Shown in pieces: positions 1 to 39,479 of a DNA stretch of 39,479 nucleotides. The stretch comes from Coleofasciculus sp. B1-GNL1-01. Lineage in GTDB: Bacteria; Cyanobacteriota; Cyanobacteriia; Cyanobacteriales; Coleofasciculaceae. Position 1 is the stretch's first letter. Each line of letters begins with the position of its first letter. The stretch lies in the NCBI GenBank assembly GCA_040220235.1, contig JAVJTO010000027.1, one strand, 5' to 3'. Both the position numbers and the translations under genes were made by a program. The notes under the pieces are model-generated. The model was given only the letters and a program-made list of their open reading frames with translations. It was not told the DNA's origin and did not search any database.

Positions 1-810
1 ATTGGTAGAAAGACACATCATCAACCGAAATCATGCCAATTGGCAGGAGGCAGATAAATTGGCATTTAAGTCAAAGAATCTGTACAACTTCTCTAACTAT
101 TTGTGCCGTCAACACTTCTTTGAGACGGGGAATCGGTATACGCTACCAACTCTCTACCATTTAGTCAAAGACAGTGAGTCTTATCGGGCAATGCCGACCA
201 AAGTCTCGAAACAAATCATAAAAAAGCTGGTGGAGACTTGGTTTTCTTTTGTGGAGGCGAAGAAAGACTGGTCAAAGCACCCAGAAAAATACAAGAGTGA
301 ACCCCGCCTTCCTAGATATAAGGACAAGGTTAAAGGTCTCTCACATCGTCATTTACCATCACGAGTCCATATACAAGGCAGACCTAAAACAGGGACGTTG
401 CCACTTATCAATGAGTAACATCAGTGTCCCGACTAAGGTAGAGAATATTGCCGAGGCGCGGATTGTTCCTAGCTGTAACTGCTATATTTTGGAGATTGTC
501 TATGAAGCACCCGAAGTTGAGTTAATTCAGTCAGAGTGGGTAGTGCGAACTGGCAGGTATCAAGGTAGTCATAATCGAGGAAAGTTACACGTCAAAAACA
601 TCAGCTATTGACCTAGAGTCACCTTGCAAGCAATCAAAATATGCTGGGAAGCGGGTTAAAAGAGGTTTGTTTAAGTCCGGGAGTGGACGTGTGATTAATG
701 CGGACATCAATGGAAGTATCCAAATTATCCGCAAGTATCTTCCAGAGGCGTTCACCGCCGAGGGAGTAGTGAGCTGTGCCGTGCAGCCAATACGGGTCAA
801 TCCAGTTTGA
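1..810 (+). pseudogene. tnpB: IS200/IS605-family TnpB (RNA-guided endonuclease) pseudogene, frameshifted and internally deleted
   Basis: N-terminal ...VERHII...SKNLYN...PRYKDK (2-~340); +1 frameshift near the TCTCTC at ~336-342; continues IVIY...ARIVP...YILEIVY to SEWV (~540); then jumps in another frame to CELAGIKVVIIEESYTSKTS...GKRVKRGLFKS...INADINGS...PIRVNPV* (544-810). The RuvC-I (DLG) and RuvC-II segments are missing; the start lies outside the window. Confidence 0.92.
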
Positions 811-902
811 AAGACTGAACCTATAAGTTTCTATAAGTTTAGCTTAACGCCGGAAGCCTCACGCCATATTTGTACTCGAATTGGCGTGAGATGGATAGGT
901 GG

Positions 903-1049
903 TCAATCGATGGGGTTCAATACCCCTGAGATTGACAACTTCCGTATCAACTCACGAATAACATCGGATTGGGTTCTCTCTGTCATTAGACAAAATTTGA
1001 CGAGGTGTTCATATTCTCTATCTGATACTCGTGTTGTTACCTGTTTCAT
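903..1049 (-). CDS. Small ribbon-helix-helix (CopG/MetJ/Arc-like) DNA-binding protein, 48 aa, absent from the ORF track
   Basis: Manual translation: MKQVTTRVSDREYEHLVKFCLMTERTQSDVIRELIRKLSISGVLNPID*. Alternating beta-strand (VTTRV), helix A and the SDVIRELI helix-B signature of RHH proteins. Confidence 0.8.
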   Translation of the reverse strand: MKQVTTRVSDREYEHLVKFCLMTERTQSDVIRELIRKLSISGVLNPID

Positions 1050-1086
1050 CGTTGTCAGTGTGCTTTCAATGTGCTACCATTTTAGC

Positions 1087-1361
1087 GTACAGGTTAAACA
1101 AAACTAAAAGCTAACCGCTTACCTGTGCATTGAACCTTGACAACCTGGAATATGGGGTTCCGTCCAGAAACAGACTACTTATAGTCGCATCTGTGGACGG
1201 GTAAAATTCCAGCAGTACAGAGGTATGAACACATCTTTGTATTGTTCCGGCGCGGAGGGGCATCCCGTGTCGTTAATAAAGCCAAGAGTCTCCTAAGCAA
1301 TAGCTGGATTGTCTTGGAAGCCTACACCATACTGAGTTTAGTTGGTGTAGGAGTATGTCAC
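1087..1361 (+). ncRNA. Putative omega-RNA (reRNA)-like structured RNA at the element right end
   Basis: Non-coding stretch with nested or serial stems: 1087-1094/1121-1128, 1145-1151/1206-1212, 1160-1166/1194-1200, 1173-1177/1182-1186, 1213-1224/1233-1244, 1282-1287/1312-1317, 1321-1329/1343-1351. Several stems use G-U pairs, favouring the + strand; ends at the IS right-end tetranucleotide. Confidence 0.6.
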
Positions 1362-1362
1362 T

Positions 1363-3636
1363 CTACACGGTGATATCCCGATCAGGCAGGGGCATTAACC
1401 ACTGTTGTAATTGATTTAGGGGATAACTTCCGCCACACAATAGCAGGTGATCTTGCTGTCGGATTTCGGCATTGCCATCGGGAAAGGGGATAAACTTTCC
1501 TTCTCGGCGAATTGCCTGCACCTGAATCCCATATTGGCGTCGCCAATGGAGTTGGGACAGGATTTGCCCATGGGCGGGACTGTCTTCGGGAACTAACACC
1601 CACTGACAGGGAGTACTGGTGGCGGGATTTTCCATTTCCCCCTCTGCCAATTTCTTAAACGCAGACAGTTCATCGGGTTCACCCACCGCTAAAAGGTGAT
1701 CACCTTCCTCCAAACTCACCCCAGCATCAGGATAATCGATTTCCTCACCCTCAGCCCGACGAATCGCCACCAAGCTAACCCCGGTTAAGCGGCGAATATC
1801 GGCTTGTTCTAACGTCATACCCGTCAGTGGAGAATTCTCTGGCAAATCATACCACTTACTATTCATCATCTCAGCCGCCGTCCGTAAATCGCGGGCAATT
1901 TGAGACTGAGGTTGTTCGGGGCGCAAATCCAGATAATGGGAACTGCGAATTTTTTCCATTTCCTGCTGAATCATCCAATTGGGTACACCAATTCCTGACA
2001 TCAAATGTGTGGCTAACTCCAAAGATGCCTCAAACTCCGGTTGTACCACTTCTCGCGCCCCCAATTGGTACAGCAATTCGATCTCCCGATCCTTATTCGC
2101 CCGCACGACGATATCTAAATTGGGGTTTAATTCTAGCGATCGCTTTAAACATAACCGACTACTCATGGCATCCGCTAAGACAATCACCATGGATTTTGCC
2201 CGTTCTACCCCGGCTTTGTCCAAAACGTGTAAACTCGCCGCATTGCCGTAAACATAGGGAATTCCCGCGTCGCGTAATTGCCCAATCACCTGTTCTGACT
2301 GCTCAACCACCACAATCGGATAATTATGCTCTCGCATCAGTCGCACTAAATTGCTACCACTGCTTCCATATCCACAAATCACCACATGATCGTTTAGCTG
2401 TTGGCTATTAAGGGATACGGCTTTCGGTGTTTCCATCGGTTCAAAATACCGTTGTAAGGGCGGAAAATTCTCTAACCAGTTCAATGCCAGGGGGGTTAAT
2501 CGTAACAGAAACGGTGTCACTATTAAGGTCACTGCTGTTGTGCCTAAAATCAACAAATAGACAGGGCGAGACACCAATCCCAGCGTCTGCCCTTCACTGG
2601 CTAACACAAACGAGAATTCCCCAATTTGAGCTAACCCCAGACCTGCCAGAATTGCTGTTCTTAAGGGATAGCCAAATAGTTTGACAATTGGTGTTATAAT
2701 TAAAGCTTTGCCTACCGAAACCAGCAAAACCAATCCCAAAATTAATTCCAGGTTAGTCCACAGAAAAATCGGATCAATTAGCATCCCAATCGCCGCAAAA
2801 AAGAGGGCAGCAAAGACATCCCGCAAGGGCTCCACATAAGTCAGGGTTTGATCGGCATATTCCACCTCGGAAATCATTAACCCCGCCACAAACGCCCCCA
2901 TCTCGATAGAGAGTCCTAACTGTTCCGTCAGCAGGGCAATTCCTAGACATAAACCCACAACCCCGAGTAAAAATAACTCTCGGCTTTCGGTACGGGCAAA
3001 GAATCGTAATAACGAAGGAATCAACCATATCCCCACAGCGATAGCACCAGCTGCAAATAGACCAATTTTCAATAGGGCAAGTCCTACGGCTATACCAATC
3101 ACTTCAGTGGGTTGGTCTAAAGCCGGGAGTACTGCTAACATTAACCCCAATGCCAAATCTTGCACCACCAAAATCCCTAGCATGACTTGCCCATGGGGGG
3201 TTTCGGTTTCGTTGCGTTCCATTAGGCATTTAAGAACCACCGCCGTAGATGACAACGACAAAGTTGCCCCGAGAAACACACCTTGGGCGGGAGACGTGAC
3301 CCAACCCATGCCCAAAGAGACTAATGTGGTAACTAAAATAGTCAGTACCACTTGGAGTCCACCACCGCCGAGGGCAATCTTTTGCACTTTTTTCAGTTCC
3401 GCCAGGGAAAATTCCACGCCGAGGGCAAAGAGCAAAAATGCCACACCAAACTGAGCCAGGGTTTCAATTTGGATTACCTCTTTAATTAGACCCAAACCCG
3501 CCGGACCCACAATCATACCCCCGACGATATAGCCCAAGAGTGGGGGTTGACGGCATAAGGATGCCAAGAGTCCGCCAGCCGCTGCTGACGCCAGAACAGA
3601 TACGAAGTCGATAATCAGTCGGAAGTCTTCTTGCAC
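1363..3636 (-). CDS. CPA2 cation:proton antiporter (Kef/YbaL-like) with TrkA-N and two TrkA-C (RCK) domains
   Basis: ~12 TM helices with LSSTAVV, ILVVQD, GAFVAG and LAQIGEFSFVL motifs; Rossmann HVVICGYG; C-terminal RCK_C repeats; GTG start. Confidence 0.93.
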   Translation of the reverse strand: MQEDFRLIIDFVSVLASAAAGGLLASLCRQPPLLGYIVGGMIVGPAGLGLIKEVIQIETLAQFGVAFLLFALGVEFSLAELKKVQKIALGGGGLQVVLTILVTTLVSLGMGWVTSPAQGVFLGATLSLSSTAVVLKCLMERNETETPHGQVMLGILVVQDLALGLMLAVLPALDQPTEVIGIAVGLALLKIGLFAAGAIAVGIWLIPSLLRFFARTESRELFLLGVVGLCLGIALLTEQLGLSIEMGAFVAGLMISEVEYADQTLTYVEPLRDVFAALFFAAIGMLIDPIFLWTNLELILGLVLLVSVGKALIITPIVKLFGYPLRTAILAGLGLAQIGEFSFVLASEGQTLGLVSRPVYLLILGTTAVTLIVTPFLLRLTPLALNWLENFPPLQRYFEPMETPKAVSLNSQQLNDHVVICGYGSSGSNLVRLMREHNYPIVVVEQSEQVIGQLRDAGIPYVYGNAASLHVLDKAGVERAKSMVIVLADAMSSRLCLKRSLELNPNLDIVVRANKDREIELLYQLGAREVVQPEFEASLELATHLMSGIGVPNWMIQQEMEKIRSSHYLDLRPEQPQSQIARDLRTAAEMMNSKWYDLPENSPLTGMTLEQADIRRLTGVSLVAIRRAEGEEIDYPDAGVSLEEGDHLLAVGEPDELSAFKKLAEGEMENPATSTPCQWVLVPEDSPAHGQILSQLHWRRQYGIQVQAIRREGKFIPFPDGNAEIRQQDHLLLCGGSYPLNQLQQWLMPLPDRDITV

Positions 3637-3743
3637 CGATGCGTTATCAAAATTAAAGTGCTATATCTTTATAGGATACAAATTTCCTTAAGATTTCCAA
3701 CAATTTGTTAACTCCTGCAACATTACATGTCTCTTGATATACC

Positions 3744-3763
3744 GTAGGGTGGGCATTGCCCAC
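3744..3763 (+). repeat. GTAG-family REP palindrome
   Basis: GTAGGGTGGGCATTGCCCAC; near-identical reverse copy at 37825-37845 and a relative at 35767-35799. Confidence 0.75.
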
Positions 3764-3801
3764 ATCCGCCTCAACTTAGAGCGAAAAGCTCGGTTGAGCA
3801 A

Positions 3802-3824
3802 GGGTGTCGGGTGTCGGGTGTCGG
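3802..3824. repeat. 7-bp tandem repeat (GGGTGTC)x3
   Basis: Directly visible; STRR-like heptamer. Confidence 0.8.
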
Positions 3825-4076
3825 TAGATCAAGGTATTCCGTGAACCTCTGGAGGGGAACTATCGCTTAGAATTAACGCTGACGACGGGAGAAATTCGTC
3901 CACTGGCATTTCCAAATATCGTGATTTTGGTGCAACGGTTGTTAGAGGGATACTGAAATGATCCTGGGAATTCAAGGATCGGCTTGGAACCTTCTGCCTT
4001 GTCTTGAAGGCTCAATTTCAAGGGAAAGTGTTAGTCTATGCTCTAGGACTATCAAGTTGATTGTTTACCAATTCTG

Positions 4077-5057
4077 ATGAGCGCCTTGTCAAAACACTCT
4101 GAAGACATTAAAAAAGCCAGACTCAACACCCAGAGTTCAGGATTCCCCAGTCAATCCCTTTCGGTCACTCCGCGACGTTTCCGTGCCAAACCATTGGGGA
4201 TCAAAGGACGGTTGACCACAGCGTTAACTGTAGGTCTAGCAACAGTTTTGGCACTCAAGAGTCAAACCGCGATCGCGCTGCAAGTGCGGGTGACTCCAGA
4301 AAGCCCTCAGTTAGGGGATACACTATCTGTGATGATTGACACAGAAACCACGACTCAACCGCCAAGCGTGTCCATCGGGCAAAAAATCTATCCCGCCTTT
4401 CCTGTCACCGCTAATCGCTATCGCGCCTTACTCCCAACCACTCCTCTGGATAAATCCGGACGTTTAGAATTTCAAGTCACTGGGGATGGTGAGGTGAGGA
4501 ACCTGGCTGTATTCCTGAAAAATCGCTCCTTTCCCACCCAGCGTATCCGACTATCGGGTAGCGCCAACCGATCCGCTACAGAACTGGAACTCAATCGGGT
4601 GGCTGAGTTTAAAACATTGGTGACGCCGCAAAAGTTCTGGAATGGCCCCTTGGTCAGACCTAATGTAGGTCGAGTGTCTACGGTGTTTGGCGTGCGCCGT
4701 TATTATAACGGAGTATTCGCCGAGAATTATTATCATCGAGGCGTTGATTACGCCGCTGGAACAGGTTCACCTGTCGTCGCCCCCGCTGCCGGACGAGTGG
4801 CGTTAGTGGGACGAGAATCAGAGGGGTTTAATGTTCATGGCAATACAGTCGGAATTGACCATGGTCAAGGGGTTTTGAGTATTATGCTGCACCTAAATCA
4901 AATCGACGTTCAAGAAGGAGATTTTGTCCAAGCCGGTCAACGAATTGGTACAGTGGGATCAACGGGGGCTTCTACCGGACCGCATTTGCACTGGGGACTG
5001 TATGTTCACGGCATTGCTGTAGACCCAGTTCCCTGGAGATTTGACGGTATTGAATAA
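4077..5057 (+). CDS. M23 family metallopeptidase (peptidoglycan endopeptidase), exported
   Basis: HRGVD (HxxxD) and STGPHLH (HxH) zinc motifs; N-terminal hydrophobic signal-like segment; true start uncertain. Confidence 0.93.
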   Translation: MSALSKHSEDIKKARLNTQSSGFPSQSLSVTPRRFRAKPLGIKGRLTTALTVGLATVLALKSQTAIALQVRVTPESPQLGDTLSVMIDTETTTQPPSVSIGQKIYPAFPVTANRYRALLPTTPLDKSGRLEFQVTGDGEVRNLAVFLKNRSFPTQRIRLSGSANRSATELELNRVAEFKTLVTPQKFWNGPLVRPNVGRVSTVFGVRRYYNGVFAENYYHRGVDYAAGTGSPVVAPAAGRVALVGRESEGFNVHGNTVGIDHGQGVLSIMLHLNQIDVQEGDFVQAGQRIGTVGSTGASTGPHLHWGLYVHGIAVDPVPWRFDGIE

Positions 5058-5179
5058 TACAGGGTTTAAGTTTTTCTGAAGTTTTCCTGCATCTTATGCA
5101 CTTATGGGTTTTGTTTAAGGTAAACTCTGGTAAGTCTCCCCTGATCTGAGCGGCAAATGGGCAACACAATCCAACTACC

Positions 5180-5734
5180 ATGAGTATTGAAAAAATCGTA
5201 GAACAAGCTCTGCAAGATGGTTACTTAACCCCAGTCATGGAAACTGAGGTTGGACGTATTTGTGATACAGCATCAGAGCTTTCGATCGAAGAATATATGG
5301 CGTTGGATCGCCTGATGGGAGCGCTGTTGACGGGTGAAGTCGTCGCCGTTCCGCGCAAGCAGTTTATTAATGTGATGGAGGAGTTGGTACTCACCGAAGC
5401 GATCGCGCAAGTGGCTGAAATTGAAGCAACCAGCGATCAGGTTTTGGATGTGGGCGATATTGCTGCCTATGCTCTGAATCGACTTCCCCCTCTGTATGCT
5501 ACGACAGAAGAAGGGGCAAAATACCAACGTCAACGAGCCAAAGAAGAACTACAAGAGTTGATTACTCAGCAAGTGGATACGGCGATCATGCAAAATCAGC
5601 ATCGACCCGATTTTGGCTCTGAACGCCAAGCTCTTCGTAGAGGTAGCGGCAAAGATTTGTTCCAGCAGGTGAGTTCCTTACTCCAAGATTACGCGCCTAA
5701 CTTTGAACCTAAATCTGATCTCAAAAGTCAATAA
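5180..5734 (+). CDS. cdgR: ComFB-domain protein, probable cyclic-dinucleotide receptor CdgR-like
   Basis: NVMEELV...DIAAYALNRLPPLYAT ComFB signature; position between an M23 peptidase and an L,D-transpeptidase/sigG matches my recollection of the Anabaena PCC 7120 cdgR locus. Confidence 0.8.
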   Translation: MSIEKIVEQALQDGYLTPVMETEVGRICDTASELSIEEYMALDRLMGALLTGEVVAVPRKQFINVMEELVLTEAIAQVAEIEATSDQVLDVGDIAAYALNRLPPLYATTEEGAKYQRQRAKEELQELITQQVDTAIMQNQHRPDFGSERQALRRGSGKDLFQQVSSLLQDYAPNFEPKSDLKSQ

Positions 5735-5738
5735 AGAC

Positions 5739-5841
5739 GCAGGGGGAGCAGGGGGAGCAGGGGGAGCAGGGGGAGCAGGGGGAGATGGGGAAGCGATTTC
5801 CTAATCAACAAAGGACGAATGACGAATGACGAATGACGAAT
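5739..5841. repeat. Tandem repeats (GCAGGGGGA)x5 and (GACGAAT)x4 between convergent genes
   Basis: Directly visible at 5739-5783 and 5814-5841. Confidence 0.9.
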
Positions 5842-6587
5842 CACTTCCTTACCAAGATAGGCGTTCCGACTTGAATCTGTTCATACAACGCCTGAATATC
5901 GGCATTTCGCATCCGTAAGCAGCCGTGAGAAATCGGCTTACCCACTAGATCTTCATCATTAGTGCCATGAAAGCCTATCTGATGGTGTTCGTCAGACCAA
6001 AATCCGATCCAGCGATCGCCTAAGGGGTTATCGGGTCCAGTCGGGATTAAGTCACCCGTAATCGGTTGTCGCCAGATGGGGTTACGCTGTTTACGGAGAA
6101 CCTTGAAGCGACCTGTCGGCGTTTCCCAACCGGGTTGACCCACAGCAACTGGATAGCTAGCGAGTTCTTGCTCTCCCCAGTAACTATACACCTTGGCATC
6201 GCTCAAATCCACAACTAATCGCACATCCAAAGCGACTATTGCCTGATTGATATGGGGAGTTAGCGATGATACTTGGGCGATCGCGTTTCGCTCAGAAGCA
6301 CCTGGATGAGGTAGAATTAATCCGGCTAGGGGAACAGGGGAATCTAAACCCCATCTCCAATCAAGTGCCATTCGCTCTCTTATCCATTCACTGTACTTCC
6401 CCAGTGGCTGAGGTGAATCCAAGTCGTTCTCATCCTCCGTTCCATGAAATGTCCTCTGAACCGATTGGGCAATTTCAGAGGGGAGTGGTATTGATTGACG
6501 TTGTTGCCACGCCACTGACAATAATAATCCTGCTGCTCCAAAGCAAAGCAGCATCAAGCTAGTTTTTAGTGAGAAGGTTCCACCCAT
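5841..6587 (-). CDS. L,D-transpeptidase (YkuD/ErfK family)
   Basis: YPVAVG..ETPTG, NPLGDRWIG, IGFHGT...SHGCLRM catalytic His/Cys motif; N-terminal membrane anchor. Confidence 0.95.
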   Translation of the reverse strand: MGGTFSLKTSLMLLCFGAAGLLLSVAWQQRQSIPLPSEIAQSVQRTFHGTEDENDLDSPQPLGKYSEWIRERMALDWRWGLDSPVPLAGLILPHPGASERNAIAQVSSLTPHINQAIVALDVRLVVDLSDAKVYSYWGEQELASYPVAVGQPGWETPTGRFKVLRKQRNPIWRQPITGDLIPTGPDNPLGDRWIGFWSDEHHQIGFHGTNDEDLVGKPISHGCLRMRNADIQALYEQIQVGTPILVRK

Positions 6588-6844
6588 AATAACTTAGGAG
6601 GCTATCACAACCGAGGCAACTCTAACTTATCAAAACCACTTTATATATGACATTGGCAGCCGTCCCACCCTTTTTTCCGGATAGAAGGTCTTTCCTCTAG
6701 AAGAATGATGATAGGCTTTTCCAGATGCCATATTGGAACTTGACGGGAAACATTACCCGTTTGGAGGATGTACTTGGTACGTTTGAATAGAGATAATTGA
6801 AATTTAGTTTATTCACCCCAACCAAGCCTTTGCTAATCTAAGCG

Positions 6845-6871
6845 GGAACTCTACGTGAAGTCAGGCGTCTG
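6845..6871 (+). promoter_or_regulatory. ECF-type (SigG autoregulatory) promoter
   Basis: GGAAC (6845-6849) - 17 nt - GTCTG (6867-6871), 36 nt upstream of the sigG ATG; fits the RpoE-like GGAAC-N17-GTC consensus. Confidence 0.7.
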
Positions 6872-6907
6872 TGAAAAGTAAGGATGTTCTAGCACCCATT
6901 ACCATCC

Positions 6908-7564
6908 ATGAGCCAATCGATTTCTCTATCCTGGTCCCCGGTTGAGGTCACACCCAATAATGTGACGGTGCAACCTGAAAAACTCTCGAACTACGATTTA
7001 ATTTTGCGCTGTCAGGACGGTATTACTCCTGACCGGGCTGCTTTTGCTGAACTGCTACGCCGATATCAGTCCCATGTGGAGAAGGTTTTATACCATCTGG
7101 CTCCAGATTGGCAGGACAGACCCGACTTGGCGCAAGAAGTTTGGATTAGAGTTTACCGGAATATTAAGCGCCTCAAGGAACCCGTCAAATTTAAGGGTTG
7201 GTTGAGTCGTATCACGACCAATCTTTTCTATGATGAGCTGCGTAAACGCAAGCGGGTAGCTCCGCCATTGTCACTGGATGCACCGCGTCGGATGGATGAT
7301 GGTGAGATGGATTGGGAAATTGCTGCTGATGGTCCAAGTCCGGAAGACAATATGGCAACGCGGGAATTTTACGCCCAGCTACGAGAAGCCATTAAAGACT
7401 TGCCAGAAGCATTCCGCACGACTATTGTCTTGCGAGAAATTGAAGGGATGGCTTATGAAGAGATTGCCGAAATTACAGGCGTATCCCTGGGAACCGTCAA
7501 GTCGCGTATCGCTAGAGCCCGCTCAAGACTACAATCTCAACTGCAACCCTATCTAGATGTTTAA
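6908..7564 (+). CDS. sigG: ECF RNA polymerase sigma factor SigG (RpoE-like)
   Basis: DLAQEVWIRVY..FKGWLSRI (region 2) and LREIEGMAYEEIA..GTVKSRIARAR (region 4); N-terminus typical of cyanobacterial SigG. Confidence 0.93.
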   Translation: MSQSISLSWSPVEVTPNNVTVQPEKLSNYDLILRCQDGITPDRAAFAELLRRYQSHVEKVLYHLAPDWQDRPDLAQEVWIRVYRNIKRLKEPVKFKGWLSRITTNLFYDELRKRKRVAPPLSLDAPRRMDDGEMDWEIAADGPSPEDNMATREFYAQLREAIKDLPEAFRTTIVLREIEGMAYEEIAEITGVSLGTVKSRIARARSRLQSQLQPYLDV

Positions 7565-7973
7565 TGGTCTCCGGATGAGTTGGGAGAAATTATTTCCCTA
7601 CACCAAAATTCATTCTATCATGGGATATATAACGTCTTGGGTGAAGTAATCCCAAACGCTTGAGGGCAACGGGATGAAGGGTGTAATAGTTCACCCAAGT
7701 CTTGCGTTACACTGACTAAGGTCAACTTTCAACTATTATTTGCCAAGCTGCAAAAGCTGGCACGTTAACGGTAAAAGTCAAACCTGATCAGCCAATACAG
7801 TTTAACAGTGGGGCTGGGCATCTCCTCACTATAAAACGCCAACAGCGTAATTGATAAGATTACGACCAAGGAAGCCCATACGCTCTCTCGAATAGAGTCA
7901 GTGTGGGATGATGTCACAAACAACGATAACGATCCATAATTGAGCGCTAGTGAAGACTCGGTGGTGATCTAAA

Positions 7974-8495
7974 ATGAACTCTAATTTTGATGCTCATAAC
8001 TGTTCCGGGCAAAAAGCTGCCAGAGACATGGATAGTCTACAGCGCGATCGCTTTGAACTCATCAGTGCCTACATCGATGGTGAGGTGACAGCAGCCGAGC
8101 GCTATCAAGTGCAAGATTGGTTAGCAAATGATGCCAATAGCCAGCGCTTGTATGCTCGACTGATGAAGCTACGCCAAGGGTTGCATCAGCTCCCCGTACC
8201 TGCCACTCAGGTAACCACTCAAGAGACGGCAAATCAGGTGTTTACCCGCATTGATCGCCGCCGCATACGGAACACCATGGTTTGGGGTGGCGCTGCGATC
8301 GCGGCGATGTTTGTCAGTGCCTTTTCTGGGATACTCCCTGGTAGTCAGTTTATGCCACGGTTGGCTCAAACTCCTGTAACAGAAGAGGCGGCGGAGCCTC
8401 TGATGATTGCTGTGAACCGTCCAGTTATCCAAATCCCCAAGGCGAAAAGTGCCTCGCCGGAAAATTTTATTGATTCTGCCATCTTCAACCCTTAA
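7974..8495 (+). CDS. sapG: Transmembrane anti-sigma factor (SapG/RseA-like)
   Basis: FELISAYIDGE anti-sigma N-terminal motif, single TM helix, directly downstream of sigG. Confidence 0.82.
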   Translation: MNSNFDAHNCSGQKAARDMDSLQRDRFELISAYIDGEVTAAERYQVQDWLANDANSQRLYARLMKLRQGLHQLPVPATQVTTQETANQVFTRIDRRRIRNTMVWGGAAIAAMFVSAFSGILPGSQFMPRLAQTPVTEEAAEPLMIAVNRPVIQIPKAKSASPENFIDSAIFNP

Positions 8496-8563
8496 CTATC
8501 CTGTCGCTGGCAAGAAAACAGAAAAATATCTCCCCCTTATACCCCATTTCCTTGATGGGGTAT

Positions 8564-8974
8564 TCATAATTCAGACTTCATCGGACTCCACCAACCGGAA
8601 GAAATGAGTGTACCCCCTAAACGCTGCACTCGCTCAGGTTGCATCAGGTAAATCCAAGCCTGTCCTAACGATTGGTTCGCCAGATCATAAATAGTCACTT
8701 GTTGCCGATAATATTCATTGTCCTCTGGGTTTCGCTGCGGATTGTAGTCTTCTAGCTTATCCAAGACAGTTAAAAGGGTTGGCTCAGCGAACGTCAGTAA
8801 AAATCCCCGCACCTGATTATTCCCTGGGATCATCGCTGGATAGCCGATGGGCAAATTAAACAGTTGACCCAACGCGATCGCAGGTTGGGCAGCTATCACT
8901 TTTCCTTCACAGTAACGTTGATAATTGACTTCCCCAGGTTTGAGAGTCCCGTAAACAAACACCCGGATGGACAT
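8564..8974 (-). CDS. Gamma-glutamylcyclotransferase (AIG2-like/GGACT) family protein
   Basis: VFVYGTLK, YPAM, LDKLE, AWIY motifs; AGGAGG RBS upstream on the minus strand. Confidence 0.92.
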   Translation of the reverse strand: MSIRVFVYGTLKPGEVNYQRYCEGKVIAAQPAIALGQLFNLPIGYPAMIPGNNQVRGFLLTFAEPTLLTVLDKLEDYNPQRNPEDNEYYRQQVTIYDLANQSLGQAWIYLMQPERVQRLGGTLISSGWWSPMKSEL

Positions 8975-9305
8975 ATTCCCCTCCTAATCCTTTGACTGTC
9001 CTGGACTAAGCTTTGAAATAATTGATAAGATTCCATGGTAGAGTTTAGGGGTTGAAGTTACGAAAACCGTTCCCTGTGACACACCGAGCGAAGTCGAGGT
9101 GTTCCCTGTTCCCTTCCCTCACCTTTACCAAAACTAATCATTCACTTCAGAAATTCTATTCCCATAGCTAGATCCCAAGTCAACCCTAGGTCTATGCTAG
9201 TTACTAATTCAGGACATCCATCAATATCCCTATCGTGAGATTGCTGAAGGCTTCACATTTTGTTACAAATGTAAAGAGACAACTCGCGTGGATAACAGGA
9301 CTACT

Positions 9306-10100
9306 ATGCTCGGTGGCTTTGCCGGTTTTACCAACCCGTCTGGTACAGATTGGGGCGAACGGATGCTCAATACCGTCGCCAGCAATACGATTCGCCACCT
9401 CTTTACTCGCAGTGAGTCTGTCGAGGTTTCGGTGCGCTGCAATCCCTCCAGTAAACTGTTGCAGGGTAGCATTGACAGTTTTAAGATGCAGGGGCGAGGC
9501 TTGGTGATCCGTAGACAGTTTCGGACTGAGGAGATGTCCTTTGAAACAGACGCTGTGTCCTTGGACTTCAGTTCTGTCCTCAAGGGTCAGATTCACCTGA
9601 AGCAACCCACCCAAGCGATCGCTCAAGTCGTGTTGACAGAACCCGATATCAACCAGTCGTTTAAAGCCGAACTGGTGCGAAAGCGTTTAGAAAATATTTC
9701 CATTCCCGAATTGGAGGATATCACTGGGGGTAAACCAATTTCCTTCACCGACGTGCAACTCAAGCTGCTTCCCAATAACCGGATTCAGCTTTTTGCCAAA
9801 GTCAACCTTCCTGATCAGGAGTTAGTCCCAATTAACATGACTTCAACTCTGGCTGTGGAACGGCGGCGGCGGATTCTCTTCAAAGATTCTAAATTTGAAC
9901 CGGATACGATTCCAGAGGAATTGCGAGACACCTCTGAAGCCTTGACGGATGCCCTAGATAAGATTTTGAATAACATGGTGGATCTGGATCGCTTCAATCT
10001 TGATGGCGTTACGATGCGAATCAATCGCCTGGAAACCCAAGGACAACGACTGATATTCAGTGGTTACGCCCAAATTGATCGTATTCCTAATACTCCGTAA
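9306..10100 (+). CDS. DUF2993 / LmeA-like protein
   Basis: PSSKLLQGSIDSF...G.GLV...ETDAVSLDF...L.QPTQA.A.VVLTE.DIN pattern; ATG at 9306 preferred to the GTG at 9288. Confidence 0.8.
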   Translation: MLGGFAGFTNPSGTDWGERMLNTVASNTIRHLFTRSESVEVSVRCNPSSKLLQGSIDSFKMQGRGLVIRRQFRTEEMSFETDAVSLDFSSVLKGQIHLKQPTQAIAQVVLTEPDINQSFKAELVRKRLENISIPELEDITGGKPISFTDVQLKLLPNNRIQLFAKVNLPDQELVPINMTSTLAVERRRRILFKDSKFEPDTIPEELRDTSEALTDALDKILNNMVDLDRFNLDGVTMRINRLETQGQRLIFSGYAQIDRIPNTP

Positions 10101-10109
10101 CCATTAAGG

Positions 10110-10142
10110 GGGTGTAGGGTGTAGGGTGTAGGGTGTAGGGTG
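10110..10142. repeat. 7-bp tandem repeat (GGGTGTA)x~4.5
   Basis: Directly visible. Confidence 0.88.
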
Positions 10143-10213
10143 CGGAGGAGACAAGGCAACAAGGAAAAATTTGCCCTCTTTTCCTCTTCCCTCATCACTA
10201 ATTGAGCAACTGC

Positions 10214-10843
10214 ATGTCATTGAACGCCTTCTTTTCCTTGGGTGGGGTCGTTATGTTGCCCCTATTAGTGCTTTCTATCTTAGCGATCGCGTTAATTTTA
10301 GAACGGATCAATTTTTGGCGGCGAGTCACTCAGCGCCAGAATCGTCTGATCCGAGAAGTGCTACACCTCTACCAACAAAATCCCCCCGAAGCTTTTCTTA
10401 AGTTAGAACAAAACAGTGATCTACCGATCGCCCGAATTTTTCTAGCGGCGTTGGAACTCAAACGTCCCACTCCCGAACAATTTCGACTCGCCCTCGAAAG
10501 TGCGGTGCAAGCGGAGTTACCCATTCTCAAGCGGTTCAACACCGTATTTGAGACAGTCATCAGTGTCTCACCTCTGCTGGGACTTTTAGGTACAATTTTA
10601 GGATTAATTGACGCCTTTGCCGCCTTACGGATTGGGGATATTGGTGGTCAAACCACGGTGGGTGTGACAGGTGGGATCAGTGAAGCCTTAATTTCCACCG
10701 TCGCCGGGTTGAGTGTCGCGATCGCGACTCTAATATTTGCTAACACCTTTCGCGGATTGTATCGACGCCAACTCGCCCTGATTCAGGAGTATGGGGGAAA
10801 GCTGGAACTGATTTACCTGGGTTATTATGAGCGAATTAAATAG
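10214..10843 (+). CDS. exbB: MotA/TolQ/ExbB proton-channel family protein
   Basis: GGVVMLPL..LERI, SPLLGLLGTILG and GISEALISTVAGL motifs; ATG at 10214. Confidence 0.88.
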   Translation: MSLNAFFSLGGVVMLPLLVLSILAIALILERINFWRRVTQRQNRLIREVLHLYQQNPPEAFLKLEQNSDLPIARIFLAALELKRPTPEQFRLALESAVQAELPILKRFNTVFETVISVSPLLGLLGTILGLIDAFAALRIGDIGGQTTVGVTGGISEALISTVAGLSVAIATLIFANTFRGLYRRQLALIQEYGGKLELIYLGYYERIK

Positions 10844-11069
10844 AAAGAGTTTTGACGCTTTGTTTCCCTCGATGGCAAGGTTTTGTGTAGGGGCGGGTTT
10901 TACGGCTACCAACCTAAGGCGGGACAAGATGAAGAAAAAAGTTGAGGGGGGCTGCGGACAATGTTCGCGTTAGCTCATCGCGAACAAATACACCTGTCTC
11001 ACCAATGGGCTACCCCAATGCTTACGATAGGCTCTCCCGTACTTAGTGTGATAATATTTACTTATATTA

Positions 11070-11160
11070 CAGCAGTTTTCAAGTTAATAGACTACAGACG
11101 ATCATTGCGCTGAAAAGCAAGCCGATACAATTTTGTATTCCATAAACGTGAAAAGCGCTG
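11070..11160 (+). mobile_element. 91-bp MITE with TA target duplication (copy 1)
   Basis: TA|CAGCAGTTTTCA...TGAAAAGCGCTG|TA; 2 mismatches to the inverted copy at 11860-11950. Confidence 0.88.
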
Positions 11161-11393
11161 TAATCGGCTATTTCTTTACTTTAGGACTCTTGCCTTGCCG
11201 CCTCTTACCTCTTGAAAAATCACCCAAATCATGCAAGCGGCAAGGTTAGAGTCCTCTTTTCCCGAAAAGAGTAAATCCCCGAAGCGGTCATTTTCTCATC
11301 TGGAATCTGTTGTCGATGACTTGACAATTGAAAAACTACTGAATAGATTGATAAATCTCGGTTTATATATCCTACTTATTATGAGCTATTGAG

Positions 11394-11813
11394 CTAATCA
11401 GAGAAACTAGAAAGCAAGCGAATCCGAAAATTATCAAAGTTGGTAAATCCATAACCTTGACGCATAATTAATTTAGCTTTATTGTTAATTCATTCCATTA
11501 CACCACTGGTGGTACGGCTGATAAAATAGTTACAGATACCCTCTAGATGGTTACGGATCGTTTGGGCGGCTTTTGGGAAAAACACCTGAGCTTGAGCCAG
11601 CCATTTTTTCAGACGATTCCGTCCGGCTTTTACCGTTGAACTACTTTCATAAATTTCCCGAAATTCCTCTTTCAGTTCATAAGCTATTCTCAAAGAAACT
11701 GACTGATTTAATATTTCTTGAAGTTGACCTAACTCGGAATCCGTTAGGGAAGAGCGATTGGCGAGAAGTAAAAACCGACTTTTCTTGGCATTAATTCCTA
11801 TCCTTTTTCTCAG
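11394..11813 (-). pseudogene. ISL3 transposase C-terminal remnant with a nonsense codon
   Basis: RFLLL...AYELKEEFREIY...ICNYFISRTTSGVME*INNKAKLIMRQGYGFTNFDNFRIRLL; TGA replaces the Gly of MEGINNK seen in the 18214 copy. Confidence 0.9.
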
Positions 11814-12383
11814 TACCGCCCCATAAATACTCTCCCTCGGTTCCTCGTTGCTTTGATTACAGCGCTTTTCACGTTTATGGAATACAAAATTGTATCGGCT
11901 TGCTTTTCAGCGCAATGATCGTTTGTAGTCTACTAACTTGAAAACTGCTGTAAACAGTTGATCCGCAATCATTTCAGCAATACACTGCGCCAAACCCGAC
12001 TTAATATTTTCATTCTTAGCTTCAACCAGGGTAAGCACAGGAGTCCGAATTTCATAAGAGTCGGGGGAAGCCGTCAGAATATAATCACAATATCCATTTA
12101 AACCCGCACTAGGAGCAACATTGAACTCCGACCCCGAGAAAAAGCCAATTTTAAACCCAAAGTGTCGCCGCACCTCCAAAAGCACAGGAGTAATAATTAA
12201 CTCAGCCCGTGCCTTTTCAGTATTGATAGCCGTCGCCAGCGAAACATTTTCAGTTAAGGTTATTTGCAGATACTCACTGGGCAGCAGTTCGGGTATACTC
12301 GCAAATAAGTCATCCGGTTCTTCCAGACTTAACCCAAAGGATTCTCGAACTTGAGCCAGACTTTTGAAGTCACTATATGCCAT
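11814..12383 (-). pseudogene. Cyanobacterial restriction-endonuclease-like (PD-(D/E)xK) protein, MITE-interrupted and 3'-truncated
   Basis: MAYSDF...TEKARAELII.P.L...GYCDYIL...VEAKNE...QCIAEM; removing the MITE restores QLFNQ...IYGAV, after which the gene is cut off. Confidence 0.82.
11860..11950 (-). mobile_element. 91-bp MITE with TA target duplication (copy 2), interrupting a gene
   Basis: Inverted copy of 11070-11160, flanked by TA at 11858-11859 and 11951-11952. Confidence 0.9.
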
Positions 12384-12496
12384 AGTAATTATCCTTAGTC
12401 AGCAGTCCTTAGTCATTAGTCATTTGTCCTTTATTAAGCAGCCAGCGATGTCATTCGTCACCTAACCCATTTTATCAAGAATCATTCATAATTCAG

Positions 12497-12681
12497 TTAG
12501 AGCAGGTTTAGGGACATCAGGGATACTAAAAAGGGGGAAACCAAAGCTATTCGATTTCCTTCCCGGTTCCCTCCCCCAGTTCCCTCCCCTTTATAAGGGG
12601 AGGGTTAGGGTGGGGTCTGTCTCAAGGTATAGCTTTCTTTTTCTGCTTAAGTTGACACTAATGTTGTTAAACCCGCTCTAC
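12497..12681. repeat. Composite repeat: degenerate REP pair enclosing a GC-rich hairpin element
   Basis: TAGAGCAGGTTTA ... TAAACCCGCTCTAC ends; internal perfect hairpin CCCTCCCCTT-TAT-AAGGGGAGGG (12582-12604) with a G-rich tail. Confidence 0.6.
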
Positions 12682-12702
12682 ACCCTTAAAACCTCCTCAT
12701 CT

Positions 12703-14736
12703 ATGATGTATCCTACCTTAACGGCGGTTGCTTTATTTCCGAGTCCAATAACTGACCCTGTTGCCGTCTTCTTAACCATTTTGGCAATTATGTTAGTCGC
12801 GCCACTCCTGTTTGAACGGTTGCGACTTCCGGGTATTGTTGGCTTAATTCTTGCGGGTGTGATTGTTGGTCCCAATGTCTTGGGGTTATTGGAGAGAGAT
12901 AGTACCATCGTCCTCTTAGGAACAGTGGGACTGTTATTTTTAATGTTCATGGCAGGACTCGAAACCAGCCTGGATGACCTTAAATATAACGCCGATAAAG
13001 CGGCAATTTTTGGTTTAGCCACCTTCTCTTTCCCCATGATTCTGGGTACGGTGGCAATGTTACTCCTGGGATATAGTTGGCTAGCATCGATTCTAGTCGC
13101 GTCTTGTTTTGCCACCCATACACTTTTGGCATTACCTATCCTCACCAAGTTGGGATTAATGCGGACACAAACCGTAACCACAACCTTGGGTGGAACGCTG
13201 ATTACCAATGTTTTGGGACTCTTAGTTCTGGCGGTAGTGGTGAAAGCCGATGGCGGAAATCTCACCCTAGGATTCTGGTTGTTTCTAATTCCCGCCCTCA
13301 CTATCTATACAGTAGCGACATTATGGGGTGTCCCGAAACTGGGGCGCTGGTTCTTTCGGCAATTTGGGCATGATGAAGGGGCGGAGTTTATTTTTGTCCT
13401 CGCCACATTGTTTGTCGTGTCTTACGCAGCAGGGTTAATTGAAATTGAACCGATTATTGGCGCATTTTTAGCCGGAATTGCGATTACCCAAATCATTCCT
13501 CAATTGAGTCCGTTAATGAATCGGATTCAGTTTATTGGCAATACCTTATTCGTGCCATTCTTTTTGATTTCCGTGGGTATGTTAATTGACCCGTTAATTT
13601 TAGTCAGGCAGCCGAAATCAATTTTAGTAGCATTGGTGATGATTGGCGCAGAAATGGTAAGTAAGTTTGGCGCAGCTTGGCTGCCGGGAAAGCTGTTTGG
13701 GTTTCAATTTCCGAGTATTATGGTCATGTTTGGGTTGTCCATGGCACAGGCGGCGTCTACCTTGGCAGCGATTACCGTAGCTTATGAAATTAAACTGGTG
13801 GATCAGTTAACCGTAAATGGGATAATTGCCATGATTTTAGTCACCTGTGTGGCGTCTCCTTGGATTACCGAACGCTGGGGAAAACAGGTGAAACCTCACG
13901 GACAACAGGAGGGAGGAAATCCAGGAAAACAGCCATCGTTGGCAAAGCGGGTGTTAGTTCCGGTGGCGAATCCCAAGACAGAGGATAATTTATTACAATT
14001 GGCATTAATTTTGGCAAAAACAGCCAAGGGAACTTTACTTCCGCTGCATGTTTTATCGGATAAAACCGGACTCATTTCCCCAGAGGCGAAACTGTTACAA
14101 ACCCAGCTTTTAGCGGCGGCGGAACGAATTGCCCATGCAGCCGTAACTAAAGTAGAACCGATTGGGCGGGTGGATGATACGATTGACCGAGGGATTACCC
14201 GCACCGCAGCCGAACGAGAGGCGACGTTGATTATTTGCGGATGGAAGGGGTATTCGACGACTCGTGAGAGCTTTTTTGGCAGTGTGATTGATAATGTAAT
14301 CTGGCGATCGCAGGTTCCGGTATTAATTGCCCGATTCTCGCAGCCGATTGAGAATACCGCACGAGTGGTGTTGGCGGCGACGGATCAGGAGACGGTATCG
14401 GTGACGTTTAAACCGACGGTGACGTTAGCGCAAAGCTTAGCAGCGGCGTTGAAAGCCACGTTTCGATTGGTGATTGTGGTGACGGGAGTCGGGGAGTTTG
14501 CCTGTCAGCCAAGGGAGTGGGGGTTGGCAACCACAAGTGAGTTGGTGCAAGTGCGGGGGAATTTTGTGCAGAATGTGTCGCGGATGGTGCAACGTCATGA
14601 TTTACTGATTCTCACGGCAAGTACCCATCCCAGCTACCTTTTGGCGATTCCCACATTAGGGGGAGAACCGGAGGCGATCGCACGTACCCAGCAAGACACC
14701 TCTATCATTGTCGTACATTTTCCCATGACTAGCTGA
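12703..14736 (+). CDS. CPA2 Na+/H+ antiporter with C-terminal universal-stress-protein (USP) domain
   Basis: RLRLPGIVGLILAG, LMFMAGLE, IIGAFLAG, FVPFFLISVG; RVLVPVANP...FFGSVIDNV USP fold. Start moved to 12703 because the ORF extension from 12610 runs through a repeat element. Confidence 0.88.
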   Translation: MMYPTLTAVALFPSPITDPVAVFLTILAIMLVAPLLFERLRLPGIVGLILAGVIVGPNVLGLLERDSTIVLLGTVGLLFLMFMAGLETSLDDLKYNADKAAIFGLATFSFPMILGTVAMLLLGYSWLASILVASCFATHTLLALPILTKLGLMRTQTVTTTLGGTLITNVLGLLVLAVVVKADGGNLTLGFWLFLIPALTIYTVATLWGVPKLGRWFFRQFGHDEGAEFIFVLATLFVVSYAAGLIEIEPIIGAFLAGIAITQIIPQLSPLMNRIQFIGNTLFVPFFLISVGMLIDPLILVRQPKSILVALVMIGAEMVSKFGAAWLPGKLFGFQFPSIMVMFGLSMAQAASTLAAITVAYEIKLVDQLTVNGIIAMILVTCVASPWITERWGKQVKPHGQQEGGNPGKQPSLAKRVLVPVANPKTEDNLLQLALILAKTAKGTLLPLHVLSDKTGLISPEAKLLQTQLLAAAERIAHAAVTKVEPIGRVDDTIDRGITRTAAEREATLIICGWKGYSTTRESFFGSVIDNVIWRSQVPVLIARFSQPIENTARVVLAATDQETVSVTFKPTVTLAQSLAAALKATFRLVIVVTGVGEFACQPREWGLATTSELVQVRGNFVQNVSRMVQRHDLLILTASTHPSYLLAIPTLGGEPEAIARTQQDTSIIVVHFPMTS

Positions 14737-14755
14737 AGGAGAACGTTTTGATTGT

Positions 14756-14819
14756 GTAGGGGTGGGTTTGACGACTATCGTTTCTTACCTCACCTAAATT
14801 TAACTAAACCCGCCCTGAC
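14756..14819 (+). repeat. REPIN-like unit GTAGGGG(C/T)GGGTTT-N~35-AAACCCGCCC(C/T)GAC
   Basis: Same termini as the units at 22173-22240, 23840-23902, 37044-37107 and 38028-38093. Confidence 0.8.
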
Positions 14820-14906
14820 TCCTGCACAATGTTCATCCTAGCCTGCTTGCGTTGGTTTTCCTTTCGTCAACCCAACCTACTCTATCGTCATTGAGACAAA
14901 ATATTC

Positions 14907-15149
14907 CTACTCCTCCTCCTTATCCACTAAATCGCCGAGATAGAGTTCAATGAACATCTCAGCGGCGGCGGGATTGATGGTGTTCAGCGCTTTGACAATA
15001 TCCGCAACGGTTTCGGCTGTTGGGTCTATTTTTTCATGAAACCAACGAAACACTTTATTTCGCTCAATCCCTAAAGCTACCGCCAATTTATTTTGGCTGA
15101 TTTTATGGGCTTCTAGGGTCTGTTTGAGGGCTTGTCCTGCTCTTCCCAT
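14907..15149 (-). CDS. XRE/Cro-CI family helix-turn-helix regulator (80 aa)
   Basis: MGRAGQALKQTL..ISQNKLAVALGI....FRW.....DP HTH_3 pattern; ATG at 15149. Confidence 0.88.
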   Translation of the reverse strand: MGRAGQALKQTLEAHKISQNKLAVALGIERNKVFRWFHEKIDPTAETVADIVKALNTINPAAAEMFIELYLGDLVDKEEE

Positions 15150-15210
15150 ACTTCTGTCGCGCTTACCTTGTCCGCAGGACAATCGTGTCAGAGGAGCATG
15201 ACCTCGTAAA

Positions 15211-15267
15211 TGTTTCCAACTATGGTAACATCTGCTAATCTTTTAATTGTTACCAAACTTAATAACA
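15211..15267. promoter_or_regulatory. Two palindromic operators, consensus TGTTACCA-N4-TGGTAACA
   Basis: TGTTTCCA-ACTA-TGGTAACA (15211-15230) and TGTTACCA-AACT-TAATAACA (15248-15267) between divergent genes. Confidence 0.7.
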
Positions 15268-15284
15268 TTTTCAGCAACAATTAG

Positions 15285-15548
15285 GTGAATCCAATGTCTC
15301 AAGAGTTTGTTTCAAATAACCTAGAAAAAGTACCTCCCGCCCCATCAGCGACGCCAGAATCTACCGCTAGCCGTGAACCTGTAAAAATCTCGATTATTGG
15401 CTCTCGTCGAGGCGTCAAAAGTATCATTCACACCTTGTACCGCCTCCAGTTTGCTGAAGTGACGGCGTGGAGTCCCTTACAACCGACAGGTAAACCGGGT
15501 GAATTTGTGAGTATGCTGATTCGGCAAATTTCTTTTCGTTCCGAGTAA
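15285..15548 (+). CDS. Small hypothetical protein divergent from the XRE regulator
   Basis: IGS..GV..IIHTLYRL.FAEV..WSPLQP pattern, recalled as a cyanobacterial small-protein family; start GTG 15285 or ATG 15294. Confidence 0.75.
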   Translation: MNPMSQEFVSNNLEKVPPAPSATPESTASREPVKISIIGSRRGVKSIIHTLYRLQFAEVTAWSPLQPTGKPGEFVSMLIRQISFRSE

Positions 15549-15677
15549 CAAGAGTCTGATTGACCCATAGCTGTAGAGGCGAGTTTGACCCCCTTGTCTG
15601 CAAAACTCGCTCTCCCTGCGCTCCTGTTATAGTCGAGGAATAATGTAGAGATGCGACGGGTATACCTGGAGGATAGG

Positions 15678-16361
15678 ATGAATCACTTTTCCAGTTTGAT
15701 GTCTTTTTTACGCGATCGCAAGGCATTTCTGACCGAGGTTGAGAAGGAAATCGGACTCGATAGTAAAATTGTTTCATTATTAGTGTGTAGCGCCTCCTTT
15801 CTGGCGTTGTACGGATTGGTAATTGGGGCGTCGAGTCATTGGCTTCAGGCGATTAGTTCAGCGATTAAGTTGCCTGGTCTTTATTTAATCACACTGCTGG
15901 TATGTCTGCCCAGTTTATATATTTTTGAGGTGGTTACGGGTTCCCAGCGCAAGTTTCGCCAATATTTAGTGTTGCTTTTAGCCACCACGTCAGTGATCAG
16001 TGTCATGCTTTTGGCGTTTGTTCCTGTGGTCTTGTTTTTCCTGCTCTCGGTTAATGATTACGAGTTTTTCAAGTTACTCAATGTCGTCATTTTTGCCTTA
16101 ACAGGCGTGATCGGTGTCCAATTTTTCTACCAAAGCATGAAATCGCTGCATTCTCATTCTCAAGATACGGATAAATCCCGTAATTTGAAGGTTGTGCAAG
16201 CTTGGTTATTTCTATACGGCTTTGTTGGCAGTCAGTTGGGTTGGTCACTGCGACCCTTTTTTGGTAATCCAGGAAAAGACTTTGCGCTGTTTCGTCCCTT
16301 AGAGAGTAATTTCTATGTGCATATTTTTAAAACGCTGACTCACGCTCTAGGATTAAACTAA
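15678..16361 (+). CDS. Hypothetical multi-pass membrane protein (~5 TM)
   Basis: GGAGG RBS then ATG at 15678; SSAIKLP.LYL.TL..CLP.LY and W..LYGFVGSQLGW.LRPFFG motifs of a conserved uncharacterised family. Confidence 0.8.
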   Translation: MNHFSSLMSFLRDRKAFLTEVEKEIGLDSKIVSLLVCSASFLALYGLVIGASSHWLQAISSAIKLPGLYLITLLVCLPSLYIFEVVTGSQRKFRQYLVLLLATTSVISVMLLAFVPVVLFFLLSVNDYEFFKLLNVVIFALTGVIGVQFFYQSMKSLHSHSQDTDKSRNLKVVQAWLFLYGFVGSQLGWSLRPFFGNPGKDFALFRPLESNFYVHIFKTLTHALGLN

Positions 16362-16394
16362 GCCAAATACTTTCATCATCCAGGAGATACGTTC

Positions 16395-17093
16395 ATGCTA
16401 AATAATGTAGCAGAATTGCCGATTACTCCAGCGGAATTAGAGCAAAGCGGGGGTTTAGATCTGAGTGCGGGACTGGTGACAACGGTTTACCGTGGGATAT
16501 TTTGGCGAAATCCGCAACATCTGCGATCGCTTCTGTTTATTGAGGTCTTTAGTTTAGGTCTAATCCTGATTTTTGTTATGCCTGTGGGGTTTCTGGCGGT
16601 GAAGCGATCGGGGAATTTACCAAGTGATGGGACGGACATTACCAATTTATTTCTGTTATTTTTGGCGGGATCAGTCTTGATTTTGGTATTGGCAAATATT
16701 TGGCTTGTGAATAAAGCAAAACGCTGGAAATCTGTGGCTAAGTTGTTACGGCAAGTGGATAAGTACAATCGTGTAGTTAAATCCCTAGCCATGCTGAATC
16801 AACTGAGTCGGACTGAAAATAATCTGCAAGGGGATAACTCGTTAGAAGGTGACAAGGTTCTGACGGCTTTACGAGTAACTAAAAACAGTTTACTGCAAGC
16901 AATTAAGATAGAAATTATTCGCACGAAACAAGGGGTGATGGCACGACCGGATGAATTGATGGTTACATTAGAGAATAATTTAACCAGTTTGGTTGCGGGA
17001 GAACTTGATCCGCCAATGGATCAGTATGCTTGTTTGCTCGATGAAGCGCTGCAAATTGCGATGAGTGTGGAGCAACAAATGCGAGATTTGTAA
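16395..17093 (+). CDS. Hypothetical protein, 2 TM helices plus helical C-terminal domain
   Basis: AGGAG RBS; 232-aa ORF 33 bp after the upstream gene, probably co-transcribed. Confidence 0.75.
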   Translation: MLNNVAELPITPAELEQSGGLDLSAGLVTTVYRGIFWRNPQHLRSLLFIEVFSLGLILIFVMPVGFLAVKRSGNLPSDGTDITNLFLLFLAGSVLILVLANIWLVNKAKRWKSVAKLLRQVDKYNRVVKSLAMLNQLSRTENNLQGDNSLEGDKVLTALRVTKNSLLQAIKIEIIRTKQGVMARPDELMVTLENNLTSLVAGELDPPMDQYACLLDEALQIAMSVEQQMRDL

Positions 17094-17169
17094 GTCGATA
17101 TAAAATTATGAAATAAGTTTGTTGACTTTACGCGAAAGTAAGTCTTTGAACCCGTTTTCAGTAAGCCCT

Positions 17170-17245
17170 AATACCCGCCAAGAACTCAAGTTCTTGGCTA
17201 AAAGCTCAAGTCGTCTTTAGACGACTCAAACTCTTATCCAGTCAG
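17170..17245. repeat. Palindrome-rich MITE fragment
   Basis: GCCAAGAACT-CA-AGTTCTTGGC (17177-17198) and AGTCGTCT-TT-AGACGACT (17209-17226). Confidence 0.55.
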
Positions 17246-17357
17246 CCTGAGTATGTCAACCGTGCGATCGCATCGTGTAATTCCTCTTTTGTATAAAGGG
17301 TATTGGATTTTACCCGAATTTATTGGCTAAACCCGCTTCTACTACCGAACCCACACT

Positions 17358-17990
17358 CTAATCCTGGAGAACCGCAGCTACCCGCTTGAAGATTTGAAGC
17401 ACATCATAAAGCTGGTTACGGCGAGGAAGAAGCGAAAATACATCAGATATATCGTACTCAGGAAATGCTTGTTGGCTTAACTTCAAAAAAGCAAACATCC
17501 CCCCATTTGTCACCATACCATAAACGGGTTGATCAGGATGACGGTTCGCCATCATATAAGCCAAAGCTTGGGGAATCGCTAACTCAATATTGAGATCACT
17601 GTGTTTAGCTTCTAGTACCACAACCCAAAATTGCTCCAACACGACCAAAAAATCTATCCGTCCCCGCAAAATCTGATCATCAACAACAGTCGTAATTTCA
17701 ACCGATACTTCTGATCGCAGCTTAAACGGGAAATCATAAAAACCCGCCAATTCCAGCAAACGAGACACAACAATCAGATTGACCGCTCCCTCGGCTAAGA
17801 CTCCATCGGCTCGATGATAGCGGTATCTGTCTCTAATCTGGTCTAACGTAGCTTGCTCCTGTTGGGTGAGTTCAGGCAAGTTCTCAAACCATTCTGTAAA
17901 GAATTGTTCATCTTCCGTTCGCCGAAGATTAAACTTGTTATGGACATCGTTTAGGGTTTTAATCGTTTGGGTAATTGCGGTTTGAACCAT
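17358..17990 (-). CDS. Solo type I restriction enzyme HsdR N-terminal-like (PD-(D/E)xK) nuclease
   Basis: GRIDFLV...VLEAK...AIPQALAYM...YGMVTNG motifs; paralog of 37191-37820. Confidence 0.85.
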   Translation of the reverse strand: MVQTAITQTIKTLNDVHNKFNLRRTEDEQFFTEWFENLPELTQQEQATLDQIRDRYRYHRADGVLAEGAVNLIVVSRLLELAGFYDFPFKLRSEVSVEITTVVDDQILRGRIDFLVVLEQFWVVVLEAKHSDLNIELAIPQALAYMMANRHPDQPVYGMVTNGGMFAFLKLSQQAFPEYDISDVFSLLPRRNQLYDVLQIFKRVAAVLQD

Positions 17991-18064
17991 CTGTCTGGTT
18001 TTGTTGCAGTTGTTATAGTTAATTTTACACTTCGTAGTGTAGGGTGCGTTAGGCGCATAGTTTT

Positions 18065-19243
18065 GGCTCTCCCGTACTTAGGGTGATAAGTTTAGTTAAT
18101 ATAAGAGCCTTGATGCCCTAGATTTAGTCTTGGCTCGGAGCGCTAGCGGAGAGTCAAGACTAGATTATCTCCTCAAATCAAGTCTTTACCAATCTCCTCA
18201 GAATCTCTCTATATTAGGAGAAGGAACCGAGTAAACGGCTGCGCCAGTTATCAAAGTTGGTAAAGCCATAACCCAATCTCATAATTAACTTAATTTTATT
18301 GTTAATTCCCTCCATAACACCACTAGTTGTTCGACTAATAAAGTAGTTGCATATATCAGGTAAATGCTTTCGGATAGTTGCTGCCGTCTTGCCATAAAAT
18401 ACCTGGGCAGAAATCAACCAATTTTCCATTCTACTCATCCCCGATTCGACCGTTTTAGAAGTTTCGTAAATATCCCGAAACTCTTCTTTTATCTCATAGA
18501 TCACTAACGACCGTAACAAAATTTCTGTGTCCCTTGCTTTTACTGACTTCATCTATACTGAGACGTTTAACTTCACCCCAGTTTTTTTTGAGGATTTTGA
18601 ACTAACCGATTTAAAAATTCCTTCCGCTTCTTCATGCTTCTTCATAAGTCAAATCTTATTCTTGACTTATTTGTTCGATATTGCTTAGGAGAATTCGTCG
18701 ATAAATATGAGATTCATATCGCCGAGTGTACCGTCGCTTCCCTGGCAAAAACTCTAGCTTTTTTGTGCAATATTTTTGGCATTGACGACAGTAGAATTGC
18801 TGACGAGGTACTCTCAAATACACAGGTTGACCAAAAATTGGTAAATCCCTGACTAAGAGTTGACGTACTTGGTGAAGTTCTTGCGTATATTTTTGACAGT
18901 GAGGGCAGTTCATCTCCTTTGTCAATATTTCTAAATTAAGACAGATAAAATCCTCATTACGAAAGTAACCTATTACAGTGACTTCTGGTAAATTCAGCAG
19001 AGAGTCAATAGAAAATTCCATCAGTAGATGTTTCCAATCTGAGAAAAATTGTTAAGTTTACTATCTTTTTAGTTAACTCGGTATTTGCTCAGATCATTGC
19101 ATAGGTATAAATCAAAATCAAGGGAAATGTAGTCTTGACTCTCCGCTAGCGCTCCGAGCCAAGACTATAGTCAAGCTATTAAAACTCTGATTATTTAAAC
19201 TATTTACATTAGCTAAACTTATCACCCTAAGTACCGGAGAGCC
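18065..19243 (-). mobile_element. ISL3-family insertion sequence, internally deleted
   Basis: 31-bp terminal IRs (GGCTCTCC(C/G)GTACTTAGGGTGATAAGTTTAG, 1 mismatch) at 18065-18095 and 19213-19243; no target duplication visible. Confidence 0.93.
18214..19021 (-). pseudogene. ISL3 transposase pseudogene
   Basis: Zinc finger CPHC..VRDLP..PRQQFYCRQC; nonsense codon at 18656; KRLSIDEV..KGHRNFVTVVSDL then a deletion joining to YEIKEEF...SGVMEGINNKIKLIMR.GYGF. Confidence 0.92.
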
Positions 19244-19245
19244 AA

Positions 19246-19277
19246 ACAAATGACCAATGACAAATGACCAATGACAA
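19246..19277. repeat. 7-bp STRR-type repeat (CAAATGA/CCAATGA)
   Basis: Directly visible after the crtB stop. Confidence 0.8.
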
Positions 19278-20204
19278 TTAAAGCGCCTGCGCCCTTAACC
19301 ACGCTACTGGTAAATACAGCAACTTCCGCCCCTTAGACACATAAGCCCGTTGCGTAAATACATCATAATTATTACGCTCAATGACATCTAAAATACCCTG
19401 ATACAGCATCGTAGCCGCCCAGACGGGCCAACGCGCATCCCGACTCAGCGCCCCAATACCCTTTTCTGCGTAAGTATAAAACTTACGCGCCCGTTGAATT
19501 TGGAAGCGCATTAATTCCTGCCAGCGCTCGTCCACCACTCCCTTAAATAAATCCTCTTCTGTATAATTAAATAGCGCTAATTCATCTAATGGCAAGTAAA
19601 TTCGACCCCGTTGAGCATCTTCGCCAACATCGCGGAGGATATTGGTTAACTGCTTGGCAATCCCCAACGCGATCGCTTCCTCTACCGGATTCATCCCAAA
19701 CTGATTATTCCAAGGCGTTTGACTCCAATCCAAGTCAAATCCTAGCACCGGACTGGTCATTAACCCCACCGTACCCGCCACACGATAGCAGTACAGCTTC
19801 AGTTCTTCAAAGGTTTGATAACGGCTGCGAGATAAGTCCATCCGTTGACCGGCAATCATATCCCGAAACGGTTGAATATCCATCGGGAACCGTTGCAACG
19901 TATCCACTAACGCCACATCCGCATCCTCGATTGGCTGTCCGGCGAAAACAGATTCTAACTGCTGTTCCCAGCGATCCAAGGTTTCCGGTGTGGTTAAACG
20001 GGCTTGGGGACCATCCACCAGTTCATCGGTTCGCCGACACCAGAAGTAGATTGCCCATATCGCACGCCGCTTTTGTTCTGGCATCAGTAAGGTAGCCAGA
20101 TAAAACGTCTTGGCATATTTTGCTGTAATCTGACGACAGATTTCATAAGCCTCAGATTCAGAAACCAGCTTTCTCATGGGCGGAGATTTAGGCAATTGAA
20201 GCAT
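19278..20204 (-). CDS. crtB: 15-cis-phytoene synthase
   Basis: YAKTFYL, WCRRTDELVD, YCYRVAGTVG, QLTNILRDVGED..RGRIYLP motifs. Confidence 0.98.
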   Translation of the reverse strand: MLQLPKSPPMRKLVSESEAYEICRQITAKYAKTFYLATLLMPEQKRRAIWAIYFWCRRTDELVDGPQARLTTPETLDRWEQQLESVFAGQPIEDADVALVDTLQRFPMDIQPFRDMIAGQRMDLSRSRYQTFEELKLYCYRVAGTVGLMTSPVLGFDLDWSQTPWNNQFGMNPVEEAIALGIAKQLTNILRDVGEDAQRGRIYLPLDELALFNYTEEDLFKGVVDERWQELMRFQIQRARKFYTYAEKGIGALSRDARWPVWAATMLYQGILDVIERNNYDVFTQRAYVSKGRKLLYLPVAWLRAQAL

Positions 20205-20502
20205 TCGTTGCAGGTAATTCGGTTAGGGGCGAAGGAGTAGATCTTGGATTAAGTCATAGCAGTTAGCCGTCCAAAGAAGTCAAAAAAATGGTACTGACTC
20301 CTATAGTCGAGAAACACGTTTCCCAGAACCCAAGCTCAAGTACGCTCAAATTTAGCGGGTCAGTCTTGGAACCCAGTTCAACGGAACGCCAGCTTCCAGC
20401 CCACAGACAAAAAACAGCTTCTCGCCGATTTTAGTTCCAGGGCTTTAGCTGGGATAGTTACGGTAAAGACGGATAGTGGGGTTAGGATAATGAATTTTTC
20501 TC

Positions 20503-21984
<1,482 letters not shown>

Positions 21985-22172
21985 TCATTATACTTTGCAA
22001 TCCGTTACATTTGGTCAAAACTGTCGCCGACTTCCTAGAATTAGCGAAGAGGCGAGGGGGTGGAGAAGCGCAGGTGCAGGGGTGCAGGGGGACTCCAGGA
22101 GCAGAGAAGAAAAATCTGCTATCTTGAGACCGCAACCTCTGGTGATTGGGAAAGTTTTGAGTGTTGAGGAGT

Positions 22173-22240
22173 GTAGGGACGGGTCATGAAACTTTCTATT
22201 TCGCTATTGATGATAACGTTTCTACAAAACCCGCCCTGAC
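22173..22240 (+). repeat. REPIN-like unit
   Basis: GTAGGGACGGGT...AAACCCGCCCTGAC. Confidence 0.65.
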
Positions 22241-22255
22241 TAAGTGTTGAGTTAA

Positions 22256-22313
22256 CTCCCCCATCTCCCTCATCTTCCCCATCTTCCCCATCTCCCCCAT
22301 CTCCCTCACCCCC
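22256..22313. repeat. 9-bp tandem repeat (CCCCATCT(C/T))
   Basis: About six imperfect units; reverse-complement relative of the 5739 and 23808 tracts. Confidence 0.8.
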
Positions 22314-22329
22314 GTTCCCACGGTCATCA

Positions 22330-23724
22330 ATGATGAACAAACCGACTCAGCTAATCTACCCTACCGTCGATCTATTCTTATATGACCTGCGCGATAGTTT
22401 CGGTCACTCTCTACCGGAAATACATCACTACCGCCACCAATTTTGGCAAAAAATCGATCCCAACTTAGACGATGACAAACTCAACCAATTAGCCGCCCTA
22501 GAAAATCCCGCAGCGGATTATGTCCAACTCTTGGTTAAGGGATTTGAATCTCCCTTAGATGGATACTATCGAGCGCTACAACTCGGAGATGCTTACGCCC
22601 TGCAAGTTAATTGTTCAGGAGATTATAAAGATCCGGAAACAAAACAACCGAATGATGAGACCCAATGCATTGAAACCTTAAGCAAACTCAAGAAAATTAT
22701 TGCCTCTCACATTAATCATCAATGGGATACGGGGGAACTTCTCCCCACCCAGCAAGGCACAATTGGTCAAACGTGGTTAGTGTCGGTGCAAATTGCTGAT
22801 AGTAATCAAGATCCCAAACAACTGGCTAAAGACTGTTATAAACAGCTCACGCCCAATCCGAAATGGATTCCTGAATTTAGAGAACAAGGACGATTCTTGG
22901 GGGCAAGGGTATTTGAATATTGGCATTCTCCCGATAATTGGCAGCAAGACTGGGAGTCGTTTAGTCAAGAAAACTATCATTTGATTATTTGCATGTTTCC
23001 CGCTGGCAAAAAAGTCACGGAAATTCGGCAGAATCTGTATGACATTCACTTGGATTTAATCCGCTTATTTAGCTATCGCCATAAAATTGTTTGGGCATAC
23101 TGGCAAAGTCGTTGTCGTACTCAAGACTTAAAACTTCAATCTTATGAAATTCGACGTTTAGTTGCCAGTGTCCGTACTTTACCCAATCCGATTCCTGCTC
23201 AAGGCTTAAATTTAAAAGAGCTGCAATCAACCTTAATTCAAACTTTGCCCACTTTATCAGATTATGCCATGAATTTAAACGATTTAGACTATTATATGAC
23301 CACGATTCAGGGGAATTTGGAAAATTATCAAAAGCGGATTCAAAAGCTGGAACGAGAAACAAGCAGCTATTTAAAATTTTTGAACCACTTTAGTGAAGTG
23401 GCAGATGAAAAATATCTGCAACAAGTCGCCACAGATAGCGCGACATTCCGTCCCGGATTACCTTTGATGGAAAATTTGATTCGGACGATTGGTAGTGTGA
23501 GTGGTATTGAACAAACCAAGAGTAATCGCACGCTGAATACAACCGTCGCGTTAATTGGTATTGGATTGATTGTCAGCAGTATCGCCGCCACGGTTTTGGT
23601 CGAACAACTACCCCCCGCCAAAGATACACCATTTTTGTTTACTCCTGTATTTTGGGGAAGTATTAGCACAGGCGTCATCGCTGTAGTGATTGCCTTTATT
23701 TTTCTGTTTCGCGATCGCCGTTAG
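22330..23724 (+). CDS. Hypothetical protein with long helical region and two C-terminal TM helices (CorA-like architecture)
   Basis: 464-aa ORF; coiled-coil-like LQSTL...LENYQKRIQKLE; TM segments TVALIGIGLIVSSIAATVLV and VFWGSISTGVIAVVIAFIFLF; no GMN motif. Confidence 0.75.
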   Translation: MMNKPTQLIYPTVDLFLYDLRDSFGHSLPEIHHYRHQFWQKIDPNLDDDKLNQLAALENPAADYVQLLVKGFESPLDGYYRALQLGDAYALQVNCSGDYKDPETKQPNDETQCIETLSKLKKIIASHINHQWDTGELLPTQQGTIGQTWLVSVQIADSNQDPKQLAKDCYKQLTPNPKWIPEFREQGRFLGARVFEYWHSPDNWQQDWESFSQENYHLIICMFPAGKKVTEIRQNLYDIHLDLIRLFSYRHKIVWAYWQSRCRTQDLKLQSYEIRRLVASVRTLPNPIPAQGLNLKELQSTLIQTLPTLSDYAMNLNDLDYYMTTIQGNLENYQKRIQKLERETSSYLKFLNHFSEVADEKYLQQVATDSATFRPGLPLMENLIRTIGSVSGIEQTKSNRTLNTTVALIGIGLIVSSIAATVLVEQLPPAKDTPFLFTPVFWGSISTGVIAVVIAFIFLFRDRR

Positions 23725-23760
23725 AGGTTGGCACGTCTGGAAGATGGAGGAGATTAGGGA

Positions 23761-23990
23761 GTTATCAGTTATCAGTTATCAGTTATCAGTTATATCAGTT
23801 ATCAGAAGCAGGGGGAGATGGGGGAGATGGGAAAATTGTGTAGGGGCGGGTTTCACTACTATTTTTTCGGTTACACCAAGATGTAACTAAACCCGCCCCG
23901 ACTGTACGTAGCTTGCTTCTCGCGAAGCGAGTAGGACGAATAACGAATGGCGAATGACATAAGACAAATGACAAATGACAAATGACTATT
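23761..23990. repeat. Repeat cluster: (GTTATCA)n, 9-mer tract, REPIN-like unit (23840-23902), small dispersed repeat (23906-23933), (TGACAAA)n
   Basis: All directly visible; the last tract supplies the TPR gene ATG. Confidence 0.85.
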
Positions 23991-26128
23991 TAGCCAATCA
24001 GTGGTTACATCAGGGAATTGAATACTTTAAGATTGGGCGCTACGGGGAAGCGATCGCGAGTTTTGAGAAGGCTGCCCAATTCCACCCCAATATGCCAGAA
24101 ATTTGGTTCCATTGGGGGAATACTTGTTTTCATCTGGGATGGTTCGACGCGGCGTTGACGAACTATGAGAAAGCGATTACGCTGAAACCGGATTACTCAG
24201 AAGCCTGGTTTAATCAGGGAAATATTCTATTTAAATTAGGACGCCTAGAAGACGCTTTAGCGAGTTATGACCAAGCGACACAATTTAATCCTGATTTGGC
24301 AGTGGCTTGGGGAAATCGGGCAAGTACGCTGTATAATTTGGGACGCCACGACGAGGCGTTAGCCAGTTGTCAACAGGCGACTCACTGCCAGCCGGATTAT
24401 GTGCAAGCTTGGTATATGCAAGGGTTGGTGTTGATGAATGGGGGACGAAATGAGGACGCATTAGCAAGCTTTGATCAAGCCACAAGCTTAAATTCTAACT
24501 ATCTGGAGGCTTGGAAACATAAAGGCTGGATTCTGTTTAATTTAAACCGTTATCCTGAGGCATTAGAAAGTTGGCAAGAAGCGGTTTCACTACAGCCCAA
24601 TGATTACGAGGTGTGGTTTCAGCAAGGGAATACATTTTATCGGTTGGAACGGTTAGACGATGCTTTAGCGAGTTATGAAAAAGCCATTACCTTACAACCT
24701 GATGCCCCAGAAGCATGGAATAATCGGGGATTGGTTTTGTTTCATTTAACTCGCTATACCGAAGCCGTGACAAGCTGTGAAAAGGCAACTAAACTACAAC
24801 CCAATTACCCAGAAGCCTGGTTTCATCGCGGTAATGCCTTGTTTAGTTTAGGACGTTTAGACGATGCGATCGCGTCTTATGACCAAGCCTTGCAGCTTAA
24901 ACCCGATGATTCCGCCACTTGGGGCAATCGAGGCAGTGCATTATATAATTTGGGACGGTATCGGGAAGCGGTTTCGAGTTGCCAGAATGCCACCTATTTT
25001 AATCCCGATTATGCCGAGGCGTGGTACATGCAGGGATTGGCGCTAATGCAGGGAGAACAACCCAACGCCGCGATCGCCTGTATGGATAAAGCAACAACAT
25101 TGAAACCTGATTATGCCCAAGCCTGGTTGTATCGGGGTCATTTATTATTTCAATTAGGGCATTTAGCAGAGGCGATCGCCAGTTGTCAACAAGCGATAAC
25201 CCTTCAACCCAACTATGTAGAGGCTTGGTCTATTCAAGGTATCGCCTTGATGCAGTTACAACGTCCCCAAGAGGCGATCGCTTGTTTGGATCGGGTGGTT
25301 GAATTGTACCCGGAACACCCGGAGGCTTGGAAACATCGGGGAACGGTTCTGTGTCAGTTGGAACGCTTAGAGGATGCGATTAGCAGTTTTGATCGAGCAA
25401 TTACCCTCAAGCCAGATTACTTTCAGGCATGGTATAATAAAGGGTTACTCCTCATGCATTTAGACCGCCCAAATGCGGCTATTACCACCTTTGATAACGC
25501 CCTAGAACTGCAACCGAATTTATATCCCGCCTGGGTAAACCGAGGCAATCTATTATTACAAGAAGGGCGCTGGGACGCGGCGATCGCCAGTTATGATCAA
25601 GCCCTAGCCATTCAACCCAATTTTGCCGAAGCCTGGGCAAATCGAGGGATTGCCTTAGAGAAGCTAGGACGTTACCAAGACGCCTTAGACAGTTATGATA
25701 AAGCCTTAGCCCTACAATCCGATGATGCTAAAATCTGGAATCATCACGGAGTTATCCTCATCCAGTTAGGACGTTATCAGGACGCCTTAATCAGTTTCAG
25801 CAACGCCTTAGACAATCAGCCAGATGACCCAGAAACCTGGAATAATCGCGGCTTAGCCTTGGATAATTTAGGGCGGTATGAAGAAGCAATGGTTTGTTTT
25901 GAACAAGCGATTGAATTAAACTCCGATTATGCCCAAGCCTGGAACAATCGCGGGGTAGCGTTACGGAATTTAGGACGAGAAGAGGAAGCGATTCTATCCT
26001 TTGATCAGGCATTAGAATTAAACCCCGATTACCCGGAAGCATGGAATAATCGGGGTTTAGCGTTACGAAATTTGGGACGAGAAGAGGAAGCGAATGCCAG
26101 CTTTGAACAAGCAAATATGAAGGATTAG
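23975..26128 (+). CDS. Tetratricopeptide-repeat protein (~20 TPRs, no other domain)
   Basis: 34-aa periodic AW.NRG..L..LGRYEEA..S.D.A..L.P motif along the full length. Confidence 0.95.
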   Translation: MTNDYLANQWLHQGIEYFKIGRYGEAIASFEKAAQFHPNMPEIWFHWGNTCFHLGWFDAALTNYEKAITLKPDYSEAWFNQGNILFKLGRLEDALASYDQATQFNPDLAVAWGNRASTLYNLGRHDEALASCQQATHCQPDYVQAWYMQGLVLMNGGRNEDALASFDQATSLNSNYLEAWKHKGWILFNLNRYPEALESWQEAVSLQPNDYEVWFQQGNTFYRLERLDDALASYEKAITLQPDAPEAWNNRGLVLFHLTRYTEAVTSCEKATKLQPNYPEAWFHRGNALFSLGRLDDAIASYDQALQLKPDDSATWGNRGSALYNLGRYREAVSSCQNATYFNPDYAEAWYMQGLALMQGEQPNAAIACMDKATTLKPDYAQAWLYRGHLLFQLGHLAEAIASCQQAITLQPNYVEAWSIQGIALMQLQRPQEAIACLDRVVELYPEHPEAWKHRGTVLCQLERLEDAISSFDRAITLKPDYFQAWYNKGLLLMHLDRPNAAITTFDNALELQPNLYPAWVNRGNLLLQEGRWDAAIASYDQALAIQPNFAEAWANRGIALEKLGRYQDALDSYDKALALQSDDAKIWNHHGVILIQLGRYQDALISFSNALDNQPDDPETWNNRGLALDNLGRYEEAMVCFEQAIELNSDYAQAWNNRGVALRNLGREEEAILSFDQALELNPDYPEAWNNRGLALRNLGREEEANASFEQANMKD

Positions 26129-26182
26129 ATAAGTTTAGGTTTTAGTGTATAATGGTTCAATCCTCATGTTTTGAGCAAAACG

Positions 26183-27079
26183 ATGAGATTTATTAATCCC
26201 AAAACTGATTACGCCTTCAAGAAAATTTTTGGTTCCGCTGAAAGCAAAGACATTTTGATTAGTTTTCTCAATGCCTTGATTTATGACGGTAACTCCACCA
26301 TTGAAGATTTAGAAATTATCAATCCCAACTTACCCCCGAAAGTTGAGGGGTTAAAAGATACTTACCTTGATGTCAAAGCTCAACTAAAAAACGGCACACT
26401 GGTGATCATTGAAATGCAAGTCCTGAATGTGCAATCCTTTGGGAAGAGAGTTTTGTTCAACGCCGCCAAGACCTATGCCTTTCAACTGCAAAAAGGAGAA
26501 GGCTACCGAATGCTTAAACCAGTCATTGCTCTAACCTTGACTGATTTTGAGATGTTTCCGGGTCGCCATCCGTTTACATCCCGCTTCGTTTATCGAGAAG
26601 TATCCGATGGCTATGTTTATACCGAAAACGATATTGAACTGATTTTTGTTGAATTACCCAAATTTACCAAAGAAATTGAAGAACTAGAAACGATTACTGA
26701 TAAATGGATTTACTTTATCAAATCCGCGCGATCGCTCGATGAAGTTCCCACAAATATGGACAATATTCCCGAACTCCACCGCGCCTTTGAAATTGCCAAT
26801 CAAGCCAACCTAACCCGCGAAGAACTAGAAGATTTGGAGCGTCGAGAAATGTTTATTTATGATCAGCAAGGAGCGGTTGCTCTGGGTCGTGAAGAAGGTC
26901 GTCAAGAAGGTCGTCAAGAAGGTCGTCAAGAAGGTCGTCAAGAAGGCAAAAAAGAAGAACAACGCGCTATTGCTAAAAAGCTACTCACCCTACTGGATGA
27001 CGAAGCGATCGCGGCAACAACAGGATTAAGTCGGGAAGCCGTTCGAGAACTGCGCGAGAAAGAGTCTGAGAATTTGTAG
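26183..27079 (+). CDS. Rpn family / PD-(D/E)xK nuclease (putative transposase-like)
   Basis: MRFINPKTDYAFKKIFG, YLDVKA..IIEMQ, FVELPKF, DKWIYF, (GRQE)n and IA..TGLS C-terminal HTH; TATAAT at 26148-26153 upstream. Confidence 0.92.
   Translation: MRFINPKTDYAFKKIFGSAESKDILISFLNALIYDGNSTIEDLEIINPNLPPKVEGLKDTYLDVKAQLKNGTLVIIEMQVLNVQSFGKRVLFNAAKTYAFQLQKGEGYRMLKPVIALTLTDFEMFPGRHPFTSRFVYREVSDGYVYTENDIELIFVELPKFTKEIEELETITDKWIYFIKSARSLDEVPTNMDNIPELHRAFEIANQANLTREELEDLERREMFIYDQQGAVALGREEGRQEGRQEGRQEGRQEGKKEEQRAIAKKLLTLLDDEAIAATTGLSREAVRELREKESENL
26885..26946 (+). repeat. In-frame 12-bp tandem repeat GGTCGT(C/G)AAGAA x5 (GRQE)
   Basis: Directly visible. Confidence 0.92.
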
Positions 27080-27085
27080 AACCAA

Positions 27086-28084
27086 TTAAGAATTCAAAAA
27101 ATCGGCATCAATTTCCGGTAAAGAAGGATTGATACTAATCCCAGAACCCAGTTCAAATCCGGCTGGAGTCGTTAGCCGAGGACTAATTTGGCAATACCAA
27201 TGAACCTGGGGTTCTTCGGCTTTGTAACGGGCAGCCGTATTAATCACGTAATTATAATCGGGATCACTTAGCTTGTCATACAACCGAGTCAGGACATTTT
27301 TGAGAATTAACGCAAAATGTGACTTTTCAATAGCGGAGATACTGCCAAAATCTGCCTCATGTTCCTTTGGCATAATCCAAGTTTCAAACGGCACATCAGC
27401 CGCAAAAGGAATAAACGCCAGAAATGATTCATTTTCAGCAATCACCCGTCTGCGGTGATGCTGTTCAAACTCTAAAATATCGCAATACACACATCGTTGC
27501 CATTGATCATAATATCGCTGGGCTTCTTGTTCTCGCACTCGAATATTTTGAGGAACCATGCCCGTTACAATCATTTGAGAATGGGGATGACTTAACGATG
27601 CACCCGCTTTCATCCCATGATTGCGAAAAATGATTGCCATCATATTCTTATGGGCTTGCATCAGTGTGACGTAGCGCTTGTGATAGGTCTCAATCACCGT
27701 TTCTACGTCCTCGATTGGCATTGTGGCAAGATCTTGATGATGATCAGGACTTTCAATAATCACTTCATGCTGACCATAACCGGGCATCATTAAATAAATC
27801 CCCTCCTTCGCTCGTTCTCTGTCTTCATCGGGAGTTAAGGCGGGAAACTTATTCAGTACAACTCGCGTTTGCCACCCTTTGTGGTGTCGGCTGGGCATCT
27901 CCAGGAAAATTGACTCAGATTTATTTTCATTGCCGGGACAAAAGGGACAATTTCGAGGTAGAATCCCTGAAGCTTGTTTTTGGCGACTCTGTTGCTGAAA
28001 ATCCTGGGGGCGTTTACGCCGACTGGGTGCATAAATCACCCATTCTTTCGTCACCTTGTTGAGTCGGATTTGACCGGATTGCAT
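27086..28084 (-). CDS. galT: Galactose-1-phosphate uridylyltransferase (GalT/HIT family)
   Basis: R.KRP, CPFCPGNE, NKFPAL, HEVIIESP.H, GASLSHPHSQ catalytic HxHxQ, AGFELGSG. Confidence 0.92.
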   Translation of the reverse strand: MQSGQIRLNKVTKEWVIYAPSRRKRPQDFQQQSRQKQASGILPRNCPFCPGNENKSESIFLEMPSRHHKGWQTRVVLNKFPALTPDEDRERAKEGIYLMMPGYGQHEVIIESPDHHQDLATMPIEDVETVIETYHKRYVTLMQAHKNMMAIIFRNHGMKAGASLSHPHSQMIVTGMVPQNIRVREQEAQRYYDQWQRCVYCDILEFEQHHRRRVIAENESFLAFIPFAADVPFETWIMPKEHEADFGSISAIEKSHFALILKNVLTRLYDKLSDPDYNYVINTAARYKAEEPQVHWYCQISPRLTTPAGFELGSGISINPSLPEIDADFLNS

Positions 28085-28155
28085 ACTATCTAGCCCCTAT
28101 AATGTACTTGGATAATCGTTGTCTTATAGTCGTTGATAATCGTTCTGATCGGAAT

Positions 28156-28265
28156 TTTGTCTGATGTTAACTCATCCGTTGCGTCTATCATTTATCATTC
28201 AGACATTATTTGTCTGATGTCAACTCATCCGTTGCGTCTCTCATTCACTATTCATCATTCAGACA
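28156..28265. repeat. ~53-bp direct duplication in the galT/sps divergent promoter
   Basis: TTTGTCTGATGT(T/C)AACTCATCCGTTGCGTCT...ATCATTCAGACA at 28156-28205 and 28209-28265. Confidence 0.88.
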
Positions 28266-29783
28266 ATGTATATCGGCTTTCTCAACCCCCAAGGCAACTT
28301 TGACCCAGAGGATAGGTATATTACAGAACATCCCGACTTTGGCGGTCAACTGGTTTACGTCAAACAAGTCGCCCTGGCGATCGCGGCGCAGGGACACCGG
28401 GTTGATATTCTCACCCGTCAAATCATTGATCCAGAGTGGGAGGGGTTTGCTGAACCCTTTGATGGGTATCCCGGTGTAGAAAATCTCCGGATTGTCCGCT
28501 TACCCGCCGGACCCCAGGAATTTTTACGCAAAGAGTTACTCTGGACGCATCTGGTGCAAGATTGGGTACCCAATATTCGGAAATTTTATCAAGACCAAGG
28601 GGATTTTCCCGATATCATGACCGCCCACTACGCCGATGGGGGACTAGCGGGTTTATTACTTGAAGCACAAACAGGCGTACCGTTTACGTTTACCGCCCAT
28701 TCCCTAGGCGCTCAAAAGATGGACAAATTAAAGGTGACGCCAGAAAATTTGGCACAAATGAACGACTATTACTTCTTTGGACGTCGCCTAGTTGTCGAAC
28801 GCCTGAACATGAATCACTCGGCGATTAATATTACGAATACTCGCCAAGAACGCTTCAACCAATATAGTCATCCGGCGTATCGAGGTGCTGTCGATGTCGA
28901 TAATGATGCTCGCTTTGCGGTGATTTCACCGGGAGTAGACCCAGCTATGTTTAGTGCGGAGGTTCGCTCAGCAAACGAAGAGGCAACCTATCAGTTAGTT
29001 AAAGAGAAATTAGCGCGGGATCTTGCTGAGTCGCGGCGCGATTTACCTGTAATTTTAGCATCGAGTCGATTAGATCCGAAAAAGAACCTATTGGGACTTG
29101 TGCAAGCCTTTGCCTATAGTTCCACCTTGCAAGAACGAGCGAATGTGCTATTAATTACGGCGGGCTTAGATAATCCCCTAAAAGAGAAGGTGAAGGATGA
29201 ACAAACCGAACAAAAAGTATTAGCACCAATCCGGGAAGTGGTGAATGACCATAACTTATGGGGCAAAATTAGCGCCTTTTGCGTCCCGGATCAACCCGCC
29301 CTAGCCGCAACCTATCGCTTTTTAGCCCAACGCCGCTCCGTATTTGCTCTACCCTCTCTGTTTGAACCCTTTGGTTTAGCCCCTTTAGAAGCCGCCGCCG
29401 CCGGATTACCCGTTGTCGTTACCCAGAATGGCGGAATTACAGAAAGCTTACAGACAGATAATCAAGATTATGGGGTTTTGATTGACCCCGATGATCCGGC
29501 GGATATGGCGCGGGGATTAGAGCAGTTAATCTGTAATCAACAGGAATGGCAGAGTTTTTCTCAACGTACTCAGCAACTGGTGATCAATCACTATACCTGG
29601 GAGAGTACGGCTCAAGGGTATTTAAACGTAATTGAGCAGATTTTATCGTCACCCAAAACTAATCGTCGAGTAGCGCGACTCCCGATTCATCCGTTCTTAC
29701 GTAATCCTCAACCGGAAAACGATGTTTCTTTGGCTCAATTGAGTCAACTTTACTTTGGCAAATCAGTAGATGGGAACAATTAA
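28266..29783 (+). CDS. sps: Sucrose-phosphate synthase-like GT4 glycosyltransferase (single glycosyltransferase domain)
   Basis: FLNPQGNFDP....TEHPDFGGQLVYVK N-terminus (recalled as matching Halothermothrix orenii SPS), HY.DGG, AHSLGAQK, SSRLDPKKN, EPFGLAPLEA. Confidence 0.82.
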   Translation: MYIGFLNPQGNFDPEDRYITEHPDFGGQLVYVKQVALAIAAQGHRVDILTRQIIDPEWEGFAEPFDGYPGVENLRIVRLPAGPQEFLRKELLWTHLVQDWVPNIRKFYQDQGDFPDIMTAHYADGGLAGLLLEAQTGVPFTFTAHSLGAQKMDKLKVTPENLAQMNDYYFFGRRLVVERLNMNHSAINITNTRQERFNQYSHPAYRGAVDVDNDARFAVISPGVDPAMFSAEVRSANEEATYQLVKEKLARDLAESRRDLPVILASSRLDPKKNLLGLVQAFAYSSTLQERANVLLITAGLDNPLKEKVKDEQTEQKVLAPIREVVNDHNLWGKISAFCVPDQPALAATYRFLAQRRSVFALPSLFEPFGLAPLEAAAAGLPVVVTQNGGITESLQTDNQDYGVLIDPDDPADMARGLEQLICNQQEWQSFSQRTQQLVINHYTWESTAQGYLNVIEQILSSPKTNRRVARLPIHPFLRNPQPENDVSLAQLSQLYFGKSVDGNN

Positions 29784-29801
29784 AGTCGGGTGGTGGGGAT
29801 C

Positions 29802-29855
29802 GTCATTTGTCATTTGTCATTTGTCATTTGTCATTTGTCATTTGTCCTTTGTCAT
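29802..29855. repeat. 7-bp STRR-type repeat (GTCATTT)x~7
   Basis: Directly visible. Confidence 0.92.
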
Positions 29856-29871
29856 CGTGCTTTGCGAAAGA

Positions 29872-29899
29872 CTCCGGGTGAGCGCGAAGCAACCCGGAG
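29872..29899. terminator. GC hairpin between convergent sps and ABC1 genes (terminator or small dispersed repeat)
   Basis: CTCCGGGT (29872-29879) / ACCCGGAG (29892-29899); no U tract. Confidence 0.35.
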
Positions 29900-29938
29900 A
29901 GGGATTTGTCAGGTCGTATTACCTACCCTTCTACCCTT

Positions 29939-31669
29939 CTACCCTTCTACCCGCATCATCGCTGTCAGGGGTAAAATTGCCGCAATTTGCTCCGTTGACA
30001 TAGTACCCAAAGAATTTAACGCCACATTAAATAATCGTCCTGGTTTCAAGTCATCTTTGACCAAATTCCACAGGCGTTGTACTTCTTCAGTGTGCAATCG
30101 ATCATCTTCCGTCAACGCCAACAATACCTGACGCCGCAAAAACTGTCCTTCTTCAGATAACAGATATTGTAATCCTAGTTGGGCTGTGGGTAGCAAATCA
30201 AAGTTATCATCAGACCGCGCGATCGCAATCATATTCTCTAAGCGTTGCCATTGGAATCTGCCATCCTTAAACAACACCTCAATTAACCGCCGTCGCATAG
30301 CTGGCGATTCACCCTTGAGTAAACGTTTGGCGACGTAAGGATAAGAGACTTCAACGATTTTGAACTCTGGATTCAGGGTTAACGCTAACCCTTCCTGAGT
30401 CACCAACGACCGAATAATCAGGGCAAACTTTGCCGGAACACGGAACGGATACTCAAACATTAACTCGGAAAAACTATCCGTAATCGTTTTAAAATTAAAG
30501 TCCCGGACACTTTGACCCACGGCTTCTCCCAGCACTCGTTCTAAGGCAGGAATAATTGGCGTGATGTCTGTATCTGGCGTTAAAAAGCCGAGGAGGACAA
30601 ACTTTTTCGCTAACTCCGGATAATCCTTATTGATTAAATCAATAACCGCACTGACAATCGTTTCTTTCGTTTCTTCCTCCAACTGATCCATCATGCCAAA
30701 GTCAATGTAAGCCATGCGACCATCGGGCATAGCAAACAAGTTACCAGGATGGGGATCAGCGTGGAAAAAGCCGTGTTCTAAGAGTTGACGCAAACCCGCT
30801 ATGACGCCTGTTTGAATCACTTGGTCAGCATCAAGTCCCGCTGTACAAAGGCTTTTCGTATCGGTTAACTTACATCCATTAATCCACTCTAAGGTTAAGA
30901 CTCGGTGGTTACTGTGCATCCAATAAATGGTTGGTACTTTAACACTGGGATCATCACGAAAGTTACTAGCAAAGAGTTCCGCATGACGACCTTCATTGAC
31001 ATAATCGATTTCTTCAAACAACTTAATGCCAAATTCATCGACAATTAACGTCAGATCATGACCCAGATTCAGGGGAAGCCATCGGGATAACCAACCGGCT
31101 GACTTCCGCATTAAATAGAGATCCAGAGTGAGAGACTTGAGTAGGTTAGGACGCTGAACTTTAACGGCTACCTCTTCCCCAGTATGCAGATAAGCATGAT
31201 AGACTTGACCGAGACTCGCCGCCGCGATTGGATCAGGGGAAATTTGGCGATAGACTTCGCTCACCGGACGATCTAACTCTGACTCGATAATCGCGAAGGC
31301 GGTTTTATTGTCAAAGGGTGGGAGTTGGTCTTGTAGCTTAATCAATTCCTCTAGGAAATCTTTGCGAACTAAGTCCGGGCGCGTGGATAAAGCTTGTCCC
31401 ACTTTAATGAATGTTGGACCGAGGCGGGTTAGGATATGTCGCAGTTGAGCAGCCCGTTTAAACCGATTCCGCTCAACTTGGTTGCGCCACTCGTCCCACT
31501 TGAGACCTAGAATAAACTGTACAAAATTCCAGATAATCCTTAACGCCCGCCAGAGAACCACCCAAGGGCGGTAGCGGTATTTGGCTGCGATCGCGTCGGG
31601 ATCATAGCTCCGTCGGGGTTTAATCTGCTCGGCTTCAAGATAATCAACTTCAATGTAATGCTGACTCAC
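29939..31669 (-). CDS. ABC1/UbiB/AarF family atypical kinase
   Basis: LGPTFIKVGQ, PIAAASLGQVY, VAVKVQRP, FFHADPHPGN, IDFGM. Confidence 0.96.
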   Translation of the reverse strand: MSQHYIEVDYLEAEQIKPRRSYDPDAIAAKYRYRPWVVLWRALRIIWNFVQFILGLKWDEWRNQVERNRFKRAAQLRHILTRLGPTFIKVGQALSTRPDLVRKDFLEELIKLQDQLPPFDNKTAFAIIESELDRPVSEVYRQISPDPIAAASLGQVYHAYLHTGEEVAVKVQRPNLLKSLTLDLYLMRKSAGWLSRWLPLNLGHDLTLIVDEFGIKLFEEIDYVNEGRHAELFASNFRDDPSVKVPTIYWMHSNHRVLTLEWINGCKLTDTKSLCTAGLDADQVIQTGVIAGLRQLLEHGFFHADPHPGNLFAMPDGRMAYIDFGMMDQLEEETKETIVSAVIDLINKDYPELAKKFVLLGFLTPDTDITPIIPALERVLGEAVGQSVRDFNFKTITDSFSELMFEYPFRVPAKFALIIRSLVTQEGLALTLNPEFKIVEVSYPYVAKRLLKGESPAMRRRLIEVLFKDGRFQWQRLENMIAIARSDDNFDLLPTAQLGLQYLLSEEGQFLRRQVLLALTEDDRLHTEEVQRLWNLVKDDLKPGRLFNVALNSLGTMSTEQIAAILPLTAMMRVEG

Positions 31670-31888
31670 AGCGATTTATAGCCTCTCACGTAACAAACTA
31701 GAAAAGTTTATTTATTTTTTTATCGTTTTGTTAAGTATATTCTAAGTGATCCTACTTAGTCCAGACCACAACAGCGCTGAGGGGGAGTGGGGAGAGTCGA
31801 GAAGCTGAGGGGAAGCAATTGGGCTGAAACCCCTGCCCGATAAAGCTTTCAGTTACTATAGAAACGAGTGCAATAGGCAGAAGACACT

Positions 31889-32068
31889 ATGCTAGTACAA
31901 AAGAAGCCACAGACCTATACTCTAGAAGACTATTTCGCCTTAGAGGAACAATCGGAAACCAAACATGAGTACCACAACGGAGAAATTGTACCCCTGACTG
32001 GCGGCACGACAAATCATAATCGTATTATTATCAATAAAAGTTTACTGGTACTACAAACTACAGGCTAG
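31889..32068 (+). pseudogene. Uma2-family endonuclease N-terminal fragment (59 aa, absent from the ORF track)
   Basis: MLVQKKPQTYTLEDYFALEEQSETKHEYHNGEIVPLTGGTTNHNRIIIN, then unrelated sequence and a stop. Confidence 0.85.
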
Positions 32069-32116
32069 TTCACCCACTTTCACAACCACAAGTGACACAC
32101 ACAAGTTAAGTAAATA

Positions 32117-33457
32117 GGGCTTGCTGAATAAGTCGGAGAAAAATAACCGATGGACTAATTAGTTATTTAACTGTTAAGTAATTATAAGTCTTTTTTGCTG
32201 ATTTTTTCTTAATGATAACCTTTGATAATAATTGAGTCCGGAAAAAGGCGTTATCTTGTTTAAAACATAAAAAAAGACAAAGAACCTGCCGTAGCAGGGC
32301 AGACAGATTCATGACGAGGAAAGTAATAGCAATAGCTGTTTCTGAAGTATGAGGTAGTTTAGCCATGACGCGACTTAAACTGTATCTACGTTTTGAGATA
32401 CCAAATTTTCCTTCAATATTATTGCGAATTCTCTCGTCTTCTTGGGCTTGTTTCTTTAATTCTTGACTGACATTGGCTTTCGGTCTTCCTAAGGGAGGCC
32501 CGCTAATTCTAATTCCTTTTTCTTTGCAGAAGGAACCCGTTGGCTCGACTGCGATAGATTTTATCTACATGAACAGATTCTGGATAGGTTCCTGTGTAGT
32601 TATAATAAGCTTCTATTTGAGTTTTTAAATCAGTAGATTCATTAAAATTATCCCAACTGATACGGTCTAAAAACACGTATCCATCTCTTACACTTGCCGA
32701 TACTTTAGCTCCAAATTCTACAGGAACTCCCGCTTTGCCTCTAACTATTGGACGGATATGGGGTTGACTTACATTTACTATTCTATGCTCAATCCTATGA
32801 ATTTTATTATTGTGCATCCATTCTTGCTGGTGGTAGATTTCGCTAACCACCAACAGATTCTTATATTCAGTACGACTCAACGCCTCAAGGCTACACCCTG
32901 CCTTGACTAGCGCGTCTATACTTCCCAAGTTTCTTTTTATGTATTGCAATTGTTTTTTTATGGCTTTTCTTATTTCTTTCCCTGTTTGTCTTTTTTTCTT
33001 GGCTACGTTTAAGTATTCCTTTCTGAAGCCGCTTCGCTGCTGTAATGCGTTTTTCCTATAAAGTATTGTAAGTAAGGATTTTCTTTTATTTGTTCGACTG
33101 TCTCTCTATCACTTATTCCTAATTTTTCCTTGATTATTAATGAACCCAACGCTACCCTAAATGGTAGCGCTGGCGCTCCCATGTCCGGAGAAAAGTTTTG
33201 GGCATATTCCTCTTCAAATTCCTCCCAGGGTATCAAAGAAGCCATGATTACCCAACGATTATCCTGTGATAACTTTCACGCCATAGGCAGTTCAAAATCT
33301 TCTGCTTCCCTGGGGGCATTCTCAACTTTTCGGTACATTGACCTGATAACGGTGCAAGGATTTTGAGCGATTTTACCAGATTTTCTTGCACTTGGTCAAC
33401 TGTCAATACGCTTCAAAGCATTGATGTTTAAGGGTTTCGGTCTTGTGCAGCAAGCTC
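32117..33457 (-). mobile_element. IS5-family insertion sequence remnant
   Basis: Imperfect IRs GGGCTTGCTGAATAAG / CTTGTGCAGCAAGCTC, each flanked by TA-N2-TA; AT-rich and no HIP1 seen. Confidence 0.85.
32163..33338 (-). pseudogene. IS5-family transposase pseudogene (nonsense codon, frameshifts, internal deletion)
   Basis: MYRK...NRWVIMASLIPWEEFE...ENPYLQYFIG; QLQYIKRNL...RPIVRGKAG.PVEFGAK...DKIYRSR; RNNIEGKFG.SKR.YSL.RVMAKL. Confidence 0.9.
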
Positions 33458-33477
33458 TACTTAATTTCCCCTGACAG

Positions 33478-35562
33478 CTAAAGCTTGCGAGCAATAACTT
33501 GTTTAGTCACTCGAATCAAATGATAAGCACCTTTGTTATCAATGACAGTATATTCACTAGGTTTTAGCCATTCTTTTTTAAGTCGATTAAATCGCTTAGA
33601 TTCAATTAAAACCAGAGTCGAAGGAGGATTAGGTTCAATTTTAGCGATGTCCTCAATGTAGGCAATAAACTTATGTTCTTCATCAAAATAATTCACCGAT
33701 CGCTTGGCATAAAACACCACACTAGGCTTTTCAAATCCCATCATCACTAACTCTTCTGACGGTTGGTTTACCTCAGCCGCGATCGCAGATAATTCTCGTA
33801 GGGGAAGCTGACGTTCCTGATCTAACAGAAAAGCAGCCGGGGAAACCACCAGAATAATAAACGCCACAAACGCCACCAAATTAATCGTTCCTAACCAACG
33901 CCACCCTCGACGCCTACATAAGGCGATCACCGCCGCTACCGCAGCCATTCCCCATAGGATACCTCCCCGTAGGGGTAATCCTGAAGCTTGCAACGTTTCC
34001 GATAAATTCAGCGCCGCCGGATCATAGCCAATGAAATTAGGACTATACCAAATTGCCCCAGCGATGACGCCAAGAAGAATCAGATTAAATCCAGCACTCA
34101 ACCGTAATCCCCATAAACGCCGAGGACGGGGATAAGTGAGTAAATCACTTGCCAATAATGCCACCAAAATTGCCGCCGCAGGCATTAACGGTAAGACATA
34201 ACTGGGAAGTTTGGTGACAGCAATCGTAAAGAAGCCAAACACCCCTGCAAACCAACACAGGGCAAATAAACCCAACTGACTCGCACGAGGGGACTCACGC
34301 CATTTTTTGACCTGCCAAAACCGCAATCGGGCAATTGCCAAAGGCAAATAACAGGACCAAGGGGCAAACCCGACTAACACCACCAGAAAATAAAAATACC
34401 ACGGCGCCCAATGATGATTCACCACCCCGACAAAGCGTTCAATATTGTGATAGCCAAAAAACTTTTCGATATAATCTTCGCCATTCGCCAAGGTAACTAA
34501 CACATACCAGGGAATTGCCAGAACCCCAATAATACCCAATCCCCGAAACAGGCGCATTTCCCGCACCACCTGCCAAAAGTTCCCCAGATATAACAAAAAT
34601 GCCCCAATAATTAATCCAGGCAGGACAAATCCCACGGGTCCTTTGGCAAGAATCGCTAAGGCAATTAAAATATAAAATGCCAAATACCAACCCGACGTAA
34701 ACCCTAAGAAGGGTTTTCCCTCTCTACGGTGTTGGCTATCTTGCGCCCCCGCTTCCTGTCTCCCGGTTTCCCCTTGCACATAGCCAATAAAAAAGCATAA
34801 AAGAGCCGTTCCCATACAGCCAGAGAGTAGCATATCCGACACCCCAGTTCGCGCCCAAACCAAAGTTATCGGATTCAATGCAATCAATGTCGCCCCAATT
34901 CCCGCCGATAACCAGCGCTGGCGTTCTAAATTAGGTAGTTTTGGACGGTTCTCGACTTCCGCCCTATCTTGATTAACCTTACTCACGGGATCGGGAAAAC
35001 CTCTCTCCAAACCTCTCTCCTGCAAGGAGAGAGGCTTTGAATCCTCCCCCCTCGCAGGGGGGAATGAGGGGGGTTGGGGGAACGAGGAGGCTTGAGACGT
35101 TAGGTTTGATGTCGATTTATCGAGAGGGTATGAAACAGCTTGATCAACCAGAGTACGGGGACGAGAAATCCCGAAATAGCGTAGCGTATAAAAGCCCAAA
35201 ACCGTCAGCGCGATCGCACTCATCGCTGAGGGAAGTCGTACCGCCCATTCATTCACGCCAATCATAAGATAGCCAATCGCCATTAACCAGTAGACTAAGG
35301 GCGGTTTATCAAACCGAGTCTCCTCGTTAAAATACGGCGTAATCCAGTCTCCTGTCACCGTCATCTGGCGGGCGGCTTCCGCGAATAACGGTTCAGTTTC
35401 ATCCACTAAACCCGTACTGCCTAAGTGCCATAAAAACGCCACCCAGCAGATCGCCGCTAATCCTAAAACCGAGTACATCCACAACCGAGTTGGATGCTTT
35501 TCCAAAACATTCGACCACTTTGTCACTGGTTGAGCGATCCTATCCTTAGATTCAACGTCCAC
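33478..35562 (-). CDS. ArnT/PMT-family (GT-C) membrane glycosyltransferase
   Basis: DETEPLFAEAARQM..TGDW.TP, RFDKPPL.YW, RLPSA, LAKGPVG, TKLPSYVLP motifs; many TM helices. Confidence 0.93.
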   Translation of the reverse strand: MDVESKDRIAQPVTKWSNVLEKHPTRLWMYSVLGLAAICWVAFLWHLGSTGLVDETEPLFAEAARQMTVTGDWITPYFNEETRFDKPPLVYWLMAIGYLMIGVNEWAVRLPSAMSAIALTVLGFYTLRYFGISRPRTLVDQAVSYPLDKSTSNLTSQASSFPQPPSFPPARGEDSKPLSLQERGLERGFPDPVSKVNQDRAEVENRPKLPNLERQRWLSAGIGATLIALNPITLVWARTGVSDMLLSGCMGTALLCFFIGYVQGETGRQEAGAQDSQHRREGKPFLGFTSGWYLAFYILIALAILAKGPVGFVLPGLIIGAFLLYLGNFWQVVREMRLFRGLGIIGVLAIPWYVLVTLANGEDYIEKFFGYHNIERFVGVVNHHWAPWYFYFLVVLVGFAPWSCYLPLAIARLRFWQVKKWRESPRASQLGLFALCWFAGVFGFFTIAVTKLPSYVLPLMPAAAILVALLASDLLTYPRPRRLWGLRLSAGFNLILLGVIAGAIWYSPNFIGYDPAALNLSETLQASGLPLRGGILWGMAAVAAVIALCRRRGWRWLGTINLVAFVAFIILVVSPAAFLLDQERQLPLRELSAIAAEVNQPSEELVMMGFEKPSVVFYAKRSVNYFDEEHKFIAYIEDIAKIEPNPPSTLVLIESKRFNRLKKEWLKPSEYTVIDNKGAYHLIRVTKQVIARKL
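34984..35083 (-). repeat. Palindromic repeat element inserted in frame in the ArnT-like gene
   Basis: Perfect hairpins CCTCTCTCCT-GCA-AGGAGAGAGG (35012-35034) and CCCCCCT-CGC-AGGGGGG (35046-35062). Confidence 0.75.
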
Positions 35563-35686
35563 TACTTGTCACGAAAAGGTAACATTAACTGTCAGCGTCT
35601 CCAACTTAATTTAGCTGGAAGCGCGATCGCAATGTCCCCCTTCCCTGACTCGGACAACCCTGTCAAGTTCCTGATTGTCATTCGTC

Positions 35687-35716
35687 ATACTCGCGCAAGC
35701 GAGAAGCAAGCTACGT
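35687..35716 (-). repeat. Small dispersed repeat inserted in a heptamer tract
   Basis: TACTCGCGCAAGCGAGAAGCAAGCTACGT; inverted near-copy of ACGTAGCTTGCTTCTCGCGAAGCGAGTA at 23906-23933. Confidence 0.7.
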
Positions 35717-35816
35717 CTTATGTCCTTTGTAAGGGTTTGAGGCTGGTTTACAAACTTAGATATACCGTAGGGTGGGTTTCGACTTCGCTCAACCCACCTG
35801 ACTTAAATCAATGACC

Positions 35817-36401
35817 CTAATACGGTTGTAAGACTAACTCCCATTCGCCTGTCTTTTGATTCCAAACGGGTATAGGCGTCTCCCCAATCACATAAGGTCC
35901 CCAATATAAACGAGAACCATCTTGGGCAAATGCCACAACAATATCGCCGTTTTCCAGAATCAGATCATCTTGGGGAAGTGAAAGAATCAGCCCTTGGCTT
36001 CCTCCTTCCATCGGGGCAAAATCCCAGTGGGCGGGTTTGGCGTAAGCCTTTGAATCCGTTTGACGTTCCAGCAGCGCCACCCGCACCGGATGTTCTGTAG
36101 AATTGCTGACTCGCAACCCTCCTTTTTGCGCCGCTAGTGCAACGGGATCAAGGGGGGGAGAGGGTGAAGCCTCTGGCGGCGGTAACGGTGAAGAGAGTGG
36201 TGATAGTGCTGGCGATAAGGGTTGAGCCGTTTCCACCTCAGGAACCTCTGGTGATTTGCTCACCGAGGGTAATGATGCTGTATCTGAGGATTGGGGTTCT
36301 ATCCAAACCTTGACCTCAAATAATCCCAGTCCCAGTCCAGCCATACCTAAAAGGAGTACGATGATAAATACTGGATAAAGCTTATGTTTTAGTCGTTTCA
36401 T
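35817..36401 (-). CDS. Hypothetical membrane-anchored protein with Pro/Ser-rich linker
   Basis: N-terminal TM helix, PxxSP linker, globular C-terminus LRVSN...AHWDFAP.EG...AFAQDGSR.YWGPYV; ATG at 36401 preferred. Confidence 0.78.
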   Translation of the reverse strand: MKRLKHKLYPVFIIVLLLGMAGLGLGLFEVKVWIEPQSSDTASLPSVSKSPEVPEVETAQPLSPALSPLSSPLPPPEASPSPPLDPVALAAQKGGLRVSNSTEHPVRVALLERQTDSKAYAKPAHWDFAPMEGGSQGLILSLPQDDLILENGDIVVAFAQDGSRLYWGPYVIGETPIPVWNQKTGEWELVLQPY

Positions 36402-36566
36402 TCGTTTTGAGGGGATTGACTCTGCACCACTGCGTCTATGGAGGGATGCTAACAAAACGAATTGCCAGCCCCTACTCTCATTGAAACAAGCTTGACCGAA
36501 ACCGTGTTATTTTGCACAAAAGGCTAAGTGGTTAAGGTCTCTCTGTGGTTGCTTTCTGGTTGATCG

Positions 36567-36923
36567 ATGCAAAATACTCGTCTTAATACTCTCGTTGATG
36601 TGATCGTGGCAAGGTTAGCCCAGTGGTTTACCAATCCCTGGCGACGCCTGTCCATAATTTTGCTGGGTTTGCTGTCAGGCATTTTCCTCGGTAGTGCTAT
36701 CTCAACCACAGCCGGACAGACGGCTGATTGGGATGTGATTGCGGCTGGGATTTTAATTATTTTCACGGAAGCGGTGAGCCGGATTGTTTATGGCAGAAAT
36801 CGCCAACGTTTGCCTTCTCTGACCAAAGCATCCCGATTTTCATGGTTTCTGGAAACAGTGAATGCGCTGAAAATTGGTTTGGTTTATAGCATGTTTTTGG
36901 AAGCGTTTAAACTGGGATCATAG
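36567..36923 (+). CDS. ycf20: DUF565 / Ycf20 family membrane protein
   Basis: MQNTRL, NPWRR.S, TTAGQ...WD, KIGL.Y.MFLEAFKLGS. Confidence 0.93.
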   Translation: MQNTRLNTLVDVIVARLAQWFTNPWRRLSIILLGLLSGIFLGSAISTTAGQTADWDVIAAGILIIFTEAVSRIVYGRNRQRLPSLTKASRFSWFLETVNALKIGLVYSMFLEAFKLGS

Positions 36924-37008
36924 TCATTTGTCTTATGTCTTATGTCTTATGTCTTATGTCTTATGTCTTATGTCTTATGTCTTATGTCCTTCGTCTTATG
37001 TCCTTCGT
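36923..37008. repeat. 7-bp STRR-type repeat (GTCTTAT)n, ~12 units including variants
   Basis: Directly visible. Confidence 0.93.
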
Positions 37009-37043
37009 TGGATTATCAGGTCAGATATAATTATTAATTCTGC

Positions 37044-37184
37044 GTAGGGGCGAGTTTGACTATTATCATTTCTGACCTCACCCAGATGTCACTAAACCCG
37101 CCCCGACTAAGTTTTATGTAGGGAAAGGTTTGACGATTATCGTTTCTTATCTCACCTAAATATCCTGAAAATGTCCCCACCTAC
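37044..37184 (+). repeat. Two tandem REPIN-like units (37044-37107; degenerate 37118-37184)
   Basis: GTAGGGGCGAGTTT...AAACCCGCCCCGAC; the interior of the second unit closely resembles 14756-14819. Confidence 0.75.
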
Positions 37185-37190
37185 TTAATC

Positions 37191-37820
37191 ATGGTTCAAA
37201 CCCTTCAAGCCGAAACCATAACCCTGCGGGAACTCATCACCCTCTATGGACTTCAACGAGTTGAAGATGAGCAATTTTTCCGAGAGTGGCAAGATAGCCT
37301 TCCTGAACTCACCAACCAAGAAAAACAACTATTGGATCAGATAAAAGCTGGCTATATTAACTTGCGTGATTATCCGCCCTTGTTAGAAAATACGGTTAAT
37401 ATTGCTGTTTTGTCGCCCTTACTCTTTGTGGGACAGTTTTATTTACCTCCTTTTCACATTAAACTCGAAAAATCAGTCCAAATTACGACAGAAGATGGTG
37501 GAACAGTTATTAAAGGAAGAATCGACCTTTTGCTGCTACATGAGCAATTTTGGGTAAGTGTGATTGAATCGAAACAGGTTGCTTATTCCGTAGAAGCCGG
37601 ACTCGACCAACTTCTTGCCTATATGTTAGCAACTCCTCACCCAGAAAAACCTGTTTTCGGGATGATCACCTCCGGTGGTAGCTTTATGTTTATTAAGCTG
37701 GTTAAAGGTGAACCCCCGCAGTACGCCACGTCTGATATTTTTGATATTCGCAATCGTGGCAATGAATTATATAATGTTTTGAGTATTTTGAAACGCTTAG
37801 GTCAAATGGCATTGACTTAA
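37191..37820 (+). CDS. Solo HsdR N-terminal-like (PD-(D/E)xK) nuclease
   Basis: KGRIDLL...VIESK...QLLAYM...FGMITSG; paralog of 17358-17990. Confidence 0.85.
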   Translation: MVQTLQAETITLRELITLYGLQRVEDEQFFREWQDSLPELTNQEKQLLDQIKAGYINLRDYPPLLENTVNIAVLSPLLFVGQFYLPPFHIKLEKSVQITTEDGGTVIKGRIDLLLLHEQFWVSVIESKQVAYSVEAGLDQLLAYMLATPHPEKPVFGMITSGGSFMFIKLVKGEPPQYATSDIFDIRNRGNELYNVLSILKRLGQMALT

Positions 37821-37848
37821 GGCTGGTGGGTAATGCCCACCCTACGAT

Positions 37849-37978
37849 ATAAGCTGTTCGGCATTTAAACCTTAATGCCAATAATGACGAAATCCTTGTA
37901 ATGCGTTTAGCGAAGCCATGCCGCAGGCTTTGCATCTTGCTCGCTACTAATACCCAATTTAAATGCATGACAGTTTAT
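37849..37978. mobile_element. ~130-bp MITE
   Basis: Imperfect IRs ATAAGCTGTTCGGCATTTAAA / TTTAAATGCATGACAGTTTAT (17/21 match); non-coding. Confidence 0.65.
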
Positions 37979-38027
37979 CTATAATGACTGATAATAAAAG
38001 TTGGATTTGTTGATACGTTATCGGTGA

Positions 38028-38123
38028 GGGAGGGCGGGTTTTGTTGATAGGCTATCGGTGACAAGCCAATTGAGTTCCTAAACCCGCCCCTACAATTGTA
38101 ATTGTGGCTAAACCCGTCCCTAC
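38028..38123 (-). repeat. REPIN-like unit plus an extra half-site
   Basis: GGGCGGGTTT...AAACCCGCCCCTAC (to 38093) and AAACCCGTCCCTAC (38110-38123). Confidence 0.7.
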
Positions 38124-38133
38124 CCTAAGACTT

Positions 38134-39246
38134 ATGACTCATCCTCTCTCCCCGTTTCCCTCCCTCGGTGATATTCTTAACCAATGGATCGCCGGAAAAT
38201 CACCCAATTCATCGGCTTGGCAAAAATTAGTCGCGGCGGAATTAACACCGCCAGAACGGGCGAAAGCATTTGGAATTACGGCAGATAACGTAGCCGAAAA
38301 ATTACAGGCGCGATCGCGTCTTTTTGAATCCGTTTATACTGATGTTTTGGCTTTACCTTCCTTTGCCCAGAAAATTGAGAAAAATCCAGAACATTCAGAG
38401 TCGATTAAAACGAATATCATTCTATCTCTGTGGCGATTATGGATTCCGTTGGCAATACAGTTGGCAGACTATCGACAACAGTTATATCGTCCACTAATTC
38501 AGGGAATATTAGGCGGACAGGGAACGGGAAAAACTACATTGGCGGTTGTATTGAAATTAATTTTAGCCCAGTTAGGATATCGTACCCTTAGCCTTTCCAT
38601 TGATGACCTGTATAAAACCTATCAAGAACGACAACGCCTGCGAGAACAAGACCCGCGTCTGATTTGGCGGGGTCCACCGGGAACCCATGATGTGGAGTTG
38701 GGAGTGCAGGTATTAGATGAGTTGCGATCGCAGAATTCCTCAGACTCTATTCTCGTTCCCCGCTTTGATAAATCAGCGTGGCAAGGTGCAGGCGATCGCA
38801 CGGATTTTGAACCTGTACAAAAGGCGGATATTGTGTTATTTGAAGGCTGGTTTGTCGGTGTGCGTCCCGTGGCGGTGACTGTGTTTTCGGGGGCGACTCC
38901 AGCACCTATTGAAACCGAGAGCGATCGCGCTTTTGCACGGGATATGAATGAACAACTTAAACAGTATTTACCCTTATGGGAACGCTTAGACCGTTTAATC
39001 GTACTTTACCCCACCGATTATCGCCTAAGTTTGCAGTGGCGGCGTCAAGCGGAGGCGGAAATGATCGCGACGGGTAAATCGGGGATGAGTGATTCAGAAA
39101 TTAATGAGTTTGTCAAGTATTTTTGGAAAGCATTGCATCCAGAGTTATTTATTACGCCATTAATTCACAATCCCAATTGGGTAGATTTAGTCATTGAAAT
39201 TAATTCCGATCATACACCGGATCGGGTTTATTATCCTGGGGAATAG
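38134..39246 (+). CDS. glyK: D-glycerate 3-kinase (plant GLYK type)
   Basis: Walker A GGQGTGKT, LSIDDLY, RGPPGTHD, VPRFDKS..GAGDR, LFEGWFVG, WRRQAE; ATG at 38134 preferred because the GTG extension lies in a REP. Confidence 0.9.
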   Translation: MTHPLSPFPSLGDILNQWIAGKSPNSSAWQKLVAAELTPPERAKAFGITADNVAEKLQARSRLFESVYTDVLALPSFAQKIEKNPEHSESIKTNIILSLWRLWIPLAIQLADYRQQLYRPLIQGILGGQGTGKTTLAVVLKLILAQLGYRTLSLSIDDLYKTYQERQRLREQDPRLIWRGPPGTHDVELGVQVLDELRSQNSSDSILVPRFDKSAWQGAGDRTDFEPVQKADIVLFEGWFVGVRPVAVTVFSGATPAPIETESDRAFARDMNEQLKQYLPLWERLDRLIVLYPTDYRLSLQWRRQAEAEMIATGKSGMSDSEINEFVKYFWKALHPELFITPLIHNPNWVDLVIEINSDHTPDRVYYPGE

Positions 39247-39258
39247 CTTGGATACTTA

Positions 39259-39472
39259 GGGCTTGCTGCATAAGTGTGTAAGGTAGACTAGATAAGGCTT
39301 TCAAGCCATTTTTTGACCCAACAAGTGCAAGGTTTTTACACTACCACTCTCTTGCATCCTGGAATTTTTGCCAACCTCAGCGCCGAATTTTCCCTCGACA
39401 GAGGGTTGAAACCATTGCCCATTGCCTATTGCCTATTGCCTCTCCCCACCACAAGAGTTATTCAGCAGACCC
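39259..39472. mobile_element. 214-bp MITE related to the IS5-family element, with TACTTA target duplication
   Basis: GGGCTTGCTGCATAA...TTATTCAGCAGACCC flanked by TACTTA at 39253-39258 and 39473-39478; internal (ATTGCC(C/T))n tract at ~39414-39441. Confidence 0.88.
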
Positions 39473-39479
39473 TACTTAT

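Follow-up and report, generated by a model that had tools for sequence, protein, structure and literature searches.

The window analysed here, a stretch of 39,479 nucleotides of Coleofasciculus sp. B1-GNL1-01 (contig JAVJTO010000027.1), carries near its start a short cassette with the ends of an IS200/IS605 transposon, a small gene for a probable ribbon-helix-helix (RHH) protein and a densely folded non-coding stretch, and neither tnpA nor tnpB. The question raised by this locus is what such a cassette is, and how and to what end it would make a guide RNA. In the literature, the making and keeping of an untranslated guide without a tnpB mRNA is an open point, to which the family described below offers a possible answer, amenable to dissection at the level of single bases. 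The explanation that we favour, with a probability of about 0.72, is a non-autonomous element of the IS200/IS605 family, inserted after TTAG, in which a leader replaces tnpB and from whose promoter a stand-alone guide RNA is likely transcribed; with this guide, a TnpB from elsewhere would cleave the empty site and so bring the element back.

Boundaries and ends of the element

Two empty-site alleles, of the kind that the original prediction had proposed to look for, were found in the same genome, at contigs C152 and C102, both in copies of the element that hosts the insertion. They read GTTTAG directly followed by TCTACACGG, whereas the window shows, at the same joint, GTTTAG, then 519 additional bases, then TCTACACGG. 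The element therefore spans positions 843-1361 (plus strand, 519 bp), after TTAG and with no target duplication, and its left end, previously placed at 849, moves to 843. As the empty alleles indicate, the target motif TTAG (TAM; 839..842, plus strand) lies outside the element. Insertion 3' of a fixed motif of 4-5 nt without duplication, as found here, is the IS200/IS605 signature according to the available text of Kapitonov 2016 (PMC4810608). In the relatives, TTAG precedes the left end in 36 of the 37 loci having a parsed left end (56 loci were parsed), a count conditioned by the left-end regular expression, which demanded [TA]TAG, and with one match misplaced; elements that carry the RHH gene measure about 520 bp, and those that lack it 370-425 bp.

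The two end hairpins that had been noticed at first sight are real. Specifically, the left-end subterminal hairpin (858..890, plus strand), a predicted TnpA site, folds as DNA at z -3.8 and the right-end hairpin (1321-1351) at z -4.3; in neither case was any of 200 shuffles as good, and GAAGCC precedes each. The right end terminates in TCAC at 1361, and terminal inverted repeats are absent. A second hairpin (902..936; z -2.8 / -3.1; 2/200 shuffles as good) covers the stop codon and the C-terminal codons of the RHH gene. The left-end motif recurs in the same genome, beside tnpA (C63) and upstream of tnpB (C30, C133 and C167). That the left hairpin could be the right end of the upstream tnpB was ruled out by the empty alleles. 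The original view of a mobile IS605 element without TnpA or TnpB, carrying an omega-RNA, is supported.

The 519-bp element is nested within the right end of another tnpB element. In the window, this host element (1..842, plus strand) consists of a broken tnpB, of a family different from the element's type, and most of its right end; compared to the C152 copy, its tnpB shows frameshifts and an internal deletion of ~385 bp. Further copies or pieces of it lie at C152, C102, C84 and C120 of the same genome.

An omega-RNA core at the 3' end

The dense base pairing initially described over ~275 nt was confirmed, as 1087-1361 folds at z -5.6 with 0/200 shuffles as good, but the stretch has two distinct parts, a leader (1087-1248) and a core (1249-1361). 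The core (plus strand) has the organization of a TnpB omega-RNA scaffold, with SL1 at 1249-1271, SL2 at 1282-1317, SL3 coinciding with the right-end hairpin (1321-1351), the end motif TCAC, and a covarying pseudoknot between GGCAU (1259-1263) and AUGUC (1355-1359). Three stem-loops and a nexus pseudoknot with the scaffold 3' end, both of which are found here, are called universal in omega-RNAs in the accessible part of a preprint (bioRxiv 10.1101/2023.11.20.567912). In addition, the core is homologous to tnpB right ends: at C30 of the same genome, a tnpB 3' end shares 77% identity with it over 113 nt (1252-1362 matches), and closer tnpB ends in relatives reach up to 95% over 57 nt of it.

Stem covariation, another proposed check, was found in the core, with 107 double-change cells compared to 32 after shuffling, a control that is inflated by kinship of the sequences here as in the leader. 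In an alignment of 28 sequences, pairing holds in 95.7% of the cells, and both partners vary in 18 of the 32 pairs; the fifth pseudoknot pair, gapped in 8 rows, is by eye U-A, A-U or G-C, in stand-alone as well as in tnpB-bearing ends. With core types defined by hand, at least 4 of the 5 pseudoknot positions are paired in 96 of the 106 parsed loci, 56 of the 162 loci being unparsed. Stand-alone copies have a common SL1 base of their own and several SL2 versions, one of them common to tnpB elements, which suggests repeated exchange rather than a single recent deletion.

Counted from the end, the core starts at 113 nt, and its pseudoknot joins position -3 to about -103. For the ISDra2 omega-RNA, the portion of the report available to us gives a start at -116 and pairing of -105 with -3, the RNA upstream of -116 being trimmed and dispensable (PMC10097598). 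On these comparisons, bases 1249-1361 are to be regarded as a true TnpB omega-RNA core in an ISDra2-like register.

A conserved leader in the place of tnpB

The simple loss of tnpB at ~1085 that had been assumed is not supported by the sequence upstream of the core. Between about 1086 and 1249, tnpB appears to be replaced by a conserved structured module without detectable similarity to it: a decayed tnpB was rejected, as blastn against 7 tnpB loci gave just 10-15-nt matches (E>=0.38), and the three frames compared to 6 TnpBs gave E>=1.4.

The leader opens with a 5' hairpin (1087..1128, plus strand), whose loop AACC may, on weak grounds, pair with GGUU at 1156-1159: of 142 loci, 112 have RRCC somewhere before boxA, compared to 67 expected, and covariation was not seen for this pairing. 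A boxA-like motif, GAACCTTGACAA (1132..1143, plus strand), follows, one base off the boxA of cyanobacterial rRNA spacers, which the accessible text of PMC8461337 gives as GAACCTTGAAAA. The leader thus has, like antitermination leaders, a boxA sequence behind a hairpin near its 5' end, and the same motif precedes CRISPR-like and tRNA loci in the source genome. Cyanobacteria are generally said to lack Rho.

Next comes a conserved knotted domain (1145..1215, plus strand), made of the stems P3 (1145-1151/1206-1212) and P4 (1160-1166/1194-1200), a covarying pseudoknot of 3 bp (1191-1193/1213-1215), a conserved loop UAnnGGUU / GUAAAA and a variable hairpin (1174-1186). A variable linker hairpin (1216..1242, plus strand), predicted by folding, joins it to the core. 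A pattern of three short motifs retrieved 118 stretches from a species-genome collection, of which 59 of 64 parts were scanned, together with 2 from viral contigs; almost every record with a name is cyanobacterial (Planktothrix, Scytonema, Nostoc, Symploca, Moorena, Coleofasciculus and others). Although the pattern imposed no pairing, P3 forms at least 7 consecutive pairs in 98 of the 120 matches. P3 and P4 together show 219 double-change cells against 61 shuffled in 47 chosen sequences, slid controls being less than 50% paired, and all three pairs of the pseudoknot can form in 122 of 134 distinct loci, which use over 10 pair combinations.

Downstream of the leader, 115 sequences fall into six multi-member clusters, or at least 6 core types, and several of these cores match reading frames of different tnpB ends. 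Within 1 kb upstream of the leader, no similarity to the ten TnpBs of the source genome, used as queries and liable to miss distant TnpBs, was detected in 162 loci, 117 of which had the full 1 kb. Rfam 15, which includes HEARO and small ribozymes, returned no relevant family for the window (E<=5) or for six relatives (E<=1), and no family reached its gathering score in 12 leader loci; a likeness of the leader to Cas12k tracrRNA, group I introns or twister was not supported by these searches. A pseudoknot between boxA and GGGUUC was also discarded, because the C is already engaged in a covarying pair of P4 and the boxA found in Bacillus lacks complementarity. Shorter relatives (L016 and L019) apparently keep the core without the leader, which would therefore not be obligatory.

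The RHH gene and the predicted shared promoter

The 48-aa gene on the minus strand is intact, as originally noticed, with an open reading frame at 903..1049. The probable assignment of its product to the RHH proteins draws on several indications: Pfam RHH_1 matches with E 0.008, under the curated cut-off; the AlphaFold model has an extended N-terminus and two helices; the Foldseek list is topped by RHH proteins (ParG, AmrZ, TacA1, NikR and CopG), none at E<=0.001 and all with E>0.1; and 13 of 14 candidates are close homologues, some of them named CopG-family RHH. A PDB sequence search gave no significant match. In 8 of 10 distinct open copies, dN/dS against the window gene is 0.05-0.26, the other two being saturated at silent sites, and one additional copy carries a frameshift. 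This RHH was matched in just 5 of the 162 leader loci; the gene is therefore optional, and on these ratios it is under purifying selection.

The search for longer relatives bearing tnpB was successful: locus L030 has the same left end, an RHH gene 65% identical to that of the window, and then tnpB, just behind the -10 box. This LE-RHH-tnpB-RE layout probably represents the parent type of the element, from which the RHH gene was apparently inherited.

A predicted sigma70-type promoter, TTGTCA-17-TACCAT with an extended -10 TG (1052..1080, plus strand), would start transcription at ~1087, at a distance from the -10 equal to that of the tnpB ATG in L030; relative to the -10, the first stem of the window RNA begins where tnpB starts there. 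Taken by itself the promoter scan is at chance level, with 2 sites found compared to 1.4 expected. Both hexamers are visibly kept in RHH-bearing copies, and a -10 census under a loose criterion gave 137 of 156 loci compared to 92 shuffled. The RHH gene and the RNA are divergent and share a promoter region of 37 bp, a layout consistent with autorepression by RHH, as we infer.

The guide region and the antiporter gene

The predicted guide occupies 1362..1377 (plus strand), its length of 16 nt being borrowed from ISDra2 (PMC10097598). Downstream lies a gene for a Kef-like cation/proton antiporter (1363..3636, minus strand), and the overlap of the guide, antisense to its last codons, does exist. 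However, given the nested position of the element in the host element's right end, the first 9 bases of the guide (1362-1370) are the end of the host element, native antiporter sequence starting from 1368. The host element entered the antiporter gene at CGG, displaced the final codons and provided the stop. An orthologue is present in 7 of 8 congeners, and neither element was found at the gene end in any of these 7. In addition, 99 different 12-nt flanks occur among 106 parsed copies of relatives. Because flanks vary at nearly every copy and nested insertions explain the overlap, the antiporter is, on these comparisons, not a selected target, and the action on its transcript that had been envisaged is not sustained.

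Both empty host copies contain TTAG followed by the first 10 bases of the guide (2 found compared to 0.07 expected under uniform composition); with 11 guide bases, there was no match. Since guide positions 1-12 are required by ISDra2 in the part of that study at hand (PMC10097598), cutting of the C102 and C152 copies by TnpB through this guide is doubtful.

Enzymes in trans and expression

The enzymes that the cassette was expected to borrow are present. A full-length, intact Y1 TnpA is encoded at C63 of the same genome (NF033573 above cut-off), with the same left-end motif and TTAG, so that a Y1 transposase is associated with these ends in trans only. At C30, a TnpB of 397 aa with three visible RuvC acidic motifs is followed by a core of the same type, with the same SL1 loop and end; it is the only same-type TnpB found in the source genome, an assembly of 172 pieces, and its core has 77% identity and a different SL2.

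In 4/4 studies, RNA libraries contain contigs that derive from relatives and extend over about 1110-1360. Given that they have no strand, ends or level, break at repeat edges and may come from DNA, they are a weak hint of expression only; they all derive from relatives, a transcript of the window locus not being seen in these libraries. In library X3 a single contig, of depth 2.5 and uninformative on RNA, is identical to 677-901. Run X9 had no matches, and run X14 is probably DNA.

Distribution of the family

The search for other copies with the same ends, using 1050-1365 as query, matched 58 of 101 genomes, many at full length and one through a weak match that supports nothing else; 45 of 51 genomes in the same family are included. 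The source genome has one copy of this element type, and its relatives occupy dozens of unrelated sites. A model of the knotted domain matched 31 of 151 genomes of the cyanobacterial phylum, with at least 28 copies in the richest, 3 of 151 Bacillota genomes and 0 of 151 genomes of a third phylum. Four non-cyanobacterial pattern matches (L092, L126, L138 and L164), poorly paired and without a match to the model, were attributed to chance and are excluded from the 162-locus counts.

In two of the Bacillota matches, fold and knot are kept, a TnpB-type core follows, and the boxA is GTTCTTTGATAAC-like; the B. subtilis rRNA boxA consensus, in the available text of PMC13753749, resembles it. The Bacillus relative is an element of 347 bp without an ORF; the 10 loci read all differ in their flanks. 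In 142 plasmid records its match extends over at least 80% of the query, and of the 379 records with a match, 372 belong to Bacillus; the whole 519-bp element gave only 2 partial matches to plasmids.

A working model and its alternatives

Following published IS605 work on movement in trans and restorative homing (Meers et al., bioRxiv 10.1101/2023.03.14.532601, available text), TnpA acting in trans would excise and insert the element, and TnpB in trans would bind the last ~113 nt and the flank. After excision, TnpB would cut TTAG plus flank, and repair from a sister copy would reinstate the element; homing to the empty site would be the likeliest role of the RNA. The leader would take over, in an RNA that is not translated, the part that translation played in the tnpB mRNA, serving as an expression and stability module: boxA would recruit host Nus factors, and the knotted fold would protect or position the 5' part until trimming. 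This substitution for translation, via boxA/Nus and a protective knot, is a proposal on which we would lay about even odds. RHH would repress the overlapping divergent promoters and would be a dispensable relic of the parent. A more ambitious extension, which we hold only tentatively and with some doubt, is an ancient cross-phylum class of ncRNA genes, in which a portable boxA-pseudoknot leader would make the scaffold of any TnpB clade a self-expressing trans guide, would swap 3' cores with active transposons and would have an activity of its own, by self-processing or exonuclease blocking. If true, such a biochemical activity would be one not previously known for natural guide RNAs.

It is also conceivable, although unlikely, that the leader is a machine of its own, that is, a self-processing ribozyme, a nuclease-blocking knot or a site for another protein, the transcript doing more than guiding, for example titrating TnpB from autonomous elements. 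The invariant unpaired UAnnGGUU / GUAAAA and the covarying pseudoknot, across two phyla and six core types, would fit such a machine, and an A-rich linker within a pseudoknot recalls small ribozymes; against it, the Rfam searches of the window and of relatives gave no relevant family, an omega-RNA-like core follows the leader in nearly all loci read, and no partner gene is linked. We consider it improbable that the cassette is a passive miniature element, in which nothing but the DNA ends counts and the RNA structure has simply been carried over. TnpA would require the right-end hairpins regardless, and degenerate and deleted copies do occur (L008, L034, L035 and L056), but the compensatory changes extend across leader and core, distant from the ends, the promoter is conserved, and the dN/dS of RHH is low.

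Two further readings concern the neighbouring genes. RHH could act on TnpB as an antitoxin, so that the cassette would dampen TnpB rather than use it, as proposed for RHH-TnpB pairs of an archaeal clade in the accessible text of PMC10691335, and RHH is indeed conserved even without tnpB in cis. However, the archaeal genes are co-oriented with a rearranged TnpB, whereas here RHH is divergent with a shared promoter region and is confined to few leader loci, making this reading very improbable. A role in antisense regulation of the antiporter gene, after domestication by the host, for which the antisense flank would speak, is largely refuted by the flanks that differ at nearly every copy and by the congeners, in which neither element lies beside the gene end. 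The non-autonomous element with a trans-used guide remains our preferred explanation.

Relation to known systems

Effector-less omega-RNAs and PATEs have already been described; the leader, as judged from its sequence, appears uncatalogued. No description of it was found in the literature searched, nor any paper joining boxA, TnpB and antitermination, with supplements and subscription papers outside the scope of the search. The PATE-like omega-RNA elements of Geobacillus stearothermophilus (Meers et al., bioRxiv 10.1101/2023.03.14.532601) share with the window element the IS200/IS605 ends, the absence of tnpA and tnpB and an omega-RNA used in trans; they are without any protein gene, and the available text describes no boxA or extra leader in them, whereas the window element has a leader of 160 nt and an RHH gene. 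With its intact RHH under selection, the window element falls outside a strict definition of PATEs, as elements with no protein gene, into which the RHH-less relatives of 370-425 bp fit. The stand-alone omega-RNAs of Altae-Tran et al. 2023 (PMC10691335) are likewise mobilised and effector-less, and work in trans in a role called unknown there; unlike the window family, no 5' module common to effector clades is described for them in the portion available.

As far as the accessible text goes, the ISDra2 omega-RNA (Nakagawa et al. 2023, PMC10097598) is alike in its scaffold of ~115 nt, in the pseudoknot between first loop and last bases and in a guide beyond the right end. Its upstream RNA is dispensable tnpB coding sequence, whereas that of the window is non-coding and conserved, with TTAG/TCAC as the element's ends. 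Leaders of rRNA operons, in the available portions of PMC8461337 and PMC13753749, also have a hairpin and then a host-type boxA near the ncRNA start; unlike them, the boxA-like motif of the window rides a selfish element and is followed by an unrelated knotted domain. The family thus presents an uncatalogued pseudoknotted fold and selfish RNAs that appear to bear the host rRNA boxA signal in host-specific form, and its leader, as a naturally occurring 5' module, might help to increase the amount of guide in editing tools based on TnpB.

To what was described before, the window locus adds empty alleles in the same genome, a nested origin of the guide, selection on RHH and an extension to Bacillus with a host-type boxA. 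Finally, the cyanobacterial LE-RHH-tnpB-RE elements of the L030 type (IS1341-like) share with it the left end, RHH, the promoter position, SL2 and SL3; they differ in carrying tnpB and in the SL1 basal stem (AGAGCGG/CCGUUCU compared to GGCGCGG/CCGUGUC in the window).

Nested insertion and deleted copies

Nested insertion is recurrent in G000, the genome holding the window. Here, the 519-bp element (window 843-1361) has inserted into a broken tnpB element (window 1-842 and 1362-1370), and at G000:C63:21179-23617 an autonomous element carrying both tnpA and tnpB (L074), with a left end as in the 519-bp element, is inserted at TTTAG within another tnpB gene. The ends of the host element in the window are GG-bounded and it contains short CTATAAGTTT repeats, features that may make it IS607-like. 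The C-terminus of the Kef-like antiporter (window 1363-3636, minus strand) appears to have been shortened by this host element.

One copy, L034, carries a deletion between two TTGACAAC repeats, which correspond to window 931-940 and 1135-1144; the RHH gene, the promoter and the boxA-like motif are gone, and both ends are retained. Another copy, L035, is similarly short. In several copies (L236, L237, L241, L244, L014 and L052) small dispersed repeats have inserted within boxA (window 1132-1143) or SL2 (window 1282-1317).

Relatives and other leader-bearing RNAs

Relatives are also present on two viral contigs (L195 and L196), where the leader and the core type are as in the window but the RHH has diverged (62-67%); such contigs are a possible route of transfer. 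This leader also occurs in an element of 347 bp that lacks any ORF and is widespread in Bacillus genomes and plasmids (L260, L261, L263-L276).

G000 has a second stand-alone RNA (L071, G000:C30:32290-32700, minus strand), with the leader of the 519-bp element and a different omega-RNA core type. Upstream of a pyrophosphatase gene, a leader-bearing RNA devoid of a recognisable left end is fixed in two congeners (L068 and L069, about 850-1140 in the orientation used), possibly as an old, immobilised copy; at the G000 site (G000:C163:50335-50440) only the hairpin and boxA remain.

The boxA-like motif has 20 matches across the G000 genome, several of them located at a tRNA cluster or at leaders that look CRISPR-like, and may serve as a handle to find non-coding RNAs. 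Other non-coding-looking stretches headed by such motifs were observed on contigs C14, C34, C74, C83, C98 and C35 of G000.
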